Assembly (NCBI GenBank): GCA_964529035.1
Contig: CAZGUG010000002.1
Span: 19,241 to 83,240 of the forward strand
Reading direction: 5' to 3'
Origin: an uncultured Clostridium sp.
GTDB taxonomy: Bacteria > Bacillota > Clostridia > Ch29
DNA length: 64,000 nt
How positions within the stretch are numbered: position 1 is the first letter of the stretch; the number at the start of each line of letters is the position of its first letter. The notes under the pieces were generated by a model that was not told where the DNA came from, ran no database searches, and was given only the letters and a program-made list of their open reading frames with translations. A program made the translations under genes and the position numbers. Positions 1 to 64,000 of this stretch are shown here, piece after piece.

Positions 1-1485
1 ACTTTTACAGGTAATATAGGGCCAGATGTATGGGTTGATCACAGGAACTCTTCCTATGTTGACCAAAATGGAAGGGCTCTTTCCCTGGTAAACCGAGCCA
101 ATGAATCCATGGTTGGTGACAATGTGGTCAGCGGCAAAGTGGTGGCCTGGCCCATAGAGCGGCCTGAGCCGCAGATGTCAGATAATCCGCGGACTATTCA
201 TGTACCTGGCGATTATGCATCTATCCAGGCTGCTATCGATAGTTCAAAAAATGGAGATACCATCATTGTAGCGCCGGGAACTTACAATGAAAGCATTGAT
301 TTTCGGGGTAAGCATATCACTGTCAGGAGCCAGGATCCCCTGGATAAATCTATAGTATCGTCTACAGTGATTAATGGTGGTAATCCTGATGCACCTGATG
401 ATGGTCAGGGACCCATTGTTATGTTTTTGAACGGTGAAGGTCGAGATGCTGTTTTAGAAGGCTTTACCATCTACAACCGGGACAGAGACTTCTTCAACAT
501 GTCTGCTGTATACCTTTCAGGTGCTAGTCCCACTATCCGTAATAATATAATTACCAGTGAACGTGGAACCGGAATTTTAATGAACTGGGCCTATACAAAG
601 CTATACGTTCCAGAACAACAAGAAGACGAAGGTAGATTTACTCCACAGCTTGGCATGGAGACGGCACCTTTACTGGAGAATAATACAATCCGAGACTGTA
701 CCGTTGGTGGTGGAATGTGGTACTACTATGCATCACCAGAAATAATCGAGAACAAGTTTATCAATAACGATGGACCGTTGTCTGGAGCAGTACACAACTG
801 GTTCTCCAGTGCGACCATTAAAGACAATGAATTTGTTGGTAATAAAGGGCACAATGGAGGGGCTATACATTACGAAAACTATAGTGTGGTACTAATAGAA
901 GGAAACTCTTTTAAGGATAATGTTGTAAATGGTTTGGGTGGTGCAATTTATATTGACAGCAACACTTATGGGACAATTGACAGTAATGTGTTCATAGGCA
1001 ATCATGCCCAGAATGGAAGTGCTGTTGCCATTGGCCATGCTGATATAGAATTAACTAACAATGTGATTGCAGAAAATTACGGTTGGGCGTTGTTTGTAGG
1101 TGGAAAAGCCCGGGTAAACAACAACACCTTTGCTAATAATTACGGCGATACGCACGGTGAGGGGATATTTGTCATGGATGGTAAGGTTGAGGGAGTAAAT
1201 AATATCTTTTACAACAATGAACTGAATGTGTGGGAAGGCGAAGGTGGCGGAGAAATTAATCTTACCGATAGTCTGTTCTATAATAAAGATAGAAAATCAT
1301 GGCCGGGTAAAGGCAATCGATTGGCGGATCCATCTTTCATGGGTGAAGGTGACTACCGACTGCGATTCGGATCGAAGGCAATTGATGCTGGTGTTGAAGT
1401 TGATTTGAAAGTAGATATTATTGGAACTCCTAGACCCCAGGGACGGGGATATGACATTGGTGCTTATGAGTTTCTAGTGCCATAA
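1..1485 (+). CDS. Right-handed parallel beta-helix repeat protein (pectate-lyase/NosD-like fold), 5' end truncated by the window edge
   Basis: The frame stays open from position 1 with no stop upstream of the first ATG at 109. Repeated Gly/Asn-rich ~22-aa units (NNxI, GxxGxGI) are typical of beta-helix proteins. Stop codon at 1483-1485. Confidence 0.6.
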   Translation, partial: TFTGNIGPDVWVDHRNSSYVDQNGRALSLVNRANESMVGDNVVSGKVVAWPIERPEPQMSDNPRTIHVPGDYASIQAAIDSSKNGDTIIVAPGTYNESIDFRGKHITVRSQDPLDKSIVSSTVINGGNPDAPDDGQGPIVMFLNGEGRDAVLEGFTIYNRDRDFFNMSAVYLSGASPTIRNNIITSERGTGILMNWAYTKLYVPEQQEDEGRFTPQLGMETAPLLENNTIRDCTVGGGMWYYYASPEIIENKFINNDGPLSGAVHNWFSSATIKDNEFVGNKGHNGGAIHYENYSVVLIEGNSFKDNVVNGLGGAIYIDSNTYGTIDSNVFIGNHAQNGSAVAIGHADIELTNNVIAENYGWALFVGGKARVNNNTFANNYGDTHGEGIFVMDGKVEGVNNIFYNNELNVWEGEGGGEINLTDSLFYNKDRKSWPGKGNRLADPSFMGEGDYRLRFGSKAIDAGVEVDLKVDIIGTPRPQGRGYDIGAYEFLVP

Positions 1486-1612
1486 CCTGGAGAATAATTG
1501 GGTGTGTATTTGTATAGGCTGTAGGCCATAGAACAGGGGATGGTTCTCTGTTTGATAATGCCCCACCGGTATTACTATATATAACGTGATAAGGACTTTA
1601 CATCTTCTAGCG

Positions 1613-1639
1613 TGTCATCCTGAGCGAAGCGAAGGATCT
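1613..1639. repeat. 27-bp perfect inverted repeat, left copy (tgtcatcctgagcgaagcgaaggatct); partner at 3176-3202
   Basis: The reverse complement of 1613-1639 equals 3176-3202 exactly. The left copy carries an internal direct sub-repeat gcgaagcgaagga/gcgaagcgaaaga. Confidence 0.85.
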
Positions 1640-1809
1640 TGCGAAGCGAAAGATTTTTCGGAAGGCAAAATAAAGATTCTTCAGTCGTTCCTCCTTCAGG
1701 ATGACACATCTTATGTAACTTTATTAACACCTTATATATAGGTATACCCGTTAAAATAATGGATATATATGAAAGAGCAAAAAAAGAGATCCAAATATAA
1801 TACCGATAA

Positions 1810-1988
1810 AAAGGTAGTGGCAATGAAATCTCACTGCTCGACATACTGGGCACCGACTGTGATACGGCCTCTCCAACGGCACTATAAAGACCCAGCTGGA
1901 GATAGACCAGATGCTGGGCATTTCCAGGTCCTATGCTTCCAGGATTGAAAAGAGGGACATTAAAAAACTGAGCAGGGAAAACATATAG
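1810..1988 (+). pseudogene. sigK: sigK (sporulation sigma-K) 3' remnant: region-3/4-like fragments with a frameshift and a ~100-nt internal deletion
   Basis: Frame 1 (1810-1884) reads KGSGNEISLLDILGTDCDTASPTAL*, close to B. subtilis SigK ...KEGNEISLIDVLKSE. Frame 0 (1863-1988) reads YGLSNGTIKTQLEIDQMLGISRSYASRIEKRDIKKLSRENI*, matching SigK region 4.2 ([36 protein letters not shown]). The region 4.1 codons expected between the two fragments are missing. In-frame stop codons lie immediately 5' of nt 1810. Confidence 0.5.
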
Positions 1989-2016
1989 AACAGCTGTAAA
2001 GTAGCAGTTGTTCTAT
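1985..2016. terminator. Bidirectional hairpin terminator shared by the sigK remnant (+) and the EamA gene (-)
   Basis: The stem atagaacagctg / cagttgttctat has one mismatch around an 8-nt loop. T-rich tracts follow it on both strands. It overlaps both stop codons. Confidence 0.5.
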
Positions 2017-2933
2017 ATGTTTTCTGCGGAATTATCCTTGCTTTTGAGCATGTTTATTATGATTACCGCTATTATTATCATTGTGATGCCGAAAAACTGG
2101 AGTGGCGTCAGTATTTCTCTGAGAAGTATAACACCCAGGGCAACGCTTACCACCGGCTCGAAGGTACATAATATGGCGGCTCTTGAGGAGCTGGTTTCCC
2201 TTATTCCGGCAAAGAACAGCAGGTTTGACAAAAAGGTTGAAAAGATAGCGCTGGCCAGTATCGCTGCCCAGGCCTTTGGCGTCACGGACCACTGCAGGTT
2301 TCCGGTTACAAGGGCCGCAGCCATAAGTGTTACCGTGGCCGCAGTGGTGATGTATGTGGTGACGGTAAGAGAATCCATAGTACTAAGGTTTTCTGAGAAC
2401 CTGCTGCCCAGTAGTATTAGATGGGTGCTGAAGGAAAGGCACGCGCCGAAGGCCAGCAGAATGCCGAAGGTATTAAACTGTGAGACCGGCGACCATACCA
2501 TGAGGACACAGCCGACCGTTGCCATTATCAGTGCAAAGAGCTGCTTTGGGACCATTCTTTCCTTCAGTACTCTTACCATGAACAGGTTCACTATGACAGG
2601 GTACAGGTAAAAAATTACCGATGCGAGGGATACGGGAATATAGTTTATAGAATTGTAGTAAACAATAGAAAACCCCGCGTATACAATCCCTCCTATTATA
2701 AACAGAGTCTTGAGCTGTGCCCTGGAGGCATGTACTTTTTGCCGGCCTCCCGATGCAAGGCTGTATCCCCACAGGAGTGTCGATGCGATAAGGAACCTCA
2801 TGGCCAGTACAAACATGGGGTTTGCGCCTTCGTTGTAGGCCGTCTTGGATATTACCACGTTTATACCATAAAAAAAAGCCGCCAGTATAACAAGGGTGTT
2901 GCCCTTCTTTTTCATGTTGGCATTATCCTCCAT
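2013..2933 (-). CDS. EamA/DMT-superfamily transporter (10 transmembrane segments)
   Basis: 306 aa, highly hydrophobic. The two EamA half-domains are recognisable (N-terminal FFYGINVVISK..., second half AAILASAIFSTFLSNLLFFAGIRE). Confidence 0.75.
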   Translation of the reverse strand: MEDNANMKKKGNTLVILAAFFYGINVVISKTAYNEGANPMFVLAMRFLIASTLLWGYSLASGGRQKVHASRAQLKTLFIIGGIVYAGFSIVYYNSINYIPVSLASVIFYLYPVIVNLFMVRVLKERMVPKQLFALIMATVGCVLMVWSPVSQFNTFGILLAFGACLSFSTHLILLGSRFSENLSTMDSLTVTTYITTAATVTLMAAALVTGNLQWSVTPKAWAAILASAIFSTFLSNLLFFAGIRETSSSRAAILCTFEPVVSVALGVILLREILTPLQFFGITMIIIAVIIINMLKSKDNSAENI

Positions 2934-3175
2934 AACCGGTATTTGTCATCCATATCTATTCTACTACATCTGTATGTGTTTGTGGACTGCTTTTTTATTG
3001 ATCTGCCGGTTTAGGCAGAAGAACTGTGGGTCTAAACAAAAGACTTAACTTTAGCATATGATATATCGGGTAATGCCGCAGTATGCGGCGGCAGGTTAAT
3101 AAAACAGCTTATTATATAAGGGGACTGCTGAGAAAATAAGTTCTTTGCTTTTCATTTTGAAACGAAAAAGCTTAA

Positions 3176-3202
3176 AGATCCTTCGCTTCGCTCAGGATGA
3201 CA
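3176..3202. repeat. 27-bp perfect inverted repeat, right copy (agatccttcgcttcgctcaggatgaca)
   Basis: Exact reverse complement of 1613-1639. It is followed directly by a tandem array. Confidence 0.85.
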
Positions 3203-3243
3203 AGGAGGTTGCTCAGGATGACAAGGAGGTTGCTCAGGGTGAT
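3190..3243. repeat. Tandem direct repeat, 21-bp unit gctcaggatgacaaggaggtt, about 2.6 copies
   Basis: Copies at 3190-3210, 3211-3231 and a partial one at 3232-3243. This array generates the artefactual ORF 3197-3400 (MTRRLLRMTRRLLR...). Confidence 0.85.
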
Positions 3244-3278
3244 AAAAAGAGCTTTTTCAGTGGTTTTGGTTATAGGAG

Positions 3279-3770
3279 GTGATACTTTTGTACGGAAGGA
3301 AAAGTCAAAACGGGGCAGCGGCAGCCTATATAAGGGGTGGGCCTCTGGCGCCGCAGATAATGGGAGCTGTATACTTTCGGGACGTGGCCGGGGGCTGTGA
3401 AGTACGGGTAGAGGTAAACGGATTGCCTCCCTATCAGCCGGCTATAAAAGGTGAGGCTCCGATAGGGCCCCATGGTTTCCATATACATCAGTATGGAACA
3501 TGTGAAGTGGGTGACCCCGAGGACCCCTTTCAGGCGGCGGGAGGGCACTGGAACCCTGATAACCAGCCCCACGGTAATCATGCCGGAGATTTTCCGGTTT
3601 TATTTTCCAACAACGGCTATGCTAGGATGTGTTTTTTCACAAACCGGTTTAGGGCAAAGGAGGTAATCGGCCGCTCGGTAATAATACATCAGAACCCGGA
3701 TGATTACAGGACACAGCCCGCCGGAGACGCAGGAAGAAGGCTGGCCTGCGGGGTTATTCAGGCATATTAG
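3279..3770 (+). CDS. sodC: Cu/Zn superoxide dismutase (SodC family), apparently without a signal peptide
   Basis: All metal ligands are present: GFHIHQYG (Cu His pair), GGHWNP (bridging His), HGNHAGD (Zn His/His/Asp), IIHQNPDD (Cu His) and GDAGRRLACGVI (Arg/Cys). The start may be TTG 3288, downstream of AGGAGG at 3274-3279. No hydrophobic leader is present. Confidence 0.85.
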   Translation: MILLYGRKSQNGAAAAYIRGGPLAPQIMGAVYFRDVAGGCEVRVEVNGLPPYQPAIKGEAPIGPHGFHIHQYGTCEVGDPEDPFQAAGGHWNPDNQPHGNHAGDFPVLFSNNGYARMCFFTNRFRAKEVIGRSVIIHQNPDDYRTQPAGDAGRRLACGVIQAY

Positions 3771-3848
3771 CTTTGGTAACAAAGGTTACTTTTTTATATT
3801 CCTTCTTGCTGTATAATAAAAATACAGAAAACAAGAGGGGGTAAAAAA

Positions 3849-4592
3849 ATGTCAGTAAGAAATATTGTCAAAATTAACGAGGAAAAATGCAACGGCTGCG
3901 GTCTGTGCATACCGAATTGTGCAGAAGGAGCCCTTCAGATAATTGACGGCAAGGCAGAGCTTGTCAGCGATAAGTACTGTGACGGACTTGGAGCCTGCTT
4001 GGGGACATGCCCGATGGATGCCATAGAGATTATAAAAAGGGAAGCGGACGATTTTGATGAGCAGACGGTTGAACAGTATCTTGAATCGAAACAAAATCAT
4101 GATAAAGAACCAAAGACCGGAGGCTGTCCCGGCAGCAGGATTGTGTCCCTGAAGGAAAGGGAAACGGCAGATTTTGAGCAGCAGCCGGAAGATATTGAAG
4201 TTTCGATACGTCCACAGTTGGCCCAGTGGCCGGTACAGTTAAAGCTTGTTCCGGTTCAGGCGCCGTATTTTAACGGCACTAATCTGCTGGTGACCGCCGA
4301 TTGTGTTCCCTTTGCCTACGCCGATTATCACCTTGGACTTTTGAAGGGTAAAAGTGTTGTGGTGGGATGTCCAAAGCTAGACGACAATAATTACTACACG
4401 GAAAAACTTACCGAAATAATAAAGAATAATGATATAAGAAAAGTCACTGTTGCATATATGGAAGTGCCGTGCTGCGGTGGTATTGTAAGGGCGGTGGATA
4501 CCGCAATAAAAAACTCGGGGAAAGATATTCCTATTGCACTTGTGGAAATTTGCATAGACGGACGAATAAAAGGAAAAATCGAAACAAAGTAA
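3849..4592 (+). CDS. 4Fe-4S dicluster (ferredoxin-type) domain protein with a Cys-rich C-terminal domain
   Basis: The N-terminus has CNGCGLCIPNC ... CDGLGACLGTCP, two CxxCxxCxxxCP-like motifs. The C-terminal domain carries GCPKL and VPCCGG cysteines. Confidence 0.55.
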   Translation: MSVRNIVKINEEKCNGCGLCIPNCAEGALQIIDGKAELVSDKYCDGLGACLGTCPMDAIEIIKREADDFDEQTVEQYLESKQNHDKEPKTGGCPGSRIVSLKERETADFEQQPEDIEVSIRPQLAQWPVQLKLVPVQAPYFNGTNLLVTADCVPFAYADYHLGLLKGKSVVVGCPKLDDNNYYTEKLTEIIKNNDIRKVTVAYMEVPCCGGIVRAVDTAIKNSGKDIPIALVEICIDGRIKGKIETK

Positions 4593-4722
4593 AAGGGCAA
4601 AATGGTGACTTGTTCCGCAAAAAATGATTCCTGTACCAAAGGGTATGGGGATCATTTTTGTCTGTCGATGTAGATTAAATTGTGATAATATAAAGTAGAA
4701 TATAGGCTTGGGAGGGAAACAG

Positions 4723-5262
4723 ATGTTGGAGTTATTTGTGCCGAACGAATACGTTGCGTCGGTATTCGATATCGACCTTGAATGTTTGAGCAAAAAGGGT
4801 ATAGACGCCCTAATAATAGATATTGACAACACGCTGGTTAGCTGGAAGACAAAGACCGCTGACAGGAAACTTTTGGAATGGTTCAAAGCTGTGGAAGATT
4901 TGGGCTTTAGGACGTGCCTGTTGTCCAATAATACGAAGGACAGAGTTGTGAAATTCACAGAAGAGACAAGGATACCGGCGGTATACAGGGCTGCAAAACC
5001 GGGTAAAGGCGCATTTCGCAGGGCAATGGCGCTTATGGGAAAACCCCGGTCTGCAACTGCGGTTGTTGGGGACCAGGTATTCACCGATATACTCGGTGGT
5101 AACAGGATGGGCCTGTATACTGTGCTTGTGCTGCCAATAAACGAGAGGGAGTTTTTTACTACAAGGCTTGTAAGAAGGCTGGAAAACAGAATACTTGAAA
5201 GGATGATTAAGCGCGGGGAATTAGTAAAGCCCTGCATAAATAATAGAAAATTGCGCAGGTAA
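4723..5262 (+). CDS. YqeG-family HAD-IIIA phosphatase
   Basis: HAD motif I is IIDIDNTL and motif III is VVGDQVFTDILGGNRMG, at YqeG-like length. RBS GGGAGGG at 4711-4717 precedes ATG 4723. Confidence 0.75.
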   Translation: MLELFVPNEYVASVFDIDLECLSKKGIDALIIDIDNTLVSWKTKTADRKLLEWFKAVEDLGFRTCLLSNNTKDRVVKFTEETRIPAVYRAAKPGKGAFRRAMALMGKPRSATAVVGDQVFTDILGGNRMGLYTVLVLPINEREFFTTRLVRRLENRILERMIKRGELVKPCINNRKLRR

Positions 5263-5395
5263 AGTGCCATTTAAGCAGGATTTTGCAAACAATAGTCGAA
5301 TATATTTGCATAGAGAAAATTAGCAGATTTTGCCTGTTTTCACCGGGGATTTTACTGTCCCGCGTTCGCAGCAAAGCCGGTTTTGACGGGGCGGG

Positions 5396-7099
5396 GTGGG
5401 GGTGGGAAGCGTGCATTATAAAAGCAGAAAAAGACTGGGCAGCATTCTATTGGATATTGGGCGAATAAGCCGGGAGCAGCTGGAGTACGCGCTTAAGCTT
5501 CAAAAAGACAGGGGAGATAAGCTCGGGAAGATTCTTGTGGATGAGGGCATCATATCCGAAGCCGAGGTTATTGAGATATTGGAGTACCAGCTTGGCATAC
5601 CCCATGTTATGTTGGACAAGTACTATATAGACCCGGGAATTGTAAACATAGTGCCTGAGGGTCTGGCCAGAAAATACTGCCTCATACCCATTCAGAAACA
5701 CAGCAATGTTCTTGTGGTGGCAATGAAAGATCCCTTAAATATATATGCGATAGACGAAGTCAAGCTTGTGTCGGATTTGGATATACAGCCGGCTATTGCA
5801 TCGGAGGACGATATTAATTCAGCAATAGAGATGTATTACGGCAAACAGGTAGCCGAGAAAGCTGTGGAGGAATTTACCAGGGAACATAAAATAGAAAGTC
5901 TAATTGAGAATGAGAAACAGCTGCTGGAACAGGTTAACAATGCACCGGTTGTGAGGTTGGTTAATTCAATAATTGAGCAGGCGGTAGTTAACCGGGCCAG
6001 TGATATACATATAGAACCGGGCAGCAGCAAGCTGAGGGTCAGGTTCAGGATAGACGGCCAGCTGCAGGAAATGATGAACGTTTCAATGCAAACCCATGGT
6101 CCGGTTGCAGCCAGGATAAAAATTATGAGCCAACTTAATATAGCCGAAAGAAGAATACCGCAGGACGGAAGGGTAGATCTCGGCATGGGAGGAAAGCACC
6201 TGGACCTTAGGGTATCGGTACTTCCCACAGTTTATGGAGAAAAGATAGTAATAAGGGTCCTGGACAGGGGTAGGTTTTTGTTATCCAGCGAACAGCTGGG
6301 CTTAAGCAGGGAAAATGAAAGGATGTTTAACGAGCTGCTGAAGCTTCCCCATGGTATTGTTCTTGTCACCGGCCCTACCGGGAGCGGTAAAACCACTACG
6401 CTTTATGCCGCCCTGAGGGAACTGAACAAACCTTCGGTTAATATCATAACGCTGGAGGATCCGGTAGAGTACAAACTGGAAGGGATAAACCAAATGCAGA
6501 TTAATCCCAGGGCAGGCCTTACTTTTGCTGTGGGTTTAAGATCGGTATTAAGACAGGACCCAAACATTATAATGGTTGGGGAAATAAGGGACGAAGAGAC
6601 TGCGAATCTGGCGGTCAGGGCAGCTATAACTGGGCACCTGGTATTCTCCACACTGCACACAAACGATGCAGCCAGTTCAGTGGTAAGGCTTATTGACATG
6701 GGTGTTGAGCCATACCTGGCCGCCTCTTCAATAAGGGGAGTAATTTCACAGCGCCTTATAAGGAAGATTTGTCCCGGGTGTAAAGCCGGGTATAAAGCCA
6801 CACAGCAGGGACTGGACATACTTGGATATCCTTCGGACAGCAAGGTGGAGGTATATAAAGGAAAAGGCTGCGGCAGCTGTCATAAAACGGGATACAGGGG
6901 CAGGATTGCGGTTCATGAAATAATGCTTATTACAGAAAAACACAGGGAGCTGATAGGACAGAGGGTTTCTTCCGACAAACTGAAAAAAGTTTCGTGTAAA
7001 GCCGGAATGACAAGCCTTCGGGAAAGCTGTTCTGATCTTGTTTTAAAGGGGATTACAACGATTGATGAAATGTCCAAGGTCGTATATATGCAGGAATAA
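5396..7099 (+). CDS. pilB: Type IV pilus assembly ATPase PilB (GspE family)
   Basis: N-terminal GspE-N/MshEN domain, Walker A GPTGSGKTTTLYAAL, tetracysteine CPGCK...CGSCHKTG. The true start may be GTG 5411. Confidence 0.85.
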   Translation: MGVGSVHYKSRKRLGSILLDIGRISREQLEYALKLQKDRGDKLGKILVDEGIISEAEVIEILEYQLGIPHVMLDKYYIDPGIVNIVPEGLARKYCLIPIQKHSNVLVVAMKDPLNIYAIDEVKLVSDLDIQPAIASEDDINSAIEMYYGKQVAEKAVEEFTREHKIESLIENEKQLLEQVNNAPVVRLVNSIIEQAVVNRASDIHIEPGSSKLRVRFRIDGQLQEMMNVSMQTHGPVAARIKIMSQLNIAERRIPQDGRVDLGMGGKHLDLRVSVLPTVYGEKIVIRVLDRGRFLLSSEQLGLSRENERMFNELLKLPHGIVLVTGPTGSGKTTTLYAALRELNKPSVNIITLEDPVEYKLEGINQMQINPRAGLTFAVGLRSVLRQDPNIIMVGEIRDEETANLAVRAAITGHLVFSTLHTNDAASSVVRLIDMGVEPYLAASSIRGVISQRLIRKICPGCKAGYKATQQGLDILGYPSDSKVEVYKGKGCGSCHKTGYRGRIAVHEIMLITEKHRELIGQRVSSDKLKKVSCKAGMTSLRESCSDLVLKGITTIDEMSKVVYMQE

Positions 7100-7113
7100 A
7101 GGAGTTGTATTTA

Positions 7114-8166
7114 ATGATAGAGGAATTGTTAAGATACGCGATAGAGAATAATGCTTCGGATATTCATATAACAGTGGGCATGCCGCCTACCGCGAGGATT
7201 AATGGAAACCTGATGCCGATAAGCCGGGAAAGGCTTAACACTAGTCATACCCAGGCCATGGTTGAAGAGATACTCAGCAGGGAACACCTTGAAGAGTATA
7301 AGAAAAACGGAGAAATAGACCTTTCGTATTCAGTAAAGGGGCTGGGCAGGTTCAGGGTAAACATATACCGGCAAAGGGGTAGCAGCAGTCTCGCCTTAAG
7401 GGTTGTTGCACTGCACATTCCTTCTATCGGGGAACTTGGCCTGCCGGATTCCGTTAAGGAACTGTCCCGTAAAACGAGGGGGCTGGTACTGGTAACGGGA
7501 TCAAGTGGAAGCGGCAAGTCAACCACCCTTGCAGCAATGATAGATTTGATAAACAAAGAAAGGACATGCCATGTACTGACACTGGAGGACCCAATCGAAT
7601 ACCTGCACAGGCATAATAAGAGCATTGTAAACCAAAGGGAAATCGGTTATGATTCAAAAAACTTTGCAGCAGGCCTAAGGTCCGCCCTCAGACAGGACCC
7701 CGATGTGATACTGGTAGGAGAAATGCGGGACTTAGAGACCATATCCACGGCAATAACAGCAGCTGAAACGGGACACCTGGTTTTATCAACGCTTCATACG
7801 ATTGGTGCCGACAAGACTATAGACCGGATAATTGATGTATTTCCGCCGCACCAGCAGCAGCAAATAAGGGTACAGCTGTCAACGGTGCTGCAGGGGGTAA
7901 TATCACAGCATCTTCTGCTCCGAAAAGATGGTAAAGGAAGGGTGCCGGCAGTGGAGGTCATGGTGGCAACGCCGGCAATAAGGAATCTTATAAGAGAGGG
8001 TAAAACGCACCAGCTAATGACTTCCATACAGACCGGTAGAAAATACGGAATGCAGTCGATGGACGCTGCCCTCAGCAGGCTGTACATGGAGGACATAATC
8101 AGCCATGAAAACGCACTGCTGCACTGCACTAACGAAGAGGTCTTTAGAAGGCTGGCAGACAGCTGA
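7114..8166 (+). CDS. pilT: Twitching-motility / pilus-retraction ATPase PilT
   Basis: Walker A GSSGSGKSTTLAAM and the PilT-typical AIRNLIREGK motif. RBS AAGGAG at 7099-7104 precedes ATG 7114. Confidence 0.85.
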   Translation: MIEELLRYAIENNASDIHITVGMPPTARINGNLMPISRERLNTSHTQAMVEEILSREHLEEYKKNGEIDLSYSVKGLGRFRVNIYRQRGSSSLALRVVALHIPSIGELGLPDSVKELSRKTRGLVLVTGSSGSGKSTTLAAMIDLINKERTCHVLTLEDPIEYLHRHNKSIVNQREIGYDSKNFAAGLRSALRQDPDVILVGEMRDLETISTAITAAETGHLVLSTLHTIGADKTIDRIIDVFPPHQQQQIRVQLSTVLQGVISQHLLLRKDGKGRVPAVEVMVATPAIRNLIREGKTHQLMTSIQTGRKYGMQSMDAALSRLYMEDIISHENALLHCTNEEVFRRLADS

Positions 8167-8203
8167 CTAATGTATATACAGGGGGTATTGGAGGAGAGGA
8201 AGT

Positions 8204-9418
8204 ATGCCTGTGTACCGGTACAGGGCAAAAAAAACCGACGGACGGTATATAACCGGGGTACTAGATGCCAACAGTGAGACTGAAGTGGTACGCATGTTGA
8301 AGCAAAAGAACCAGTATACCGTTAGTATAAAGCAATACGAAGGCAATAGCAGCGGTATTTGGATAAAAAGAACCTTTGGCAAAGTTAAACAAAAAGACCT
8401 GGCGGTTTTCTGCCGTCAGTTCTCTACAGTAATTAATGCTGGGGTTCCCATATTGACAAGCCTTGATATACTCAGAAAACAGACCGAAAATGCAAGGATG
8501 AGGCAGACTGTGGGAGAACTGTACGAAGAAGTGCAAAAAGGTAACAGCCTGTCTTCGGTTATGGCAGTCCATGGGGAAGTTTTTCCTGAACTGCTGGTCA
8601 ACATGATAGAGGCCGGAGAGATTAGCGGTACTCTTGACTGTGTTATGGAAAGGATGGCAGACCATTACGAGAAGGAGTACAGGATAGGCCAGAAGGTGAA
8701 GAACTCACTGGTTTACCCTTCACTTATTGCAGTGGTTGCCCTGTTTGTAATCATAATGCTTGTTGCTGTTGTGCTTCCCACCTTTATAAGCATATTTGAG
8801 GACATGGGAGCGACTCTTCCACTGTCCACCCGGCTGCTTATTTTCTTCAGCAGTGTAATTACAGAATGCTGGCCGATGCTTCTTGCATTGACAGTGGTAT
8901 TATGCATTGTCTTTAAATTATATTCAAAAACAGAAAACGGCAGAGAGCTGATGGATACCTTTAAAATTAAGGCTCCAATAGTGGGCCGTGTCAACAAAAA
9001 GGTGATCACTGCACGTTTTGCAAGAACCCTCGGGGCCCTTACATCAAGCGGCATATCACTGCTGGAAGGCATAGAAGTGGCAAAGAAGGTGGTGGGAAAC
9101 GCGGTATTGCGGAAAGACCTTATCCAAGTGGAGGAGGACGTAAAAAGGGGCAGGGGTTTGGCTGAGCCCTTAAGAAACGTAAAAATATTACATCCCATGC
9201 TGATACAAATGGTTAAGATAGGGGAGGACACCGGTACCCTGGACTATATACTTGTAAAAACTGCGGATATATTCGACGACGAGGTGGAGAGTGCCGTTAC
9301 CAGGATGACCACACTACTGGAGCCCGCCATAATAGTAGTAATGGCGGTGGTGGTTGGGTTTATTGTGGTATCCATCGTGATACCGATGTTCGATATGATG
9401 ACAAATTTGAAGTTTTGA
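8204..9418 (+). CDS. pilC: Type IV pilus platform protein PilC (GspF family)
   Basis: Two GspF repeats, three transmembrane segments, about 400 aa. Confidence 0.85.
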   Translation: MPVYRYRAKKTDGRYITGVLDANSETEVVRMLKQKNQYTVSIKQYEGNSSGIWIKRTFGKVKQKDLAVFCRQFSTVINAGVPILTSLDILRKQTENARMRQTVGELYEEVQKGNSLSSVMAVHGEVFPELLVNMIEAGEISGTLDCVMERMADHYEKEYRIGQKVKNSLVYPSLIAVVALFVIIMLVAVVLPTFISIFEDMGATLPLSTRLLIFFSSVITECWPMLLALTVVLCIVFKLYSKTENGRELMDTFKIKAPIVGRVNKKVITARFARTLGALTSSGISLLEGIEVAKKVVGNAVLRKDLIQVEEDVKRGRGLAEPLRNVKILHPMLIQMVKIGEDTGTLDYILVKTADIFDDEVESAVTRMTTLLEPAIIVVMAVVVGFIVVSIVIPMFDMMTNLKF

Positions 9419-9454
9419 TACACTGTTGTTGGATTGGAAAGGAGTGGATTCAGA

Positions 9455-9859
9455 ATGACTATGTACATAGCCGGGCCTATTAATCAAAAAAAGAAGGATA
9501 AAAGGGGTTTTACTCTGGTAGAACTGATGGCGGTACTGGCGGTGCTGGCAATTATAGCGGCAATAGCAGTGCCGCGGTTTACCGGCACGATAAATGCTGC
9601 CAAGGTCAAAGCCGACGAATCCTCTGCCCTGATAATAGCAAGGGCAGCAGAGCAAAAGTGGCTGGATGACGGAGAAAAAAATAAAAAAGAATATACTTCT
9701 ACCGAATTACATGAAGATGGGTATTTAAGAAAAGCATATACAGCACAGCATCCTGACCACGAAGGCGAAGAATTTGTAGCGATTGTTAATAAAAATGGTG
9801 TGTGTAATGAAGTACACTATGACAGCGCAAGTGGTGATATTGTAGGGGAGAATAAATAG
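9455..9859 (+). CDS. pilA: Type IV pilin (prepilin-type N-terminal cleavage/methylation domain)
   Basis: The leader is ...KKKDKRG followed by FTLVELMAVLAVLAIIAAIAVP, with G-1/F+1 and E+5. Confidence 0.75.
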   Translation: MTMYIAGPINQKKKDKRGFTLVELMAVLAVLAIIAAIAVPRFTGTINAAKVKADESSALIIARAAEQKWLDDGEKNKKEYTSTELHEDGYLRKAYTAQHPDHEGEEFVAIVNKNGVCNEVHYDSASGDIVGENK

Positions 9860-9907
9860 AAGACGGAATTTAAAGTCAAAGTGCGGAATGAAGGAGGATA
9901 GGGTATC

Positions 9908-10654
9908 ATGCAGTATGCGGTTTCCTTTATACTAGGCCTTGTAATTGGCAGTTTTTTAAACGTATGCATACACAGGATTCCTAGTGGAAAATCTGTGGCA
10001 TTTTCCCCTTCCTGCTGCCCGGACTGCGGCGAAAGGATCAGAATGCGGCATATGGTGCCGATTGTAAGCTATATATTACTCGGGGGCAGATGCAGCTGCT
10101 GCAGAATAAAGATTTCACTGAAATATCCACTGGTGGAGCTTTTGACAGGGGTTCTGTTTGTTTTATTGATGTATCGGTTTGGCCCCGGTATGGAGTTTTA
10201 TAAGTACTCATTCCTTTTATCTTTGCTAACTGCTGCAGGGTTTATTGACTTTGAACATCAGATTATTCCGGATATTTTGGTAATTGCCGGTATTACTGCC
10301 GGGACAGGCTTTATGTTTATTGATATGAGACATCCTCATATCTTCTATATAGCGGGAGGTTTGCTGGGAGGCGGTGTACTGCTTGCTGTTGACCTTGTTT
10401 CAAGGGGTGGAATGGGAGGCGGAGATATAAAGCTTATGACGGTGATTGGTTTGTTCCTGGGCTGGCAGAGCACACTGCTGGTTTTGTATCTGGCATTTGT
10501 TACCGGCGGTATGGCCGGCGTGTTGATGCTTGTTTCAGGCAGAAAGAACAGAAAGGATGCAGTCCCCTTTGGACCTTTTATCGGAGGGGCGTCGGTTGCC
10601 GCGGTGTTTTTTGGACATCAATTAACAGCCCGATATCTGTCATTTTTTTACTAA
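9908..10654 (+). CDS. pilD: Prepilin peptidase PilD (A24 family)
   Basis: N-terminal zinc-binding CPDC...CSCC, a polytopic membrane protein, and a catalytic Asp in GGGDIKLM. Confidence 0.85.
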   Translation: MQYAVSFILGLVIGSFLNVCIHRIPSGKSVAFSPSCCPDCGERIRMRHMVPIVSYILLGGRCSCCRIKISLKYPLVELLTGVLFVLLMYRFGPGMEFYKYSFLLSLLTAAGFIDFEHQIIPDILVIAGITAGTGFMFIDMRHPHIFYIAGGLLGGGVLLAVDLVSRGGMGGGDIKLMTVIGLFLGWQSTLLVLYLAFVTGGMAGVLMLVSGRKNRKDAVPFGPFIGGASVAAVFFGHQLTARYLSFFY

Positions 10655-10660
10655 TACGGG

Positions 10661-11122
10661 GTGATTATGATGAAAACAAACCGCAGCACCGGACTGACTA
10701 TATTGGAACTGCTGACGGTTATGCTCATTATATCAATAGCTTCAGCGGTAGCGGTACCAGCGGTCAATGCGGCATTGGAAAGGGCCGCCGGGAATGCGGC
10801 ATTAAGAGAGCTGGTTACAGATTTGAGGTACGCACAGCAGATGGCCCTCTCAGATGGCAGTAATTATTATATTACGTTCAATAAAAGCATGCAGACATAT
10901 ACAATAAGCGTAGCGGGACAATTTGATCAGGAAATTATTAAGCAGGTGACGTTACCGGATGGTATTAAGCTGCTTGGGACAAATTTCGCAAACAATAAAC
11001 TTTACTACACTGATTTGGGATCTCCATCGGCGGGCGGCAGGATAGAGCTTTCGGATAGAAAGGGTAAGGTAATAAAAATTACAGTTCTTCCTGCTACCGG
11101 AAGGATCAGGGTGTATGAATGA
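10661..11122 (+). CDS. Minor pilin / pseudopilin (FimT/GspH-like)
   Basis: Class III signal: G followed by LTILELLTVMLII. Confidence 0.6.
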   Translation: MIMMKTNRSTGLTILELLTVMLIISIASAVAVPAVNAALERAAGNAALRELVTDLRYAQQMALSDGSNYYITFNKSMQTYTISVAGQFDQEIIKQVTLPDGIKLLGTNFANNKLYYTDLGSPSAGGRIELSDRKGKVIKITVLPATGRIRVYE

Positions 11123-11132
11123 GGTGGGTTAT

Positions 11133-11900
11133 ATGGCTTTCAATAGAAAGGGTAACGGAGGTTTTTCGCTGGTGGAGGTGTTGGTGGCGCTGGCAATACT
11201 GGGTATTGTAATAACTCCTGTTATAGGTGTTTTTGCGGCGGCATCCAGGAGCAACCAGAAAAGCTTAAGCAACACCCGGGCCCTTACAGTGGCAAGGGAT
11301 ATTATGGACAGGATTAAAGCCGGTGATATTAATAAATCAAACAGCAGTCAGGAGATAGCAAGCTACAAGGCACAGTACGGCGTTGAAGTATACCTGCCGG
11401 AAATCGAAACCTGTGAAAACAACACACTGGGTATGCTTAATGTATATGTTGCACCGCAGACCGGCAGCGACCCGCAGACAGAAGGTATAATGCTGGCGTC
11501 CTATGCAACCAATGTCTTTACTGACGAGATTGATACAACTCATTACGGACATGGGTCAGGCGAAGACAAACAGGACCCGCCCGGAGGCGAAAAAGGCAAG
11601 GAACCGGACGAACTCTGGAGCGCCTACTACAAATACGCAGAAACGATAACAACTGTAGCTCCCTATACGAAACCCACCATTTTGGTACTTCCCTACATTC
11701 TGTTTGACAAGGTATCCGAAATAGTGACTATGGAACAGGCAGTAAAGGCAAGCCATACCATTTTGCTTACTGCCAGGAAAATTCCACCTAACAACAAACT
11801 GACCTGGGGTTACCTGGTAAACGAAGTGGAAAGCTATTATGAATTCAGGTTAAACCCCTATGATTACAAGAAATACCGGCCGTATGGGCCGCCAGGCTGA
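11133..11900 (+). CDS. Minor pilin (PilV-like)
   Basis: MAFNRKGNG followed by GFSLVEVLVALAILGIV. Confidence 0.6.
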   Translation: MAFNRKGNGGFSLVEVLVALAILGIVITPVIGVFAAASRSNQKSLSNTRALTVARDIMDRIKAGDINKSNSSQEIASYKAQYGVEVYLPEIETCENNTLGMLNVYVAPQTGSDPQTEGIMLASYATNVFTDEIDTTHYGHGSGEDKQDPPGGEKGKEPDELWSAYYKYAETITTVAPYTKPTILVLPYILFDKVSEIVTMEQAVKASHTILLTARKIPPNNKLTWGYLVNEVESYYEFRLNPYDYKKYRPYGPPG

Positions 11901-11937
11901 ACCGGATGCATACAGAATATAAAGGGTGGATTTGGAA

Positions 11938-12405
11938 ATGAAGCATTTCAATAACAAGCAGGGCTTTTCCATAATTGAACTGCTCATGGCCCTTGGTTTG
12001 ACAGGAATTGTAATAGCCGCAGTTTTCATGGTCTATTATTCCGGAACAAAGGCGTGGAACAGGGCCGAAAACCAGGTTGAGGTTCAGCAGAACCTGAGGA
12101 TAGCAATGGATGTTTTAAGTACAGAGATAAGAAAGGCCGATTACTTTGAGATTCTGAAGAACCAGAGGGAGATTGTACTGGTATACGGTAATGGAAATAC
12201 AAAATCCTATAAATTCCACCCGGCTTCCGGCGAAATCAGGATTTCCCAAAGTAATGCAGCGGTGGCTATGCATATTGAGGATTTAAAGTTTTCATACCGA
12301 AACGGGCTTATTAAAATACATATAACAACAAAGGCAATGGAAGGTATAGGGCAAAAGGAGTATACCTTCAGCATTAATGCCAGGGGGAAGATACATGATG
12401 GTTAA
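11938..12405 (+). CDS. Minor pilin (PilW-like)
   Basis: MKHFNNKQG followed by FSIIELLMALGLTGIV. Confidence 0.6.
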   Translation: MKHFNNKQGFSIIELLMALGLTGIVIAAVFMVYYSGTKAWNRAENQVEVQQNLRIAMDVLSTEIRKADYFEILKNQREIVLVYGNGNTKSYKFHPASGEIRISQSNAAVAMHIEDLKFSYRNGLIKIHITTKAMEGIGQKEYTFSINARGKIHDG

Positions 12406-12922
12406 AGATAAGCGCGGGTCGGTTCTTGTAATGGTTATGCTGTATACCCTGGTTTTAATCATACTGGGCACTTCAATCCTGGGTGTGGCCGCCAGCGAGT
12501 ACATAATGGAGATGGCACATAGAAAAAGGGTTAAATCGTATTATATAGCCGAAGCAGGAATAGAAAAAGCCATATATCATATTACGCAAATGAACATCAT
12601 AAACCCGGAAACAATAAGGGGGGCCCGGTGGGATATGGGAGCGGAGGACATTGGGCTTGTTGAACCAGGTGCCCGGGGAGACTTTACTGTGACTGTGAAA
12701 GAGGCAGCACTTTATGATGTTATATATACCGACGAGGGCGAAGACAAAAAGGTACATAAACGGATATTCGATATAGTGATTAGGTCACTGGCACACTATA
12801 ACGGAACTCCGGCGGTGGTGGAAGCCCATGTTCTGGCGGAGGATTACGAGGAAAAATCAACACAAAACAAGGTTCAGATATATCACTGGAGACAGGTAGG
12901 GAGGGTAGAGGATGAAGATTAA
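12395..12922 (+). CDS. PilX-like minor pilin / pilus assembly protein
   Basis: MMVKDKRG followed by SVLVMVMLYTLVLIILGTSILGVAASEY. Confidence 0.5.
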   Translation: MMVKDKRGSVLVMVMLYTLVLIILGTSILGVAASEYIMEMAHRKRVKSYYIAEAGIEKAIYHITQMNIINPETIRGARWDMGAEDIGLVEPGARGDFTVTVKEAALYDVIYTDEGEDKKVHKRIFDIVIRSLAHYNGTPAVVEAHVLAEDYEEKSTQNKVQIYHWRQVGRVEDED

Positions 12923-13184
12923 AAACTATATGGAGGATGTTGTTGTTCATTATCTGTTCAATATAATCAAGGACAAGGATGATATCTGCAAATGTGATAA
13001 ATGTCTCAATGATATTGCGGCTATTGCACTGAACAATCTAACACCCCACTATGTGGTGTCAGAAAAGGGCGAGCTGTATTCAAAGGTACTGAACATGTCT
13101 ATACAGTTCGAAGCCGATGTGACAACGGCAATATTGGAAGCTATTGACAAGGTCTCTAAAAATCCAAGGCACTCAAAGGAATAG
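12912..13184 (+). CDS. comFB: ComFB-family protein (late competence development protein ComFB-like, 4-Cys)
   Basis: 90 aa with CKCDKCLNDIAAIALNNLTPHYV, matching the ComFB (PF10719) signature CxC..C and the conserved LPP.Y segment. It sits inside the pilus operon. RBS GGGAGGG at 12898-12904. Confidence 0.55.
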   Translation: MKIKNYMEDVVVHYLFNIIKDKDDICKCDKCLNDIAAIALNNLTPHYVVSEKGELYSKVLNMSIQFEADVTTAILEAIDKVSKNPRHSKE

Positions 13185-13197
13185 TTGAGGTGAAAAC

Positions 13198-14703
13198 ATG
13201 CCGGTCTTCCGTAACAGGGTATTGGCTTTAGACATCGGAAGCAGGAGAATCAAGTGGCTATTGTACCACACAGCCGGGAAAAGGATGGTTGTGATAGAAC
13301 GGGGGATAAAAGAGATACCTCCGGGTTGGGTAAAAAACGGCAGATTAACTGACACTGAGGGAGTCAGTACCAAACTTAAGGAAATACTGGAAGACATTAA
13401 AGGAAAAGTGACAAAGGTGTCACTGTCTTTGGCGTGTCCTGAAATGATTGTAAGGACGGTGGAGCTACCGGAATTAAGTCCAAAGGAACTGAAAAACGCG
13501 GTCAGGTACGAAGTGGGACAGCTAATCCCGACAGGTGCCGGAGAATATATATCAGACTACAGTATACTGGAATATATAAAGCGGGATGGTGCCAGGTACG
13601 TAAGAATACTTTTGGCTGTCATGCCGGTATCTATAATGGGGGAATATTCAGCATTGTTCAAGGGCCTGGGCTTGACACCCCATCTGTTTGATTTTAATGG
13701 CAACTGTGCATCACGGGTAATTAACCTTATGTATCATACCAAGGCAGATAAAAATGTGGCTGTTGTGGATATCGGAGCGGCCTTAACAACCATAACCATA
13801 ATAGAGGATGGAAACCCGGTATTCACAAGGTTTGTCCGGTTTCAGAACTCCAGTGAAGAAAATAGCGGGCCGGAAAACATGCAGAGTATAATGCCACCGG
13901 TTGAGCAGCTATTAAAGGACGTATATCGCACGATTGAGTTTTATAAATCAATAAGCAAAAAAACCATAGATTCGATTGTGCTGGCGGGTGGCGGGAGCTG
14001 CCGAAAAGGTATCAGCGACTATCTGGCGCAGGGTTTGGGGATTAAAAGCATTCGGATGGAAGCACAGCAGCTCCCTGTGTCATTCAACGCTGACTTTTCA
14101 TCGAAGCACTTGGCAGAATTCATTAATGTACTGGGACTGGCCGTCACGCAGGCAAACGGCAAGCGAAAGACATTAAACCTGCTTCCCGAAAAATACAGGA
14201 GCGCTGAAAGAAAAGTCAAAACTGCAAAGGCGATGGCAGTAATTTTAGCCGTTGTGGTTTTGACCGGCTCATTGGTACTGCCTTTCTTTTATGTTGAAAA
14301 GATAAAGAGAGAGGCCACTGACTTGCAGAATATGCTTGACAGAAAGGATACAATAACGGAATACCAAAATAAGCGTGAAGAACTGGCAGGGCTTGCATCC
14401 GAACGGCGAAGGCTGGTCAATATGCTTGAAACGGCAGGAAAAGACTGGCCCCGAATATTTGTGGAAATAGGCAGGCAAACCCCCGGCGGGATAGTCCTTG
14501 CTTCAATGGATTACCGGGACCCGGAAGGGTTAACTATAACCGGAGAAGCCGCTGACTTCAGAACCGCAGCCCTGTTCGCTGTTAATCTGCAAAGATTAGA
14601 CGAAATATCGTCCGCCGAACCTTTAAGCATTTCATTATCCGAGAATAATACCTGTCTGTTTGAAATAAGGTGTATTGTCGGGGGTGAAGCGGATGAAAAC
14701 TGA
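13198..14703 (+). CDS. pilM: PilM-PilN fusion protein (actin-like ATPase PilM joined to the transmembrane PilN domain)
   Basis: The N-terminal ~330 aa carry the PilM/FtsA-like ASKHA fold (LALDIGSRRIKW). Residues ~335-500 hold a single transmembrane segment (AMAVILAVVVLTGSLVLPFFYV) plus a PilN-like periplasmic domain. Confidence 0.8.
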   Translation: MPVFRNRVLALDIGSRRIKWLLYHTAGKRMVVIERGIKEIPPGWVKNGRLTDTEGVSTKLKEILEDIKGKVTKVSLSLACPEMIVRTVELPELSPKELKNAVRYEVGQLIPTGAGEYISDYSILEYIKRDGARYVRILLAVMPVSIMGEYSALFKGLGLTPHLFDFNGNCASRVINLMYHTKADKNVAVVDIGAALTTITIIEDGNPVFTRFVRFQNSSEENSGPENMQSIMPPVEQLLKDVYRTIEFYKSISKKTIDSIVLAGGGSCRKGISDYLAQGLGIKSIRMEAQQLPVSFNADFSSKHLAEFINVLGLAVTQANGKRKTLNLLPEKYRSAERKVKTAKAMAVILAVVVLTGSLVLPFFYVEKIKREATDLQNMLDRKDTITEYQNKREELAGLASERRRLVNMLETAGKDWPRIFVEIGRQTPGGIVLASMDYRDPEGLTITGEAADFRTAALFAVNLQRLDEISSAEPLSISLSENNTCLFEIRCIVGGEADEN

Positions 14704-15349
14704 ACTTGGTAAATGGAAAAAACACATGGTACTGGCAACCGCGATTGCAGCCTTATTATTCGTGTATCACCAGTATTATCTTTCACCGCTGCTTACGGAA
14801 TATTCAGCGATAAGCGAATCGGTGCGCGAAAGTGAAGAAAAGCTGGACAGCCTTATGGAAACCGAGCGGGAAATAGACTTGCTGCTGGCTGATACAGAAG
14901 AACTGCAGTCGTATATTAACGCCCTGGAAATTCTGGTACCATCCAACTGCCGGGTTCCTGAAATTGTAACGCAGTTGGAAGCCTGTTCCTACAAATCCGG
15001 TACTGTACTGCAAAATATTGTGTTTGATTCCTTTGTTCTGCCTGACGGTGAAGAAAAGCAGCAGAGTGGTTATATTCAGCTTCCGATGCATATTTTCATT
15101 ACGGGCAGCTATGAGAATATAATATTTTTTCTGCAGGAAATTGAAAACTCGGACAGGCTATACAATGTTACGGGGTTCAGTCTGTTCAATAATGGATCAG
15201 GAGCCGGCGGCAGGTTGGGAATGAGTATTGATTTGTGCGCTTACGCGCTGCAGGCCGGCGGAAAACCGAAAGAAACGTCTGCAAGCTATGACTTTGTGGA
15301 AGAGACAAGCGGCAGGGACAACCCTTTCATACCGGTTGACAGCGAATAG
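14693..15349 (+). CDS. pilO: PilO-like pilus assembly protein
   Basis: N-terminal transmembrane segment, coiled-coil and a C-terminal periplasmic domain. The start overlaps the end of pilMN. Confidence 0.6.
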   Translation: MKTELGKWKKHMVLATAIAALLFVYHQYYLSPLLTEYSAISESVRESEEKLDSLMETEREIDLLLADTEELQSYINALEILVPSNCRVPEIVTQLEACSYKSGTVLQNIVFDSFVLPDGEEKQQSGYIQLPMHIFITGSYENIIFFLQEIENSDRLYNVTGFSLFNNGSGAGGRLGMSIDLCAYALQAGGKPKETSASYDFVEETSGRDNPFIPVDSE

Positions 15350-15482
15350 ATGTGTGAAAGGGGACGGGTCCCTACAAGTTACATTTCAAGACGGCTGTCA
15401 AAAAAGCCGTTTTTGTTTATTATTTATATAACAGGTTTGATATAATAACTTGTGAGAATTAATGAGAGAAGGCAAACGGGTA

Positions 15483-16295
15483 ATGAAGAAAAATACGGTA
15501 AGAACAACAAAGATAAATATGACAGGTAAACCGCCTTTGATATGCGTTCCCATAATTTCAGAAGATGTCGGGGGATTAATGGAGCAGGCGGAAGCGGCAC
15601 TTAAGTATGGTGCCGACTTGATAGAGTGGAGAGCGGACGGTTTCGAGTGGTCCCGGCCCGAGCCGGTTTTAAGCACTGTGATGAAGCAGTTGAAAAACGC
15701 TGCAGGCGGTAAGCCGGTTGTTTTTACCTGTAGAATCAATCGCGAAGGTGGAATAACAAGCATCCCGGAGGATATGAGACTGCAGCTTATAGAAAGGGCA
15801 GTGGAGACGGAATTCGTTGATATTGTGGACATCGAGCTGTCTGTCGGACCGAATGTCATAAAGAGGTTTAAAAAGGCGGTGTTAAGGAATGATAAGAAGC
15901 TGATTTTGTCATTTCATGATTTTAAAGACATGCCGAAAGAACGCACAATATTGGACAGGCTGGAAGAGGCCCAGAGGCTGGGAGCGGATATCGCAAAGGC
16001 CGCAGTAACAACCCGCGACCCCAAAGACATGATAAGCCTGTTTAATACCGTATACAGGGCAAAAACCGGGAGGGTGGGCATACCGATTGCGGTTATGGAT
16101 ATGGGACGTTTTGGACCTTTAAGCAGAGCGGCGTTAGGATTTTTCGGTTCGGATATGGTCTATGCTTCAGGAAGTGTATGCTCGGCTCCCGGCCAGATAT
16201 CGGTTGGTGAACTGCGCTCTGTCTGGAAGTGCCTGTATAAGAACTGCGATGGGAGGGACCCGGATGATTGTAGTAATGAACGCCCATGCCGGTAA
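15483..16295 (+). CDS. aroD: 3-dehydroquinate dehydratase, type I
   Basis: PLICVPII...ADLIEWRADGF...; the C-terminal region is consistent with the Schiff-base lysine family. The start is uncertain (15462, 15483 or 15519). Confidence 0.8.
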   Translation: MKKNTVRTTKINMTGKPPLICVPIISEDVGGLMEQAEAALKYGADLIEWRADGFEWSRPEPVLSTVMKQLKNAAGGKPVVFTCRINREGGITSIPEDMRLQLIERAVETEFVDIVDIELSVGPNVIKRFKKAVLRNDKKLILSFHDFKDMPKERTILDRLEEAQRLGADIAKAAVTTRDPKDMISLFNTVYRAKTGRVGIPIAVMDMGRFGPLSRAALGFFGSDMVYASGSVCSAPGQISVGELRSVWKCLYKNCDGRDPDDCSNERPCR

Positions 16296-17277
16296 CCAGG
16301 AAAGGGACAGGATATTGAAACTGGCTGAGGATATGGGACTCAAATACCAGGTATATGGTTTGAAAAACAGCAGTGTTATTGCCATAGAGGGTGATGAAAA
16401 AAGTAGCAAAATACAGCAGTTTGAAGCCTGTGACGGTGTTGATAGAGTTGTGGCTGTCACCCATCCGTTCAAACTTGCCAGCAGGGATGTCGTTGGGCGT
16501 TCAACTGTTATAAAGGTCAACGGGGTAGAGATAGGTGGCGGCAGTATTGTGGTTATGGCGGGTCCCTGTGCTGTTGAAGGAAGGCAGTTAATAAATAGCA
16601 CTGCACTGTCTGTCGGTAAAGCAGGGGCGGCGATTTTGCGAGGGGGAGCCTTCAAGCCCCGTACTTCGCCCTACAGTTTCCAGGGTCTTGGAGAAGAAGG
16701 GCTGATATATCTCAGGGAGGCGGGCAGGCTCTGCGGCATGCCGGTGGTTTCGGAGGTATTGGCCCCGGAGGATGTGGAGCTTGCGGCAAAATACACGGAT
16801 ATACTTCAGATAGGCTCAAGAAATGCCCAGAACTACCCGCTGCTTAGGGAAGTTGGGAAGTCAAAAATGCCGGTACTTTTGAAAAGGGGAATGATGAATA
16901 CCATAGAAGAATGGATTATGTCGGCGGAATACATACTCTCTGAAGGCAACTGCAGCGTTATTCTGTGTGAGAGGGGAATAAGAACCTTTGAAAGGTATAC
17001 AAGAAATACTTTGGACTTGAGCGCAGTGGCCGTGGTGAAAAAATTAAGCCACCTTCCGGTTATAGTAGACCCGAGCCACGGTACCGGTCATTGGAGTTAT
17101 GTTGAGCCGATGGCCTTGGCGGCGGTTGCAGCCGGAGCCGACGGACTATTGATAGAAGTCCACCCCGAACCCCACAAAGCCCTTTCGGACGGCCACCAGT
17201 CTTTGAATATAGACAGGTTTGGGTTGTTGATGGAAAAACTTGCTCCGGTGGCACTGGCGATAGGCAGAAAAATCTGA
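16264..17277 (+). CDS. aroF: DAHP synthase, class I-beta, with an N-terminal ACT-like regulatory domain
   Basis: KDO8PS-like barrel motifs GPCAVE, KPRTSPYSFQG and VDPSHG, preceded by a ~75-aa ferredoxin-like domain. RBS GGGAGGGA sits upstream. The gene overlaps the end of aroD by 32 nt. Confidence 0.8.
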   Translation: MIVVMNAHAGNQERDRILKLAEDMGLKYQVYGLKNSSVIAIEGDEKSSKIQQFEACDGVDRVVAVTHPFKLASRDVVGRSTVIKVNGVEIGGGSIVVMAGPCAVEGRQLINSTALSVGKAGAAILRGGAFKPRTSPYSFQGLGEEGLIYLREAGRLCGMPVVSEVLAPEDVELAAKYTDILQIGSRNAQNYPLLREVGKSKMPVLLKRGMMNTIEEWIMSAEYILSEGNCSVILCERGIRTFERYTRNTLDLSAVAVVKKLSHLPVIVDPSHGTGHWSYVEPMALAAVAAGADGLLIEVHPEPHKALSDGHQSLNIDRFGLLMEKLAPVALAIGRKI

Positions 17278-17327
17278 AAGTATAATCGAAAAATACTGTA
17301 ATAAGAATTAGGAGATGTTAATGCGTT

Positions 17328-18962
17328 ATGCTGGGAGAGAATATTATTCTGATTGGCATGCCCGGTTCAGGCAAAACTACTGTGGGAAAGGATTTGGCAA
17401 AACAGCTGGGCATGCCGTTTATTGATACGGATACTTTAATTGAACAGATAAGCGGCATGCCGATACCTGAAATATTTGCCGGTACCGGCGAAGAGAATTT
17501 CAGGTCAATTGAACGGGAAGCCATAAAGAAAATAGCAAAAATGCGAAACATTGTTGTGGCTACCGGTGGAGGTTCATGGTGCGATATAAAAAACCGCAGA
17601 AACCTGGTTAATGGAGGAAGGGTTTTCTTCCTTGACTGTCGGTTGGAAGAATTGTGGAACAGGCTGAATAACAGCCATACAACAAGGCCTCTGCTGTCAG
17701 AGGGGTTTGCCGGACTTGAAAGACTACACAAAATACGCCGGGGCTCCTACCTTCGTGCCCAACATATAATTGATACGTATCAAAAGACACCGGGGGAGGT
17801 TGCGGAAAGCATAGCAGCATATTATAAAAATGAATACAAAAAAAGCAGCCCTTCCATCATATATAACCGAAAGGTCACAGTTGGTTCCGAAGACTGTGAA
17901 TTTTTCGCGGGCATTGGTATACTGGACAGATTGGGCGGCTTTTTGAAAGGAAGGTATAGTGCCAAAGGTACAGCACCTAAACTGCTTATTGTAACAAATC
18001 CCTATGTTAATGCGTTATGCGGCGGCCGTATTATTGAATGCCTGGAAAGTTTCGGTTTTACAGCCGGTGTATTTGTTGTACCTGAAGGAGAGGCTTATAA
18101 AACGACCGAATGGGTACAAAAAATATACAGTCATCTTGTGAGTTTTGATTACGACAGGGGCGATGTAGTGCTTGCGCTGGGTGGAGGTGTAATCGGTGAC
18201 CTTGCAGGGTTTGCTGCAGCTACCTATATGCGCGGTATGGCGCTTGTGCAGCTGCCCACAACCCTTCTGGCACAGGTTGACAGCAGTATAGGCGGCAAAA
18301 CAGCGGTTAATTTACCGGAGGGGAAAAACCTGGTCGGAGCATTCCACCAGCCGGAAATGGTAGTATCGGATACCTGTTTACTAAAACACCTGTCAGAAAA
18401 GGACTACAGGCAGGGGCTTGCAGAGTGCGTAAAATACGGGCTTATAGATAATAAGGGGTTCTTTGAATTCCTGGAACAAAACCAATCCGACATTAGAAAC
18501 AGGCAGCCGCAAACACTGGGTATCATGACGGCCAAGTGCTGTGATATTAAGACGGATATTGTCCGAGAAGACGAGAAGGAACGCGGAGTACGGGCGATTC
18601 TCAACCTGGGACATACCGTGGGGCATGCCCTTGAAGCGGCGGCCGGGTACGGCAGCATCGGACACGGAGATGCGGTTGCACTGGGTATAAGGGTGAAGGT
18701 ATATATCAGCCTGAAAATGGGTTTTATGAACAAAAGGGATTATGACAGGGTGCTGGGCATGCTGGAGGGCTTCGAATTTCCTGCGGAGGCAGACGTTTTA
18801 CCTGACAGTGTAATGGTATTCATTACCAGGGACAAAAAGAAAAAAAGGGGCAGGATCTGGTTTGTCATGCCAAAGGGCATAGGCGGTGCGGAGCTTGTCC
18901 CGGATATACCTGAGAGGCTGCTTATGGAAGGGTTGGGGACCATAGGCATAAAACAGAGGTGA
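17328..18962 (+). CDS. aroK-aroB: Bifunctional shikimate kinase / 3-dehydroquinate synthase (AroK-AroB fusion)
   Basis: N-terminal Walker A GMPGSGKTTVGK (shikimate kinase), then C-terminal DHQS motifs GGGVIGDLAGFAAATYMRG...DSSIGGKTAVN. Confidence 0.85.
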   Translation: MLGENIILIGMPGSGKTTVGKDLAKQLGMPFIDTDTLIEQISGMPIPEIFAGTGEENFRSIEREAIKKIAKMRNIVVATGGGSWCDIKNRRNLVNGGRVFFLDCRLEELWNRLNNSHTTRPLLSEGFAGLERLHKIRRGSYLRAQHIIDTYQKTPGEVAESIAAYYKNEYKKSSPSIIYNRKVTVGSEDCEFFAGIGILDRLGGFLKGRYSAKGTAPKLLIVTNPYVNALCGGRIIECLESFGFTAGVFVVPEGEAYKTTEWVQKIYSHLVSFDYDRGDVVLALGGGVIGDLAGFAAATYMRGMALVQLPTTLLAQVDSSIGGKTAVNLPEGKNLVGAFHQPEMVVSDTCLLKHLSEKDYRQGLAECVKYGLIDNKGFFEFLEQNQSDIRNRQPQTLGIMTAKCCDIKTDIVREDEKERGVRAILNLGHTVGHALEAAAGYGSIGHGDAVALGIRVKVYISLKMGFMNKRDYDRVLGMLEGFEFPAEADVLPDSVMVFITRDKKKKRGRIWFVMPKGIGGAELVPDIPERLLMEGLGTIGIKQR

Positions 18963-18968
18963 ATTAAC

Positions 18969-19826
18969 ATGAACGGAATAAACACCGAAACAAAGCTGGT
19001 GGGGCTGCTGGGGTACCCATTATCCCACAGCCGCTCGGCGCAGATGCAAAACCATGCATTTAAATATTCGGGCCTGAATTTCTTATATCTTCCTATGGAG
19101 GTGGAGGAAGACGACCTCAAAGCTGTGGTGAATGGAATTAGAAGAATGAACTTTGCAGGGTTTAACGTGACTATTCCATACAAAACAAAGATAATGGAAT
19201 ACATTGACGAACTTGACGATTTGGCAGGGGTTATCGGTTCGGTAAACACCGCGGTGGTCAGGGAAAAATGTATAAAGGGTTACAACACCGATGGGGAAGG
19301 CTTTGTCCGCGGACTGGCCGAAACCGCAGGGTTATCGGTTAAGGGAAAGCAGGTGGTTGTACTGGGCAGCGGTGGTGCAGCCAGGGCTGTCACTATGACT
19401 CTTGCGGCACGGGGTGTGGACAGGCTTTTTATATGCAACAGGACCCGGGAAAAGGCAGATGGGTTAAGTCGTGAGATCAACGAAAAGATAAAAAACTGTG
19501 CAGCTGTTATTCCAATGGAAACAGAGGCTGTGAAAAAAGCGCTTAAGGGTACCGAAATATTAATAAATACGACCAGTATCGGCATGTATCCCAACCGGCA
19601 GCAAACGCCAATAGATATTGGACTGGTTGACAGCGGCACCGTGGTTTGCGATATTGTATACAATCCGGTACGAACCAGGCTGCTGTCCGAGGCATCACAA
19701 AAAGGCTGCGTCACTGTTGACGGGATCGGGATGCTGGTGAATCAGGGAGCCGAAGCCTTTAAACTGTGGACAGGACTAAAAGCCCCGGTAAAGGAAATGT
19801 ATAGGGTGCTTGCAAATGAAGGTTAA
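18969..19826 (+). CDS. aroE: Shikimate dehydrogenase
   Basis: LVGLLGYPLSHSRS followed by the NADP-binding motif GSGGAARA. Confidence 0.85.
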   Translation: MNGINTETKLVGLLGYPLSHSRSAQMQNHAFKYSGLNFLYLPMEVEEDDLKAVVNGIRRMNFAGFNVTIPYKTKIMEYIDELDDLAGVIGSVNTAVVREKCIKGYNTDGEGFVRGLAETAGLSVKGKQVVVLGSGGAARAVTMTLAARGVDRLFICNRTREKADGLSREINEKIKNCAAVIPMETEAVKKALKGTEILINTTSIGMYPNRQQTPIDIGLVDSGTVVCDIVYNPVRTRLLSEASQKGCVTVDGIGMLVNQGAEAFKLWTGLKAPVKEMYRVLANEG

Positions 19827-19872
19827 ACGAATTTAAGGCTGATGCAGCAAATACAAAAAAGGATGTGGTTGG

Positions 19873-20733
19873 ATGGGAATACGGTTCGGACCGGCGGGCA
19901 ATTCACTGTCTTTTTATCAGCAGGGATATAAATCATCGGTGGAGGCACCGGGTTGGCTGGCGAAAAGGGGGCTTTCGGCCTATGAATACTCGTGCACCAA
20001 GGGAGTTAAGATTAAGGAGGATACGGCGGCAAGAATCGGCGAAGAGGCCTATAAGAACGACATAGCCCTCAGCATACACGCCCCATATTTTGTGAATATG
20101 GCCAGCAGTGACCCGAAAAAAAGGCGCAAATCGACCGAGTACATATTGCAGAGCATGCAGGCGGCACGGTGGATGGGTGCAAAACGGGTGGTTTTTCATC
20201 CCGGGTCCTGCGGTAAAACCGAAAGGAAAATGGCTTTGGCCACAGCAATGGAAACCCTGAAGCGTACCATAGAAGAAGCGGACAGGTGCGGCTTCGGAGA
20301 TATTGTGCTTTGTCCGGAAACGCTGGGCAAGAAAAACCAGCTGGGCAGCCTGGATGAGGTACTGGAAATGTGCCTGCTGGATAAAAGGCTGATGCCTGCG
20401 GTAGACTTCGGACACATTCACGCCTATACCGGTGGAGGGCTGAATAGCAGCAGCGAATATGCAGCGGTTGTGGAATCAATAGAAAATGTGCTTGGATGGC
20501 AATACGTCAAAAGCCTTCATGTGCATTTTAGCAGGGTGGAATATACAAAAGGCGGCGAAAAAAAACACTGGACATTCGCGGATACGCAGTACGGCCCTGA
20601 ATTTGAACCACTTGCAAGAGTATTGGCAAAAAAGAAAATGGAGCCGGTTATCATCTGCGAATCCCGCGGTACCATGGCGGAGGATGCCTGTGAAATGAAA
20701 GAAATATTTGAAAGGATGCGTAAAGAAATGTGA
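19873..20733 (+). CDS. TIM-barrel AP-endonuclease family 2 / xylose-isomerase-like protein (Nfo-like)
   Basis: MGIRFGPAGNS...SIHAPYFVNMAS...FHPG, consistent with the endonuclease IV-like fold. The assignment is by motif only. Confidence 0.45.
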   Translation: MGIRFGPAGNSLSFYQQGYKSSVEAPGWLAKRGLSAYEYSCTKGVKIKEDTAARIGEEAYKNDIALSIHAPYFVNMASSDPKKRRKSTEYILQSMQAARWMGAKRVVFHPGSCGKTERKMALATAMETLKRTIEEADRCGFGDIVLCPETLGKKNQLGSLDEVLEMCLLDKRLMPAVDFGHIHAYTGGGLNSSSEYAAVVESIENVLGWQYVKSLHVHFSRVEYTKGGEKKHWTFADTQYGPEFEPLARVLAKKKMEPVIICESRGTMAEDACEMKEIFERMRKEM

Positions 20734-20817
20734 TTTTGCTATTAATAGGTTGAATATTATGGTAATATAAAGAGGGGAAATTTATAAATACCGAAAAACC
20801 CGGGTGCAGGGGGAGTA

Positions 20818-21888
20818 TTGTTGGACAAAAGGCATAACAGGGTAAAAAATTTACTTGCTGAAGAAGAGCTTGACGGAATATTGGTCTTAAGTCCCGCAAA
20901 CAGAAGATATTTAAGCGGATTTACCGGTACAGCGGGATGTCTGCTGATTACGAATGCAGTTTATCTGATTCTTGCGGATTCCAGATATACCGAGCAGGCG
21001 AAGAAGCAGTGCTCCCGTTTTAAGGTAATACAGATTCAGGAGAATATATGGGACAGCCTTAATGGTGTCCTGAAGGATTATAAAGTGAAAAATGTCGGCT
21101 TTGAGGACGGGTTTGTAACGTGCCGGCAGTACGGCAGGATGACAGAAAAACTTGACGGTGCCTATCTTGTACCGCTTGGAGACAGACTGGACAAAATCAG
21201 GATGGTTAAAGACCGGGAAGAGATTGAGAATATAAGGACGGCTGCCAGAATCTGCGAGCGTGCTCTTTTGCATGTTAAGCCTCTTGTTAAGCCCGGGACG
21301 GTGGAAAAGGATATTTCGCTTGAACTGGAGTTTTATATAAGAAGGGCCGGCTGCAGCGGGCCCGCCTTCGAATTTATTGTGGCGTCCGGTCCGAGATCCG
21401 CTCTTCCACACGGGACAGCCGGCTCTAGAAGGATAAGGGACGGGGATTTGGTTGTTATAGATTTAGGAGGGAAATACAACGGCTATTGTTCTGATATGAC
21501 AAGGACCTTTGTGGTAGGAAGGCCAAATCCAAAACAAAAAGAGATATATGATACGGTTTTAATTGCACAAACCCTTGCCCTTAACGGGATTAAGGCCGGT
21601 ATGACAGCAAGCGGGGCAGACGGAATAGCAAGGGAAATAATAGAAAGGGCCGGGTACGGCGAATACTTCGGGCACGGGCTTGGTCACGGGGTGGGGTTGC
21701 AGATACATGAAGCACCTACTTTGAACCAAAGATGCGATACTGTCCTTGAACCGGGAATGGTTGTTACGGTGGAACCGGGTATTTATGTTCCGGACTTTGG
21801 AGGAGTGCGCATAGAGGACCTGGTAATGGTTGCGGAAGACGGCATAGAGAATTTAAACAGTGCCGACAAGGAATTAACGTATTTTTAG
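20818..21888 (+). CDS. Xaa-Pro aminopeptidase / dipeptidase (M24B)
   Basis: Pita-bread metal ligands HGLGHGVGLQIHE, about 356 aa. Start is TTG. Confidence 0.8.
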   Translation: MLDKRHNRVKNLLAEEELDGILVLSPANRRYLSGFTGTAGCLLITNAVYLILADSRYTEQAKKQCSRFKVIQIQENIWDSLNGVLKDYKVKNVGFEDGFVTCRQYGRMTEKLDGAYLVPLGDRLDKIRMVKDREEIENIRTAARICERALLHVKPLVKPGTVEKDISLELEFYIRRAGCSGPAFEFIVASGPRSALPHGTAGSRRIRDGDLVVIDLGGKYNGYCSDMTRTFVVGRPNPKQKEIYDTVLIAQTLALNGIKAGMTASGADGIAREIIERAGYGEYFGHGLGHGVGLQIHEAPTLNQRCDTVLEPGMVVTVEPGIYVPDFGGVRIEDLVMVAEDGIENLNSADKELTYF

Positions 21889-21925
21889 TATCTGATAGAT
21901 ATTATACATAACAGGAGGGAGAGAA

Positions 21926-22483
21926 ATGATTTCAGCAGGAGATTTCCGAAAAGGGATCACCTTCGAGATGGACGGGCAGGTTTACCAGGTGCTGGATTTT
22001 CAGCATGTGAAGCCGGGTAAGGGAGCGGCATTTGTCAGGACAAAGTATAAAAACATTGTGACCGGTGCTACCCAGGAAAGGGCTTTTAATCCGTCGGACA
22101 GGTTTCCGAAGGCCCATATAGAAACAAAGGAGATGCAGTACCTGTATGACGACGGCGACCTGTATTATTTCATGGACACACAGACCTTTGAGCAAATACC
22201 CCTAAGCAGGGATAAGGTGGAGGGCGCCATACTTTATATAAGGCCCAACGATATGGCGACGGTTAGGTTTTACAAGGGAGATGCTTTCTCCGTTGAGCCC
22301 CCAAACTTCGTTACGCTGAAGGTTGTGGAAACAGAACCGGGTTTCAAGGGGGACACAGCCCAGAGCACATACAAACCTGCCAAGTTGGAAACCGGGGCGG
22401 TGGTACAGGTACCACTGTTTGTAGAAAACGGGGAAGTTATTAGGATAGATACCCGTACCGGGGAGTATATGTCAAGGGTTTAG
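21926..22483 (+). CDS. efp: Elongation factor P
   Basis: 185 aa with the conserved KPGKG loop. Confidence 0.9.
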
Positions 22484-22530
22484 GGTAATAATAGGAATAG
22501 CCAATTACAAATTAGAGGGAGGTTGGTAAA

Positions 22531-22962
22531 ATGAAATACCTATATGAAAGAGTTTCTTACTTAAGGGGTCTTACGGACGGTCTGCAGATAAGCGAGGACA
22601 CAAAGGAAGGAAAACTATTCATGCAAATTGTAGACGTGCTGGAAGAATTTGCTGATGCTGTGAACGAACTGGCTGAAGTCCATGATGAACTTGATGAATA
22701 CGTGGAATGTATAGATGAAGACCTGGCAGAAGTTGAAGAAGAGGTCTTTGACGATTACTACTACGACGACTATGAGGACTATGACGAGGGAGAAGAATTC
22801 GTTGAAGTGGAGTGTCCCCACTGCGATCATACGGTATTCGTGGAAGAAGAAGTTATTGAAGACAATGACGCCGATATAATCTGCCCCAACTGTCACGAGC
22901 CAATCTACCTGGAATTTGAGGAAGAAGAGGACGACGATGACGAAGAGGACGATGAAGAATAA
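22531..22962 (+). CDS. Highly acidic protein with a CxxC...CxxC zinc ribbon
   Basis: ECPHCDH ... CPNCHEP embedded in D/E-rich sequence. The position between efp and spoIIIAA is conserved in Clostridia. Confidence 0.5.
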   Translation: MKYLYERVSYLRGLTDGLQISEDTKEGKLFMQIVDVLEEFADAVNELAEVHDELDEYVECIDEDLAEVEEEVFDDYYYDDYEDYDEGEEFVEVECPHCDHTVFVEEEVIEDNDADIICPNCHEPIYLEFEEEEDDDDEEDDEE

Positions 22963-22978
22963 GAAACGATAAAAAAAG

Positions 22979-23009
22979 AACGGTGCCTGGAATGCACCGT
23001 TTTTTTTTG
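22979..23009 (+). terminator. Rho-independent terminator
   Basis: Stem aacggtgc / gcaccgtt followed by T9. Confidence 0.7.
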
Positions 23010-23091
23010 CGCAAAATCCCGAATCAAATTTAAGACATATTGTGAGCGGAGTATAAATATTAATTATATAGGAAAGGGGGACAGGTCTGTT

Positions 23092-24135
23092 ATGCATACC
23101 TATGAAAAAACCAGGCACATACCAGAAAGGGTCTGGAGGGAAGAGAAAGGGGGAAGGAAAAGGTACAAATACATATTCGATTCACTGCCTGTCAATATCA
23201 GAAACATGATACAGAGGTTGTCTTTTGGTGAGTTGGAATGTATCGAGGAGTTCCGTCTAAAGGCTGATGCGCCGTTTATTGTTTATGGCGCCGGTGACAG
23301 CGCATATATTACAGCGGAAGGAAGGATATGCAGTGACAGGGGTAGGGCGTATATTGTCACGGCTGAGGATGCGGCAAAGGCGCTGCAGCTTATGTGCGAC
23401 TGTTCTGTTTATTCGATAGAGGATGAACTAAAGAATGGATACATAACAATCCGGGGAGGCCATAGGATTGGCGTTGTGGGGAAGGTGGTGACCGAAGGAG
23501 GCCGGGTCAAAACCATTAAAGACGTATCCGGGCTCAATATCAGGATTTCCAGGCAGGTAATCGGCTGCAGCAGCAACCTGCTTCCCAGACTAATAAGGGA
23601 CAAAGGCAGCGTATATAATACCCTGATTGTATCACCGCCACAGTGCGGAAAGACCACTCTTTTGAGGGATATCATAAGACAGTTAAGCGACGGGGTACCC
23701 TCTTTGGGGTTTGAGGGAATAAAGGTTGGAGTTGTGGATGAGAGGTCGGAACTGGCTGGGTGTTACAAGGGAATTCCGCAGAACGATTTGGGTATAAGGA
23801 CAGATATTTTGGATGCCTGTCCTAAGGCCCAGGGAATGATGATGCTCATAAGGTCAATGTCCCCCGGGGTTATAGCCACAGACGAACTGGGGAGGCCCGA
23901 GGACCTTGTTTCGATACAGGAAGCGATAAACGCCGGGGTAAACGTTATTACCACCGTTCACGGCTGGAACACAAAGGATATTATGAAAAAACCGGTAATA
24001 GGAAAGCTTATGAAAGGCGGAGTGTTCGAGAGGGTTGTAGTGCTCAGCAGAAGAAAAGGCCCCGGAACCATAGAAGAGATAGTTGATTCTGTAGAGTGCC
24101 AAAAACTGTCCGGATTGGGGGGATGCCAGGAATGA
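23092..24135 (+). CDS. spoIIIAA: Stage III sporulation protein AA (ATPase)
   Basis: Walker A PPQCGKTTLLRD at SpoIIIAA length. Confidence 0.85.
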   Translation: MHTYEKTRHIPERVWREEKGGRKRYKYIFDSLPVNIRNMIQRLSFGELECIEEFRLKADAPFIVYGAGDSAYITAEGRICSDRGRAYIVTAEDAAKALQLMCDCSVYSIEDELKNGYITIRGGHRIGVVGKVVTEGGRVKTIKDVSGLNIRISRQVIGCSSNLLPRLIRDKGSVYNTLIVSPPQCGKTTLLRDIIRQLSDGVPSLGFEGIKVGVVDERSELAGCYKGIPQNDLGIRTDILDACPKAQGMMMLIRSMSPGVIATDELGRPEDLVSIQEAINAGVNVITTVHGWNTKDIMKKPVIGKLMKGGVFERVVVLSRRKGPGTIEEIVDSVECQKLSGLGGCQE

Positions 24136-24653
24136 TTATTAAGATATTTGGCTGTCTGGTAATAATGACCTGTGCTACCTCGGCGGGGTTCTTGATGGCA
24201 AACGGTTACAAGAAAAGGGTTTGGGAGCTGAGGGCCTTTCAACAGGCTCTACAGGTTCTTGAAAGCGAAATCTTGTATACTTCCACGCCGCTGCCGCAGG
24301 CTGTGGATAAAACTGCCCACAGTACGGAAGCACCTGTTAACCGCATTTTTTTTGATGTGGGACAGATTTTGGAGGAAAGAAAAGGATATACTGCCGGAGA
24401 AGCCTGGTGCACCGCCGTCGACAGAAACAGGGACATCTTAAGCCTTGACTGTGAGGACTTGCAGATAATCCGCAGTTTCGGGAAAAACCTCGGTTCAATA
24501 GACAAGGAGAACCAGGAAAAAAGCTTTAAATTGGCAAAATATCAGCTTAAGGCGCAGCAAGCTAAGGCGGAGGAAGAGCGCAGCAAAAATGAAAGGCTGT
24601 ATAAAAACCTCGGATTCCTGCTGGGAGCAGCGCTTGTGATACTTCTTATCTGA
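24132..24653 (+). CDS. spoIIIAB: Stage III sporulation protein AB
   Basis: ATGA overlap with spoIIIAA. Alignable with B. subtilis SpoIIIAB (…RAFQQALQVLESEILYTSTPL). Confidence 0.8.
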   Translation: MIIKIFGCLVIMTCATSAGFLMANGYKKRVWELRAFQQALQVLESEILYTSTPLPQAVDKTAHSTEAPVNRIFFDVGQILEERKGYTAGEAWCTAVDRNRDILSLDCEDLQIIRSFGKNLGSIDKENQEKSFKLAKYQLKAQQAKAEEERSKNERLYKNLGFLLGAALVILLI

Positions 24654-24667
24654 GAGGAGGAAGGGGC

Positions 24668-24865
24668 ATGGATGTTAACATAATATTCAAGATCGGGGCT
24701 ATTGGTATACTGGTGGCAGCGCTTTATCTTGTGCTCAAGAATACAGGCAGGGAGGAACTGGCCCTGATGGCGGCTCTGGGCGGGCTGGTGGTGGTGCTGA
24801 TGATGGTGATTACCCTAATAAACGAACTGTTCAATAATGTGAGGGCATTGTTTCAGCTGTACTAA
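24668..24865 (+). CDS. spoIIIAC: Stage III sporulation protein AC
   Basis: 65 aa with two transmembrane segments. Confidence 0.8.
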   Translation: MDVNIIFKIGAIGILVAALYLVLKNTGREELALMAALGGLVVVLMMVITLINELFNNVRALFQLY

Positions 24866-24879
24866 AGGATGGGATAGAA

Positions 24880-25266
24880 TTGGAAATTGTGCAGATTGTG
24901 GCAATAAGTATTATAGCTGTAATTCTGGTAGTCCTGATTAGACAGTACAGGCCCGAAATTGCACTGCAAATTAGTGTCGTGACGGGTTTATTGATATTTT
25001 TGCTAATCATATTTAAGCTTGCTTCGGTGCTTGAGGAGCTGCAGATGTTCTCAAGACAGATAAACATAGACCTTGTATATATTTCAACGATTTTCAGGAT
25101 AGTGGGAATAGCATATATAGCAGAATTCGGCGCCCAGGTTTGCAAGGACGCTGGCGAAAATGCCATTGCATCCAAGATAGAGCTTGCCGGGAAGGTTATT
25201 ATTCTTGTTCTGGCGGTACCAATCCTGATGGCGCTGATGGACCTGATAAAAAACATAATATCCTGA
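24880..25266 (+). CDS. spoIIIAD: Stage III sporulation protein AD
   Basis: 128 aa, four transmembrane segments. Confidence 0.8.
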   Translation: MEIVQIVAISIIAVILVVLIRQYRPEIALQISVVTGLLIFLLIIFKLASVLEELQMFSRQINIDLVYISTIFRIVGIAYIAEFGAQVCKDAGENAIASKIELAGKVIILVLAVPILMALMDLIKNIIS

Positions 25267-25279
25267 GGGAGGAAGCCTG

Positions 25280-26464
25280 ATGAAGAAGTGGATGAGAGTG
25301 GTACTGCTGATAACGGTAGTTTCAATATGTACTCCTGCATGTGCGGGTGCCGCCGGTGATGCGGCAGGAGAAAACATTGGGGTTTTGGAGAGTCAATTGG
25401 ACAAATTGGAATTGGACGATATTCAGGGTATTCTGGACAGTTTGAACAATGAGACGGCGCAGTACATGAAACCTATAAATGCGAGGGAGTTCATAAAGGG
25501 GCTTGTAACGGGAAATATAAGCATATCTGCCGGGGAGATAATTGCGGGTATTGGCAGATACCTGTTTGCCCAGGTGCTTGTTAACATCAACCTGCTTGCA
25601 AAGCTTGTAATCCTGTCTATTGTATATGCAATACTGAGCAATATACAGGATTCCTTTGGAAACGGGATGGTGAGCGAACTGGCAAAACTGGCCTGTATGC
25701 TGGTACTCACCGCCGTTGCAATACAGAGTTTTTCGGCGGCTTTAAGCATCGGTTCCCAAACAATAGACAGCATGGTTAAATTCATGCAGTTTTTCCTTCC
25801 CACCCTTTTGGCGCTGCTGGCGGTTATGGGGGGCATCACTTCCATGGCCCTTTTACAACCGATTATTGCGGTATCAATAGGTTTTTTCAGTACTGTTTTT
25901 AAGAATTTTCTGCTGCCGGTTATATTTCTATCAGCTGTTCTTGCCATTGTGAACAACCTGTCCGAAAAATTTCACCTGTCCAGGCTGTCAACTCTGCTTA
26001 AACAGGGCTGTGTAGCATTTATTGGTCTTGTTCTTACCGTGTTTATCGGTCTTATGACCATACAGGGAGTGACGGCGGCTACCATAGACGGGGTTTCGAT
26101 ACGGACTGCGAAATTTGCAGCGGACAGTTTCATACCGATCATAGGCGGTTTTCTTGCGGATGCGGTGGACACAATAGTAGGCTGTTCACTGCTTATTAAA
26201 AACGCGGTGGGAGCTTTCGGGCTGGTTGCACTGTTTGTTATGGTAGCGTTTCCAATACTAAAAATTATATCCCTGGTACTGATATATAAGATCTGTGCAG
26301 CAGTAATTGAACCGATAGCCGGGGGACAGCTTGTAAACTGTCTAAACGAAATGGCCGGAAGCCTTCTTTTGTTGTTTGCTACGGTGGCCTCGGTGGCACT
26401 GATGTTTTTTGTTTCGGTAACCATTATAATCGGGGCGGGAAACGCTGCCCTGATGATGAGGTAG
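25280..26464 (+). CDS. spoIIIAE: Stage III sporulation protein AE
   Basis: Signal peptide followed by a polytopic membrane protein of ~394 aa. Confidence 0.8.
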   Translation: MKKWMRVVLLITVVSICTPACAGAAGDAAGENIGVLESQLDKLELDDIQGILDSLNNETAQYMKPINAREFIKGLVTGNISISAGEIIAGIGRYLFAQVLVNINLLAKLVILSIVYAILSNIQDSFGNGMVSELAKLACMLVLTAVAIQSFSAALSIGSQTIDSMVKFMQFFLPTLLALLAVMGGITSMALLQPIIAVSIGFFSTVFKNFLLPVIFLSAVLAIVNNLSEKFHLSRLSTLLKQGCVAFIGLVLTVFIGLMTIQGVTAATIDGVSIRTAKFAADSFIPIIGGFLADAVDTIVGCSLLIKNAVGAFGLVALFVMVAFPILKIISLVLIYKICAAVIEPIAGGQLVNCLNEMAGSLLLLFATVASVALMFFVSVTIIIGAGNAALMMR

Positions 26465-26472
26465 GTGCTGGC

Positions 26473-27099
26473 ATGCAGTTTTTTGAAGGCTGGGTTTTGA
26501 ATATAGTTGCAGCCATTATTTTTGTTATTATAATCGAGATTATTCTGCCGGGCGGCAGCACAAGAAAATATATTAGCCTGGTAACGGGGCTTATGGTGAT
26601 GTTTGTTATAATTAATCCCTTTGTGCATTTGATGTCGGGCGGTTACGATTTGGATTTGATATCATCCGAAATGTCACGGGCAATCGCTGTAAGGGATGTG
26701 GAAAATCAGGCGAAAAAACTGAAAGAGGGCAGCAGAGAAGGATTGACGGTATTATATAAAAACAACCTTGAGCAGGGAGTGGCAAGACAGGTTATTGATG
26801 CAGGTTTTGCCGGACAGGTGCGGGCAAATGTTGAGGTAGATGAAAATTACGAGAGTGAAAGCTTTGGAAGTATTCTTGGAATAAGGGTGGTGGTTGACGA
26901 TACAGGGCAAAAGGAGGATGCCGGCATTAAAAAGGTGGATAGAATTACAGTAAAGGTATTCAAAGACACTGAGGAAGAGAATGCGGTTGAAGCTGCAGGT
27001 ACAGATAGCGACCTGGCGGAGGAAATAAAGGGTTTTCTTTCCCAAATATACGGTTTGCCGGGCCAAAGGATAGATGTAACGCTGCGGGGTGAAGATTAA
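26473..27099 (+). CDS. spoIIIAF: Stage III sporulation protein AF
   Basis: Two N-terminal transmembrane segments plus a soluble domain; operon position. Confidence 0.7.
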   Translation: MQFFEGWVLNIVAAIIFVIIIEIILPGGSTRKYISLVTGLMVMFVIINPFVHLMSGGYDLDLISSEMSRAIAVRDVENQAKKLKEGSREGLTVLYKNNLEQGVARQVIDAGFAGQVRANVEVDENYESESFGSILGIRVVVDDTGQKEDAGIKKVDRITVKVFKDTEEENAVEAAGTDSDLAEEIKGFLSQIYGLPGQRIDVTLRGED

Positions 27100-27116
27100 A
27101 GGAGGGTTGAAAATAT

Positions 27117-27704
27117 ATGGATTTAAACAGTATAAAAGAAAAACTGTACAATATGGGAAATAAAAAGCTGTTTCAAAATCTGCTCATTGTCTGCCTTGTT
27201 GCGGCTATAGTTGTCATCTCCGCCGACACTTTTTTTAGCAATAATAAGCCAAGTAGAAATAGTATTGAGGAAACAGACATACAATTTAATATACAGACCG
27301 ATTCGGCAGTTACATATGAAGAACAGTTGGAAAAGAAACTTAAAGGTATACTGGAACAAATCTCCGGTGTGGGCGAAGTATCTGTAATGGTAACCCTGAA
27401 CACTGGCAGAGAGGTAATTCCTGCGACAAACACGATAGAAACCTCCAGCGAAACCAATGAGAGGGATGGTGACGGGGGAACCAGGACAGTTACGCAGAAC
27501 AGTGTTGACAGAAAGATTGTGCTGAAAAACAACGTAAGTGTGGAAGACCAGCCTTTGATAGTCAAGGAGGTTATGCCGGAGGTTAAGGGAGTAATTGTGG
27601 TGGCACAGGGAGCGGAGAGAGTGGAGGTGGCTGCCCGGCTGACCGAAGCGGTGCAGACTGTTTTAGGGATACCCGCATTCAGGGTAAAGGTTTATCCAAA
27701 ATAA
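27117..27704 (+). CDS. spoIIIAG: Stage III sporulation protein AG
   Basis: N-terminal transmembrane segment and a C-terminal ring-building motif domain. Confidence 0.75.
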   Translation: MDLNSIKEKLYNMGNKKLFQNLLIVCLVAAIVVISADTFFSNNKPSRNSIEETDIQFNIQTDSAVTYEEQLEKKLKGILEQISGVGEVSVMVTLNTGREVIPATNTIETSSETNERDGDGGTRTVTQNSVDRKIVLKNNVSVEDQPLIVKEVMPEVKGVIVVAQGAERVEVAARLTEAVQTVLGIPAFRVKVYPK

Positions 27705-27734
27705 AAAGATATCTAAAAGGGGAGGAATAGTGAT

Positions 27735-28331
27735 ATGATGGTATTAAGAAGAAAGACAGTGGTGCTGTCGTTTTTGGTGCTTTTACTGGCTGTGGTTGCG
27801 GTGATTAATCATAATATAACACGGGAAGTGGCCAGTGAAGACAGCCTGACATTTGTTGGAGAAGACGGCTACGATGATATGATAATACCCGAGCCGGATG
27901 ATGAATTGGCCATGGACAGCGAGGATAACGGAAACATAGAAATAGAAGAAGGAGTGGAAACCAGTGCTGCCAACCTGGCAACCGCCAGCTTTTTCATACA
28001 GTCGAGGCTGGACAGGGAGAAAAACAGAAGCTTCTATATAGAAACCCTTAACGGTATAGTAACTGACCAGAACACCGATGTTTCGATAAAAGAAATGGCA
28101 CAAACCGAAATGCTGTCCCTGATAACCAGGAGCGAGACAGAAAGCATTATAGAAAACCTGATAAAGGCAAAGGGATTCAAGGATGCCCTTGTTATTATGG
28201 GTGAGGATTCGGTGAACATAATAGTTAATGCCCACCAGCTTACCCAGGCCCAGGTGGCACAAATAAAGGATATAGTATCCCGGGAAGCAAAGGTTGACAT
28301 CGAAAACATTAAAATTATGGAAAAAGAATAG
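27735..28331 (+). CDS. spoIIIAH: Stage III sporulation protein AH
   Basis: Transmembrane segment plus an acidic linker and a YscJ/FliF-like C-terminal domain. Confidence 0.7.
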   Translation: MMVLRRKTVVLSFLVLLLAVVAVINHNITREVASEDSLTFVGEDGYDDMIIPEPDDELAMDSEDNGNIEIEEGVETSAANLATASFFIQSRLDREKNRSFYIETLNGIVTDQNTDVSIKEMAQTEMLSLITRSETESIIENLIKAKGFKDALVIMGEDSVNIIVNAHQLTQAQVAQIKDIVSREAKVDIENIKIMEKE

Positions 28332-28397
28332 AATTGTTTGTAATGGTATATACCCTTTGATATAATTAATAATAAAATTACGCTCGGGGGTGAAGAT

Positions 28398-28799
28398 ATG
28401 ACAGAAAAGGACAAACAAGGCAAAAAGGCAACTGTTGAGGAAGTAGGAACAGTTAAGATATCCGACGACGTGGTTTCAATCATTTCCGGCATTGCTGCAA
28501 CCGAGGTGAAGGGTGTTATAGGAATGAGCGGCGGAATAGCCGGCGGAATAGCCGAGCTTCTCGGCAGAAAGAATCAGTCCAAGGGTGTCAAGGTTGCAAT
28601 AGGCGAAAAGGAAGTAAACATCGACTTACATATAATAGTGGAATACGGGGTAAAAATACCCGAAGTGGCCTGGGAGATACAGGATAAGGTTAAGAAAGCA
28701 GTGGAAACCATGACAGGCCTTAATGTCGTTGAAGTTAACATACACGTTCAGGGAGTGGCCGCGGGAAATGCGGGCAGCCAGGAGGAACAGGATAAATAA
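28398..28799 (+). CDS. Asp23/Gls24-family alkaline-shock protein
   Basis: ISDDVVSIISGIAATEVKGV, at Asp23 length. Confidence 0.8.
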   Translation: MTEKDKQGKKATVEEVGTVKISDDVVSIISGIAATEVKGVIGMSGGIAGGIAELLGRKNQSKGVKVAIGEKEVNIDLHIIVEYGVKIPEVAWEIQDKVKKAVETMTGLNVVEVNIHVQGVAAGNAGSQEEQDK

Positions 28800-28816
28800 T
28801 TACAGGGTTTGCAGTC

Positions 28817-28849
28817 AACCTCCTTTTCGGGAGGTTTATTCTTTGATTT
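28817..28849 (+). terminator. Candidate intrinsic terminator
   Basis: Stem aacctcc / ggaggtt followed by a U-rich tail. Confidence 0.45.
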
Positions 28850-28966
28850 AATCCGGAAGGACAAGCAGTAAATCCCCCAGGCAGGTAACAGCATTCGAAA
28901 AAATTAACAACATACTGGTTATAATAATTGCTGCATGCATCCAGCATATTACGGGAGGATTTATAT

Positions 28967-29374
28967 ATGAGCAGGAAAAAAACCAGAGAACTGATTGTCA
29001 GATTTTTGTTTCAGATGGAAGCGCGGCGGGAAGAATACAGCGGCCTGCTTGAAGTTTTTATGGATGAAAACCCGATGGAAACGGCTGACAGGCAGTTTTT
29101 CAAAGAAAATATTCAAGGGACTGTCAAAAACCTGGACGAGATTGACGGGATAATTCGGGGCAAACTTAAGAACTGGACCCTTGACAGGATTCCGTGGGTA
29201 GACCTTGCGATTTTGAGAAATGCCTTGTATGAGATACTCTACAGGGACGATATACCGGTTAAGGTATCAATAAATGAAGCGGTTGATTTGGCAAAAAAGT
29301 ACGGTGACCCGGAGTCCGGGGTCTTTGTAAACGGAATACTGGGTAATATAGTAAGGGAACATAAACTGCAGTAG
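28967..29374 (+). CDS. nusB: Transcription antitermination factor NusB
   Basis: MSRKKTRELIVRFLFQME...; RBS GGGAGG at 28953-28958. Confidence 0.85.
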   Translation: MSRKKTRELIVRFLFQMEARREEYSGLLEVFMDENPMETADRQFFKENIQGTVKNLDEIDGIIRGKLKNWTLDRIPWVDLAILRNALYEILYRDDIPVKVSINEAVDLAKKYGDPESGVFVNGILGNIVREHKLQ

Positions 29375-29382
29375 GTGAAAGA

Positions 29383-30324
29383 ATGGATGCATATATAGGT
29401 TTTGATACCAGCTGTTATACCACCTCCATGGCGATGGTGGATGATAACGGGAAACTCCTGTCCGACAAAAGAAACGTCCTCCAGGTAAAACGGGGCGAAA
29501 AAGGCCTAAGACAGTCGGAAGCGGTATTCCAGCATATTCGAAACTTAAACGGATTATCCGATGAACTGAAGGTACTGGCAGGCAGGTTTGATGTAAAAGC
29601 GTTAGCCGCTTCGGTTAAACCCAGGCCGTTGCCGGAGTCCTATATGCCGGTTTTTACGGTGGGGGAAAGCACGGCAAAGGCTGCCGCAGCTGCAGCGGGG
29701 ATACCCTTTTATGCCACCACCCACCAGGAAAGCCACCTTATGGCGGGGCTGTGGTCGGCAGGAGGGCCAAAGGCAGATCGGTTTTTAACGGTGCACCTTT
29801 CGGGAGGCACCACCGAACTATTGATTACACAAAAAAAAGACCCGGATTTCGAAATCAGTATAATAGGCGGTACCCGGGATATAAGTGCAGGTCAGTTTGT
29901 GGACAGGATAGGCGTGGCCATGGGACTGGATTTTCCATGCGGACCGCAGTTGGAAGAGTTGGCGGGTAGAGCAATAGGTACAGCCCCTGCTTTGGAAATC
30001 CCCTGCAGCAGCAAAGGCTGCACGTTGAGTTTTTCGGGGCCAGAAACCCACGCCAGGCGGCTGCTTCAAACCGGCGCGGATGAAGCCCAGGTTGCTTTTT
30101 TGGTACTCAAATGTATAGCGAGGGGCCTTGAAAAAATTATTTCAGAGGCCTGCCGGATTAATAATATTGGAGAAGTGCTGATGGTGGGCGGTGTATCGGC
30201 GAACAAAATGATTAAAAGTCACCTTGAAGAAAAACTTGACTGCAGGCAGTACTTCCCGCATCCAAAATACTGTAGCGACAGTGGGGTGGGTACGGCTGTT
30301 ATAGCAAGAGAAAAGAATATGTAA
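29383..30324 (+). CDS. Kae1/TsaD-family (peptidase M22, ASKHA fold) paralog
   Basis: IGFDTSCYTTS compared with Kae1 IETSCDDT; THQESH compared with the HxEGH metal site; C-terminal GGVSAN adenosine motif. Confidence 0.5.
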   Translation: MDAYIGFDTSCYTTSMAMVDDNGKLLSDKRNVLQVKRGEKGLRQSEAVFQHIRNLNGLSDELKVLAGRFDVKALAASVKPRPLPESYMPVFTVGESTAKAAAAAAGIPFYATTHQESHLMAGLWSAGGPKADRFLTVHLSGGTTELLITQKKDPDFEISIIGGTRDISAGQFVDRIGVAMGLDFPCGPQLEELAGRAIGTAPALEIPCSSKGCTLSFSGPETHARRLLQTGADEAQVAFLVLKCIARGLEKIISEACRINNIGEVLMVGGVSANKMIKSHLEEKLDCRQYFPHPKYCSDSGVGTAVIAREKNM

Positions 30325-30339
30325 AAAGGCGGGTATAAT

Positions 30340-31548
30340 ATGGAGCTAAGGGCGCTCTCGGTGAGTGAAGTCAACAGCTATATAAAAAAATGCCTGAATA
30401 CAGACCCAATACTTTCTGGAATTACCGTACAGGGAGAAATAACAAACTACAAACCGCACAGTTCAGGGCATGTATACTTTTCCCTCAAAGATAGCTGCAG
30501 CCGTTTGCGCTGCATAATGTTCAGGGATTATGCCGTAAGACTATCCTTTGCTCCGGCGGAGGGTATGAAAGTATTGGCAAAGGGTAGCATTTCCGTTTAT
30601 GAAAGGGACGGACAGTATCAGCTTTATGTAAGGGAAATATCCCAGGACGGCCTGGGTGAGTTGTACCAGGCCTTTGAGCTACTGAAAAAAAACCTTGAGA
30701 AAAAGGGTTATTTTGACGATAACAAAAAAAAGAAACTGCCCTTTATGCCCGAAAGGATAGGGGTTGTGACCTCCGCGAAGGGGGCAGCGGTAAGGGATAT
30801 AATTACCACCATTAAAAGGCGGTTTGATAAGACTAAGATATATGTATTTAATTCGCTGGTACAGGGGGACAGTGCACCGGAACAGATATGCGGCGGTATA
30901 GAATACTTCAATTATAAGGAGCCGGTTGATGTTATTATAATCGGAAGGGGAGGCGGTTCGATAGAAGAACTGTGGGCCTTCAACGATGAAAGGGTAGCCC
31001 AAGCCATATATAGATCACATATTCCGGTTGTGTCTGCGGTAGGTCACCAAACCGATTTTACAATAGCGGATTTTGTGGCGGATATGAGGGCACCCACCCC
31101 AACCGCGGCCGGTGAGCTGGTGGTGCCGGAACTAAAACAGGTGAGCGAAAGGCTTGATGAAGCCTGCCATAGAATGGGAGCAGCGGTGGAAAGAAATATA
31201 AGGCTTAACCGCATAAAGCTGAAAAGCATAAGAGACAGTTATGGTTTCCGGCAGCCCTGCGACAGGATACTGCAGCTTAAGCAGCGGCTTGACGAGGAGC
31301 AGGAAAGGCTGAAAAGGGCCTTTGCTGTGTACCGGCATAATGTCAAGATGGACCTTGGGAAAAAGGTTGCAAAGCTGGACAGTTTAAGCCCCCTTTCGGT
31401 GCTGGAAAGGGGATACGCGGTGGTAATGGAAGCCGGTTCGAAAAAGACGGTGAAATCGGTAATGCAAGTGGAAAAGGACAGCAAACTTGATTTGAGATTT
31501 AAGGACGGAGTAGTAAATGTAGGCGTTTTGAGGGTGAAAAGGAGGTAG
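30340..31548 (+). CDS. xseA: Exodeoxyribonuclease VII large subunit
   Basis: OB-fold N-terminus, catalytic core and a coiled-coil C-terminus. Confidence 0.9.
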   Translation: MELRALSVSEVNSYIKKCLNTDPILSGITVQGEITNYKPHSSGHVYFSLKDSCSRLRCIMFRDYAVRLSFAPAEGMKVLAKGSISVYERDGQYQLYVREISQDGLGELYQAFELLKKNLEKKGYFDDNKKKKLPFMPERIGVVTSAKGAAVRDIITTIKRRFDKTKIYVFNSLVQGDSAPEQICGGIEYFNYKEPVDVIIIGRGGGSIEELWAFNDERVAQAIYRSHIPVVSAVGHQTDFTIADFVADMRAPTPTAAGELVVPELKQVSERLDEACHRMGAAVERNIRLNRIKLKSIRDSYGFRQPCDRILQLKQRLDEEQERLKRAFAVYRHNVKMDLGKKVAKLDSLSPLSVLERGYAVVMEAGSKKTVKSVMQVEKDSKLDLRFKDGVVNVGVLRVKRR

Positions 31549-31555
31549 CAGATTT

Positions 31556-31783
31556 ATGAAAAATATAAGTTTCGAAGAGGCCATGGAAAGGATGGAGGAA
31601 ATAATTAAAAGCCTGGAAGGCGGAGAACTGGAACTTGACAAGTCGCTGGAGATTTTCGAAGAGGGTATAAAAATGTACAGGTATTGCACAAAAAAGCTGG
31701 AAGAGATGGAAGGCAGGGTAAAGGTTATAATGCAGCAGGAAGATGCCCTTGAAAAGTTTGATTTTGAGTTGGAAGGGGAATAA
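31556..31783 (+). CDS. xseB: Exodeoxyribonuclease VII small subunit
   Basis: 75 aa, SFEEAMERMEEIIKSLEGGEL. Confidence 0.85.
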   Translation: MKNISFEEAMERMEEIIKSLEGGELELDKSLEIFEEGIKMYRYCTKKLEEMEGRVKVIMQQEDALEKFDFELEGE

Positions 31784-31786
31784 CAG

Positions 31787-32665
31787 TTGAGTTTTGAATC
31801 AAAGCTTGCAGAAAAAAGAGAACTTATAGAAAGCTTTTTAAAGCGGTATATGCAAAGTAAAGAGGGTGTACCCGGGAAAATACAAAGAGCGATGGAGTAC
31901 AGCCTGTTTGCCGGCGGCAAAAGGCTGCGGCCTATACTGACCTTGGCAGGCTGTGAAATATGCGGCGGGCAGTCTCTGCAGGCAGTACCCTTCGCCTGTG
32001 CCGTGGAAATGATACATACCTATTCGCTTATTCACGATGACCTTCCGGCCATGGACAATGACGACTACAGGAGGGGCAAACCGACCAATCACAAAGTGTT
32101 TGGGGAAGGCATCGCCGTTCTTGCGGGAGACGGGCTGTTGAACTGTGCCTTCGAGCTGATGCTGGGCGTTACTCCCTTCGATGAGCGCTGTCTGAGGGCA
32201 GCCAGATTAATAGCGGGGGCCGGTGGTAGGGAAGGAATGATAGGTGGGCAGGTGCTTGACCTTGAAAATGAAGGAAAAGAAATGTCCATCGGTGATTTGA
32301 AGGAAATGCATAAAAAAAAGACGGGGGCCCTTATATGCGCTTCACTTCTTTCGGGAGCCTTAATTGGGGGCTGCAGCGGCAAAGAACTGTCATGTATAAG
32401 AGGTTTTGGTGAAAAACTGGGCCTTGCCTTTCAGATACAGGATGACATCCTGGACGTCACCGGCGAAAAGGAAGTTTTGGGAAAGGATATAGGAAGCGAC
32501 GCTTCAAAAAACAAACCCACCTATGTATCAATCATCGGACTTGATGAATCCCGCAAAATGCTGGAGAGTCTGACCGCTGAAGCAAAGAACTGCATTAAAG
32601 GGTTTGGTGACGGGGCATTATTTCTAAAACAGCTGACCGATTACCTTATGGTCAGGGAATTCTAA
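31787..32665 (+). CDS. ispA: Farnesyl-diphosphate synthase (polyprenyl synthetase)
   Basis: FARM motif LIHDDLPAMDNDDYRRGKPT and SARM motif FQIQDDILD. Start is TTG. Confidence 0.85.
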   Translation: MSFESKLAEKRELIESFLKRYMQSKEGVPGKIQRAMEYSLFAGGKRLRPILTLAGCEICGGQSLQAVPFACAVEMIHTYSLIHDDLPAMDNDDYRRGKPTNHKVFGEGIAVLAGDGLLNCAFELMLGVTPFDERCLRAARLIAGAGGREGMIGGQVLDLENEGKEMSIGDLKEMHKKKTGALICASLLSGALIGGCSGKELSCIRGFGEKLGLAFQIQDDILDVTGEKEVLGKDIGSDASKNKPTYVSIIGLDESRKMLESLTAEAKNCIKGFGDGALFLKQLTDYLMVREF

Positions 32666-32683
32666 ATACAAGGGGGAAAGCGT

Positions 32684-33127
32684 TTGAACTTTTTTTCTCG
32701 GATATTTGACAACAGGGTTCTTGTTGTTGCACTGGTTTCCTGGACCATAGCACAGGTGGCCAAGGTAGTCATTGATATTTCGATAAACAAAAAGTTTGAT
32801 TTGAAACGTTTTGTGGGCTCGGGAGGAATGCCCAGCTCACATTCTGCATTTGTGATGGCCTTGTCAACCGGTATCGGCAGACTTCAGGGCTGGGATTCTC
32901 CTCTGTTTGCAATAGCCATATCCTATGCCTTTGTGGTAATGTATGATGCAGCCGGAGTTAGGAGAGCGGCCGGCAAACAGGCAGAAATAATTAACATAAT
33001 AATAATGGATGTCATTGAACACAAAGGGCTCAAGGAAGAGAGATTGAAGGAGTTAATAGGCCATACGCCGATAGAGGTTATTGCAGGTGGCATTCTAGGT
33101 ATAATAACGGCAAATATAATGCTTTAG
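32684..33127 (+). CDS. Divergent PAP2-family (DUF212) membrane protein
   Basis: GGMPSSHSA is the acid-phosphatase-like motif; three to four transmembrane segments. Confidence 0.65.
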   Translation: MNFFSRIFDNRVLVVALVSWTIAQVAKVVIDISINKKFDLKRFVGSGGMPSSHSAFVMALSTGIGRLQGWDSPLFAIAISYAFVVMYDAAGVRRAAGKQAEIINIIIMDVIEHKGLKEERLKELIGHTPIEVIAGGILGIITANIML

Positions 33128-33133
33128 CGGAGT

Positions 33134-33162
33134 TTGAAGGTAGGATGCCGTCATGTTATAAT
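33134..33162 (+). promoter_or_regulatory. Consensus sigma-A promoter with extended -10 driving the non-coding region
   Basis: TTGAAG (33134-33139), a 17-nt spacer, then TGtTATAAT (33154-33162). Confidence 0.55.
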
Positions 33163-33169
33163 ATGTTCA

Positions 33170-33765
33170 TAGTTGGTGGTGCAGTATTCTAGTCAGACGT
33201 TTCGCTTCTGAAGGCGGGGCTAAAAATCCGTCAAAAGGCACATCGATGAAGTTCCTTGTGTTGGCTTCTGACGCCCAGTTGGGGGCTTTCTCAGGGAGTA
33301 AAGAGGTGGGGGCGATCTGCAACGGCATGCAGGCGTTGACCCTCCCTCTGCGGAGACCCGAAACCTGATATCAGGTTGGGTAAAAACCTGCAGATAAAAC
33401 CTGCAGCGTAGCCTGCCTTGAGTGAGATAGGCGGATGATTGTCAGGCTAATTCCGAAGGGCCCTTCGGAAGATGCCAATGCTTTCGAAACCTATTTTGCA
33501 AAAGAGGCTAAGAAACGGGACCGATGTCGAGGAAAACTCCTAGACTGTTCCAACGGAGGCATATTGGGGATTAGGGTGCGGACTAAGTGGTAATCCAGCC
33601 CTATCGATGGTAACACGATAGAGACGGGTTTAAAGGGAAACCGCTAACCTGGCGACAGGATAGTATCCGCCTGGGAAAGCCTGCTGGACCTAAGCCGCAA
33701 AATTTACTCATTATGCTGCCACCGCGAACTTTTGCTGATAGTTTATACTATCAGCTTTTTAATTG
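33170..33765 (+). ncRNA. ole: Candidate OLE (ornate large extremophilic) RNA
   Basis: A ~700-nt ORF-free, GC-balanced interval with many perfect local hairpins (aacctgatatcaggtt, ttccgaagggcccttcggaa, gctgatagt..actatcagc). It has its own promoter and terminator. Its position between ispA/PAP2 and a small four-TM membrane gene plus dxs-tlyA-nadK-argR-recN matches the published ole-oapA neighbourhood as I recall it. Confidence 0.7.
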
Positions 33766-33771
33766 TTTTTT
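33734..33771 (+). terminator. Rho-independent terminator at the 3' end of the OLE candidate
   Basis: 9-bp stem gctgatagt / actatcagc around a 4-nt loop, followed by tttttaattgtttttt. Confidence 0.7.
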
Positions 33772-33829
33772 ATCCCTGCTGTTAATGCTATAATTTTAGT
33801 ATATGTAATAATACTAATTATATAATCCA

Positions 33830-34450
33830 GTGCGAAAAGAGAGGGAGTATGAATTGAGTACAAAGGAACAAAAAGAAAAGGCAAAAGCAGGCAGATGGGT
33901 AGTGTTTATTACGCTGTGGACGTTTTTGCTTGCGCTTTCCTTCAGCTTTCTGTCCGAGACGGTGGTTAGAAACCTAAAACTCGGCATTGCTTATATCATT
34001 CTTATGGCAATAATAATAATAGGCATAATTTTTGATATAATAGGCATAGCCGTAACTGCGTCAGACGAGAAACCGCTTAACGGTATGGCCGCCCAGAAAA
34101 TTCCGGGTGCCAGGGAGGCGGTGGAGCTTCATAAAAATGCCGGTGCAGTTTCAAATTTTTGTAACGATGTAATAGGTGATATATGCGGGATTATCAGCGG
34201 AGCTGCAGGCGCCGTGATAGTTACAAGGTTTGTAATGCTTTATCCCAATATAAAGGGTGCAACGGCCGGGATACTATTAAGCAGCCTTATTGCGGCGGTT
34301 ACCGTTGGAGGTAAGGCTGTTGGAAAAAATATTGCCATAAAAAAAGCAAGTGAAATCACTTTCAGGGTGGGAACGATTTTAAATCTGTTTCATAAAAGGA
34401 CCAGCATAAAAGTGGTTGGTAATGACAAAAAAAATGGTGGAAAGCGGTGA
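33830..34450 (+). CDS. oapA: Small four-TM membrane protein, candidate OLE-associated protein A
   Basis: About 200 aa, four predicted transmembrane helices, conserved acidic residues. It lies directly downstream of the OLE candidate and upstream of dxs. The likely start is TTG 33854 after RBS GAGAGGGAG. Confidence 0.6.
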   Translation: MRKEREYELSTKEQKEKAKAGRWVVFITLWTFLLALSFSFLSETVVRNLKLGIAYIILMAIIIIGIIFDIIGIAVTASDEKPLNGMAAQKIPGAREAVELHKNAGAVSNFCNDVIGDICGIISGAAGAVIVTRFVMLYPNIKGATAGILLSSLIAAVTVGGKAVGKNIAIKKASEITFRVGTILNLFHKRTSIKVVGNDKKNGGKR

Positions 34451-36377
34451 ACCTAAGGTGTATCAGATATTGGAAAGCCTGCAGGGGACGGAGGATATTA
34501 GGAATTTAAGCGATATGAAACAAAAAATCCTTGCCAGGGAACTGAGGCACATAATAGTGGACAGCGTTTCTAAGACCGGAGGACATCTGGCATCAAACCT
34601 CGGGGTTGTGGAACTGACCATAGCCCTGCATAGCGTGTATTCAAGCCCGGTTGACAGGATAATCTGGGACGTCGGGCATCAGGCATATGTACATAAGCTT
34701 TTGACCGGCAGGCTTAAAAGGTTCGGTACTTTAAGGCAGTTTGGCGGGATTTCAGGGTTTCCCAGAATGGACGAAAGCCGGCACGACATATTCGGGACGG
34801 GACACAGCAGCACTTCCATTTCCGCTGCCCTCGGGATTGCTTCGGCAAGGGACCTGAATGGTCAAAATTATTCGGTGGTGGCGGTGATAGGGGACGGGGC
34901 AATGACGGCAGGTATGGCCTTTGAAGCGCTGAACCATGCAGGACACCTGCAAAAGGATATTACTGTGGTTTTGAACGAAAACGAAATGTCAATTGCTCAG
35001 AATGTGGGCAGCCTTTCAAGATATCTAAGCCGGGTGAGAACCGATCCGAAGTATTTCAGGGCCAAAGAGGACATTGAAAGGCTGATAAAACGCATACCGG
35101 CAGTGGGGGGGAGCATGGCAAGGTTTGCCGGTAAGGCAAAGGATACAATTAAGTACTTCCTGGTTCCCAGCATGCTGTTTGAAGAGCTTGGGTTTACATA
35201 CCTGGGACCGATAGACGGGCACGACCTTTTTGTGCTTAAGGATGTACTTAAAAGGGCGAAAAAACTGAAAGGGCCGGTGCTGATCCACGTTGTTACAAAG
35301 AAAGGAAAGGGTTACAGGCCGGCTTTGGACAACCCCGATATATACCACGGCGTAGGAAGCTTTAATGTGGAAACCGGAGAGATAATAAAGAATGGTAACG
35401 GACAGAGCTTTTCTTCCGCCTTTGGCGAAGCAATGCTCGAACTCGGAAAGAAGGATCCAACAATAGTGGCGGTTACTGCTGCCATGGCGGACGGTACCGG
35501 GCTGTCCGGTTTTGCCGAGAAATATCCGGATAGATTTTTTGATGTGGCTATTGCGGAACAGCATGCGGTCACCTTTGCCGCAGGTCTTGCCAGAGAAGGG
35601 TACAAGCCTGTCTTTGCAGTGTATTCGACTTTCCTGCAGAGGGCCTATGACCAGTTAATTCATGACGTGTGCCTGCAGAAACTGCCGGTGGTCTTTGCCG
35701 TTGACAGGGCGGGGATAGTGGGACACGACGGGCCTACCCATCACGGGGTTTTCGATCTGTCATTCCTAAGCAGCGTTCCAAACCTGCAGATACTGGCTCC
35801 CTGCTGCTGCAGCGAGCTTAAGGACATGTTAAGGTACGCAGTGGGATGTAAATCACCCGTTGCCGTAAGGTACCCCAGGGGAGAAGGAAACCCGGTAAAC
35901 GGATACAACCCGGGACCCCTTACAAAGGGTAAATCGGAAATTGTATATAGGGGCAAAGACATGTATATAATGGCTGTTGGAAACATGCTGCCGAGGGCCG
36001 TAAGAGCGGCACAAACGTTAAGGAAAAGGGGCATCAGGGCGGGGGTCGTGAATGTCAGGTTTATTAAGCCTCTGGATAAGGGAATAATTGAGGAAATAGC
36101 AAGGGACTGTGGCATTATAGCGGTATTGGAGGACAATGTGGTCCGGGGCGGGTTCGGAAGCTATCTGATGGAGCAAATAAATTCCATGGGGCTCGATATC
36201 AGGTTAAGGATTTTAGGTTTCCCGGACGAATTCATAACCCACGGTGATGTTGGGAGCCTGTATCAAGCCTACCGGCTGGACGATGAAGGTATATACCACA
36301 GCCTGCTGGAATTTATTGAAGGGGGAAAGGTAAGTGGCATCAGAAAAGAAAAGGCTGGATATACTCCTCTTGGATAG
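34416..36377 (+). CDS. dxs: 1-deoxy-D-xylulose-5-phosphate synthase
   Basis: Thiamine-diphosphate motif GDGAMTAGMAFEALNHAG and transketolase-like domains. The start is uncertain (34416, 34422 or 34434). Confidence 0.9.
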   Translation: MVMTKKMVESGEPKVYQILESLQGTEDIRNLSDMKQKILARELRHIIVDSVSKTGGHLASNLGVVELTIALHSVYSSPVDRIIWDVGHQAYVHKLLTGRLKRFGTLRQFGGISGFPRMDESRHDIFGTGHSSTSISAALGIASARDLNGQNYSVVAVIGDGAMTAGMAFEALNHAGHLQKDITVVLNENEMSIAQNVGSLSRYLSRVRTDPKYFRAKEDIERLIKRIPAVGGSMARFAGKAKDTIKYFLVPSMLFEELGFTYLGPIDGHDLFVLKDVLKRAKKLKGPVLIHVVTKKGKGYRPALDNPDIYHGVGSFNVETGEIIKNGNGQSFSSAFGEAMLELGKKDPTIVAVTAAMADGTGLSGFAEKYPDRFFDVAIAEQHAVTFAAGLAREGYKPVFAVYSTFLQRAYDQLIHDVCLQKLPVVFAVDRAGIVGHDGPTHHGVFDLSFLSSVPNLQILAPCCCSELKDMLRYAVGCKSPVAVRYPRGEGNPVNGYNPGPLTKGKSEIVYRGKDMYIMAVGNMLPRAVRAAQTLRKRGIRAGVVNVRFIKPLDKGIIEEIARDCGIIAVLEDNVVRGGFGSYLMEQINSMGLDIRLRILGFPDEFITHGDVGSLYQAYRLDDEGIYHSLLEFIEGGKVSGIRKEKAGYTPLG

Positions 36378-37146
36378 AGGCTGTTTCAAAAGCAGGGAAA
36401 AGGCAAAATCGGCAATCATGGCCGGAATAGTATCGGTTAACGGAAAGATGGTGGACAAAGCAGGTACAATGGTTAGAGAAGACTGCCATATAACGGTCAG
36501 GGAAGACCCTATACCCTATGTGAGCCGGGGCGGATTGAAACTTCAAAGGGCGCTGGATCTGTTTGAAGTGGATGTATACGGTAAATGTGTTCTGGATATA
36601 GGAGCCTCGACCGGGGGGTTCACCGACTGTCTGCTGCAGCGGGGTGCAAAAAAGGTGTATGCAGTGGACGTGGGTTACGGACAGCTTGATTGGGGACTGC
36701 GAAACGACAAAAGGGTAGTGGTTATGGAAAGAACAAATATAAGGTACGTAAAACCCGAAGACATAGGCGAGCTGTGTGACATGGCGGTAATTGACGTGGC
36801 TTTTATCTCTCTCGCTTTGGTGCTTAATGTGGTTGACACGCTGCTTAAGCCCGAATGCGGCGTCATAGCGCTAATAAAGCCCCAGTTTGAAGCAGGGAGA
36901 GATAAGGTGGGAAAAGGGGGAATTGTGAGGGATGCAGCGGTGCACAAAGAAGTGGTGCAGAATATTTATGAGTTTCTTGTACTAATGGGTTTTGAAATCA
37001 AGGGGCTGACTTATTCACCAATAACCGGCGGCAGCGGAAATATCGAATATCTGATATATGCAGGTAAAGGGAAAAACGGTCAGGAAAAAGATATCCAGTC
37101 TGCCATAGACTATGTTATTGAAGAATCCCATCGAGTTTTTTCCTGA
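36334..37146 (+). CDS. tlyA: TlyA-family rRNA 2'-O-methyltransferase (hemolysin A-like)
   Basis: S4 domain followed by the FtsJ-like methyltransferase motif DIGASTGGFTD. Start is GTG. Confidence 0.85.
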   Translation: MASEKKRLDILLLDRGCFKSREKAKSAIMAGIVSVNGKMVDKAGTMVREDCHITVREDPIPYVSRGGLKLQRALDLFEVDVYGKCVLDIGASTGGFTDCLLQRGAKKVYAVDVGYGQLDWGLRNDKRVVVMERTNIRYVKPEDIGELCDMAVIDVAFISLALVLNVVDTLLKPECGVIALIKPQFEAGRDKVGKGGIVRDAAVHKEVVQNIYEFLVLMGFEIKGLTYSPITGGSGNIEYLIYAGKGKNGQEKDIQSAIDYVIEESHRVFS

Positions 37147-37205
37147 TTATGGAGGAAAATCGGAATATTTGTAGAATGTTTTTATATGGAAGGAGAAAAC
37201 AAAAA

Positions 37206-38081
37206 ATGGAAGATTGGGTAATTAAGTTCGATAAAATCGGCATTATTCCAAACCTTCAGAAGGCTAGCAGTCTGGATGTGACCAGACAACTTATAGAATG
37301 GCTGGAAAAAAGCGGGGCAAAGGTACTGCTCAACGAGATAACCGCCAGTGAAGTGGAAAGGCCGGACCTGGCAGAAAGACCAGTCGAGATATATAAGAAT
37401 TCGGATTTTATTATAGTGCTGGGCGGTGACGGTACACTTCTGTCGGTTGCAAGGCAAGTAATATGGCACCAGACACCCATACTGGGGATCAACCTGGGGC
37501 ATTTCGGTTTTTTAACCGAACTGGAAACCGAAAGCATGTATGAAGGTTTGGAAAGGATAAGGGGGGGGGACTACCGGGTAGAAAGTAGGATGATGCTGGA
37601 AGCCGTAGTGGTGAAGGACAATATGATTAACGACAGCTTCGCGGCACTTAATGATATAGTCATATCAAAGGGTTCCTTTTCAAGAATTATCAGGCTCAGG
37701 ACATATATCAATCAAAGCTACGTGGAAACATATTCGGCAGATGGTATTATTATTTCAAGTCCCACAGGTTCTACCGCCTATTCCCTTTCAGCCGGCGGCC
37801 CCATTCTAAGTCCCGACCTGGCCGGAATGGTTATAACTCCCATAAGCCCGCACACAATGAATTCAAGGTCAATAGTTATTTCTCAAAATGAAGAGGTCAA
37901 GGTGGAACTTGTGGAGGATAAAAACGATGTTATGCTGACGGTAGACGGACAGCAGGGTTACAGGCTGAACGCTGGCGATATCGTAATAGTCAGGAAGGCT
38001 GAATTTACGGCAAACATGATAAAGCTTAGGGATAAGAACTTTTATGACGTGCTGAGGACAAAACTAAATGAAAAAGAGTGA
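37206..38081 (+). CDS. nadK: NAD(+) kinase
   Basis: GGDGT motif (VLGGDGTLL) and NE/D motif. RBS GGAAGGAG precedes ATG 37206. Confidence 0.85.
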   Translation: MEDWVIKFDKIGIIPNLQKASSLDVTRQLIEWLEKSGAKVLLNEITASEVERPDLAERPVEIYKNSDFIIVLGGDGTLLSVARQVIWHQTPILGINLGHFGFLTELETESMYEGLERIRGGDYRVESRMMLEAVVVKDNMINDSFAALNDIVISKGSFSRIIRLRTYINQSYVETYSADGIIISSPTGSTAYSLSAGGPILSPDLAGMVITPISPHTMNSRSIVISQNEEVKVELVEDKNDVMLTVDGQQGYRLNAGDIVIVRKAEFTANMIKLRDKNFYDVLRTKLNEKE

Positions 38082-38122
38082 TAAAGGTGGCAACTGGCAC
38101 CTTATTCAAGGAGGTTGGTCAA

Positions 38123-38572
38123 ATGAGAAACGCCCGGCATGCCAAAATACTGGAACTTATCGACAATAAAGAGATTGAAACGCAGGAGGAACTGGCGGAG
38201 GAGCTTAAAAACTGCGGTTTTAACATTACCCAGGCCACAGTGTCAAGGGACATTAAGGTGCTGCGGCTTATAAAGACCTTAAGCGAAAGCGGTAAGTACA
38301 AATACACAACAATAAAACCCCATGACAGCGAACTTGTGGACAAGCATGTAAAAGTGTTCATGGAAGCCATGATTGGTGTAGATTATGCGGCAAACATGGT
38401 GGTAATAAAAACCATCCCGGGGGCTGCCCAGGGATCGGCTGCAGCAATAGACGCAATGGACTGGGGGGATATTGTAGGCACCATTGCCGGGGATGATACT
38501 ATTTTTGTGGCTACCAGGGATGAAAAAAAAGCGGTGCAGGTAATGGAAAAAATAAAGAAACTGATAGAGTAG
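38123..38572 (+). CDS. argR: Arginine repressor
   Basis: Winged-helix N-terminus and C-terminal oligomerisation domain GTIAGDDTIFV. RBS AAGGAGG. Confidence 0.85.
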   Translation: MRNARHAKILELIDNKEIETQEELAEELKNCGFNITQATVSRDIKVLRLIKTLSESGKYKYTTIKPHDSELVDKHVKVFMEAMIGVDYAANMVVIKTIPGAAQGSAAAIDAMDWGDIVGTIAGDDTIFVATRDEKKAVQVMEKIKKLIE

Positions 38573-38591
38573 AAATGGAGGTCAACCGGAG

Positions 38592-40295
38592 ATGCTGCTG
38601 GAACTTAACATTTCGAACTTTGCTCTCATAGATAATGTCCGCCTTAGCTTGGAAGACGGACTTAATGTTTTAACAGGAGAAACCGGGGCAGGAAAATCCA
38701 TAATAATTGATGCAGTAAACCTGGTACTGGGTGAAAGGGCGGATACCGACATAATACGGACAGGAGCCAAAAAGGCAGTGGTAGAAGCCCTTTTTGATTG
38801 TTCAGGGATAGACGGGCTTGAATTTTTTTTGCAGTCTATGGGAATTGAACAGGAATCCGATAAAACAATAGTACTGTCGAGGGAAATTAGAAGCGGTAGG
38901 AGTATAAGCAGGATAAACGGCAGGACGGTGCCTTTATCAAGTGTAAAGCAGCTAAGCCGGCATCTTATTGATATACACGGCCAGCACCAACACCAGTCCC
39001 TTTTGGATGTGCACAACCATTTGGATATTCTGGACCAGTTCGGTGGTCAGGAAATAACAAAACTAAGGAACAAGATTGCATCAATGTATGAAAGACTGGC
39101 CCGACTGGAAAAAGAGCTTGGATTGAACGTCAAGAACGAAATGGAAAGGGAAAGAAATATAGACCTTTACTCTTACCAGGTGCAGGAAATTGAGGATGCA
39201 AATCTAGAAATAGGCGAGGAAGAGGAGCTTCTTCGCCGGCGCGAAGTAATGGTTAACGCTGAAAAAATATATCAGTCCCTGGCGCAGAGCTATCAATTGC
39301 TTTATGGAAATGATGAATCTGCAGGGATAACGGTAGTAAACGGAATCGGTCAGGTTAACGCACTGCTTTCTCCCTATGCAGACATGGACGACAGAATTGC
39401 AGGTTTTCAGCGTATTACCGAGACCTCTTACCATTCCCTGAGGGAAATGTCCAGGGATATTCGAAGTTTTCTTGAAGGCTTTGAGTTTGACAAATCGAAG
39501 CTGAACAGTATTGAGGAAAGGCTTGAACTTATAAACAGGCTGAAAAGAAAATACGGCAGGACCATAGAAGAAATACTTGAATACTGCCGCAATAGATACA
39601 TTGAACTTGAAAGGCTGAAAAACAGCGAACAGCTGCAGCAGAGAATCAGGGCGGAAATAGGCGAATTGGAAAGGGATCTGAAAAGAGAGTGCAAAGTATT
39701 GTCCGAGCTGAGAAAAAAGGCGGCAGACTACCTGGCCAAAAAGGTTACATCCGAGATTGTGAAGCTGGGGATGAACAACGGTGCCTTCGCGGTTGACATG
39801 CAGCAGACAGAAAAGTTTACACCGAAGGGTACCGATATGGTGGAGTTTTTGTTCAGCGCCAACCTCGGCGAGCCGCTCAAGTCTTTGAACAAAATAGCAT
39901 CCGGCGGGGAAATGTCAAGGATTATGCTTGCGATAAAGAGATGCCTTGCCGATACCGACAAGATACCCACGCTTATATTTGATGAGATTGATTCCGGTAT
40001 AAGCGGCAGAACCGCCCAGGTTGTTGCACAGCAGCTTGCAAGTGTATCAAAAAAACACCAGGTGGTATGCGTAACCCATCTGCCGCAAATTGCAGCCATG
40101 GCTGATAATCATTGCATGTTATTAAAGGAAGAAAAAGACGGCAAAACTCAAACAAGGCTCGAAGTATTGGAAAGGAATCAAAAAATCAAAGAACTAGCAA
40201 GGCTGATGGGAGGAGCAAAGGTAACCGAGCTTACCATAAGACATTCAGAAGAAATGTTAAAAATGGCTGAGACCGTTAAAGAGAGAGCAAAATAG
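38592..40295 (+). CDS. recN: DNA repair protein RecN
   Basis: Walker A GETGAGKS, coiled-coil, signature motif and Walker B. Confidence 0.9.
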   Translation: MLLELNISNFALIDNVRLSLEDGLNVLTGETGAGKSIIIDAVNLVLGERADTDIIRTGAKKAVVEALFDCSGIDGLEFFLQSMGIEQESDKTIVLSREIRSGRSISRINGRTVPLSSVKQLSRHLIDIHGQHQHQSLLDVHNHLDILDQFGGQEITKLRNKIASMYERLARLEKELGLNVKNEMERERNIDLYSYQVQEIEDANLEIGEEEELLRRREVMVNAEKIYQSLAQSYQLLYGNDESAGITVVNGIGQVNALLSPYADMDDRIAGFQRITETSYHSLREMSRDIRSFLEGFEFDKSKLNSIEERLELINRLKRKYGRTIEEILEYCRNRYIELERLKNSEQLQQRIRAEIGELERDLKRECKVLSELRKKAADYLAKKVTSEIVKLGMNNGAFAVDMQQTEKFTPKGTDMVEFLFSANLGEPLKSLNKIASGGEMSRIMLAIKRCLADTDKIPTLIFDEIDSGISGRTAQVVAQQLASVSKKHQVVCVTHLPQIAAMADNHCMLLKEEKDGKTQTRLEVLERNQKIKELARLMGGAKVTELTIRHSEEMLKMAETVKERAK

Positions 40296-40306
40296 CTCTT
40301 TTTTTG
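40282..40306 (+). terminator. Candidate terminator after recN
   Basis: Stem gagagagc / gctcttt followed by T-run. Confidence 0.45.
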
Positions 40307-40437
40307 CAAATATCAGCTTTTTACACATTATTTTTGTAGCATAATTCATTTTTCAAAGGGTTAACTTATAATTAGAAATCAAATTTTTTGGAGGTGGGCA
40401 AAAACAGGCTCTTGGGCTTTTAGGAGCGTGATACAGC

Positions 40438-41763
40438 TTGGGGAGCAGGCATAAGGCAGCGCTAATGGCTATAATTCTAGTAATAACCATGGTGTCTGCA
40501 TCTGTTTTATTAGACATCTATAAATTTGCCAAAATGCCCGAAGAGTACCTGGTGATTGAAGGCGAAGAGGCAACAATAAACCTGAGACTGCCCTTCAGCA
40601 TACTGGCAACCAGCGAGAGTGAAGGAGTCATCAAGTTAAACGGTTTAAAGGTAACCACAACCGGAATCAGCGTTGTGAGCAGTCATCCACTGTTGATACA
40701 AACGATGGATACCGGAAATTCCAACATTGAATTCCGATTATTCGGTATCATACCCCTAAAAAGAATGACGGTGTCGGTAATACCTCCAATAAAGGTTATT
40801 CCCGGAGGGCATTCGATTGGAGTAAAGCTTTTTACCCAGGGAGTCCTGGTGGTGGCTGTGGCCGATGTTACTGCTATTGACGGAAGAAGCTACAATCCCG
40901 CAGCCCAGGCTGGGATTTCTGTGGGGGATTCAATAATAGCGATAAACGGAATAAAGGTAAGGGATGCTGACCACGTTATAGACCTTCTGAACAAATGTGG
41001 CACCGAAACCATAAACCTGGAAATCAGGAGGGATAATCAAACCCTTACCAAAAGCATAAAACCCGTAAAGAGCCAGGAGGATGGCAAGTATCGTATAGGG
41101 GCATGGGTGAGGGATAAAACCGCCGGAGTTGGAACCCTAAGCTTTTATTACCAGGAAACAGGCGTATTCGGTGCTCTTGGACATGCGGTTACCGATGTGG
41201 ATACCGGATTGATGCTGTCGGTGGAAGAAGGTGAAATATTAGAATCAAGGATAGCTTCGATTCAGAAAGGCGAAAAAAGCAGGCCGGGTGAGATACGTGG
41301 AATTTTTTTTGAAGAGCAGAATAAACTGGGGCTTATTGAAAAAAACACAGAGTTTGGAATATACGGAAAGCTGATAAGACCCCTGGAAAACGCTTTCTAT
41401 CCCCGGCCAATACCTGTTGCGCTGCGACATCAGATCAAGGAAGGGCCCGCGTATATACTGACAACGGTAAATGAAAAGATAGATTTGTATACTGTGGAGA
41501 TACAAAAGGTTGCCAACCAATACCACCCGGAGCCCAAAAGCATGGTGGTAAGGATAACCGACGAGAGGCTCTTAAATACCACCGGGGGAATAGTACAGGG
41601 AATGAGTGGGAGCCCAATAATACAGGACGACAGGTTGGCGGGCATTATCACCCACGTATTTGTCAACGACCCCACCCGGGGGTACGGGATTTTTGCAGAA
41701 TGGATGATACAAAATGCACAGCTTAATGACAAGGGTATCAGGGAAGTGGACAAAGCTGAGTAA
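40438..41763 (+). CDS. spoIVB: SpoIVB peptidase (S55) with PDZ domain
   Basis: Signal-anchor, PDZ domain and the catalytic Ser in GGIVQGMSGSPII. Confidence 0.85.
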   Translation: MGSRHKAALMAIILVITMVSASVLLDIYKFAKMPEEYLVIEGEEATINLRLPFSILATSESEGVIKLNGLKVTTTGISVVSSHPLLIQTMDTGNSNIEFRLFGIIPLKRMTVSVIPPIKVIPGGHSIGVKLFTQGVLVVAVADVTAIDGRSYNPAAQAGISVGDSIIAINGIKVRDADHVIDLLNKCGTETINLEIRRDNQTLTKSIKPVKSQEDGKYRIGAWVRDKTAGVGTLSFYYQETGVFGALGHAVTDVDTGLMLSVEEGEILESRIASIQKGEKSRPGEIRGIFFEEQNKLGLIEKNTEFGIYGKLIRPLENAFYPRPIPVALRHQIKEGPAYILTTVNEKIDLYTVEIQKVANQYHPEPKSMVVRITDERLLNTTGGIVQGMSGSPIIQDDRLAGIITHVFVNDPTRGYGIFAEWMIQNAQLNDKGIREVDKAE

Positions 41764-41861
41764 TACCCGAAAGGGTATTCTCAGTTTTTATTATATAATG
41801 GGAGATGTTAATCCAATATGCAGAAATTATATCCATACAATATAAAATTTGCTAATATAGG

Positions 41862-41887
41862 AGGAATTGATTTCCCTTTGTCGAATA
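41862..41887 (+). promoter_or_regulatory. Putative sigma-H-type promoter overlapping a Spo0A box upstream of spo0A
   Basis: AGGAATT (41862-41868), a 13-nt spacer, then CGAATA (41882-41887), which fits the sigma-H consensus RNAGGAWWW-N11-13-RNNGAAT. The 0A-box TGTCGAA lies at 41879-41885, with a variant TGTCAAC at 41893-41899. Confidence 0.4.
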
Positions 41888-41927
41888 CGTATTTGTCAAC
41901 CAAAATAAATTAAAAGGAGGGCTCCTT

Positions 41928-42722
41928 TTGAATGAGAAAAAGATAAAAATAGTAATCGCAGACGATAACAAAGAGTTTTGCGATATTGTAGGCGAATACT
42001 TGGAAAGGGAAAAGGACATAGAACTTGTGGGAACTGCAAATGATGGGCTGGAGGCCATTGATTTGGTACGCGAAAGCTGTCCGGATATACTGGTGCTGGA
42101 TATAATAATGCCCCATCTGGACGGACTGGGAGTATTGGAAAAGCTGAATTCGATGGCTTTGGATAAGGTGCCCAATGTAATAGTGCTGTCGGCAGTAGGC
42201 CAGGACAAGATAACCCAGAGGGCTTTGGCATTGGGAGCGGATTATTATATTGTTAAGCCCTTTGACATGCAGATATTTATAAAGAGAATAAGGCAGACCA
42301 TGGACAACAATGTGGTACCCATCGAAAAGAAAAGAAAGAACCAGCCTGAAACATATTTTACCGAAGGCCAGAGCCTGGATGTGGAAATAACCAATATAAT
42401 ACATGAAATAGGCGTACCGGCCCATATCAAAGGATACCTGTACCTTCGGGAGGCAATCAAAACCGTGGTAAACGATATTGAAATGTTAAGTGCGGTAACA
42501 AAGGAGTTGTATCCTGCCATAGCCAAGAAATACAACACAACCGCCAGCAGGGTGGAAAGGGCGATAAGGCATGCCATAGAGGTTGCCTGGAGCAGGGGCA
42601 AGGTTGATACCATAAACAGCCTGTTTGGATACACTATACATAACGACAAAGGGAAGCCCACCAATTCCGAATTTATAGCAATGGTAGCAGACAAGATAAG
42701 ATTAAGGCAGAGAATAAGCTGA
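41928..42722 (+). CDS. spo0A: Sporulation master regulator Spo0A
   Basis: Receiver domain ([15 protein letters not shown]) plus the Spo0A-specific C-terminal DNA-binding domain. Start is TTG after AAAGGAGGG. Confidence 0.9.
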
Positions 42723-42731
42723 GGAAAACAA

Positions 42732-42770
42732 ACACCCCGCACTCACATTGGAAATGCGGGGTGTTTTTTA
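42732..42770 (+). terminator. Rho-independent terminator after spo0A
   Basis: Stem acaccccgca / tgcggggtgt followed by T6. Confidence 0.7.
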
Positions 42771-42789
42771 TTTACAAACAGAACTGTGG

Positions 42790-43406
42790 ACGGTTCCTTT
42801 AAAAACCACAAGGAAAGAAGGATTAATTATCTCAAGAAACACGGCCCTTGCGGCACTTCCCCTTCTTGTTGTTTCGTTATATGTTTACTATCCATTTGTG
42901 GCAAGCTTTGCCGGGAAAGAGATTCCGTTTCCGATATTTATGGCGTTTGTTGCGGGTAAACAGGTTTATGACTTTGCCCGTCTGCCTATGGAGATAAGCT
43001 TCATAGGGCCCGGCATTGCCCTTATACGGAATTTAATAACCATACCGGTACCCATTATAATGGGACTTCTGGCCCGTTATTTTTATCCGGGTAAATTCGC
43101 CGAAACCCCGTTTTGGAAAGAAGGTGGAAACATTGGCGGTACCAACATTAATCCTTAGTGCGCAAGCATCTTGAAGGGCTAAAACTGGGCCTTAAACAGA
43201 TGATTGGGCTAATCCCGGTTATACTGGCGGCTTTTATTCTCGCTGGCATGCTGGAGGCGGTTATCCCTAAGGAGTTTATAAGGCAGTGGCTGGCCAAAGA
43301 AGCGGGTTTTAAGGGGATTTTCCTGGGAACCTTCGTTTGTATTTCTAGATTTTGCAAAACAGCAGGGAATAAGTGTAAGCAACAAACCCGGCGAATTTTC
43401 GTCTGA
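42790..43406 (+). pseudogene. Decayed permease gene (DUF318/ArsP-like fragments in two frames)
   Basis: Frame A (42748-43158) and frame B (43158-43406) each encode membrane-helix fragments (…LIPVILAAFILAGMLEAVIPKEFIRQWLAKEAGFKGIFLGTF…). There is no intact ORF, the frame switches, and the first ORF begins inside the spo0A terminator. Confidence 0.3.
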
Positions 43407-43417
43407 CTTAGTATATA

Positions 43418-44092
43418 ATGTTAATGACTACTAAAAGGAAAGCGAGTGTATCAATGGACAGCGGCAAACTGGCAATTTATATATTGATTGGCCTGGTAAT
43501 GTTGTTAAACTGTGTCTATACCGGTATTAAGAAACGAAGAGACAAAAATTTCTATCAAGAACCCGGACTTATTAACCTTTTATCGGCAAGCGCCGGTACA
43601 ATCCTGTTGGTGTATGATTTTGCAGGGCTCTGGAAATTTGATGTAGACAGGGATTCAAGATTGGCCGTTTTTCTTGTTGGGATATTGGTCCTGTTGGCCA
43701 TTTTCGTTGCCTTCAGAAACCTTTTGGCCGGCAAAAAGTATACGGTTCATAACATTGAAAAGAAAAACCTGGAGCAAATACTGATTAAGACACTGGAAAG
43801 GTATGAACTGGAATATGAAAAGGAAGAAAGGCACCCCCAGTCTATGGTTAATAATATAATGCTGGTACAATATGATGCCTCATTGGAGATAACACAAAGA
43901 GGAGGCAAAGGGACCACCTTTGACCTGGTATTTAAGAAATTTGAACACGTATACTATTTTGAAGACATCATCCTGGATATAAGAAATAGCGTTAATGAAA
44001 GCTCAGAGGCAGACAGGCTGCGGGGCATATATGAATTTGCAGCGGCTGCCGCAATTTTACTGATTGCCGGCTGGCTGAGCAGATTGTTCTGA
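43418..44092 (+). CDS. Hypothetical membrane protein (three transmembrane segments plus a soluble C-terminal domain)
   Basis: ORF with hydrophobic segments; no recognisable motif. Confidence 0.4.
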   Translation: MLMTTKRKASVSMDSGKLAIYILIGLVMLLNCVYTGIKKRRDKNFYQEPGLINLLSASAGTILLVYDFAGLWKFDVDRDSRLAVFLVGILVLLAIFVAFRNLLAGKKYTVHNIEKKNLEQILIKTLERYELEYEKEERHPQSMVNNIMLVQYDASLEITQRGGKGTTFDLVFKKFEHVYYFEDIILDIRNSVNESSEADRLRGIYEFAAAAAILLIAGWLSRLF

Positions 44093-44135
44093 ATATTAAG
44101 GTATGACGATAAAAATCCTTTAGAAAACTTCATGA

Positions 44136-44720
44136 TTATAGAAATAATGAAACAGCGCAGTAAACCAGCAGAAGCGCCATAACAGCATTTATAACCCTGT
44201 CGTTTTTTACAAGGAACCTTTGAAAAACCGAGCCCAGAAGCGCCCAACTGCAGGTGGATAAAAAGGCCGTGAAGGCAAGAAACAGTGCAAAGCCTGCAAG
44301 AACCGGCAACGATTTGTAATAGGGTACAATAAAGGTGGAAACAAGCGTAATGCCATAGAGAATAACCTTTGGATTGACAAACTGCAAAAAAAGCCCTGCC
44401 GAAAAGGTATTGGTGCGTTTTTGGCCGTTACTTCCGCCGTGGGGTTTACTGTTATAGGTTTTCCACGCCAGCCACAGTATGTAGGAAGCGCCGATATAGG
44501 TCATAACAGGTTTTACAGACGGGATAAAACTAAAAAGCGCCACGCTGAATATGCTGCAGAGTGACATTATTATGAAAAAACCGAAAAATACGCCAACATT
44601 GAACTTTATACTTTTTCTGAAACCGTAACGGCTGGCGTTTGACATGGACATAATGTTGTTAGGTCCCGGCGTAAAGGTGGTAACCAAGACATAGGATAAG
44701 AATGCTGCAAAATTAGGCAT
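44136..44720 (-). CDS. LysE/RhtB-family amino-acid exporter
   Basis: TFTPGPNN N-terminal signature, six transmembrane segments, 194 aa. Confidence 0.8.
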   Translation of the reverse strand: MPNFAAFLSYVLVTTFTPGPNNIMSMSNASRYGFRKSIKFNVGVFFGFFIIMSLCSIFSVALFSFIPSVKPVMTYIGASYILWLAWKTYNSKPHGGSNGQKRTNTFSAGLFLQFVNPKVILYGITLVSTFIVPYYKSLPVLAGFALFLAFTAFLSTCSWALLGSVFQRFLVKNDRVINAVMALLLVYCAVSLFL

Positions 44721-44903
44721 GTGTATTTACCCCCGGTTTTCTGTATGATAAAATTTATATAAGAGACCGTATAAAAGATAACAGTTTAATCATAATACTG
44801 CTTTTGTGTTATGTCAAAAAAACGGTATGCACCGGGGACGGTATTTTCGTCCCTTTTATATTATATTCATTGCAGCGAGATAAACAATGGGAGGGCGGCT
44901 TCC

Positions 44904-45197
44904 ATGCACTTTGTTTACATGCTCAAATGCAGGGACGGTTCACTGTACACCGGGTGGACAACAGATGTAAAAAGAAGATTAAGGGAACACAACAGCGGAA
45001 GGGGAGCTAAGTGTACACGGGCCAGGCTTCCGGTGACATTGTTATATTCTGAAAGCTTTCAGACAAAGAAGGAAGCCATGCAGAGGGAGTATTACATCAA
45101 ACAGCTTACCAGGGAAGAAAAACTGGAGCTTGTGAGGGCGTCTGCCTCCACCGGAAAAGATGAAAAACCTCATAATAAGGATAAAAATGTAGTATAA
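44904..45197 (+). CDS. GIY-YIG nuclease-family small protein (UPF0213/YazA-like)
   Basis: [29 protein letters not shown] contains the GIY..YIG motif with Arg/Glu. RBS GGGAGGG precedes ATG 44904. Confidence 0.7.
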
Positions 45198-45262
45198 TAG
45201 TACCAGTTATTGGAGGATAAGGAGGATTATACAGTATAGGAATGCGGGAGGGTAGCCTTATT

Positions 45263-46165
45263 TTGAAAAAGACACTTGTAATACTAATTGCCCTGATGCT
45301 TACCGCTTGTACGGGACCTGTCGACCGGCACAAGCAGGAAAACAGCGGAGGCATCAAGCCTTTAGACAATGAAAGCTGTTATACTGAGAGGCCCGGCATG
45401 GAGGAAACGAGTTTAATAAAGCCGCAGGGCACCACAGTGCGGGACAGGATAAAGGTTCCGGAAGGTTTTGAAAGGGTTGGAGCGGAGCCGGATACCTTTG
45501 CCAGTTATCTTAGAAATCTGCCCCTTAAACCCCACGGATCAAAGGTCTTGTATTATGACGGCCGTGAAAAAGGCCGGGATGTTCATCTGGCAGTGGTAGA
45601 CATGGACATAGGCGACAGGGACCTGCAGCAGTGTGCCGATGCGGTAATACGGCTTAGGGCGGAGTATTTGTACAAGCAGCAACAGTACAACAGGATACGT
45701 TTTAATTTTACAAACGGATTTGACGCCCGGTACGAAAAATGGATGCAGGGTAAAAGGATTTCGGTAAGCGGAAATGACGTCAGTTGGGTTGACCGGGCCG
45801 AGCCTTCAAATGACTATCAAAGTTTCAGAAAATATCTCGATATGGTGTTCGCCTATGCCGGTACCCTTTCACTGTCAAAGGAGCTTGAAAAGGTTAATGA
45901 TGCCGATTTGAAGATAGGGGATGTATTCATAGAAGGGGGAAGCCCCGGACACTGCGTGATTGTGGTTGACCTGGCGGAATGCGGCGATACCGGAGAAAGG
46001 CTTTTTCTGTTGGCCCAGAGCTATATGCCGGCCCAGGATATTCATATACTGAAGAACCCCGGGAATAAGCAGATAAGCCCGTGGTATTCCGACGACTATG
46101 GCAATACGCTGGTCACACCGGAATGGACCTTTGACAGGGATGACTTGATGAGTTTCGGGGAATAA
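45263..46165 (+). CDS. Putative lipoprotein (possibly DUF4846-like)
   Basis: MKKTLVILIALMLTAC has a lipobox, LTAC. The likely start is TTG 45263 after GGGAGGG. Confidence 0.5.
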   Translation: MKKTLVILIALMLTACTGPVDRHKQENSGGIKPLDNESCYTERPGMEETSLIKPQGTTVRDRIKVPEGFERVGAEPDTFASYLRNLPLKPHGSKVLYYDGREKGRDVHLAVVDMDIGDRDLQQCADAVIRLRAEYLYKQQQYNRIRFNFTNGFDARYEKWMQGKRISVSGNDVSWVDRAEPSNDYQSFRKYLDMVFAYAGTLSLSKELEKVNDADLKIGDVFIEGGSPGHCVIVVDLAECGDTGERLFLLAQSYMPAQDIHILKNPGNKQISPWYSDDYGNTLVTPEWTFDRDDLMSFGE

Positions 46166-46250
46166 CTGTTGAAAATGCTGCATTGGTATGTATATTATAT
46201 TTACAGGGGCCGGAAGACGGAAATTTTTGCATAGGGAGGAAATCTTAAAG

Positions 46251-47981
46251 ATGGTAGATGAGGCTAGAGACGAAAGAAAGATGAATTTCATTCAGGGCAT
46301 AATTGACGAGGACCTTAAAAACAATGTATATGGTGGACGTGTGCATACCCGTTTCCCCCCCGAACCGAACGGCTATCTTCATATAGGACACGCCAAGTCC
46401 ATATGCCTTAATTTTGGCATTGCAGCGAGGAACAACGGGCTGTGCAATCTCAGGTTTGACGACACAAATCCCAGCAAGGAAGAAGTGGAATATGTGGAAT
46501 CAATAAAGGAGGATGTAAAATGGCTGGGGTTTGACTGGGAAGACCGTGAGTATTACGCCTCGGATTACTTCGAAGAACTGTATGACTACGCAATTAAACT
46601 AATAAAGCTGGGAAAGGCATATGTATGCGACCTGAGCGCTGAACAGATAAGGGAATACAGGGGTACGCTTACCGAGCCCGGCAGGAACAGTCCCCACCGC
46701 GACCGTTCGGTAGAGGAAAACCTTGATTTGTTCGAAAGGATGCGGGCGGGAGAGTTCCCCGACGGTTCCCGGGTACTGAGGGCAAAGATAGATATGGCTT
46801 CGTCCAACCTTAACATGAGGGACCCGGTTATTTACAGAATAATGCACGCTTCACACCACAGAACCGGTGACAAATGGTGTATTTATCCCATGTACGATTA
46901 TGCCCATCCCCTTTCTGACGCTATTGAGGGTATTACCCACTCCATTTGCACGTTGGAATTTGAGGACCACCGTCCATTGTACGACTGGCTGATTGAGAAT
47001 GTGGACCCAAAGGTGCATCCAAAGCAGATAGAATTTGCGCGGCTCAACCTTACAAATACTGTGATGAGCAAGCGTAAATTAAGAAAGCTGGTGGAAGAGG
47101 GTTTTGTGAGCGGCTGGGATGACCCGCGCATGCCTACCATTTCCGGTTTGAGAAGGCGGGGTTACACTCCATCGTCGCTGCGGGATTTTTGTGACCGTAT
47201 AGGGGTAGCCAAAAGCAACAGCACGGTTGATATAGCGCTTCTGGAACACTGTATCAGGGAAGATTTAAAGGCAAAGGCTCCCAGGGTCATGGCGGTTTTA
47301 AACCCTGTTAAGCTTATTATAGAAAACTATCCGGTAGACAGCATGGAATACCTTGAAGCGGAGTATAATCCCGAAAATCCGGAACTGGGAAGCAGAAAGA
47401 TGCCTTTTTCGAGGGAGCTTTATATTGAACGGGAAGACTTTTTTGAAGTACCTCCTCCGAAGTTCTTCAGGCTTTCCCCGGGCAAGGAAGTCCGTTTGAA
47501 GAATGCCTATATAATAAAGTGTGTTGGCGTTGTAAAGGATGAAACCACAGGGGAAGTTGCAGAAATACGGTGCATATACCATCCCGATACAAAAAGCGGC
47601 GGGCCTGCCAGCGGCAGGAAGGTCAAAGGTACTATCCAGTGGGTTTGTGCTGAACACGCGGTGGATGCGGAAGTAAGGCTTTACGGATATTTGTTTGCCG
47701 ATGAGAATCCCGAAAGCGAAGAGGGAGTGGATTTCAAAACAAAGTTGAACAAAGACTCACTGCAAAGGTTTTGTTCATGCATGCTGGAACCGGCGATGGA
47801 AGATGCAGAACCGGGAAAACGATACCAGTTTTTGAGGCATGGGTACTTCTACGTGGACAAGGATACACATAATGCCGGCAAACCGGTTTTTAACCGTATA
47901 GTATCACTGAAGGACACCTGGGCCAAAATCAGAAATAAAAACAAACAAGAGTACCGGACGATGAAAATGAGGCAACCGTAA
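46251..47981 (+). CDS. glnS: Glutamine--tRNA ligase
   Basis: HIGH motif ([14 protein letters not shown]), KMSKS variant VMSKRKL and a C-terminal anticodon-binding beta-barrel. Confidence 0.85.
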
Positions 47982-48061
47982 AATGATTATGTTAACAAGC
48001 ATGGGTGTTTTTAGTACATTCATTCCAAATAGACGGAAAAATTATAAGTCAGGAATAAAAA

Positions 48062-48093
48062 AATTGTCCCAAAGGGGGCAATTTTTATTGTTT
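48062..48093 (+). terminator. Candidate terminator after glnS
   Basis: Stem aattgtccc / ggggcaatt (one G-U wobble) followed by tttattgttt. Confidence 0.5.
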
Positions 48094-48133
48094 AAAAGCA
48101 AATAATAAACCTAGTATAAGGGAGCAGCAAAGG

Positions 48134-49267
48134 ATGGTGCATGAAATGTATATAAAATCAAAGGCGGCGGTGGATAAAAAAACGAAAAGCCTTGCACGAA
48201 GAATATCGCCCGGGCAGATTGGGGTGATATGTCACAGAGACCTGGATGAACTGGGAGCACTGTCACTTATTAATGCAAAGGTTAAAGCGGTAATAAACGC
48301 CGAGGAGGCAATAAGCGGCAGGTACCCTAATCTAGGACCGAAACTGCTGTGCGAGCATGGAATTCCGCTGATTGACGGTGTGGGAAAGGGAGTTATGCAA
48401 CTGATAAAGGAAGGGGATATCCTGGAGATAGTGGATAATGAGATATACCTGGATGGAATACAAGTAGCGAAGGGTAGACTGCTGGATAAAAAAACGATAG
48501 ATAGAAGGATGGAATGGGCTAAACAAAACTTAGAGTCAGAGCTGGATGCATTTATAGATAATACACTGGAGTATGCAAAGAAGGAAAAGGGCTTTATCCT
48601 GGGTCAGCTAAATCTGCCGGCCATTGATACGCAGTTCAGCGGTAAACATGCCTTGATTGTGGTGAGGGGTAAGGACTACAGAAATGACCTGAATACAGTA
48701 CAGTCTTATATAGAAGAGGTCAGACCGATACTGGTAGGAGTGGACGGTGGCGGCGACGCGCTGCTGGAATACGGACTTATTCCGAACATAATTATAGGGG
48801 ATATGGACAGTGTAAGTGACAAAGCACTTAAGTGCTGCAGGGAAATAATTGTACATGCTTATATGGACGGAAGGGCTCCGGGGATGGAAAGAATTAAAGG
48901 GCTGGGGCTGGAGGCGGCGGTTTTAGCCGCACCGGGTACCAGCGAGGATATTGCAATGCTCCTGGCGTATCAGAACGGGGCAGAGCTTATTGTAGCCGTC
49001 GGGGCCCATACCACTATGATTGACTTTCTGGAAAAGGGACGCAGGGGAATGGGAAGCACTTTCCTGACCCGGTTAAAAATAGGCGAAAAGCTGGTTGATG
49101 CAAAGGGGGTAAACAAACTGTACAAAGAGAGCGTCAAAACCAGACACGTAGTTGGGCTGGTCCTTGCCGCCATGATACCGATAGCCATAGTCGGGACTAT
49201 GTCTCCGCCATTTCAGCAGTTGTACAGGCTGCTGTGTATGCGGTTAAGACTGATTATAGGCATGTAA
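48134..49267 (+). CDS. steA: SteA-like putative cytokinetic ring protein (thiamine-pyrophosphokinase-like fold)
   Basis: VGVDGGGDALLEYGLIPNIIIGDMDSV resembles the TPK catalytic motif, with a C-terminal transmembrane segment. Paired with a downstream SteB-like gene. Confidence 0.55.
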   Translation: MVHEMYIKSKAAVDKKTKSLARRISPGQIGVICHRDLDELGALSLINAKVKAVINAEEAISGRYPNLGPKLLCEHGIPLIDGVGKGVMQLIKEGDILEIVDNEIYLDGIQVAKGRLLDKKTIDRRMEWAKQNLESELDAFIDNTLEYAKKEKGFILGQLNLPAIDTQFSGKHALIVVRGKDYRNDLNTVQSYIEEVRPILVGVDGGGDALLEYGLIPNIIIGDMDSVSDKALKCCREIIVHAYMDGRAPGMERIKGLGLEAAVLAAPGTSEDIAMLLAYQNGAELIVAVGAHTTMIDFLEKGRRGMGSTFLTRLKIGEKLVDAKGVNKLYKESVKTRHVVGLVLAAMIPIAIVGTMSPPFQQLYRLLCMRLRLIIGM

Positions 49268-49278
49268 GGAGTGAGCAT

Positions 49279-50160
49279 ATGCTTTTAAATATAAGATACT
49301 ATATTCTGATGATTACTTCGGTGTTTCTGGCCCTTGGAATAGGAATAATCATAGGGTTTTCCCTGGACGGCCAGGAAATATTTGTCGAGCAGCAGCAGGG
49401 ATTGATAAATGAACTGGAGCAGAGATTTGAAGAGATTAGGAATGAAAACATAAGTCTCAAAACCATGACAGATATAAAAGATTTTGAACTCGCCCTGTAT
49501 GAAAGCTTTTCAAAGAATATTTTTTCAAGGCTTGTAAAGGATTGTTTGTGCGGGCTTAAAGTGGCTGTAATTGACTGCGGTGATACATTTACGAATATCG
49601 AACTGGTAGATACGCTTGAACTGGCCGGGGCAACTGTTTCTTCGGTTACGATGCTGAAGGAGGAATTTTTTAACCCTGACCTGCAAAACGTTGTGGTTTT
49701 TAACGAAGGCAAGGATGGACCCATGGAGAATGACCAGATGTATTCATGTTTGTCCGACAGGCTGGTAGACGCAGTGGTTTCAGGGGACGATGAAGGGCAT
49801 GCCCGTCGGATGAAGGAACTGGGTTTTATTAAGATTACCGGTGAATATGACAGCGTAGTGGACTATTTCATAATTACCGGCTGCTTTTGCAAAGGAAACG
49901 ACAATAGGGCGGAAACGGCCGGGATTTCGCTTTTAGAAGCAGTCAAAAACAGCAGCATACCCGTTGTGGGCGTTGAAAAAAGCAGTTGTGAAGAGTCATA
50001 CATTACACATTATAAAACCATGGAAATATCGTCGGTAGATAATATAGACAGCATCATCGGCAGGTATTCACTGGTTAAGGTTTTACAGGGAAGTGAAGGG
50101 CATTACGGAGTAAAGGATACCGCAGACGCCCTTGTCCCGGGAATAGATACGACTATGTAG
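49279..50160 (+). CDS. steB: SteB-like / 'copper transporter' (MctB-like, PF11382) membrane-anchored protein
   Basis: N-terminal transmembrane segment (ILMITSVFLALGIGIIIGF), coiled-coil, then a soluble domain. It overlaps the end of steA. Confidence 0.5.
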   Translation: MLLNIRYYILMITSVFLALGIGIIIGFSLDGQEIFVEQQQGLINELEQRFEEIRNENISLKTMTDIKDFELALYESFSKNIFSRLVKDCLCGLKVAVIDCGDTFTNIELVDTLELAGATVSSVTMLKEEFFNPDLQNVVVFNEGKDGPMENDQMYSCLSDRLVDAVVSGDDEGHARRMKELGFIKITGEYDSVVDYFIITGCFCKGNDNRAETAGISLLEAVKNSSIPVVGVEKSSCEESYITHYKTMEISSVDNIDSIIGRYSLVKVLQGSEGHYGVKDTADALVPGIDTTM

Positions 50161-50172
50161 GAGGATGCGGTC

Positions 50173-50850
50173 TTGGACACAGAAGTTACCGTTTTAATAC
50201 CCGCTTTCAACGAGGAAAAATACATAGCAGGTACCGTATACGGCATAAAAGCATGTGGCGGCATTATAAGGGTAATTGTGATGGATGACGGTTCGACCGA
50301 CGGAACTGCCCGTGCTGCATCAGGTTCGGGTGCCGAGGTGATAAAGCTGAAAAAAAATATGGGTAAGGGCTGTGCGCTGAATTATGGACTGAAAAGCGTG
50401 AATTCCGGAATAATTGCCTTTATAGATGCAGATATAGGAACAGGTTCAAAGGAACTGGAAAAACTGCTAGAACCCATCATAAAAGACAAGGCGGACATGA
50501 CCATCGGGGTTTTGCAGCCGGTTTCAGGCAAAGGAGGTTTTGGCCTGGTAAAAAAACTGTCAAGACTGCTTCTTTTTGTAAGTACCGGTCGAACACTAAC
50601 CGCCGGACTGTCGGGCCAGAGGGTTTTTAAAAGGGAAGTGCTTGATGAGATTGCTCCCATATCCGACGGCTTTGCAGCGGAAATCGGCATGAATATTAAG
50701 GCAATGAAAAAAGGTTACAGGGTACTGGAGGTTCCAGTAAACATGACTCACCGCGAAACAAAAAGGGACCTGAAGGGTTTTTTACACAGAGGTCGACAAT
50801 TTTATGATATACTTAAATACTATTTTATGGAAATGAGGGGCAGCAAATGA
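50173..50850 (+). CDS. Family-2 glycosyltransferase
   Basis: TVLIPAFNEE...VMDDGSTDGT...DAD. Start is TTG after TAGGAGG. Confidence 0.75.
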   Translation: MDTEVTVLIPAFNEEKYIAGTVYGIKACGGIIRVIVMDDGSTDGTARAASGSGAEVIKLKKNMGKGCALNYGLKSVNSGIIAFIDADIGTGSKELEKLLEPIIKDKADMTIGVLQPVSGKGGFGLVKKLSRLLLFVSTGRTLTAGLSGQRVFKREVLDEIAPISDGFAAEIGMNIKAMKKGYRVLEVPVNMTHRETKRDLKGFLHRGRQFYDILKYYFMEMRGSK

Positions 50851-51677
50851 CAATAATGGTACTGCTACCAGCAGCGGCGGCTGCTTACCTGTTATTACCA
50901 AGTTTGAAAAGCATGCTGGAGGCCTCCGGAGCCCTTAGGACAAATTTCCTCGGTAAAAGCATACCAACGGGTTTGGGGATTGCTTTTGTTCCGGCAGCGA
51001 TGGCTGGGGGCCTTACCCTGATGTTCCTGGAAGGGACAGACAGGGAGCTGCTGCTTCTATTTACATTCGGTGTTACCGTTATGGGATTTGCGGGTATTAT
51101 CGACGATCTGCTGGGCGGCAGGTCGGTTAAGGGAATACAGGGGCATATTGGTTGCCTTGCGGCTGGAGAGCTTACCACCGGGGCGCTTAAGGCTATTTTT
51201 GGAACCGGTGCAGCAGCCGTTATCTCTGCATATATTTCTTCCGGAAAATTAGAGTGGATTGTTAACCTTATAATAATCGCTCTCTTTACAAATTTGCTGA
51301 ACTTAATGGACCTAAGGCCTGGCAGGGCGGTAAAATCCTTCTTTTTTCTGTGGGGGGTTTCGTATTTTTTGAAATCAACGACTGGATACGCATATTTGAT
51401 GCTGCCGCTGGCGGGCTGTTTAATCGCTTATTTGCCACTGGATGTAAAGGGGAAAGGTATGATGGGAGATTCCGGCTCAAATGCGCTGGGAATTGCCATG
51501 GGGATATACTACTGTCTCTGCGTCGGACTGAATCAGAAGATAGTTATAATGGCAGCACTGGCGCTGCTTCAGCTTGTGTTTGAAAAATACTCTTTTACCG
51601 GTATGGTAAACAAAAGTAGAATACTAAGGTTTTTGGACGGGTTTGGGACGGGAGGCATTAAGAAAATTGATGATTAG
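50847..51677 (+). CDS. Family-4 glycosyltransferase (MraY/WecA-like polyprenyl-phosphate sugar-1-P transferase)
   Basis: Polytopic membrane protein with NLMDL..G and MMGDSGSNALG, which resemble MraY NxxDGxDG and GDxGSxxLG. Confidence 0.6.
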   Translation: MTIMVLLPAAAAAYLLLPSLKSMLEASGALRTNFLGKSIPTGLGIAFVPAAMAGGLTLMFLEGTDRELLLLFTFGVTVMGFAGIIDDLLGGRSVKGIQGHIGCLAAGELTTGALKAIFGTGAAAVISAYISSGKLEWIVNLIIIALFTNLLNLMDLRPGRAVKSFFFLWGVSYFLKSTTGYAYLMLPLAGCLIAYLPLDVKGKGMMGDSGSNALGIAMGIYYCLCVGLNQKIVIMAALALLQLVFEKYSFTGMVNKSRILRFLDGFGTGGIKKIDD

Positions 51678-52740
51678 AGCAAGGGAAGGTGCTGTTAAAA
51701 GGCTTGGGCATAAGAGGCGCGGTGTTTGGGAAATTGAGGTAGACATTGAGGGAAAATCCGCACCGGCGATTGTATATACAGACCTTACAGGCTGCGTTAA
51801 GGAAGGCGACAGGGTACTTCTTAACACTACTGCGGATTTTCTGGGGCTTGGGACCGGCGGATACAGTTTTGTCATGGCAAACCTTGACGATACAGACAGT
51901 GACCTGTCGGGACCCGGCCATATAATGAAACTCAGGTATACCCCGATGCAGGTAAAATGCCTGGCTGCAGAAGAACAGAACAGCAGATTTCATAAACAAA
52001 TAAAGGATTTTGACAGCTTAAAGGGCAGGCCGGTTGTTGTGGTACCACTGCACAGCATGCTGGGTCCCCTGTGTGCATTGGTCAAAATAGTGTTTAATGA
52101 TACCAAGATTGGTTATGTTATGACCGACGGAGCCGCGCTGCCTGCAGCCTTCAGCAAAACCGTGCACGAATTGAAAAAGCTAAGACTTCTGGATTTGGTA
52201 ATTACAGCCGGGAACGCATTCGGCGGCGACCTGGAAACTGTAAATTTTTATACCGGAATTATTGCTGCGGACAAAGTGGGAAATTGTGACCTTATTATTG
52301 TGGGTATGGGCCCGGGAATAACGGGTACCGGTACGAAATTTGGATTCACCGGAGTGGAGCAGGGATACATCATTGACGGAATAAATACCCTGGAAGGGCT
52401 GCCGGTGGTAATTCCAAGGGTAAGTTTTGCCGATAAAAGAGAAAGGCACAAAGGGATAAGTCACCATTCGCTGACGGTGCTGAAAGATATTGCAAAAACA
52501 AAGGCTCTGTTGTCTCTGCCTCTGCTGGAAAAACAAAAAAACGAATACATTACCGGCCAGATACGAAAATTCAATATTGAAAAAAAACATACGGTAGTAT
52601 TTAATAGGGGTGATAAAGTAATCGGGGCGATGGAAGAGTTTGGTCTCCAAACCACTACCATGGGCAGAGGGATAGATGAGGACAGGGATTTTTTTTTGAC
52701 TGTCGGAGCCGCTGCGGAAGTACTGTCCGAATATCTTTAA
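51670..52740 (+). CDS. DUF3866-like conserved hypothetical protein
   Basis: 357 aa, soluble. ATG 51670 overlaps the upstream stop. Family name recalled from memory, not verified. Confidence 0.4.
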   Translation: MIRAREGAVKRLGHKRRGVWEIEVDIEGKSAPAIVYTDLTGCVKEGDRVLLNTTADFLGLGTGGYSFVMANLDDTDSDLSGPGHIMKLRYTPMQVKCLAAEEQNSRFHKQIKDFDSLKGRPVVVVPLHSMLGPLCALVKIVFNDTKIGYVMTDGAALPAAFSKTVHELKKLRLLDLVITAGNAFGGDLETVNFYTGIIAADKVGNCDLIIVGMGPGITGTGTKFGFTGVEQGYIIDGINTLEGLPVVIPRVSFADKRERHKGISHHSLTVLKDIAKTKALLSLPLLEKQKNEYITGQIRKFNIEKKHTVVFNRGDKVIGAMEEFGLQTTTMGRGIDEDRDFFLTVGAAAEVLSEYL

Positions 52741-52742
52741 AT

Positions 52743-52874
52743 TCAAGTTTCTCTTTCAAGTTCAAGATACTGTTTAAGTGACATATTTGTCATTTTTAGC
52801 TTTGCAAGAAAATCCAGGACGTCACGGATGTCGCCTATCAAATAAAGCCTTCTGCTTGTAGTGATTTTATACAT
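52743..52874 (-). CDS. Unannotated small ORF (43 aa: MYKITTSRRLYLIGDIRDVLDFLAKLKMTNMSLKQYLELERET)
   Basis: Found by reading the minus strand; it is absent from the ORF track because it is under 60 aa. A consensus RBS GGAGG (complement of 52880-52884) sits 5 nt upstream of the ATG. It is convergent with the DUF3866 gene and does not overlap it. Confidence 0.35.
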   Translation of the reverse strand: MYKITTSRRLYLIGDIRDVLDFLAKLKMTNMSLKQYLELERET

Positions 52875-52901
52875 AATAGCCTCCTGATAAATTTTTATAT
52901 A

Positions 52902-53486
52902 TTGTATTCAAAACGTATGCGGTTTATTCCAAGAGAAGAAGGAGTGAAAAGGGTGGAAAAAACTCTGGAAAGCAAGTCAATTTACAAAGGCAGGGTAATC
53001 AGTCTCAGGCTGGACAGCGTTCAGCTAGACAGCGGAAAAAAAGCGTACAGGGAGATTGTTGAACATCCCGGAGCCGTGGGGATAATACCTTTGAAAGGCA
53101 ACGGAGATCTAATACTGGTAAAACAGTATAGAAAAGCGGTGGAAGAGTACCTGCTGGAACTTCCGGCGGGGAAACTCGAGGCAGGCGAGGATCCCGGGGA
53201 ATGCGCCGCAAGGGAATTAAAGGAGGAAACGGGCTACAGGGCACGCAATATTAGATATGTGTCCAGCTTTTATACCTCGCCGGGATTTTCGAATGAAGTA
53301 ATGCATGTTTTTATTGCCACAGGGCTTGAATATGATGAAAAAAAACCGGATGAGGATGAGATCATAAAGATTATTGAAATAAATCATGAAGAAGCCTTGG
53401 ATATGGCACTGAATGGAAAGCTGAGGGATGCCAAAACAATAACCGGTATACTGCTGCTCAGCATGATAAAAAATGATATGACATAA
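52902..53486 (+). CDS. NUDIX hydrolase (ADP-ribose pyrophosphatase-like)
   Basis: Nudix box GKLEAGEDPGECAARELKEETG. Confidence 0.8.
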   Translation: MYSKRMRFIPREEGVKRVEKTLESKSIYKGRVISLRLDSVQLDSGKKAYREIVEHPGAVGIIPLKGNGDLILVKQYRKAVEEYLLELPAGKLEAGEDPGECAARELKEETGYRARNIRYVSSFYTSPGFSNEVMHVFIATGLEYDEKKPDEDEIIKIIEINHEEALDMALNGKLRDAKTITGILLLSMIKNDMT

Positions 53487-53556
53487 AGCAGGACAAACGG
53501 GCATAACATTTACTAAAGAAATAGTGGATAATGTGCCCGGAGGTGCTCTTTAAGGT

Positions 53557-54174
53557 ATGGTCTTGAAAAAAGCGATAGTGAAACAAATAAAGAATAATGC
53601 TTTGCTTTATTTTTTGGTTCTGGTGTTTTTTATTGCGGGTATCACTGCGGGTGCCTTTACCGTGGATGCATTGTCTTCAGTCCAGAAAGAGGAACTGGTA
53701 AACTATTTTCAGAGCTTTTTCAGCGTTTTGAACTCTGAAACGGTTAAATCCGCCGCAGTGTTTAAACAGTCCCTTGCCAACAATGTTCAGTTCATACTGC
53801 TTATATGGATACTGGGTATAACAATAATAGGGATCCCATTAATTCTAATGATTGTTGGTATAAAGGGATTTATTATCGGTTTTTCGGTAAGCTTTCTGGT
53901 GGAAGGAATGGGAGTAAGGGGCCTTTTGTTTGCCTTGGTTTCAATACTGCCGCAAAACCTGCTTATAGTCCCGGCGGTAGTGGTGGCGGGCGTTATGGGC
54001 ATTTCATTTTCACTTTCAATGCTTAACAGAAGAAAAATTAGACACAAGAAAAGCTTTTCAAGTGAGTTTTTGCTATATTCGGTTAATTTTTTAACGATAT
54101 TTTTTATAGTGACTGTGGGTTCACTGATAGAGGGCTATATTACCCCTGTGTTTATGAAGCTGTTTTCCAATTGA
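53557..54174 (+). CDS. spoIIM: Stage II sporulation protein M
   Basis: 205 aa, five transmembrane segments, length and topology of SpoIIM; it follows a nudF-like gene as in Bacillus. Confidence 0.7.
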   Translation: MVLKKAIVKQIKNNALLYFLVLVFFIAGITAGAFTVDALSSVQKEELVNYFQSFFSVLNSETVKSAAVFKQSLANNVQFILLIWILGITIIGIPLILMIVGIKGFIIGFSVSFLVEGMGVRGLLFALVSILPQNLLIVPAVVVAGVMGISFSLSMLNRRKIRHKKSFSSEFLLYSVNFLTIFFIVTVGSLIEGYITPVFMKLFSN

Positions 54175-54222
54175 TAAAATTTCTACTAAAAGAGGGATTT
54201 TAATAAAAATAGCGAATATGTA

Positions 54223-54270
54223 AACTGGGTATTGTATAACTTATGTTTATATGTTATACAATACCCAGTT
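54223..54270. promoter_or_regulatory. Perfect 18-bp inverted repeat with a 12-nt spacer (aactgggtattgtataac N12 gttatacaatacccagtt) upstream of ald
   Basis: Both arms read exactly. There is no U-tract, so it is more likely an operator or a processing hairpin than an intrinsic terminator. Confidence 0.6.
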
Positions 54271-54304
54271 GCAGGTTTAAAATAAACATAGGGGAGTGTG
54301 TTAT

Positions 54305-55420
54305 ATGATTATCGGAGTACCAAGGGAGATTAAGGCAAATGAGAACAGGGTTGCAATTACCCCGGCCGGCGTGGAAGCCTTTGTTAAGGCAGGGCACAAA
54401 GTAGTGGTCGAAAAGACTGCCGGAATCGGAAGCAGCATTACCGATGAGGAGTATGCAGCAGCAGGTGCCCAAATGCTGGAAACCAGCAAAGAGGTTTTTG
54501 AGCAGGCGGATATGATTATGAAAGTAAAAGAGCCTCTGAAACCGGAATATGACCTTATGAAAGAAAACCAGGTGATATTTACGTATCTGCATCTGGCTCC
54601 CGAACCTGAATTGACTAAGGCCATGCTTGGCAAAAAAGTAATAGGTATAGCTTACGAAACCGTTCAGCCGGAAGACGGTTCGCTTCCGCTTTTGGCACCG
54701 ATGAGCGAAGTGGCGGGCAGAATGGCTGTACAAATAGGAGCAAGACTTTTAGAAAAAATGTCCGGCGGCAGAGGGATGCTTCTTGGGGGAGTCTCCGGTG
54801 TTGCTCCCGCAAGGGTAGTAATTGTGGGAGGAGGTAACGTTGGAGCCAACGCAGCCAAAATGGCAGTGGGATTGGGCGCAGACGTAACCGTACTTGATGT
54901 CAGCATAAAAAGGCTGGCATACCTGGACGACATATTCGGAAACAAAATCAAAAACCTGATGTCCAACAGCTTCAATATTGCCCAGGCCCTTGAAGGAGCC
55001 GATTTACTGGTAGGAGCCGTGTTGATACCCGGTGCAAAGGCACCGAAGCTTATTACAGAAGAAATGGTAAAAAGCATGAATAATGGCGGAGCAATAGTGG
55101 ACGTTGCAATAGACCAGGGAGGCACGGTCATGACGATAGACAGGGTCACCAGTCATGCAGATCCTACCTTTGTAAAACACGGTATAGTTCACTATTCTGT
55201 ACCGAATATCCCTGGTGCAGTGCCCAGGACATCCACCTTTGCCCTGACCAACGCTACCATGCCCTATGCCCTTAAACTGGCCAACATGGGTCCGGAAGCG
55301 GCAATGAAGGCGGATATAGCATTGAAAAGAGGACTTAACACTTACAAAGGAAAACTTACCTACAAAGCAGTTGCAGATGACCAGGGTCTTGAGTATGTCT
55401 GCGCAGACGATTTGCTTTAA
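54305..55420 (+). CDS. ald: Alanine dehydrogenase
   Basis: [10 protein letters not shown]...; Rossmann GxGxxG in [22 protein letters not shown] precedes ATG 54305. Confidence 0.9.
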
Positions 55421-55427
55421 TCAAAAA

Positions 55428-55457
55428 GAAGCTTCCCTCAGGGGGAGCTTCTTTGTA
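55428..55457 (+). terminator. Terminator after ald
   Basis: Stem gaagcttccc / gggagcttc followed by a U-rich tail. Confidence 0.55.
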
Positions 55458-55611
55458 TCACATTTTGAACCCTGTGAATTATTTGAAGAATACCGGGGAG
55501 AATAAATTATGGATAATTTGTAAGGGCATAGCAGGAATAATTAAAGGATTTTTCATTTTTCTGTTGAAGTATAGATAAAACCTAATAATGGGATAAAGGA
55601 GCCTGGCATAT

Positions 55612-56499
55612 ATGAACGAATTGCTGGAAAAATACATAGGTTATATAGCGGAAGTTAGAAAGCTCTCATCCAACACCGTTGAATCCTACGGCAGAGATAT
55701 AAGACAGTACATAGAGTATATCCGGGGAAAAAACATATCAAGCCTAAAGAACACAAACAAGACGACAGTAATAACATACCTGCTGTATCTGCAAAAAAAC
55801 GGAAGGGCCACGTCCACCATATCAAGAAACCTTGCTTCGATAAGGGCTTTTTACCAGTATATGGCTTCCGAAAGGATAATTGACAAGGATCCTACAGTGG
55901 ACTTGGAATCGCCAAGGGTAGAAAAAAGGCTTCCGGTAATTCTGACCAACAAAGAGGTGGAAATGCTGCTGGAACAACCCGACTGCAGTGATGCAAAGGG
56001 GACCAGGGACAAATCCATGCTGGAGCTTCTGTATGCCACAGGTATTAGGGTATCCGAACTTGTTGCCCTTGACTTAAACGATATAAACATGGAACTGGGT
56101 TACATAAAATGCTCAAAAAGTAATGAAAAGGAAAGGATTATTCCCGTTGGAACAATAGCACTGGAAATAATGGAAAGATACATAAACCGGGTGAGGCCGG
56201 GACTTGTAAGTGACAAATCCGAAAAGGCACTTTATGTGAACTATAAGGGAGAGAGACTTACAAGACAGGGTTTTTGGAAAATAATTAAGGGATACAAAAA
56301 CAAAGCCAACATAAATAAAGCCATAACGCCGCATACACTGCGGCATTCCTTTGCTGCCCACCTTTTGCAAAATGGAGCCGATTTGAAATCAGTACAGGAA
56401 ATGCTGGGCCACTCCGACATCTCCACAACACAGATTTATACGCAGATAACCAAAAACAGGATTAAGGAAGTATACAATAAAGCACATCCAAGGGCATAA
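55612..56499 (+). CDS. xerD: Tyrosine recombinase XerD
   Basis: R..HxxR..Y catalytic set (HTLRHSFA...HSDISTTQIYTQ), 295 aa. Confidence 0.85.
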   Translation: MNELLEKYIGYIAEVRKLSSNTVESYGRDIRQYIEYIRGKNISSLKNTNKTTVITYLLYLQKNGRATSTISRNLASIRAFYQYMASERIIDKDPTVDLESPRVEKRLPVILTNKEVEMLLEQPDCSDAKGTRDKSMLELLYATGIRVSELVALDLNDINMELGYIKCSKSNEKERIIPVGTIALEIMERYINRVRPGLVSDKSEKALYVNYKGERLTRQGFWKIIKGYKNKANINKAITPHTLRHSFAAHLLQNGADLKSVQEMLGHSDISTTQIYTQITKNRIKEVYNKAHPRA

Positions 56500-56514
56500 A
56501 GCCCTTTTTTGTTT
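56490..56514 (+). terminator. Terminator overlapping the xerD stop
   Basis: Stem aagggc / gccctt followed by T6GTTTT. Confidence 0.65.
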
Positions 56515-56535
56515 TAAGCCTCGGAAGGGAGTGAA

Positions 56536-57714
56536 GTGGAATTGCTTGACCGTGTTATTATAATAGTAATGGACAGCGTCGGTATCGGTGAACTGCCGGA
56601 TGCCTATATGTACGGAGACGAGGGCAGCAATACGCTGGGGCATATATACAGGGACATAGAAGGGTTCTCGCTGCCAAACCTGGAGCGCCTGGGAGTGGGA
56701 AATATCGAAGGAACGAGGTACATACGAAAATCTCCGGCACCTGTGGGGTGCTACGGAAGGGCAATGGAAAAGTCCAAGGGAAAGGATACAATTACGGGTC
56801 ACTGGGAGATGACCGGTATTGTGCTTGAGAAACCCTTTCCAACCTACCCGGATGGTTTTCCCGAGAGTATAATTGAAAGATTTGAAAATATCGTGGGATG
56901 CCGGGTGCTTGGAAACACGACAGCTTCAGGAACCGTAATAATAGAGCAGCTTGGAAAAGAGCATATGAAAACGGGCTGCCCGATTGTATACACTTCTGCC
57001 GACAGCGTTTTCCAGATAGCCGCCCATGAGGAGATCATATCCCCTAAAAAGCTTTACGGAATGTGCAAAGAGGCAAGAAATCTACTAACCGGGGACCACA
57101 TGGTGGCCAGGGTTATCGCAAGGCCTTTTGTAGGCAGGCCCGGCAGATTTACAAGAACAGCAAACCGAAGGGATTTCTCGGTATCTCCTCCGGAAAAAAC
57201 ACTGCTTGACCTGGCGGTGGAGCAGGGGCACGTTGTGTCGGCGGTGGGGAAAATATCGGATATATTTAACAACAGGGGAATATCAAGATATGTACATACC
57301 AGAAACAACAGCGAAGGCATACAAAGGACCGTTGATTACATGGATGACGGTACAAAGGGAATTATATTTACCAACCTGGTAGATTTTGATATGAAATACG
57401 GACACAGGAATAACGTGGAAGGTTATGCAAGTGCCCTAAGGGAATTTGACGAGGGACTTGCCGTGTTGATGGAACACCTTGCGGATGACGATCTGCTTAT
57501 ACTGACCGCAGACCACGGTTGTGACCCCACCACCGTAAGTACGGACCATTCACGGGAATATGTTCCCATACTGGCCTATGGCAGGCATATAAAAAAAGAT
57601 GTTGATATAGGTACCAGGGCGTCTTTCGCGGATATTGGGGCAACAGCTGCCCATGTCCTGGGACTTAAGGGCTGTAGATGTGGTGAGAGCTTCATTAATC
57701 TGATTATAAAGTGA
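56536..57714 (+). CDS. deoB: Phosphopentomutase
   Basis: [11 protein letters not shown] followed by metal-binding Asp/His motifs. The start is GTG 56536 or TTG 56542. Confidence 0.9.
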
Positions 57715-57725
57715 GGTATATTGGA

Positions 57726-59033
57726 ATGAGGATGTATGACATCTTAAAGAATAAAAGGGAAGGCGGGGTCCTGGAATACGACGAAATAAAATTCTTTATA
57801 GATGGTTACGTTACCGGAGAAATACCGGATTACCAGGCAGCGGCATTTCTTATGGCAGCCTTTTTAAGGGGTTTGACCATGGAAGAAACGGTAATGCTGA
57901 CACAATGCATGAAAGAATCAGGGGACATTATTGATTTAACCTCGATACCTGGAACAAAGGTGGACAAACACAGTACCGGAGGCGTGGGGGATAAGACCTC
58001 CATAGTGCTGGCACCCCTGGTTGCCGCTGCCGGGATACCGGTGGCCAAGATGTCGGGCCGCGGGCTGGGCCATACAGGCGGTACTATAGACAAGCTGGAA
58101 TCGATACCCGGTTTCAGGGCGGAGCTTGGCACCGCCGAATTTATTGATGCGGTAATAAGGACAGGCGTTGCAATAACGGGACAAACCGGAAACATTGCTC
58201 CGGGGGACAAAAAATTATACGCCCTAAGGGATGTTACAGCTACGGTGGACAGTATTCCGCTTATAGCCAGCAGTATAATGAGCAAGAAACTGGCTGCCGG
58301 TGCCGATTGTATACTGCTTGACGTAAAGGTGGGAAGCGGTGCTTTCATGAAAAATATTGAAGAAGCGGTGGAGCTTGCGAATACAATGGTCTATATAGGC
58401 AACTCGTCGGGCAGAAGCACGATGGCGATAATAAGCGATATGAGCCAGCCGCTGGGAAACGCCGTGGGAAACGCGCTGGAAGTAAGGGAGGCCATTGACA
58501 CAATAAAGGGTGAAGGCCCCGAGGATTTTTCAATGCTGTGCAGGGAACTGGGAGCCGTCATGCTTATGCTTGGTAAGAAAGCAGAAGACCTGGAGCAGGG
58601 CAGGCAGATGATAGAACATCTGGTCTCGTCGGGCAGGGCGGCGGAAAAGTTCAGAGAGTTTGTAATGGTACAGGGCGGGAATCCGAAAGTATTGGAAAAG
58701 CCTGAGGAAATTCTGCCCAGATCAAAAAAACAGCTTGAAATAACTGCAAAAACAAGCGGATACATAACCGGACTGGACGCCGAAAAAGTTGGCGCCGCCG
58801 CAATGATGCTGGGAGCGGGCCGGGCAAAAAAAGAAGACGCGGTAGACCCTGCCGTGGGAATTGTCGTGGAAAAAAAGCTGGGAGATGCGGTGGAAAAGGG
58901 AGAAAGAATAGCCGTTTTGCATGTAAACAGAACCGAAAACCTTGAAAGGGCGGTACGGCTAACTGAGAGAGCTGTAAGCATTTCAGAAAGGGCGCAAAAC
59001 AAACCTGAGCTGATTAGAAGAATAATTAAATGA
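57726..59033 (+). CDS. pdp: Pyrimidine-nucleoside (thymidine) phosphorylase
   Basis: Glycosyl-transferase family 3 motifs DKHSTGGVGDKTS and SGRGLGHTGGTIDKLE. Confidence 0.9.
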   Translation: MRMYDILKNKREGGVLEYDEIKFFIDGYVTGEIPDYQAAAFLMAAFLRGLTMEETVMLTQCMKESGDIIDLTSIPGTKVDKHSTGGVGDKTSIVLAPLVAAAGIPVAKMSGRGLGHTGGTIDKLESIPGFRAELGTAEFIDAVIRTGVAITGQTGNIAPGDKKLYALRDVTATVDSIPLIASSIMSKKLAAGADCILLDVKVGSGAFMKNIEEAVELANTMVYIGNSSGRSTMAIISDMSQPLGNAVGNALEVREAIDTIKGEGPEDFSMLCRELGAVMLMLGKKAEDLEQGRQMIEHLVSSGRAAEKFREFVMVQGGNPKVLEKPEEILPRSKKQLEITAKTSGYITGLDAEKVGAAAMMLGAGRAKKEDAVDPAVGIVVEKKLGDAVEKGERIAVLHVNRTENLERAVRLTERAVSISERAQNKPELIRRIIK

Positions 59034-59050
59034 AAAATGCCAGCCAATTG

Positions 59051-59083
59051 GAGCCGTATCAGTTCGGCTCTTTTTTGTTTTTG
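59051..59083 (+). terminator. Rho-independent terminator after pdp
   Basis: Stem gagccg / cggctc followed by ttttttgttttt. Confidence 0.7.
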
Positions 59084-59143
59084 AATAACTATATTTTAGT
59101 ATGGTTAACCTAATGGTGAACCCATTGAATTGGAGGGAAAAAG

Positions 59144-60310
59144 ATGAAGTCAAGGGTATTATGTACAGTTTTGCTGTTGGCGCTACTGTCCCTTGTGTTT
59201 CCTTACCAGGTCTGTGCCGATGAAATTTCGGTGGATGCACGGGGAGCAGTATTAATGGATGCAGGCAGCGGCAGTGTGCTTTTCGAACAGGATGCCCATG
59301 AAAGGCTGTATCCCGCAAGTGTGACAAAAATCATGACCGTGCTGATAGCCATGGAATGCCTGGAGAACGGGCAGATTTCGCTGGATGATCAGGTTGTTAT
59401 CAGCAGAAACGCCGCCGGCATGGGAGGAAGCCAGATATACATGGAGCCGGACGAGGTTAAAACGGTTGAACAGCTGTTAAAAGCTGTCGTTGTAGCTTCA
59501 GGCAATGATGCAAGCGTTGCCCTTGCCGAACATATAGCAGGCACCGAGGGTGCTTTTGTACAGCTTATGAACCAAAGGGCAGAGGAATTGGGGATGAAAA
59601 ACACCAACTTTACCAATCCCCACGGTTTACATGATGAAAACCACTATACTTCCGCCTACGACATTGCCCTTATGTCAAGGGAACTGGTAAAGCACGGCAA
59701 GGTATTCGACTGGAGCACCATTTGGATGGAAGATATCCAGGTAGGCAGAGAGGGAAGGTTCAGCACCTTTACCATGGTTAACACAAACAAGCTGATAAGG
59801 AGATATGAAGGTGCTGACGGCCTCAAAACAGGGTCGACGGATGCGGCAAAATACTGCCTTTCGGCAACAGCGGCAAGGGGGAATATGAGACTAATTGCAG
59901 TGTTGATGGCCTGTCCCACCTCCGAGGTGCGGTTTAGGGAATCGGAAAAACTACTGGACTTTGGGTTTACAAAATACAATTCCGTATCCATAGCCTCAAA
60001 GGAGGATGTGATTGACAGGTTAAAGGTGAACAAGGGAATCGAAAGATCGGTAAATGTAAAACCAGGGGAAGACCTTAAAGTACTGGTGGAAAAAGGTCAG
60101 GAGGGCAGCCTTGAAAAAGAAATTATACTGCTTCCCGATATTACTGCACCGGTTGCGGAAGGGGACAAGGTAGGAGAAATTATAGTAAGGCGGGAAGGAG
60201 AGATGGTGGGTATTGTTGACTTGGTGACCGGGAAATCTATAGAAAAAGCAGGGCTGCTTACTATACTGAAACGGGTACTGTTTGACTGGGCAGCTCCTGC
60301 AAAAAATTAA
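59144..60310 (+). CDS. dacF: Serine-type D-Ala-D-Ala carboxypeptidase (S11, DacF/DacB-like)
   Basis: Signal peptide, SxxK (ASVTKIM), SGN and KTG motifs. Confidence 0.85.
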   Translation: MKSRVLCTVLLLALLSLVFPYQVCADEISVDARGAVLMDAGSGSVLFEQDAHERLYPASVTKIMTVLIAMECLENGQISLDDQVVISRNAAGMGGSQIYMEPDEVKTVEQLLKAVVVASGNDASVALAEHIAGTEGAFVQLMNQRAEELGMKNTNFTNPHGLHDENHYTSAYDIALMSRELVKHGKVFDWSTIWMEDIQVGREGRFSTFTMVNTNKLIRRYEGADGLKTGSTDAAKYCLSATAARGNMRLIAVLMACPTSEVRFRESEKLLDFGFTKYNSVSIASKEDVIDRLKVNKGIERSVNVKPGEDLKVLVEKGQEGSLEKEIILLPDITAPVAEGDKVGEIIVRREGEMVGIVDLVTGKSIEKAGLLTILKRVLFDWAAPAKN

Positions 60311-60495
60311 AAATGAAATATCCTATAGGATAATAGTCCGGGTATTCCGCCGTTTTGCCAATCATCCAAAAACATTAGAGCTGGCATTATGGCAGGGGGT
60401 TCCCGGTTTTTTGTTTTGGTAATGTTAAAAAATATGGTAATATTAAATTGCCGTATTTTTTTATGGCTTAAACTACTCAACCAAGAGGGAGTAAT

Positions 60496-61731
60496 ATGCC
60501 GAAGTTTCAGAGGATGTTGGAATGCCTGCCCGAACAACTGCGGGAAGCAGCTGCTCAAATTAAGGAAAAATGCAAAGCCCTTGGGTATGAAGCCTACATT
60601 GTTGGAGGGGCGGTAAGGGATATGCTTCTTAAAACCGGGATATCCGACGTGGATATTACGGTTGTCGGGGACACCGGCAAGCTTGCCGGTGCTTTAGATG
60701 GCAGCTTCGGATACGAAATAAAGACCCATCCGTCCTTTATGACGGTGAATGTCAGCATTAAAGGCGGATACAGTTTAGATATTGCGACCGCCAGAAGGGA
60801 AGTTTATACTAACCCTGCATCGCTGCCAATGGTTTATCCTTCAAATATCTATGACGATCTCAAGAGAAGGGATTTTACAATAAACGCAATGGCGGTATCG
60901 CTGGACGGTTTTGAGCTTCTGGACTTTTTTGGAGGTTTCGGGGATTTGCAGCGGGGACTAATTAAAGTACTGCATGAAAAAAGTTTTGTTGATGACCCCA
61001 CCCGGATACTGAGGGGAATAAGGCTGGAAAAAAGATACGGGTTTAGAATGGACGAAAAAACCGAAAAGCTTATGAAAGATTCAATAAGAAAGGGTTATCC
61101 GTTAAGGCTGAGCAGTGACAGGCTCCTGAACGAAATAGAACTTATACTTTCACAGCCGCAGTTTTTAAGTTTGGTGCGCCGTATGGAAGAGACCGGACTT
61201 TGGAAGGCTATATCCGGGGAAAGAGCTGTTCCACCGTCAACCTTTTTGAAGCTTGAAAGGGTTAGGAAATGTGACAGTGACAAACGGCTGCTGTTCAGGG
61301 TACTGGCACTGATTGAGGATACGCCAAATGAACGGGTAGCTGCCCTGTTTGAACGGCATATAAGCCGGTATAAAAAGCTTATGGCATACAGGAACAGGGA
61401 GAACCATCTGCAGCTTCCGGTTAAAAAAAAGCCGCTGGAAAACGAGATGCTGTATGAACTCTTTTCCGAGATCGACGAAGAAATTCTTGAATACCTGTAT
61501 GCTTCCGCGGAAACCGAATGTTTCAGAAAAAACATCACAGCATATATACAGAGAATTAAGGACTTTAAGTTTTATTTCGACGGTAATACACTTAAATCAA
61601 TAGGCGTTGAACCCGGCCCCCGGTACAAGAGCCTTCTGGGCAGGGCAAGGCAAAAAGCAGTGGAAAGAAATATAACCGACAGGGAAAACCAGATATACTT
61701 ACTGAAAGAAATGCTGAAGAAGGGGGAATAA
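60496..61731 (+). CDS. cca: CCA-adding tRNA nucleotidyltransferase / poly(A) polymerase-family protein
   Basis: Head domain GGAVRD...DVDI...RRDFTINAMA, about 411 aa. Confidence 0.6.
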   Translation: MPKFQRMLECLPEQLREAAAQIKEKCKALGYEAYIVGGAVRDMLLKTGISDVDITVVGDTGKLAGALDGSFGYEIKTHPSFMTVNVSIKGGYSLDIATARREVYTNPASLPMVYPSNIYDDLKRRDFTINAMAVSLDGFELLDFFGGFGDLQRGLIKVLHEKSFVDDPTRILRGIRLEKRYGFRMDEKTEKLMKDSIRKGYPLRLSSDRLLNEIELILSQPQFLSLVRRMEETGLWKAISGERAVPPSTFLKLERVRKCDSDKRLLFRVLALIEDTPNERVAALFERHISRYKKLMAYRNRENHLQLPVKKKPLENEMLYELFSEIDEEILEYLYASAETECFRKNITAYIQRIKDFKFYFDGNTLKSIGVEPGPRYKSLLGRARQKAVERNITDRENQIYLLKEMLKKGE

Positions 61732-61736
61732 AAACT

Positions 61737-62357
61737 ATGGGAATGGACATAAGAAATCTGTTGTACATTCTGCCGGCAGTGATTATTGTACTGACAATAC
61801 ACGAGTATTCCCATGCAAAGGTCTCGGATATGCTGGGGGACCCGACACCGAGAAACAGGGGAAGGCTAACGCTAAATCCCCTTGCCCATATTGATCCGCT
61901 GGGGCTTTTAATGCTGGTAATTATCAGGCTGGGCTGGGCAAAACCTGTCCCCACAAGCCCAATATACTACAAAAACAGAAAGAAAGGAACCCTTTATGTG
62001 GCCCTGGCAGGACCCGCTTCAGGAATACTGCTGGCTCTTATTGTTCGGCTGGCTGCCGCGTCCGGGGTCCTGCGATGGACGGGTATACCTGTATCCTTTT
62101 TCAACCAAATATATTTTTACAGTCTTGTTATATCGGTTTTCAACCTTTTGCCGGTATATCCCCTTGACGGTTCAAGGATATTACAGGGTCTTCTGCCGGA
62201 CAACAGGGGCATGAAACTTATACAGTACCAGAATCAGATACAAATAGTTTTTATACTGGTACTGCTGCTGGCGAACAGAATACTGTGGGCATTTTTAAAC
62301 CCTGTTATCGGGGTTTTCGATTTTGCAATTAGCGGGGTAGTGGGCTTATTCTATTGA
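61737..62357 (+). CDS. M50 site-2-protease-family metalloprotease (short form)
   Basis: HEYSHA HExxH motif, a second LDG motif (YPLDGSRIL), four transmembrane segments. Confidence 0.7.
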   Translation: MGMDIRNLLYILPAVIIVLTIHEYSHAKVSDMLGDPTPRNRGRLTLNPLAHIDPLGLLMLVIIRLGWAKPVPTSPIYYKNRKKGTLYVALAGPASGILLALIVRLAAASGVLRWTGIPVSFFNQIYFYSLVISVFNLLPVYPLDGSRILQGLLPDNRGMKLIQYQNQIQIVFILVLLLANRILWAFLNPVIGVFDFAISGVVGLFY

Positions 62358-62409
62358 TTATTGCCGTATTAAAATGTATAATATTTTGAAATGGATGGGA
62401 GGAGTACAC

Positions 62410-63393
62410 ATGGCAAAGGATATTATTATGAGCGGCATGAGACCGACGGGAAAACTGCATCTGGGCAACTACTTCGGAGCTTTGGAAAACTGGGTGAAAC
62501 TGCAGAACCAATACGACAGCTACCACGCAATAGTAGACTGGCATGCCCTTACTACCGCTTACGAAGACACAAGCGAGCTTAAGGACAATATTATGGAGGT
62601 TGCCTTGGACTGGCTGAGCGCAGGTCTTGACCCGGAGGAGTGTACTATCTATGTGCAGTCGGATGTAAAGGAGATTGCGGAACTGTTCCTGCTTCTGTCT
62701 ATGGTGACTCCCGTATCCTGGCTGGAAAGATGTCCCACATACAAGGAACAGCTTAAACAGTTGGAAGGGAAAAACATTGCAAACTTTGGATTTTTAGGTT
62801 ACCCCTGTCTGCAGGCGGCGGATATACTGGTGTTCAAGGCAAAATACGTACCGGTTGGCGAGGACCAGATCCCGCATCTTGAGCTGAGCAGGGAAATAGC
62901 CAGGAGGTTTAACAATATATACGGCGAAACCTTTCCGGAGCCGGAGGCACTACTGGCCGAAGCCAAGGTGCTGCCGGGGCTTGACGGACGCAAGATGAGC
63001 AAGAGCTATGATAACGCAATATATTTGTCGGATTCCAAAAGGGATATTGAAGAAAAGGTGCGCAACATGATAACCGATCCGCAGAGGATACGTAAAAACG
63101 ACCCGGGGAACCCGGAAATCTGCTCGGCCTATTCGCTGCACAAGGTATTTACGCAGCTAGCCGACCTGAAAGAGACGGAGGAAAAGTGCAGGGGCGGTGC
63201 CATTGGCTGTGTCGCATGCAAAAACAAACTGGCTGAAAACCTTTCCGCCTTCCTGGAGCCGATAAGGGATAGAAGGGAAAGACTAGCTTCAAATCCGGAT
63301 ACGGTTAAGGATATTTTGAATGATGGAGCAAAAAAGGCAAGGAGAGCGGCCTCAAGAACCCTGGAGGAAGCCAGGGACAAAATGAATCTTTAA
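62410..63393 (+). CDS. trpS: Tryptophan--tRNA ligase
   Basis: HLGNY (HIGH) and KMSKS motifs. RBS GGGAGGAG sits 6 nt upstream of ATG 62410. Confidence 0.9.
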   Translation: MAKDIIMSGMRPTGKLHLGNYFGALENWVKLQNQYDSYHAIVDWHALTTAYEDTSELKDNIMEVALDWLSAGLDPEECTIYVQSDVKEIAELFLLLSMVTPVSWLERCPTYKEQLKQLEGKNIANFGFLGYPCLQAADILVFKAKYVPVGEDQIPHLELSREIARRFNNIYGETFPEPEALLAEAKVLPGLDGRKMSKSYDNAIYLSDSKRDIEEKVRNMITDPQRIRKNDPGNPEICSAYSLHKVFTQLADLKETEEKCRGGAIGCVACKNKLAENLSAFLEPIRDRRERLASNPDTVKDILNDGAKKARRAASRTLEEARDKMNL

Positions 63394-63410
63394 TTCCGGA
63401 GTGAACCAGG

Positions 63411-64000
63411 ATGTCCTACAGCGTTAAACTGGAAGTCTTTGAAGGCCCCTTTGATTTGCTGTTCCACCTGATTGAAAAAAACGAGGTGGATATTTATGAT
63501 ATTCCGATTGCCGTAATTACCAGGCAGTACCTACAATATTTGGACGGACTGAGGTTCTTCGATATAGAAATTGCCAGTGAGTTCCTGGTGATGGCAGCCA
63601 CGCTTCTGCATATAAAATCCAAAATGCTGCTGCCAAATCCAAAGGATGAAACCATGGAAGAGGACGAAGACCCGAGGCAGCAGCTTGTCGAGCGGTTAAT
63701 GGAATACAAGAAATACAAGGAAGTTACCGGTGAGCTAAAGAAAAGGGAGGAAATCTTTTTGAAAAGGCTTTTCCGTGAGCCCTCGGCTGCCGGGATTGAC
63801 GGACATCAGGAGCCGGTGATACCGGATATAGGATTAGCAGAACTGCATAGGGCCTTTGAGGAGGCAATGAAAAAGTACAGGGAGCTGTATAACAGTGATT
63901 ACGACCTGAAAAAGAGCCTGGAGAAGGAAAGGGTTTCCGTCACCGAAAAAATAAAGCATATTATCAAAGTGCTGAAACCGGGAAGGCCGGTTAAGTTCGA
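63411..64000 (+). CDS. scpA: Segregation and condensation protein A, 3' end truncated by the window edge
   Basis: MSYSVKLEVFEGPFDLLFHLIEKNEVDIYDIPIAVITRQYLQY is the ScpA N-terminus. The frame stays open to position 64000. It is missing from the ORF track because no stop lies within the window. Confidence 0.8.
   Translation, partial: MSYSVKLEVFEGPFDLLFHLIEKNEVDIYDIPIAVITRQYLQYLDGLRFFDIEIASEFLVMAATLLHIKSKMLLPNPKDETMEEDEDPRQQLVERLMEYKKYKEVTGELKKREEIFLKRLFREPSAAGIDGHQEPVIPDIGLAELHRAFEEAMKKYRELYNSDYDLKKSLEKERVSVTEKIKHIIKVLKPGRPVKF

Follow-up and report, generated by a model that had tools for sequence, protein, structure and literature searches.

The 28-nt inverted repeat around an EamA transporter gene of an uncultured Clostridium sp. 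probably represents two insertions of a dispersed hairpin repeat

In a 64-kb stretch of DNA from an uncultured Clostridium sp. (referred to as the window; all coordinates are those of this stretch), an EamA transporter gene and a fragment of sigK are bracketed by a short inverted repeat. The initial annotation of this locus had offered three readings, namely a MITE, the scar of a composite transposon and an invertible DNA switch. We asked which of these, if any, accounts for the repeat. A repeat search gave two arms, 1613–1640 and 3175–3202, that are 28 nt long each, 100% complementary and 1534 nt apart; the perfect repeat is one base longer than the 27 bp originally given. When up to three mismatches were allowed, the 27-mer had only these two sites in the 64-kb window (0.00 expected from shuffles). 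The 21-bp array described on the right arm was found by Tandem Repeats Finder at 3190–3242 (period 21, 2.5 copies, 96% matches, unit GCTCAGGATGACAAGGAGGTT). The related motif that had been noticed on the left was located at 1690–1706, inside the degenerate partner arm of the left module (see below). With at most one mismatch, TCAGGATGACA matched six times against 0.79 expected, four of the six matches being at this locus. The arms and the array are as follows.

1613–1640, plus strand: core arm of the left copy (28 nt, type-1 arm), itself a small hairpin; repeat search and covariation within the arm.
3175–3202, minus strand: core arm of the right copy (28 nt); repeat search and nhmmer.
3190–3242, minus strand: array of 2.5 units, TGTCATCCTGAGC plus the 8-nt spacer AACCTCCT; Tandem Repeats Finder.

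Each array unit of the right copy corresponds to the 5′ half of the core arm, cut short, and the units stand in tandem 5′ of the full core. When the whole window was searched against Rfam at gathering score, OLE RNA alone was detected and neither repeat element was matched; covariance models run up to E = 10 on region 1400–3400 also gave nothing that overlapped either element. A Pfam scan of the spurious ORFs crossing the repeats produced no match, and the left element had no BLAST match among the plasmids of PLSDB or the phages of INPHARED.

Each arm of the locus is made up of a core hairpin, GTCATCCTGAGCGAAGCGAAGGATC, that belongs to a dispersed family. The exact 25-mer was present in 24 viral contigs; genome contigs that have it numbered at least 120, about 12 phyla being represented among the matches listed. 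Since 22 of the 156 genome-contig copies listed have the full 28-mer, perfect identity of two copies is to be expected. The arm was seen single, as inverted doublets about a short spacer, and clustered; many family loci had several copies 1–2 kb apart, roughly one per intergenic region. ORF clustering revealed no shared protein family within 2.5 kb of the 156 listed copies, and the orientation of the core with respect to neighbouring genes had no marked bias (37 vs 25).

The arm, about 25 nt in length, folds on itself: an unpaired GTC precedes the fold, which is made up of a stem of 5 bp, two tandem G·A pairs and a GCGNAGC mini-hairpin. In the covariation alignment 97.2% of the cells were paired and compensatory double changes occurred in 7/7 pairs, and none of 500 shuffles scored as high; 10 of the 61 distinct variants were omitted from this alignment as apparent partial or chance matches, and the uncurated counts agreed. 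Compensatory changes preserve the hairpin of the arm. At the centre of the loop, N14 was free while G13 and A15 were fixed; the GCGNAGC DNA mini-hairpin is recognised by such a free middle base between a fixed G and a fixed A (PMC13037366). The unpaired 5′ end, (T)GTCA, was nearly invariant across arm variants. Arrays of truncated units (period 19–25) accompanied 20 of 151 family copies, compared with 2 for a far-window control.

The left arm was found to lie within a larger element, which consists of the following parts.

1575–1741, plus strand: complete IS630-family MITE, 167 bp, with C-TA...TA-G ends, carrying the hairpin module at its centre; nhmmer.
1575–1603, plus strand: left terminal inverted repeat of the MITE, CTATATATAACGTGATAAGGACTTTACAT, which departs from the consensus of the family at a single base.
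1713–1741, minus strand: right terminal inverted repeat of the MITE; repeat search and nhmmer.
1612–1707, plus strand: hairpin module in the MITE, bounded by a 12-bp inverted repeat, GTGTCATCCTGA / TCAGGATGACAC; repeat search.
1624–1657, plus strand: 17-nt internal tandem duplication, GCGAAGCGAAGGATCTT / GCGAAGCGAAAGATTTT; repeat search and MITE copies.
1673–1707, minus strand: degenerate 'type-2' partner arm, AAGATTCTTCAGTCGTTCCTCCTTCAGGATGACAC, resembling partner arms of other family members, e.g., gagattcttcggtcgcttcgctccctcagaatgaca of L016.

An HMM of the MITE, built from 10 homologous copies on other contigs with the window copy excluded, matched the window at 1575–1740 (model positions 1–150 of 151, E = 1e-33) by nhmmer. 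Full-length homologues were 83.5% identical over 170 nt (L259) and 82% over 172 nt (L278). The inverted repeat at the MITE flanks scored 42, a value reached by none of 3000 random positions. The same terminal repeat, CTATATATAACGTGATAAAGACTTTACA, also bounds a 1.2-kb IS in L261 and L319, from related metagenomes, whose ORFs carry HTH_33 (E = 3e-18) and DDE_3 (E = 5e-37). This IS occurs in contigs Ga0334896 and Ga0334898; their accession numbers adjoin the source contig, Ga0334897, and judging by these numbers the IS-bearing contigs appear to come from the same metagenome series as the source. Other copies of the MITE were found in L300 (at least four) and in L215, L216, L229, L259, L260 and L278. 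The MITE family and the IS were recovered by BLAST of metagenome loci that matched the outer inverted repeat pattern, which by itself was too unspecific in metagenomes (at least 119 matches).

IS630 elements duplicate a TA target, often in CTAG. The window MITE, those of the other MITE copies that had been trimmed to both ends (with a few degenerate ends) and both IS copies had C-TA...TA-G ends; from these ends and from general knowledge of IS630, we infer the insertion boundaries of the MITE and a putative TA duplication. The 167-bp MITE is non-coding, the ORFs that cross it being all spurious, and the 64-kb window held no transposase and no further MITE terminal repeat. A search for the empty site, in which viral contigs were scanned with a 16-mer flank, retrieved one related phage (L184), with a different arm occupying the site. 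Judged by its terminal repeats and its homologues, the left element is a genuine IS630-family MITE. Its module had a fold of −39.4 kcal/mol (z = −3.9 vs shuffles). The 17-nt duplication was inherited, because the MITE copies L278, L300a and L300d have it too. The tandem array also occurs inside MITE copies, and it varies among those of contig L300 and between related phage contigs. It may be noted that the pan-phylum loci share the hairpin module only, the MITE terminal repeats being absent there, and that the module is central in unrelated larger palindromes or terminal-repeat frames in 8 of 73 cases, against about 1% expected.

The right copy (3148–3243), which sits in the divergent Sod_Cu–EamA intergenic region, has no MITE terminal repeats. 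Its remaining part is a partner arm.

3148–3174, minus strand: partner arm of the right module, decayed and shortened, TAAGCTTTTTCGTTTCAAAATGAAAAG in reverse complement; nhmmer, weak when taken alone.

The nhmmer alignment of the right copy ran from 3204 to 3129 of the window (model 31–136, E = 1e-6), reaching over the partner arm. The fold of this copy was not significant (z = 0.55). A local alignment of left and right copies past the core scored 37, against 23.3 ± 4.4 for mononucleotide shuffles; when random window segments served as the control, the similarity outside the core was marginal (54/1000 and 110/1000 controls). Homology past the core, significant in the former comparison, was lost in the latter and was not retained. 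It may be that the right copy is a MITE in decay and not a bare module. Of the MITE reading, then, the part that stands is that the left arm lies within a true MITE; the right arm lacks the terminal repeats, and no single element has the two arms as its ends.

The DNA between and beside the two copies contains the following features.

1819–1988, plus strand: decayed sigK 3′ remnant; tblastn and in-frame stop codons.
1977–2024, no strand: hairpin with a 20-bp stem between the convergent sigK remnant and EamA; repeat search.
2013–2933, minus strand: EamA/DMT transporter gene, evidently native; gene calls and conserved Sod_Cu–EamA adjacency.
3288–3770, plus strand: Cu/Zn superoxide dismutase gene (Sod_Cu); gene calls and context.

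When the intact sigK of the relatives (231 aa) was used as tblastn query, only residues 142–157 (1819–1866) and 191–229 (1863–1979) were matched, and residues 158–190 were not. These two blocks, with stop codons in frame, agree with the degraded sigK 3′ end seen earlier. An intact 231-aa sigK is present at the equivalent position in L157–L162. The Sod_Cu–EamA adjacency is kept in L155–L162, where EamA is 74–81% identical, and the gene order in the relatives is Sod_Cu–EamA(–sigK), as at this locus. No core-like motif was found in the relatives' loci of 10–13 kb, and their Sod_Cu–EamA intergenic region measures 207–220 bp, compared with 345 bp here. Since the relatives without the repeats have Sod_Cu and sigK beside EamA, the segment was not brought in; on this comparison, the bracketed DNA is to be regarded as native and in ancestral gene order. 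The past rearrangement that had been suspected gained support, sigK being truncated at a synteny breakpoint next to the MITE. Judged from the same comparison, the truncation is the result of a separate rearrangement, with its breakpoint no more than about 30–60 bp from the MITE. The hairpin at 1977–2024 is, by its position, likely a shared terminator; the relatives have short palindromic sequences in the equivalent sigK–EamA intergenic region.

We conclude that the 28-nt inverted repeat is probably the result of one dispersed, non-coding hairpin repeat having inserted twice and independently; its copies lie in the intergenic regions to the left and right of the native EamA gene, in opposite orientation by chance. 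Because the arms are separate copies of a widespread hairpin repeat, they would form neither a DNA switch nor a composite transposon. The left copy would have been inserted into a TA by cut-and-paste transposition, its transposase acting in trans. The array of the right copy, a frequent trait of the family that changes fast, may have arisen when replication slipped at the mini-hairpin, which is very stable. The loss of sigK could be due to recombination or deletion involving MITE or IS copies, and the bracketed segment would neither move nor invert as a unit.

A role for the elements after their arrival would be compatible with two independent insertions. They may have been domesticated as cis-acting hairpins, as has been proposed for REP, acting as a 3′-end stabiliser or terminator after the beta-helix gene and as an insulator between Sod_Cu and EamA. 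The left module, with its strong fold, starts at 1612, which is 127 nt past the stop codon of the upstream gene (1485), and the compensatory changes that keep the arm hairpin would also suit such a role. However, the relatives manage without both elements, the right copy has no significant fold, the family has no marked bias in its orientation to neighbouring genes, and a search for a terminator-like site at the elements found none. Domestication is thus considered improbable.

Slightly less probable still is that the rearrangement behind the truncated sigK also produced one copy from the other, as an inverted duplication, e.g., through fold-back or a template switch at the hairpin. The arms would then be true paralogues. 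The position of the left copy at the synteny breakpoint and the left–right alignment, which runs past the core with a score above that of the shuffles, would fit this origin. Against it, the similarity outside the core is not significant when compared with random window segments, the left copy is a full-length family member with terminal repeats of its own that the right copy does not have, and the shared 28-mer is the family consensus.

Were the arms recombination sites, the segment 1641–3174 would flip and alter the expression of EamA or Sod_Cu. Homologous recombination needs a minimum length to which 28 bp is close, the repeats are perfect and only 1.5 kb apart, and the right arm is within a divergent promoter region. 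To look at orientation, we compared the contigs that carry the locus. Seven distinct contigs from different samples spanned both arms and six more crossed the right arm; all of them, as assembled contigs that show the majority orientation only, had one orientation, and they were collinear at 99.9–100% identity. In L001, whose genes are beta-helix/SLH, zinc-ribbon, several uncharacterised, EamA, Sod_Cu, Fer4, a HAD-type hydrolase and pilus/T2SS, no recombinase gene was called within about 10 kb on each side of EamA. Two contigs that seemed to differ were set aside: L165, which resembled an alternative right-arm junction, is an assembly chimera because its left part is foreign DNA of 56% GC, and the tail of L009 is likewise an assembly chimera. 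The arms, moreover, are the generic family consensus, the segment holds a whole gene and a pseudogene, which is more than a promoter, and the relatives do without the repeats. We therefore hold the invertible switch of the initial annotation to be very unlikely. Generic dispersal of the repeat, seen across contigs of many phyla with two sites in the 64-kb window itself, and lack of strain variation at the locus, which that annotation had named together as refuting its reading, were both observed. Least likely of all is a composite transposon, or its scar, in which two copies of a small element mobilised EamA as cargo: although the left copy is a real MITE and MITE-bounded composites such as TIME-COMPs are known (PMC13367494), the right copy lacks terminal repeats, the neighbours of EamA, Sod_Cu and sigK, are ancestral in the repeat-free relatives, and the unit as a whole, as read from its sequence, has no flanking direct repeat.

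With two independent insertions as the preferred reading, two ways of spread may be proposed for the bare module. By analogy with REP/REPIN, a single-stranded DNA hairpin might be handled by a trans-acting enzyme; alternatively, the module could hitch-hike within lineage-specific MITEs. No RAYT-like gene was detected near the copies by tblastn with Y1 transposase queries, which is a weak test. The queries matched a single gene, in L059; it is IS200-like, with hairpins and ends of its own that are unrelated, and neither GIY-YIG nor RAYT was supported as a gene linked to the module. Full-text literature searches for the motif on either strand and for typical peptides of the spurious ORFs returned no relevant paper, and keyword searches returned REP/REPIN and MITE papers only. 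It is conceivable, if rather doubtful, that the module is a distinct and apparently unnamed protein-less selfish DNA, which spreads as single-stranded DNA (into hairpin tips, or via a shared host or HUH enzyme) and crosses phyla on MITEs and phages.

For the locus, these results remove a false lead, as neither a phase-variable switch nor a mobile EamA cassette is to be looked for; what is left is two insertions of a repeat and an old rearrangement through which the site lost its sigK. The locus itself is ordinary, and its repeat family is moderately curious. Copies of the shared core are common enough among unrelated community members for assembly chimeras to form between genomes, L009 and L165 being the two that were seen, and the core also gives rise to spurious small ORFs. 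If the pan-phylum module indeed has a spread of its own, it would be a miniature element of unusually broad host range, and would show the ultra-stable GCGNAGC DNA mini-hairpin under selection in nature.

Like other IS630-family MITEs, of which RUP of Streptococcus pneumoniae is an example, the left element is small, non-coding and multicopy, and its terminal repeats of about 29 nt match an autonomous IS with HTH and DDE_3. Unlike a deletion derivative of the IS, its interior is a hairpin module, one that is also seen, with these terminal repeats absent, in many phyla; in addition, the numbers of arms and half-units vary between the MITE copies of this family. With invertible promoter switches, fimS and hin being known types, the locus shares short inverted repeats around a segment by a promoter region, but here no recombinase was called, all contigs had one orientation, the segment of 1.5 kb contains a gene, and the arms are generic repeats. 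The arm resembles REP/REPIN (mobilised by RAYT) and BIME clusters in being short, extragenic and imperfectly palindromic, in having an unpaired tag at its 5′ end and compensatory changes, and in occurring likewise single, as inverted doublets and in clusters. Its tag is GTCA, however, whereas that of REP is GTAG or CGTC (PMC3733652). The 25-mer is common to about 12 phyla and phages, whereas REP/REPIN are lineage-specific; tandem half-units in the same orientation characterise the present family, and no RAYT gene was found near its copies, by ORF clustering within 2.5 kb and by the weak tblastn test. A MITE of Porphyromonas gingivalis with an internal minisatellite (PMC4596501) is, by its description, alike in being a small element bounded by terminal repeats with a variable tandem array; it belongs to another organism, and the array units of the present family differ in being truncated copies of the hairpin arm.

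A repeat search of the window returned a 28-nt inverted repeat whose arms are 100% complementary and lie 1534 nt apart. With up to three mismatches allowed, the 27-mer occurs in the 64 kb at just these two sites, where shuffles expect 0.00. Tandem Repeats Finder reported an array of period 21 with 2.5 copies and 96% matches. The related motif, the sigma-factor fragment and the EamA gene described with these repeats in the initial annotation were all confirmed in the window sequence. The features are:

1613-1640: left arm of the inverted repeat, within a miniature element (MITE) at 1575-1741
1690-1706: related motif
between the arms: sigma-factor (sigK) 3' fragment
2013-2933, minus strand: EamA gene, between the arms
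3175-3202: right arm, in the Sod_Cu-EamA intergenic region
3190-3242: tandem array

The arm belongs to a dispersed family. Its 25-nt centre, GTCATCCTGAGCGAAGCGAAGGATC, was letter-identical in 24 IMG/VR contigs, and the exact 25-mer was present in at least 120 genome contigs. Hosts among the matches listed were Acidobacteriota, Bacillota, Bacteroidota, Chlorobiales, Chloroflexota, Gemmatimonadota, Nitrospirota, Omnitrophota, Patescibacteria, Planctomycetota, Verrucomicrobiota, Bdellovibrionales and Alpha-, Beta- and Gammaproteobacteria. A T precedes the core in 79% of 156 copies, and the window's complete 28-mer is present in 22 of the 156; from the family consensus one would thus expect two copies in the same genome to be perfectly identical. 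Copies come as inverted doublets (spacer typically 12-60 nt, for pairs detectable by gap-free search), as single arms, or as arms with truncated units before them. Many loci hold several copies spaced 1-2 kb, about one per intergenic region, and hence one gene flanked by two copies is unremarkable. ORFs within 2.5 kb of the copies showed no recurring protein family, the orientation of the core relative to genes had no marked bias, Rfam gave no match at the repeat elements, and no paper naming the hairpin repeat was found in the literature. Two comparison contigs may be mentioned separately. In L103 (Hymenobacter piscis; 5986-6087) a doublet has 58-nt inverted arrays of GGTGAGA-like heptamers on either side. 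In L059 a ~45-nt tandem repeat (4100-4400) between two copies of the hairpin module (arm plus partner arm) adjoins an IS200-like transposase gene (4629-5081), whose own end hairpins are unrelated to the module.

The arm can be drawn as a hairpin with the following parts:

5' end: GTC, unpaired
stem: 5 bp, A4-T24 to T8-A20
tandem G·A pairs: two, invariant, G9·A19 and A10·G18
inner stem: two base pairs, G11-C17 and C12-G16
loop: G13-N14-A15

The loci retrieved (1.09 Mb) contained 92 variant arms, in which the stem positions covary (pair 6/22: CG 44, TA 28, GC 11; pair 8/20: TA 73, CG 12), and N14 is free to vary. When 51 distinct variants were aligned and curated, 97.2% of cells paired and 7 of 7 pairs showed changes on both sides. 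These values were matched by none of 500 shuffles, and in slid registers pairing fell to 23-50%. GCGNAGC, with any N, is an extraordinarily stable DNA mini-hairpin (PMC13037366). Among mismatches in the variant arms, G·T (15) and A·C (11) were about equal; a structure formed only in RNA is therefore not favoured by the data, and the arm may act as single-stranded DNA.

The left module (1612-1707) has a predicted folding energy of -39.4 kcal/mol (z = -3.9) and lies between the halves of an imperfect inverted repeat of 39 nt, whose score was reached by none of 3000 random positions. A metagenome scan with the outer-repeat pattern, followed by BLAST, gave full-length homologues of 1575-1741 in contigs L259 (83.5% over 170 nt) and L278 (82% over 172 nt), 96-97% identity across the left terminal repeat and core in L229, L242 and L216, and at least four copies of the MITE in L300. 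An HMM built from ten copies, the window copy excluded, matched 1575-1740 at full length (E=1e-33). The same terminal repeats delimit a 1.2-kb insertion sequence in L261 (2785-4021) and L319 (4463-5662) that has the architecture of the IS630 family, with an HTH_33 ORF (192 aa) and a DDE_3 ORF (162 aa) that frameshifting probably joins. A second copy is represented in L261 by a solo right-end repeat, 8 bp away. The insertion sequence is present in contigs Ga0334896 and Ga0334898; the source contig is Ga0334897, and these adjoining accession numbers suggest a single metagenome series. No transposase or additional terminal repeats occur in the 64-kb window. IS630 elements duplicate TA within a CTAG target. 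The ends C-TA...TA-G, found in both insertion sequences and in the window element, fit such a duplication at the sequence level only; the left element otherwise has the features of an IS630-family MITE.

The MITE reading of the initial annotation is supported for the left copy. The right one has no MITE terminal repeats. There the HMM matched 3204-3129 over model positions 31-136 only (E=1e-6), that is, the core together with a partner arm that is shortened and decayed (3148-3174), and the region had no significant fold. In 144 pan-phylum loci none of 219 HMM hits covered the terminal-repeat parts of the model. It is therefore the hairpin module that is widespread; the terminal repeats are lineage-specific. 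Eight of 73 doublets were centred in other, unrelated long flank inverted repeats (~1% expected); either the module is carried by different MITE families or it is prone to palindrome centres.

In 20 of 151 copies there are between one and three additional units, made of GTCATCCTGA(GC) plus 6-12 nt, versus 2 in a control window 330-400 nt upstream. They are oriented like the full core, sit immediately on its 5' side and repeat with a period of 19-25 (mode 20). In the related phage contigs L016 (~11990-12160) and L034 (reverse strand) the units are kept, the spacers differ and the flanks are ~90% identical; a third phage relative, L184 (4470-4770), has a different superfamily arm (GTCATTGCGAG...) at that intergenic site, apparently a hot spot where repeats turn over. 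On the single contig L300, members of one MITE family have 0, 1 or 3 extra units. The unit boundary is the start or end of the mini-hairpin, and the arrays may arise by slippage at a replication stall.

The DNA between the arms is native. In relatives (EamA 74-81% identical) the order is pilus genes, hydrolase, Fer4, Sod_Cu(-), EamA(+); in L157-L162 an intact sigK(-) of 231 aa comes next, with PBP, U32 peptidase, methyltransferase and YceG after it. No core-like motif occurs in their 10-13 kb loci, and the Sod_Cu-EamA intergenic region is 345 bp in the window versus 207-220 bp there. Only sigK residues 142-157 and 191-229 remain in the window; neither a further sigK copy nor the block of PBP/transpeptidase, U32 peptidase, O-methyltransferase and YceG is present in the window (1-64000) or in L001, a population match. 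The remnant and the missing block thus place a synteny break between the MITE and ~1800, and the past rearrangement proposed earlier is supported. Judged from position only, MITE or IS copies may have mediated it.

A composite transposon, also suggested initially, is rejected on its defining features, as the right copy has no terminal repeats and the bracketed DNA is native. Nor does an invertible switch survive: a single orientation was seen in the assembled contigs, and L001, covering ~10 kb either side of EamA, has no recombinase gene. Both arms lie within seven distinct contigs, drawn from different samples (L001, L002, L006, L008, L163, L164, L167), and a further six contigs extend across the right arm. 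Every one of them aligns collinearly with the window (99.9-100% identity) and has the same 2.5-unit array; neither inversion nor strain variation at the locus was seen among them. L009 (1592-1706) and L165 (1-2888) leave the window sequence exactly at the core, the former into high-GC DNA, the latter into DNA of 56% GC (window, 46%) encoding HU, CSD, L-PSP and HerA. Rather than structural variants, we read them as inter-genome assembly chimeras, caused by a repeat that unrelated community members have in common.

Within the same population, the Fer4/AF_0155 gene (3849-4592, plus strand) is a single 247-aa ORF in the window and several contigs and elsewhere is called as two genes (75 aa and 149 aa), which amounts to a disruption at strain level (contigs compared: L001, L005, L163, L165, L171). 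EamA is called as 300 aa, not 306 aa, in L163, L164, L167 and L168; L167 is identical to the window, and the other three differ by 1-2 bases across the whole 5-6.5-kb alignment. OLE (ornate large extremophilic) RNA is known mainly from anaerobic, often extremophilic Firmicutes. A full-length OLE RNA gene lies at 33160-33738 on the plus strand (501 bits, Rfam RF01071), in agreement with the name 'Clostridiales bacterium' given to the relatives.

Taken by itself, the locus is unremarkable; the family of the hairpin module is moderately curious. No RAYT partner was found near module copies, either among ORFs within 2.5 kb or by tblastn with approximate queries. Like REP/REPIN elements, the module has a tagged hairpin, doublets, clusters and an extragenic position. 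The REP/REPIN tag is GTAG or CGTC (PMC3733652), whereas that of the module is GTCA, and unlike REP/REPIN the module is not lineage-specific.

Follow-up and report, generated by a model that had tools for sequence, protein, structure and literature searches.

A decayed sigK 3′ end beside a 34-kb island, and an intact sigK gene at the island's far border, in an uncultured Clostridium

The DNA analysed here, referred to as the window, is a stretch of 64,000 nt from an uncultured Clostridium sp. It contains an OLE RNA, a type IV pilus operon and intact spoIIIAA, spoIIIAE and spoIVB genes. The OLE RNA, the type IV pilus operon and the sporulation genes together identify the source as an endospore-forming Firmicute, and the intact genes for SpoIIIAA, SpoIIIAE and SpoIVB indicate that the sigma-K pathway is in use. 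Close to the left end of the window, between the 3′ part of a surface protein gene and a convergently oriented transporter gene, lies a remnant of the sporulation sigma factor gene sigK (Table 1). A forward-frame reading of positions 1486-2010 confirmed the two sigma-K-like peptides in two frames that a preliminary description of this DNA had reported. Frame 1 encodes KGSGNEISLLDILGTD at 1810-1857 and runs on as ...GTDCDT to 1866, while frame 3 encodes YGLSNGTIKTQLEIDQMLGISRSYASRIEKRDIKKLSRENI at 1863-1988, with its stop codon at 1986-1988. Upstream, frame 1 reads I, stop, YR, stop and then KGSGNEISLLDILGTDCDT, and the stop codons said to stand directly 5′ of the remnant are indeed present at 1798-1800 and 1807-1809. 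In tblastn searches of the window the closest full-length SigK protein (P0026) aligned over residues 142-157 (16/16 identical) and 191-229 (35/39), with a combined E-value of 4e-18, and B. subtilis SigK aligned over residues 140-152 and 188-226 (E = 3e-7). No further sigK-like pieces were detected by tblastn in the whole 64 kb, in agreement with the earlier statement that nothing sigma-like is encoded in 1486-1809. The C-terminal piece matches Pfam Sigma70_r4 just under the curated cut-off, which bears out its assignment to the helix-turn-helix of region 4.2.

Table 1. Features at the sigK remnant, in window coordinates.
Feature	Position	Strand	Remarks
SLH / right-handed beta-helix surface protein gene, 3′ part of ~1020 aa	1-1485	+	Pfam Beta_helix, NosD, DUF1565; last gene of the island
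MITE-like repeat unit, 39-nt imperfect terminal inverted repeats	1565-1751	.	Core GTCATCCTGAGCGAAGCGAAGGATC at 1614-1638; between the last gene of the island and the arm
64-nt non-sigK arm	1755-1818	+	Abuts the core; holds the 'KGS' codons and two stop codons
Junction/core GGCAATGAAAT	1819-1829	+	sigK nt 424-434, codons 142-145 (G-N-E-I); first base of sigK homology
sigK codons 142-157 (GNEISLLDILGTDCDT)	1819-1866	+	Original frame; matches the genome's intact sigK in 16/16 residues and 44/48 nt
Deletion scar, single GATACGG	1861-1867	+	Intact gene has two copies 103 nt apart
sigK codons 191-231 and TAG stop, region 4.2 helix-turn-helix	1863-1988	+	Shifted frame; Pfam Sigma70_r4
Hairpin, 20-21-bp stem	1977-1996/2005-2024	.	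-34 kcal/mol, z = -7.7; extends over both stop codons, that of the remnant and that of EamA
EamA-family transporter, ancestral convergent neighbour of sigK	2013-2933	-	Pfam EamA; unchanged ancestral order starts here

Being short and frameshifted, and known, like all evidence presented here, from metagenome assemblies of an uncultured lineage, such a remnant could be an artefact of assembly or sequencing, or show no more than a chance likeness to a sigma-factor helix-turn-helix; one ENA contig (L009) is in fact chimeric nearby. However, the remnant, including its deletion and frameshift, is base-for-base identical in at least nine independent assemblies (JGI, ENA and Logan) produced by three pipelines, and it is thus neither an assembly error nor a sequencing artefact. 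This holds also for positions 1845-1865, where the preliminary description had advised a check for assembly error. The window agrees with JGI contig Ga0334897_000083 at 99.985% identity, and one ENA contig matches it at 100%. Furthermore, the remnant shares 82-92% nucleotide identity, terminator included, with the intact sigK resident in the same genome (83-92% between positions 1819-2023 and the 3′ segment at comp 10424-10740), and the surrounding gene order is conserved. An artefact is excluded as the origin of the remnant, and we attach a negligible probability to any such explanation.

Codons 1-141 and 158-190 of sigK are absent from the remnant. The loss of codons 158-190 (region 4.1) goes together with a frame shift of +1; both had been noted previously, with about 33 codons given as missing, but they are not separate events, since one repeat-mediated deletion of 103 nt (34 codons plus 1 nt) between two GATACGG repeats produces both. 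In the 41 remaining codons of region 4.2 we found six replacements (R>L, A>D, V>A, A>D, F>N and L>I) at residues that are invariant among the approximately 40 closest SigK proteins, and these together with the deletion substantiate the decay suspected in the preliminary description. Compared with the resident gene the remnant shows 6 amino acid changes in 21 nucleotide differences, whereas functional sigK copies differ by 1-10 amino acids in 30-52 nucleotides (e.g. 1 amino acid in 31 nucleotides). Truncation, frameshift and relaxed constraint relative to functional orthologues, the hallmarks of a sigK pseudogene, are all present, and the remnant is a decaying pseudogene without coding function today. 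A displaced sigK 3′ remnant in a sister genome (L152) comprises 85 codons in a frame that is still open and carries only two replacements at such invariant residues. Among the remnants the piece in the window is the oldest and most decayed and the 85-codon piece the youngest.

The preliminary description had the fragment end at a bidirectional terminator common to the remnant and the downstream gene. A strong hairpin does lie over both stop codons, and a homologous hairpin follows every sigK 3′ copy in the relatives, while a simple terminator scan did not call the hairpin at 1977-2024. It is probably a bidirectional terminator, the sole part of the remnant still in use, and probably still ends transcription of EamA as well as read-through transcription. 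In relatives of the source organism an intact sigK is found at the same place, in the order PBP-sigK-EamA-SodC-Fer4-HAD-PilB (L011, L098-L103 and L172-L173). The closest GTDB species representative, a Clostridiales MAG (L011; PilB 70% identical), encodes a U32 peptidase, PBP, intact sigK (231-241 codons), convergent EamA, SodC, a Fer4 protein, HAD and PilB, and L098-L103 and L172-L173 represent two further species with this gene order. Positions 1856-2985 of the window align with L098 at 78.5% nucleotide identity, unbroken from 1856 into EamA. To the right of the remnant the ancestral order is kept, to the left the SLH/beta-helix protein and the genes beyond it are foreign to the locus, and the break in gene order falls inside sigK. 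No counterpart of the SLH/beta-helix gene was found at this place in relatives with sigK-EamA adjacency; the full gene is seen in L001, L002, L139 and L140. Since intact sigK lies exactly here in relatives, the remnant is the ancestral sigK 3′ end: window positions 1819-1988 represent the original gene from codon 142 to the stop, with its terminator, still at its ancestral downstream neighbours, and the fragment had rightly been called a genuine sigK terminus.

The left edge of the remnant is as sharp as first described, but it lies at 1819 and not at 1810, the start of homology (GGCAATGAAAT) being set by alignment to intact sigK genes. The first peptide had been taken as sigK throughout; this applies from 1819 onwards, while its 'KGS' codons are part of the 64-nt arm. 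One peptide in frame 1 of the arm, GIPVKIMDIYERAKKEIQI, resembles CIENEILMTIRSNKKIQNQ, and the arm was therefore considered as degraded sigK. In local alignments to the sigK 5′ part of four genomes, however, it did not score above shuffles, apart from one unrelated position, and it is conserved at a junction in L152; on these two grounds we judged that the arm is not sigK. At that junction it is 92% identical over 65 nt (L152 12492-12556), again just before a sigK 3′ remnant, which starts at the same sigK nucleotide as the remnant in the window. The core of the MITE-like repeat unit that precedes the arm occurs a second time at 3177-3201 on the other strand (0 expected by chance). This unit was considered as the cause of the truncation and rejected, because it is absent from the equivalent junction of L152, which has the same boundary, and we take it as a later, unrelated insertion.

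The C. perfringens phage PhiS63 integrates in a 702-nt sigK at a 10-nt core, GTAATGAAAT, located 427 nt into the gene and 265 nt before its 3′ end (PMC3442830). The elements skinCd and skinCt insert at a location similar to that of PhiS63 (PMC3442830), skin of B. subtilis is found at a different sigK site from the clostridial elements (PMC3442830, PMC6957869, PMC5025042), and in clostridia the region between the two Pfam domains is where sigK attB sites are located (PMC7192596). With its start at nt 424 the window junction coincides with the PhiS63 core, i.e. with a specific att core inside sigK, where the placement of the PhiS63 crossover in the G-N-E-I codons follows coordinates printed in one paper (PMC3442830). 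A random breakpoint in the 696-nt sigK would fall within a few nucleotides of this core in less than about 1% of cases. The layout of the junction, with element arm, core and host 3′ segment in succession, is attR-like, and the resemblance to a skin-element junction noted in the preliminary description thereby gains a published att core as its counterpart (PMC3442830). Exact patterns of arm and core (36 nt and 22 nt) gave 0 matches in IMG/VR, and blastn of arm and core against 50,697 phage records gave chance matches only. With the C-terminal 90 amino acids of SigK as tblastn query, the phage records yielded only matches of at most 50% identity on unannotated faecal contigs. No phage with an attP-borne sigK fragment was identified among the phage records, and no active integrase-bearing relative of the island was found in IMG/VR or the phage records. 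The same peptide found prophages in IMG/VR that end in a sigK 3′ part (L164 and L165), and these were set aside: their junction lies at the other AATGAAAT motif (E-N-E-I-L, about codon 113), which makes them a different, classical splitting type.

A search with SigK of L011 led to a tight clade of full-length SigK proteins, of which the best matches to the remnant share GTDCDT and LSNGTIK with it. Two of these proteins (P0026 and P0024) stem from the same sample series as the contigs of the window, including the same ENA sample ERZ27252302. Their contigs carry the ancestral upstream genes YceG, methyltransferase, U32 peptidase and PBP, followed by an intact sigK, and downstream of it MarR, ArsP, DUF2703, ArsR, ArsP, Fer4 and thioredoxin, then TetR, ABC and FtsX. 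The gap between these contigs and the window was walked by a metagenome scan, by a query with the large protein encoded upstream of the window and by a chimeric query of two contig ends. The resulting tiling path runs from L091/L104 over L142 and L139 to L140 and the window, with overlap identities of 99.95-100%. In this path L091/L104 (PBP, intact sigK, MarR and following genes) overlap L142 by 6,593 nt (99.97%), L142 overlaps L139 by 7,483 nt (100%), L139 overlaps L140 by 12,604 nt (99.99%) and the window by 1,642 nt (100%), and L140 overlaps the window by 5,273 nt (99.98%); L142 and L140 come from one sample. On the tiled contigs the stop codon of the intact sigK is 34,196 nt away from window position 1819.

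sigK is not split in this organism; it is intact 34 kb to the left of the remnant. At the left border the gene forms a complete ORF of 231 codons, which includes regions 2 and 4 and has a 3′ end and a terminator of its own, and its protein is 100% or 99.6% identical across many samples. Since this gene possesses a second version of the stretch that runs from codon 142 through the terminator, the remnant in the window is redundant. As sigK is complete, excision is not needed for sigma-K and no codon of the remnant is used. The preliminary description had instead proposed a skin-type split gene, with the remnant as the only sigK 3′ half, rebuilt by SpoIVCA-like excision and later decayed, so that no functional sigK would exist here. 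The junction at the clostridial skin/PhiS63 site agrees with this reading, as does the large intervening segment on the left, and a 34.2-kb stretch does separate the 3′ segment from the 5′ part of the gene. The far copy, however, is complete and conserved, so nowhere is the sigK frame interrupted into incomplete 5′ and 3′ moieties. A SpoIVCA-like recombinase, which had been expected upstream, is missing among the genes and ORFs of the 34 kb as judged by Pfam, the remnant is without region 4.1 and frameshifted in every assembly, and the other sporulation genes are intact. Lacking both an interrupted ORF and a resident recombinase, the split-gene model fails, and we regard it as very improbable. 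The alternative mentioned at the time, a functional sigK elsewhere, is true in a sense, where 'elsewhere' is the left border of the same insertion.

Pfam lists and direct scans of unannotated ORFs revealed no Resolvase, Recombinase, Phage_integrase, rve, large serine recombinase or transposase in the 34 kb. The island therefore has neither an integrase of its own next to an attP nor a large serine recombinase with a directionality factor. It encodes one 63-aa HTH_17 protein (28 bits), and in a strain variant (L150) an IS256-type transposase is inserted. The content is not prophage-like, and GC content ranges from 0.38 to 0.59 inside the island as compared with 0.42-0.48 in the flanks. For a 1358-aa protein of the island, the homologue in another organism (L163) has no sigK remnant in its vicinity, and the surface-protein cluster is to be regarded as cargo that does not belong to the integration module.

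Comparison with other genomes revealed that this site has received different islands. The island core (HTH_17 protein, LuxR-type regulators, Zn-ribbon membrane proteins and others) lies directly after sigK in another species as well. It is 95% identical between the two genomes, whereas the flanking PBP/sigK are only 76% identical, a clear case of horizontal transfer into one and the same site. In a further species a LysR/selenium module follows sigK. The island of the window's genome is absent from this site in relatives, its target gene is complete through a 3′ fragment that the island probably brought, and the displaced fragment stands as a direct repeat at the opposite end. In the sister genome (L152-L155), whose PBP and sigK 5′ part show about 95% identity, an extra 7.7-kb insertion separates the intact sigK from what corresponds to the sigK 3′ end of the window's genome, with LysR, an aminotransferase, sulfur/selenium carriers, TetR, ABC and FtsX; Pfam lists of this extra island contain no integrase, recombinase or transposase. 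Between the displaced remnant of L152 and its orthologous segment in the genome of the window identity is only 87%, while the DNA to the right of the remnant is about 99% identical, which requires further recombination or gene conversion among the copies. L152 also has a copy that consists of the terminator only, and a third remnant in the window's genome (L091 15535-15638) comprises codons ~208-231 and the terminator, without the arm, between two sub-islands; the boundary is therefore not identical in all copies. Every sigK 3′ copy ends just past the terminator hairpin and is then followed by different DNA. Three genomes with about 92-95% identity in PBP show 94-95% identity in the sigK 5′ part, but after nt ~424 identity drops to 87.5-89%, which does not exceed the value for a species with 80% identity in the 5′ part; this gap at nt ~424 suggests that the region-4 cassette has been swapped between lineages. 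In another comparison (comp versus L156) the genes are identical from nt 628 on and 14% different in 429-627. The sigK locus is thus a variable, horizontally exchanged island array, in which some events may be read either as insertions or as deletions between repeats.

We consider it likely that the remnant is the attR-like scar of a site-specific insertion, that the island preserved sigK as a whole gene by means of a replacement 3′ cassette, and that the locus developed into a tandem, exchanged array. Insertion would have taken place at the sigK core (G-N-E-I, GYAATGAAAT), as for PhiS63, and would have left the remnant as its scar. The incoming DNA would have carried, or soon gained, a replacement sigK 3′ cassette, through which integration preserved sigK instead of splitting it, and the 64-nt arm at 1755-1818 would represent the conserved right end of the island. 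We infer a recombinase behind the junction from just two features, the place where the junction lies and the arm that two islands have in common. This enzyme would since have gone, leaving the island as an immobile, integrase-less relic or at best a unit mobilised in trans, and all units of the array would have lost, or never had, an integrase of their own. Later islands would then have been stacked beside the intact gene, which would have created more sigK 3′ remnants and swapped the region-4 segment between lineages.

An origin without any recombinase has also to be weighed, in which the ~310-bp sigK 3′ segment (codon 142 to terminator) spread by homologous processes only. This could have happened by Campbell-type circles with the segment, by homology-facilitated illegitimate recombination after transformation or by unequal crossing-over, and on this view the arm and the boundary would be copies of one accidental original junction. 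We think such an origin unlikely, though clearly worth considering, since the boundary falls on the PhiS63 10-nt core, which chance would rarely hit, two islands with different cargo share the 64-nt arm exactly at that point, and all new insertions adjoin the intact gene. It would nevertheless fit the lack of a recombinase gene in any island as well as the patchy mosaicism inside the repeat (comp versus L156), which resembles homologous exchange or gene conversion, and also the remnant that starts at about codon 208, the terminator-only copy and the type IV pilus and competence-like genes next door. Returning to site-specific insertion, a broader reading, which is possible though somewhat less likely than not, would be that in this Clostridia lineage a family of islands uses the skin/PhiS63 core with a replacement 3′ cassette behind the arm, keeps sigK whole, forms tandem arrays that vary among close relatives and, as a by-product, shuffles the region-4 segment between species.

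Target-gene remnants at island borders and tandem arrays are well known, and sigK is the textbook example of gene splitting by a mobile element, with excision during development restoring the gene. To our knowledge, sigK has so far been known only as a gene that its elements inactivate, and our searches of the open-access literature turned up no account of insertions at the clostridial sigK core that preserve the gene, nor of sigK 3′ cassette exchange. Here the same spot in sigK appears to take insertions that supply a spare 3′ end and so do not disrupt the gene, and the old 3′ ends form a dated fossil series with which one can ask whether, and by what steps, skin elements that split genes emerge from harmless islands or turn into them by decay. 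Horizontal exchange would moreover be open to the DNA-binding part of a key sporulation sigma factor, the cassette being the part for promoter -35 recognition (region 4). If the proposed history is true, the islands would be a gene-preserving counterpart, and possibly an evolutionary precursor or descendant, of the gene-splitting skin elements, and one target site could switch between innocuous integration and regulated gene integrity. For annotation it follows that a sigK 3′ fragment with a skin-like edge need not mean a split gene, and that the far border should be checked for a complete copy.

Known systems resemble the locus in different respects. The island has the same target gene as skin, skinCd, skinCt and PhiS63, and its junction lies in the same codons as the PhiS63 attB (G-N-E-I; core GYAATGAAAT), while the sigK site of B. 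subtilis skin differs. As in these intervening elements, tens of kb lie to the left of the sigK 3′ segment and an element arm abuts the core, as in attR. In contrast to them, sigK is uninterrupted here, its core at the left border being followed by a complete second 3′ segment. A large serine recombinase, a directionality factor pair and prophage genes are lacking, sigma-K synthesis requires no excision, and the displaced 3′ segment is a dead pseudogene. In gene-preserving integrative elements a target-gene fragment at attP restores the target, which is the usual strategy and is known from islands in tRNA and tmRNA genes (Mageeney et al. 2020, PMC7192596). Our locus shares with these elements the displaced native fragment as a direct repeat at the far end, the tandem arrays from successive insertions beside an intact copy, and the absence from the site in relatives together with horizontal exchange. 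It differs from them in that no unit of the array has an integrase, in that the repeat is long (~310 bp of coding sequence and terminator) and in that the target is a sporulation sigma factor. Cis-mobilizable elements without an integrase and accretion arrays are found as CIME/ICESt at the 3′ end of fda in Streptococcus thermophilus and as composite SCC arrays at rlmH in staphylococci. Like the sigK array these are tandem and strain-variable, and their decayed units lack recombination genes and are bordered by att-like repeats where a conserved gene has its 3′ end. Unlike in those arrays, no helper element was identified for the sigK islands, and the repeat takes the place of 40% of the coding sequence and with it of the DNA-binding region 4.

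Besides the intact sigK and the degraded 3′ end in the window, the composite genome that we tiled from several contigs carries a third copy of the sigK 3′ end, 4.8 kb to the right of the intact gene and directly preceded by a thioredoxin gene. The copy starts at about codon 208, and it is not accompanied by the arm, i.e. the 64 nt of non-sigK sequence that precede the att-like core in the window. It matches the sigK 3′ end of L152, from a sister genome with one more insertion beside sigK, at 93%, versus 85% for that of its own genome. All four contigs encoding the SigK protein allele P0023 (L156-L159) stop about 70 nt past the sigK stop codon, as would be expected if multiple sigK 3′ copies break the assembly graph of their genome as well.

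The 34.2-kb island separating the intact sigK from the remnant in the window contains two further pseudogenes, namely a methyltransferase gene broken into ORFs of 49 and 180 aa and an ABC ATPase gene broken at a G-run, which is consistent with an old, decaying insertion. In a strain variant of the island, an IS256-family element has inserted between these two pseudogenes, of which the methyltransferase is frameshifted. The horizontally transferred island core begins at its left edge with a gene for an HTH_17 protein, and on L160, a contig of another species, the core lies directly 3′ of sigK, with this gene first. The protein may be all that is left of a recombination module.

Features identified in the window and on related contigs
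Feature	Location	Strand	Remarks
Third sigK 3′ remnant (23 residues and terminator)	L091 15535-15638		composite genome
Two more pseudogenes within island	L142 10001-10649 / L114 14554-14865		
IS256-family (Transposase_mut) insertion	L150 2378-3589	-	strain variant of island
63-aa HTH_17 (excisionase/MerR-like) protein	L139 147-338		composite genome
Exact 25-nt repeat GTCATCCTGAGCGAAGCGAAGGATC	window 1614-1638	+	
Exact 25-nt repeat GTCATCCTGAGCGAAGCGAAGGATC	window 3177-3201	-	
GTCATCCTGAGCGAAGCGAAGGATC, copies outside window	L114 15340-15366; L098 11814-11849 / 13255-13282		
Fer4/AF_0155 gene, single 247-aa ORF	window 3849-4592		counterpart L001 8342-9085
OLE (ornate large extremophilic) RNA, full-length	window 33160-33738	+	Rfam RF01071, 501 bits
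sigK 3′ part terminating prophage contigs	L164/L165, 5900-6285		IMG/VR prophage regions

Translation of the 25-nt repeat yields the recurrent pseudo-peptides ILRFAQDD / VILSEAKDL. The copy at window 1614-1638 is part of a MITE-like unit (window 1565-1751) whose terminal inverted repeats are 39 nt long. L009 (ENA ERZ27252296 k141_3863) turns into high-GC DNA upstream of the position that corresponds to window 1613; the change is abrupt and falls exactly on the GTCATCCTGAGCG... repeat. This contig is probably a chimeric assembly, which would imply that the repeat is common to an unrelated high-GC organism in the same sample. Elsewhere in the window, the Fer4/AF_0155 gene is one ORF, as in the ENA/Logan contigs, and is split into two gene calls (149 and 75 aa) in the JGI contig L001, although this contig and the window are nearly identical, with just 2 mismatches between them over 12.9 kb. 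The OLE RNA lies in its usual isoprenoid/dxs neighbourhood.

There are two AATGAAAT motifs in sigK, and each is used as a junction. In the prophage contigs, sigK homology begins not at the motif of the window junction but at the other one (E-N-E-I-L, about codon 113); here a second site in sigK has received an insertion of the classical, gene-splitting type.

Follow-up and report, generated by a model that had tools for sequence, protein, structure and literature searches.

The ole locus

The window (the whole 64-kb stretch of DNA analysed) carries the gene order nusB-tsaD-like-xseAB-ispA-DUF212-ole-oapA-dxs-tlyA-nadK-argR-recN. An earlier reading made from the letters alone, here called the sequence-only reading, had named the succession from ispA to recN as the one expected for ole, and that succession is what we find. 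With the window tiled by its longest non-overlapping ORFs, the widest gap, 702 nt, is the one upstream of oapA (the runner-up is 345 nt). The features at the locus are as follows:

32684-33127, + strand: gene for a DUF212 / divergent PAP2 (YuiD-like) membrane protein (PF02681, E = 4e-52).
33134-33162, + strand: σA-type promoter of ole, with a -35 element TTGAAG at 33134-33139, a 17-nt spacer and an extended -10 element TGtTATAAT at 33154-33162.
33160-33738, + strand: match to OLE RNA (RF01071), called from the covariance model, covariation and minimum free energy; the predicted primary transcript is ~33169-33761, ~593 nt.
33734-33760, + strand: 3′ hairpin and intrinsic terminator, GCUGAUAG-UUUAUA-CUAUCAGC and then UUUUU.
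33786-33794, + strand: putative separate promoter of oapA-dxs, an extended -10 element TGcTATAAT with no good -35, followed by conserved AGTATATGTA.
33854-34450, + strand: oapA, 198 aa, with a TTG start 6 nt past AGAGGGAG; predicted four-helix membrane protein, the OLE RNA partner.

Identification of the RNA

OLE RNA is a well-known, membrane-associated RNA and among the largest conserved bacterial non-coding RNAs; each well-resolved example adds comparative data. A candidate OLE RNA had been proposed for this gap, together with a covariance-model search as the check. The Rfam model RF01071 (OLE) matches 33160-33738 on the + strand at full length, with 501.3 bits and E ~5e-145; the gathering score is 50 bits, and the span matched is 1-616 of the model, not truncated. 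This is the sole Rfam match of the entire window, and the Rfam scan found no other RNA family in the interval, only a chance match to RMST_1 (E = 0.68). The interval originally drawn, 33128-33830, holds for the RNA at ~33169-33761, while its remainder, 33762-33830, belongs to the oapA promoter/leader region.

Class-wide, conservation exceeds 97% at ~25% of positions. The window copy is identical to the model consensus at 240 of the 249 upper-case (highly conserved) positions, 96% kept, and every invariant column of a 68-sequence OLE alignment is present. It has 147 of the 159 model pairs, 132 of them canonical. The interval folds with a minimum free energy of -226 kcal/mol, whereas shuffles give -189 ± 6.7 (z = -5.5), and perfect palindromes can be read at 33362-33377 (AACCTGATATCAGGTT) and 33451-33470 (TTCCGAAGGGCCCTTCGGAA), in line with the richness in palindromes and hairpins remarked on before; a repeat search for inverted repeats with 12-nt arms gave three imperfect ones only. 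The same locus, identical, occurs on several independent metagenome assemblies (JGI, ENA and Logan contigs). We regard it as nearly certain that a functional ole gene occupies the interval and that its product is an RNA of the OLE (ornate, large, extremophilic) class, ~593 nt long.

RNA architecture

The elements of the RNA, named by helix (P), junction (J) and loop (L), are:

33175-33180, + strand: P1 5′ strand GGUGGU, pairing with GCCACC at 33718-33723 and closing the whole RNA.
33189-33192, + strand: CUAG palindrome of the P2 region; invariant columns C30, A32, G33 and T34.
33213-33232, + strand: P4 hairpin, loop CUAAAAAU at 33219-33226; helix 99.5% paired.
33242-33251, + strand: P4a/J4a-5, with the AUCGAU palindrome and GAUGAAG; nearly invariant columns.
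33252-33298, + strand: P5, a long hairpin with loop GCCCA at 33273-33277.
33302-33349, + strand: P6/P6.1, loop ACGGCA at 33322-33327; AAnGGCAU is invariant in the 68-sequence alignment.
33352-33356, + strand: J6/7 GGAGA; invariant columns G193, G194, A195 and G196.
33357-33380, + strand: P7, shortened to 24 nt; the median of 68 OLE RNAs is 36.
33388-33406, + strand: P8, minimal, CUGCAG-AUAAAAC-CUGCAG, a 6-bp hairpin of 19 nt.
33415-33508, + strand: P9, a long arm of 94 nt (median 98) with self-complementary tip loop GGCC at 33459-33462.
33558-33717, + strand: 3′ domain P12-P15, including P13 at 33601-33621 and the P14.1 loop GCGA at 33652-33655.

Protein sites. One of two partial OapA-binding palindromes has been mapped to the CUAG of the P2 region (PMC12265935, citing Block et al. 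2011). AUCGAU is assigned as the second OapA site, and GAUGAAG as one k-turn strand of the OapC/YbxF site (PMC12265935, PMC9723947, PMC12286853); in the cryo-EM structure the second k-turn strand is the GGAGA of J6/7 (PMC12286853). The OapB site has been defined as the P13 GNRA loop plus a one-nucleotide bulge (PMC7936274), which is matched here by the loop GUAA at 33610-33613 together with the bulged G33606. The predicted OapB site and the predicted OapC k-turn strands are present in the window RNA.

Dimer loops. The P4 loop CUAAAAAU is invariant in 68 sequences, and the A-rich L4 loop forms the A-A bridge of the OLE homodimer (PMC12286853, PMC12265935). The P6 loop has a GGC with complementarity to GCC in the loop of P5; L5/L6 loop pairing is an intermolecular bridge (PMC12286853). 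The P9 tip (L9.3), which has a kissing-loop role (PMC12286853, PMC12265935), carries its GGCC inside the perfect palindrome 33451-33470; GGCC is found at this tip in 53 of 61 homologues, and the few other tips found are also self-complementary (AGCT, GATC, CCGG and GCGC). All three predicted dimer elements, the A-rich L4, L5/L6 and the self-complementary L9.3, are present.

Shortened helices. P7 has a 21-nt deletion relative to the Rfam model. P8 is the shortest of 68 sequences, in a form common to the three nearest genomes (L005-L007). There are several non-canonical pairs in P5 and P9. Both the shortening of P7/P8 and non-canonical pairs are variation of a kind already described for the class (PMC11332333). 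As read from its letters, the RNA is a compact OLE in which P8 is minimal and P7 short but P9, the dimer loops and the predicted OapB and OapC sites are kept. Such a compact natural form agrees with the case made in the literature, from cryo-EM, that OLE can do without P7 and P8.

Promoters and transcription units

A consensus scan matches the ole promoter at 10 of 12 consensus positions, plus the upstream TG, and in L005-L007 the -35 element and the extended -10 (CATGTTATAAT) are invariant while the spacer diverges. The terminator consists of a 9-bp stem (33734-33755) followed by TTTTT, its stem invariant and its loop variable in L005-L007. The sequence-only reading had placed a consensus σA promoter at the start of the interval and an intrinsic terminator at its end, and both stand up to comparison. 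Transcription is predicted to start at ~33169, ~7 nt past the extended -10 and 5-6 nt ahead of P1, and would end at the hairpin and U-tract near 33760. Given a start at a conserved promoter and an end at a hairpin with U-tract, OLE in the window's clade is probably a stand-alone transcript. A proximal OLE promoter is already documented for H. halodurans (PMC3413148), and the one here is no new feature of the class.

The oapA-dxs genes probably have their own extended -10 promoter at 33786-33794. The consensus scan did not call it, its -35 being poor; the stretch ATGCTATAATTT(T/A)AGT(A/G)TATGTA is kept in the window and L005-L007 save for two variable positions, and its flanks diverge.

The structured region might instead be a cis-acting 5′ leader, such as a riboswitch or attenuator, that controls oapA-dxs and is no independent RNA. 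Its position directly upstream of oapA on the same strand fits this, as does the read-through co-transcription seen in H. halodurans (PMC3413148, PMC12265935), and some two thirds of OLE loci have a short oapA spacer (25-130 nt) without the CUGAUAG hairpin and are compatible with co-transcription. Here, however, the RNA is followed by a terminator hairpin with U5 and oapA is preceded by a conserved extended -10; moreover, the full-length match is to a family for which experiments have shown a stable and abundant RNA that acts in trans as part of an RNP (PMC3413148), and no other Rfam family matches. We consider a leader very improbable and continue with an independent OLE RNA.

Covariation, selection and coding potential

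Across 68 OLE homologues 85.2% of pair cells are paired, whereas slid controls reach 42-47%. Both sides change in 125 of the 153 pairs, and none of 500 shuffles reached the observed values. Because the pairing was carried over from the window row to a MAFFT alignment, the variable tips (P7, P8 and the P9 tip) score poorly. Five of the 6 pairs of P1 have both-side changes, with 95% of cells paired. P5 is 92.6% paired, with double changes in 15 of its 20 pairs and three U-U mismatches in the window copy. The helices of the 3′ domain are 87-99.8% paired, with many double changes.

A decaying relic (pseudogene) that has lost its function is less probable still than a leader. Rare defective ole genes are on record (PMC11332333), and the shortened P7 and P8 and the 15 non-canonical pairs among 147 could be taken as signs of decay. 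Against this, 96% of conserved nucleotides are kept, the protein-site and dimer-loop motifs are all intact, oapA is intact with its DxxxD motif, and promoter and terminator are conserved. The compact P7/P8 form is also retained in three relatives that have diverged to only 68-77% identity in OapA, a sign of purifying selection.

No ORF of at least 60 aa overlaps 33128-33830 on either strand, as had been stated beforehand; the two longest reach 53 aa (33167-33328, - strand) and 52 aa (33435-33593, + strand), and in the three closest relatives, L005-L007, neither keeps its frame or extent. That the interval encodes one or more small proteins is the least credible of the alternatives, since the four overlapping ORFs of 40-53 aa on which it would draw are not kept in frame, position or length in L005-L007 or the other 64 homologues, and substitutions track base-pairing, not codon periodicity.

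The OapA protein

The oapA gene starts 115 nt downstream of the Rfam OLE match. A protein search gave 4590 OapA homologues, and OLE lies immediately upstream of oapA in 75 of the 80 genome loci located via the OapA protein. OapA proteins are ~200 aa long, with four TM helices and a basic C-terminus in the cytoplasm. The product here has four hydrophobic segments (TM helices) and a basic C-terminus, with 12 K/R in the last 60 aa. Its DxxxD motif, D105-V-I-G-D109, is invariant in 22 homologues; this motif distinguishes OapA from CNNM domains (PMC11332333).

At default thresholds OapA has no matches in Pfam, NCBIfam or PDB sequences. In a relaxed Pfam scan it matches PF01595 (CNNM) with E = 0.0013 and 18.9 bits, below the Pfam threshold of 28.4, and 20 of the 22 homologues match the same family. 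An AF2 model shows long helices at moderate confidence (pLDDT 74), and its top Foldseek matches are the MtCorB entries 7M1T and 7M1U (probability 1.00, query-normalised TM-score 0.45-0.53). For H. halodurans OapA, too, 7M1U has been reported as the best match. In sequence and model the window protein resembles the TM domain of the CNNM-MpfA Mg2+ transporters (CorB, CorC), and it differs from these proteins in having no CBS or CorC-HlyC domains. OLE species usually carry no more than one MpfA. The small membrane gene downstream of the RNA is, as had been supposed, oapA, its product having DxxxD, four TM helices and, as modelled, a CorB-like fold.

Gene neighbourhood and host

The PAP2-family (DUF212) gene ahead of the RNA had been suggested as a possible lineage-specific partner of OLE, and this we reject. 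Of 50 comparable OLE loci, 24 have DUF212 interposed between ispA and OLE, with several families of Clostridia represented. DUF212 is also present in two clusters that have neither ole nor oapA, in Lutispora thermophila and one other genome (L085 and L086), where it sits between ispA and dxs with spacers of 12-22 nt. From its presence in both kinds of locus we conclude that DUF212 is part of the syntenic backbone. In the literature searched, older OLE papers aside, there was no link of OLE RNA to DUF212, PAP2 or YuiD. The pair ole-oapA behaves as a two-gene module in a cluster that is otherwise fixed: between DUF212 (or ispA) and dxs it is either there or missing.

Pfam scans of ~50 ORFs of the 64-kb window gave no KOW/YbzG-like (oapB) or L7Ae-like (oapC/ybxF) protein. 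These two genes are normally located elsewhere in the genome than ole, and occur in ~60% (oapB, ybzG) and ~45% (oapC, ybxF) of OLE species.

The nearest loci are in Clostridia/Bacillota metagenome-assembled genomes, and the best GTDB species representatives are only 68-77% identical in OapA. The window encodes spoIIIA, spoIVB, spo0A and spoIIM, and also carries pilus and shikimate genes. The host is an uncultured, spore-forming, Clostridia-like bacterium, presumably anaerobic to judge from its relatives. OLE hosts are Bacillota, typically anaerobic or extremophilic and often spore-forming.

Proposed function

By analogy with work in H. halodurans, C. acetobutylicum and C. botulinum (PMC12265935, PMC12286853, PMC7936274, PMC9723947, PMC3413148), the window RNA would fold into P1-P15 and homodimerise through the A-rich L4, through L5/L6 and through the self-complementary GGCC at the tip of P9. 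OapA dimers would bind the CUAG and AUCGAU palindromes and tether the RNA to the membrane. OapB would be recruited at the P13 GNRA loop and bulge, and OapC/YbxF at the k-turn. Together they would form an RNP, which may help cells to withstand alcohol, cold and excess Mg2+ and to live on poor carbon sources. For this OLE we infer the transcript ends, the abundance and the membrane localisation.

Comparison with known systems

Full-length OLE. The RNAs of H. halodurans, C. acetobutylicum and C. botulinum are like the window copy in P1-P15 architecture and conserved nucleotides, in the dimer loops (L4 CUAAAAAU, L5 GCCCA, L6 GGCA and L9.3 GGCC), in the P13 GNRA loop with its bulge and in the k-turn strands. 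They are alike too in their proximal promoter, with its -10 only a few nt ahead of P1, and in having oapA next, in an ispA...dxs-tlyA-nadK-argR-recN context. The window copy differs in its P8, cut to a 6-bp hairpin, and in a P7 ~12 nt under the median. It differs also in the terminator hairpin after the RNA and the probable extended -10 of oapA itself, whereas complementation in H. halodurans supplied ole and oapA jointly from the promoter they share.

OLE variant 1. The TANB77-type variant has P7, P8 and P9 shortened and often lacks the OapB site (Fernando & Breaker 2024, PMC11332333). The window copy shares the shortened P7 and P8. Assignment to this variant is ruled out by the near full-length P9 (94 nt) and the intact predicted OapB site; in addition the Rfam score is very high, and the host genome is not reduced, with sporulation, pilus and shikimate genes in the window.

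Other large RNAs. GOLLD, ROOL and raiA/ModT are likewise conserved non-coding RNAs of large size and elaborate structure, and their function is at most partly known. They have no sequence or structure match to the window RNA, occur in different genomic contexts and are without an OapA partner.

The window RNA is an ordinary OLE example. The class is already known, with ~2,800 representatives catalogued (PMC11332333); the find adds one member and leaves existing knowledge of the class unchanged.

A conserved hairpin after OLE

The stem CUGAUAG/CUAUCAG of the terminator hairpin is conserved in sequence in 24 of 80 genome loci, from different genera, with variable loop and flanks. In these loci it occurs once, always just after OLE; Alkaliphilus, Anaerosolibacter and Caloranaerobacter are among the cultured relatives that have it. 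At least five U follow in only about half of the copies. Stem variants are G.U pairs on the OLE (+) strand, which disfavours reading the palindrome as an operator at the DNA level.

Within the window the terminator arms resemble those of P13 (GAUAG/CUAUC). Judged by eye from the 68-sequence alignment the likeness is coincidental, since P13 covaries in other species and the terminator stem does not.

It is a tentative idea, which we hold to be rather doubtful, that (G)CUGAUAG-loop-CUAUCAG(C) directly after P1 has a role beyond that of a terminator and forms, in a broad group of Clostridia, a 3′ module of OLE that is conserved in sequence but absent from the annotation; the hairpin may conceivably have been described already in the older OLE literature. 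It might serve in 3′-end protection, processing or protein binding. It may also accompany an uncoupling of ole and oapA transcription, as suggested by the probable extended -10 promoter of oapA in the window's clade. The conserved 3′ hairpin after OLE is worth checking.

Identity of the RNA

At 702 nt, the interval 33128-33830 exceeds every other gap between the longest non-overlapping ORFs of the window; the second-largest measures 345 nt. From the sequence-only reading came the proposal that it encodes an OLE RNA, partly on the grounds that it holds no ORF of at least 60 aa and is rich in local palindromes. Both observations stand: the longest overlapping ORFs have 53 and 52 aa, and perfect palindromes are read at 33362-33377 and 33451-33470. 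The predicted transcript has a minimum free energy of -226 kcal/mol, versus -189 +/- 6.7 for dinucleotide shuffles (z = -5.5).

The Rfam OLE model (RF01071; gathering score, 50 bits) matches 33160-33738 (+) with 501.3 bits (E ~5e-145), in an untruncated alignment spanning model positions 1-616. It is the sole Rfam family above threshold across the whole 64 kb, and a permissive Rfam scan of the interval gave no further credible family. In the parsed cmscan alignment 240/249 upper-case consensus nucleotides are identical, and 147 of the 159 model base pairs are present, 132 of these being canonical; the absent pairs are located in helices P7 and P8, both of which have deletions. The OLE reading is correct, and the locus is a genuine ole-oapA, the gene pair for the RNA and its membrane protein partner, and is apparently functional. 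It adds a further member to a well-known class with ~2,800 catalogued representatives (PMC11332333), and leaves the mechanism of that class no easier to test than it is in existing model systems. Two minor leads emerge: the conservation of a hairpin 3′ of the RNA, and the presence of ole-oapA in some clusters and its absence from others.

Covariation

Through an alignment of OapA homologues, 80 loci were retrieved from GTDB species genomes, and in 75/80 an OLE RNA (nhmmer, window RNA as query) lies directly upstream of the oapA homologue. The 68 full-length OLE sequences were aligned with MAFFT, and the Rfam structure of the window RNA plus a 6-bp P1 was projected onto the alignment. Standard pairs fill 85.2% of pair cells, versus 42-47% after shifting partners by 1-3 columns; both sides change in 125/153 pairs, and the observed pairing values were reached by 0/500 shuffles. 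The weakly paired helices are variable tips (P7, P8 and the P9 tip), regions whose length variants MAFFT cannot align.

Each of the three nearest genomes (L005-L007, whose OapA is 68-77% identical to that of the window) carries an 86-90-aa ORF on the OLE minus strand, at RNA positions ~61-330; the window counterpart is interrupted, the longest ORF there being 53 aa. OLE has a GC content of 51% versus 46% for the window, and these ORFs are consistent with chance occurrence in a GC-richer structured RNA.

Sequence motifs and compact shape

At the level of sequence, every functional motif known from the literature is present, with sites as defined in PMC12265935, PMC12286853, PMC9723947 and PMC7936274.

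Motifs of the window OLE RNA
L4 loop: A-rich, CUAAAAAU, invariant in 68 sequences
L5 loop: GCCCA
L6 loop: ACGGCA
L9.3 loop: GGCC, self-complementary; GGCC in 53/61 homologues
Putative OapA sites: CUAG and AUCGAU palindromes, assigned from the literature
k-turn strands: GAUGAAG and GGAGA
Putative OapB site: P13 with bulged G33606 and GNRA loop GUAA, plus the P14.1 GCGA loop

The few non-GGCC cores of L9.3 found among the 61 homologues are likewise self-complementary.

The RNA is compact, with a P1-to-P1 distance of 549 nt versus a median of 573 among 68 OLE RNAs. P8 (CUGCAG-AUAAAAC-CUGCAG, 19 nt) is the shortest of the 68 and common to the window and L005-L007, while P7 measures 24 nt (median 36) and P9 94 nt (median 98). 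Variation from J6/7 through P8 is common among OLE RNAs (PMC12265935). In variant 1, the TANB77-type class described by Fernando & Breaker, P7, P8 and P9 are all short and the OapB site is frequently missing; the window RNA retains P9 and the putative OapB site, so assignment to variant 1 was rejected in favour of a compact full-length type.

OapA

Partner gene of the OLE RNA
33854-34450, +, oapA: 198 aa, TTG start, ribosome binding site AGAGGGAG

The protein has four hydrophobic segments, a basic C-terminus and an invariant DxxxD motif at D105-D109, the feature separating OapA from CNNM domains (PMC11332333). It matches PF01595 only below threshold (E = 0.0013), 20/22 homologues also match this family, and a search of PDB sequences gave no match. 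The best PDB fold matches of its AlphaFold2 model (pLDDT 74) are MtCorB 7M1T and 7M1U, with probability 1.00; 7M1U is likewise the top reported match for H. halodurans OapA.

Transcription signals and the 3′ hairpin

The proposed sigma-A promoter and intrinsic terminator were both recovered: TTGAAG-17-nt-TATAAT preceded by TG, at 33134-33162 (10/12 positions), and a terminator-like hairpin at 33734-33755 followed by TTTTT. In L005-L007 the -35 TTG(A/T)AG and CATGTTATAAT are invariant and the intervening spacer varies; the terminator stem is likewise invariant and its loop variable. Experiments have established such a proximal promoter for OLE in H. halodurans (PMC3413148), and the Rfam OLE consensus starts with "uaau", a -10 remnant at a fixed distance before P1; a proximal promoter is therefore typical of the class. 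We infer an RNA of ~593 nt, starting near 33169 and ending near 33760.

Between the terminator and oapA, at 33786-33810, the block ATGCTATAATTT(T/A)AGT(A/G)TATGTA is conserved in the window and L005-L007, only two positions varying among these four genomes.

Candidate signal upstream of oapA
33786-33794, +, extended -10 without a good -35

This suggests that, in the window's clade, oapA-dxs may have its own promoter, separate from that of ole.

The motif CTGATAG-N3-12-CTATCAG occurs once in the window, versus 0.01 occurrences expected by chance, and exactly once per locus in 20 genome loci, always 5-20 nt 3′ of the P1 3′ strand. With G.U variants allowed, the hairpin is found in 24/80 loci from several Clostridia families, again a single time in each locus and nowhere but after OLE.

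Occurrences of the hairpin (G)CUGAUAG / CUAUCAG(C)
Window: 33734-33760, +
Other loci: L005-L007, L009-L012, L017, L018, L021, L023, L024, L030, L036, L037
Further loci: L039, L046, L048-L050, L056, L060, L064, L079

The hairpin lies outside the Rfam OLE model. Its stem sequence is conserved, its loop and flanks are not, and stem variants are G.U on the OLE strand, with one compensatory change (L018). A U-run of at least 5 follows in only ~11/24 loci, and the median OLE-to-oapA spacer is 150 nt with the hairpin versus 84 nt without. The word "terminator" is absent from the three OLE papers searched, which did not include those of 2006 and 2011.

In two Anaeromonas loci (L021, 5848-5920; L024, 5855-5925) a second AAAGCTGA(T/A)AG copy comes after the hairpin 3′ arm and its U/A-rich tail; pairing of the two copies could form an alternative, larger hairpin. 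Three loci of Acetobacterium and Eubacteriaceae (L044, L047, L072) have a different post-OLE hairpin, GGAAUCAC...GUGAUUCC, conserved among them and followed by a U-run. Conservation of the OLE terminator stem within single clades may be a general feature.

Gene order and DUF212

Annotation of the window agrees with the proposed order from ispA through recN, with ole upstream of a small membrane gene and dxs. The genes run nusB, TsaD-like, xseA, xseB, ispA (FPP synthase), DUF212 (divergent PAP2), ole, oapA and dxs, then tlyA-like, nadK, argR, recN, spoIVB and spo0A. The suggestion that the PAP2-family gene is a lineage-specific partner of the RNA did not hold. DUF212 lies between ispA and OLE in 24/50 OLE loci with ispA at most 1.5 kb upstream, including those of Alkaliphilus, Anaerosolibacter, Marinisporobacter, Natronincola, Caloramator and Petromonas; Bacilli and Tissierellia-type loci are without it at this position. 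It is also found in two clusters of order nusB...xseB-ispA-DUF212-dxs-tlyA-nadK-argR-recN, where DUF212 and dxs are only 12-22 nt apart and neither OLE (nhmmer) nor oapA was found.

Clusters without ole or oapA
L085, 5001-5470: Lutispora thermophila, FQZS01000011.1
L086, 5001-5460: JAJGRE010000001.1

These arrangements place DUF212 in the fixed syntenic backbone, and ole-oapA behaves as a two-gene module that some clusters have, and others lack, between DUF212 and dxs. A literature search, outside which the neighbour review of Breaker et al. 2023 fell, gave no link of OLE RNA with DUF212, PAP2 or YuiD.

The canonical cluster has folD near the nusB-xseA position. Here a 313-aa TsaD/Kae1-like protein (PF00814) is encoded between nusB and xseA, at 29383-30324; the position is filled in every close relative, as it is in L085 and L086.

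Host and remainder of the window

Metagenome contigs from JGI, ENA and Logan, up to 187 kb long, carry an identical locus; no close species-level representative of the host was found in the genome collection. The window also encodes type IV pilus, shikimate, efp, spoIIIA, spoIVB, spo0A and spoIIM genes, and from this content the host is a spore-forming member of Clostridia. The type IV pilus/competence-like cluster (5396-15349) comprises two T2SSE ATPases, T2SSF, a prepilin with N-methylation motif, a prepilin peptidase, ComFB and a PilM-PilN fusion. A tyrosine recombinase of the phage-integrase family with an N-terminal SAM-like domain (55612-56499) adjoins deoB-like and pyrimidine nucleoside phosphorylase genes, and is probably XerD-like rather than part of a mobile element.
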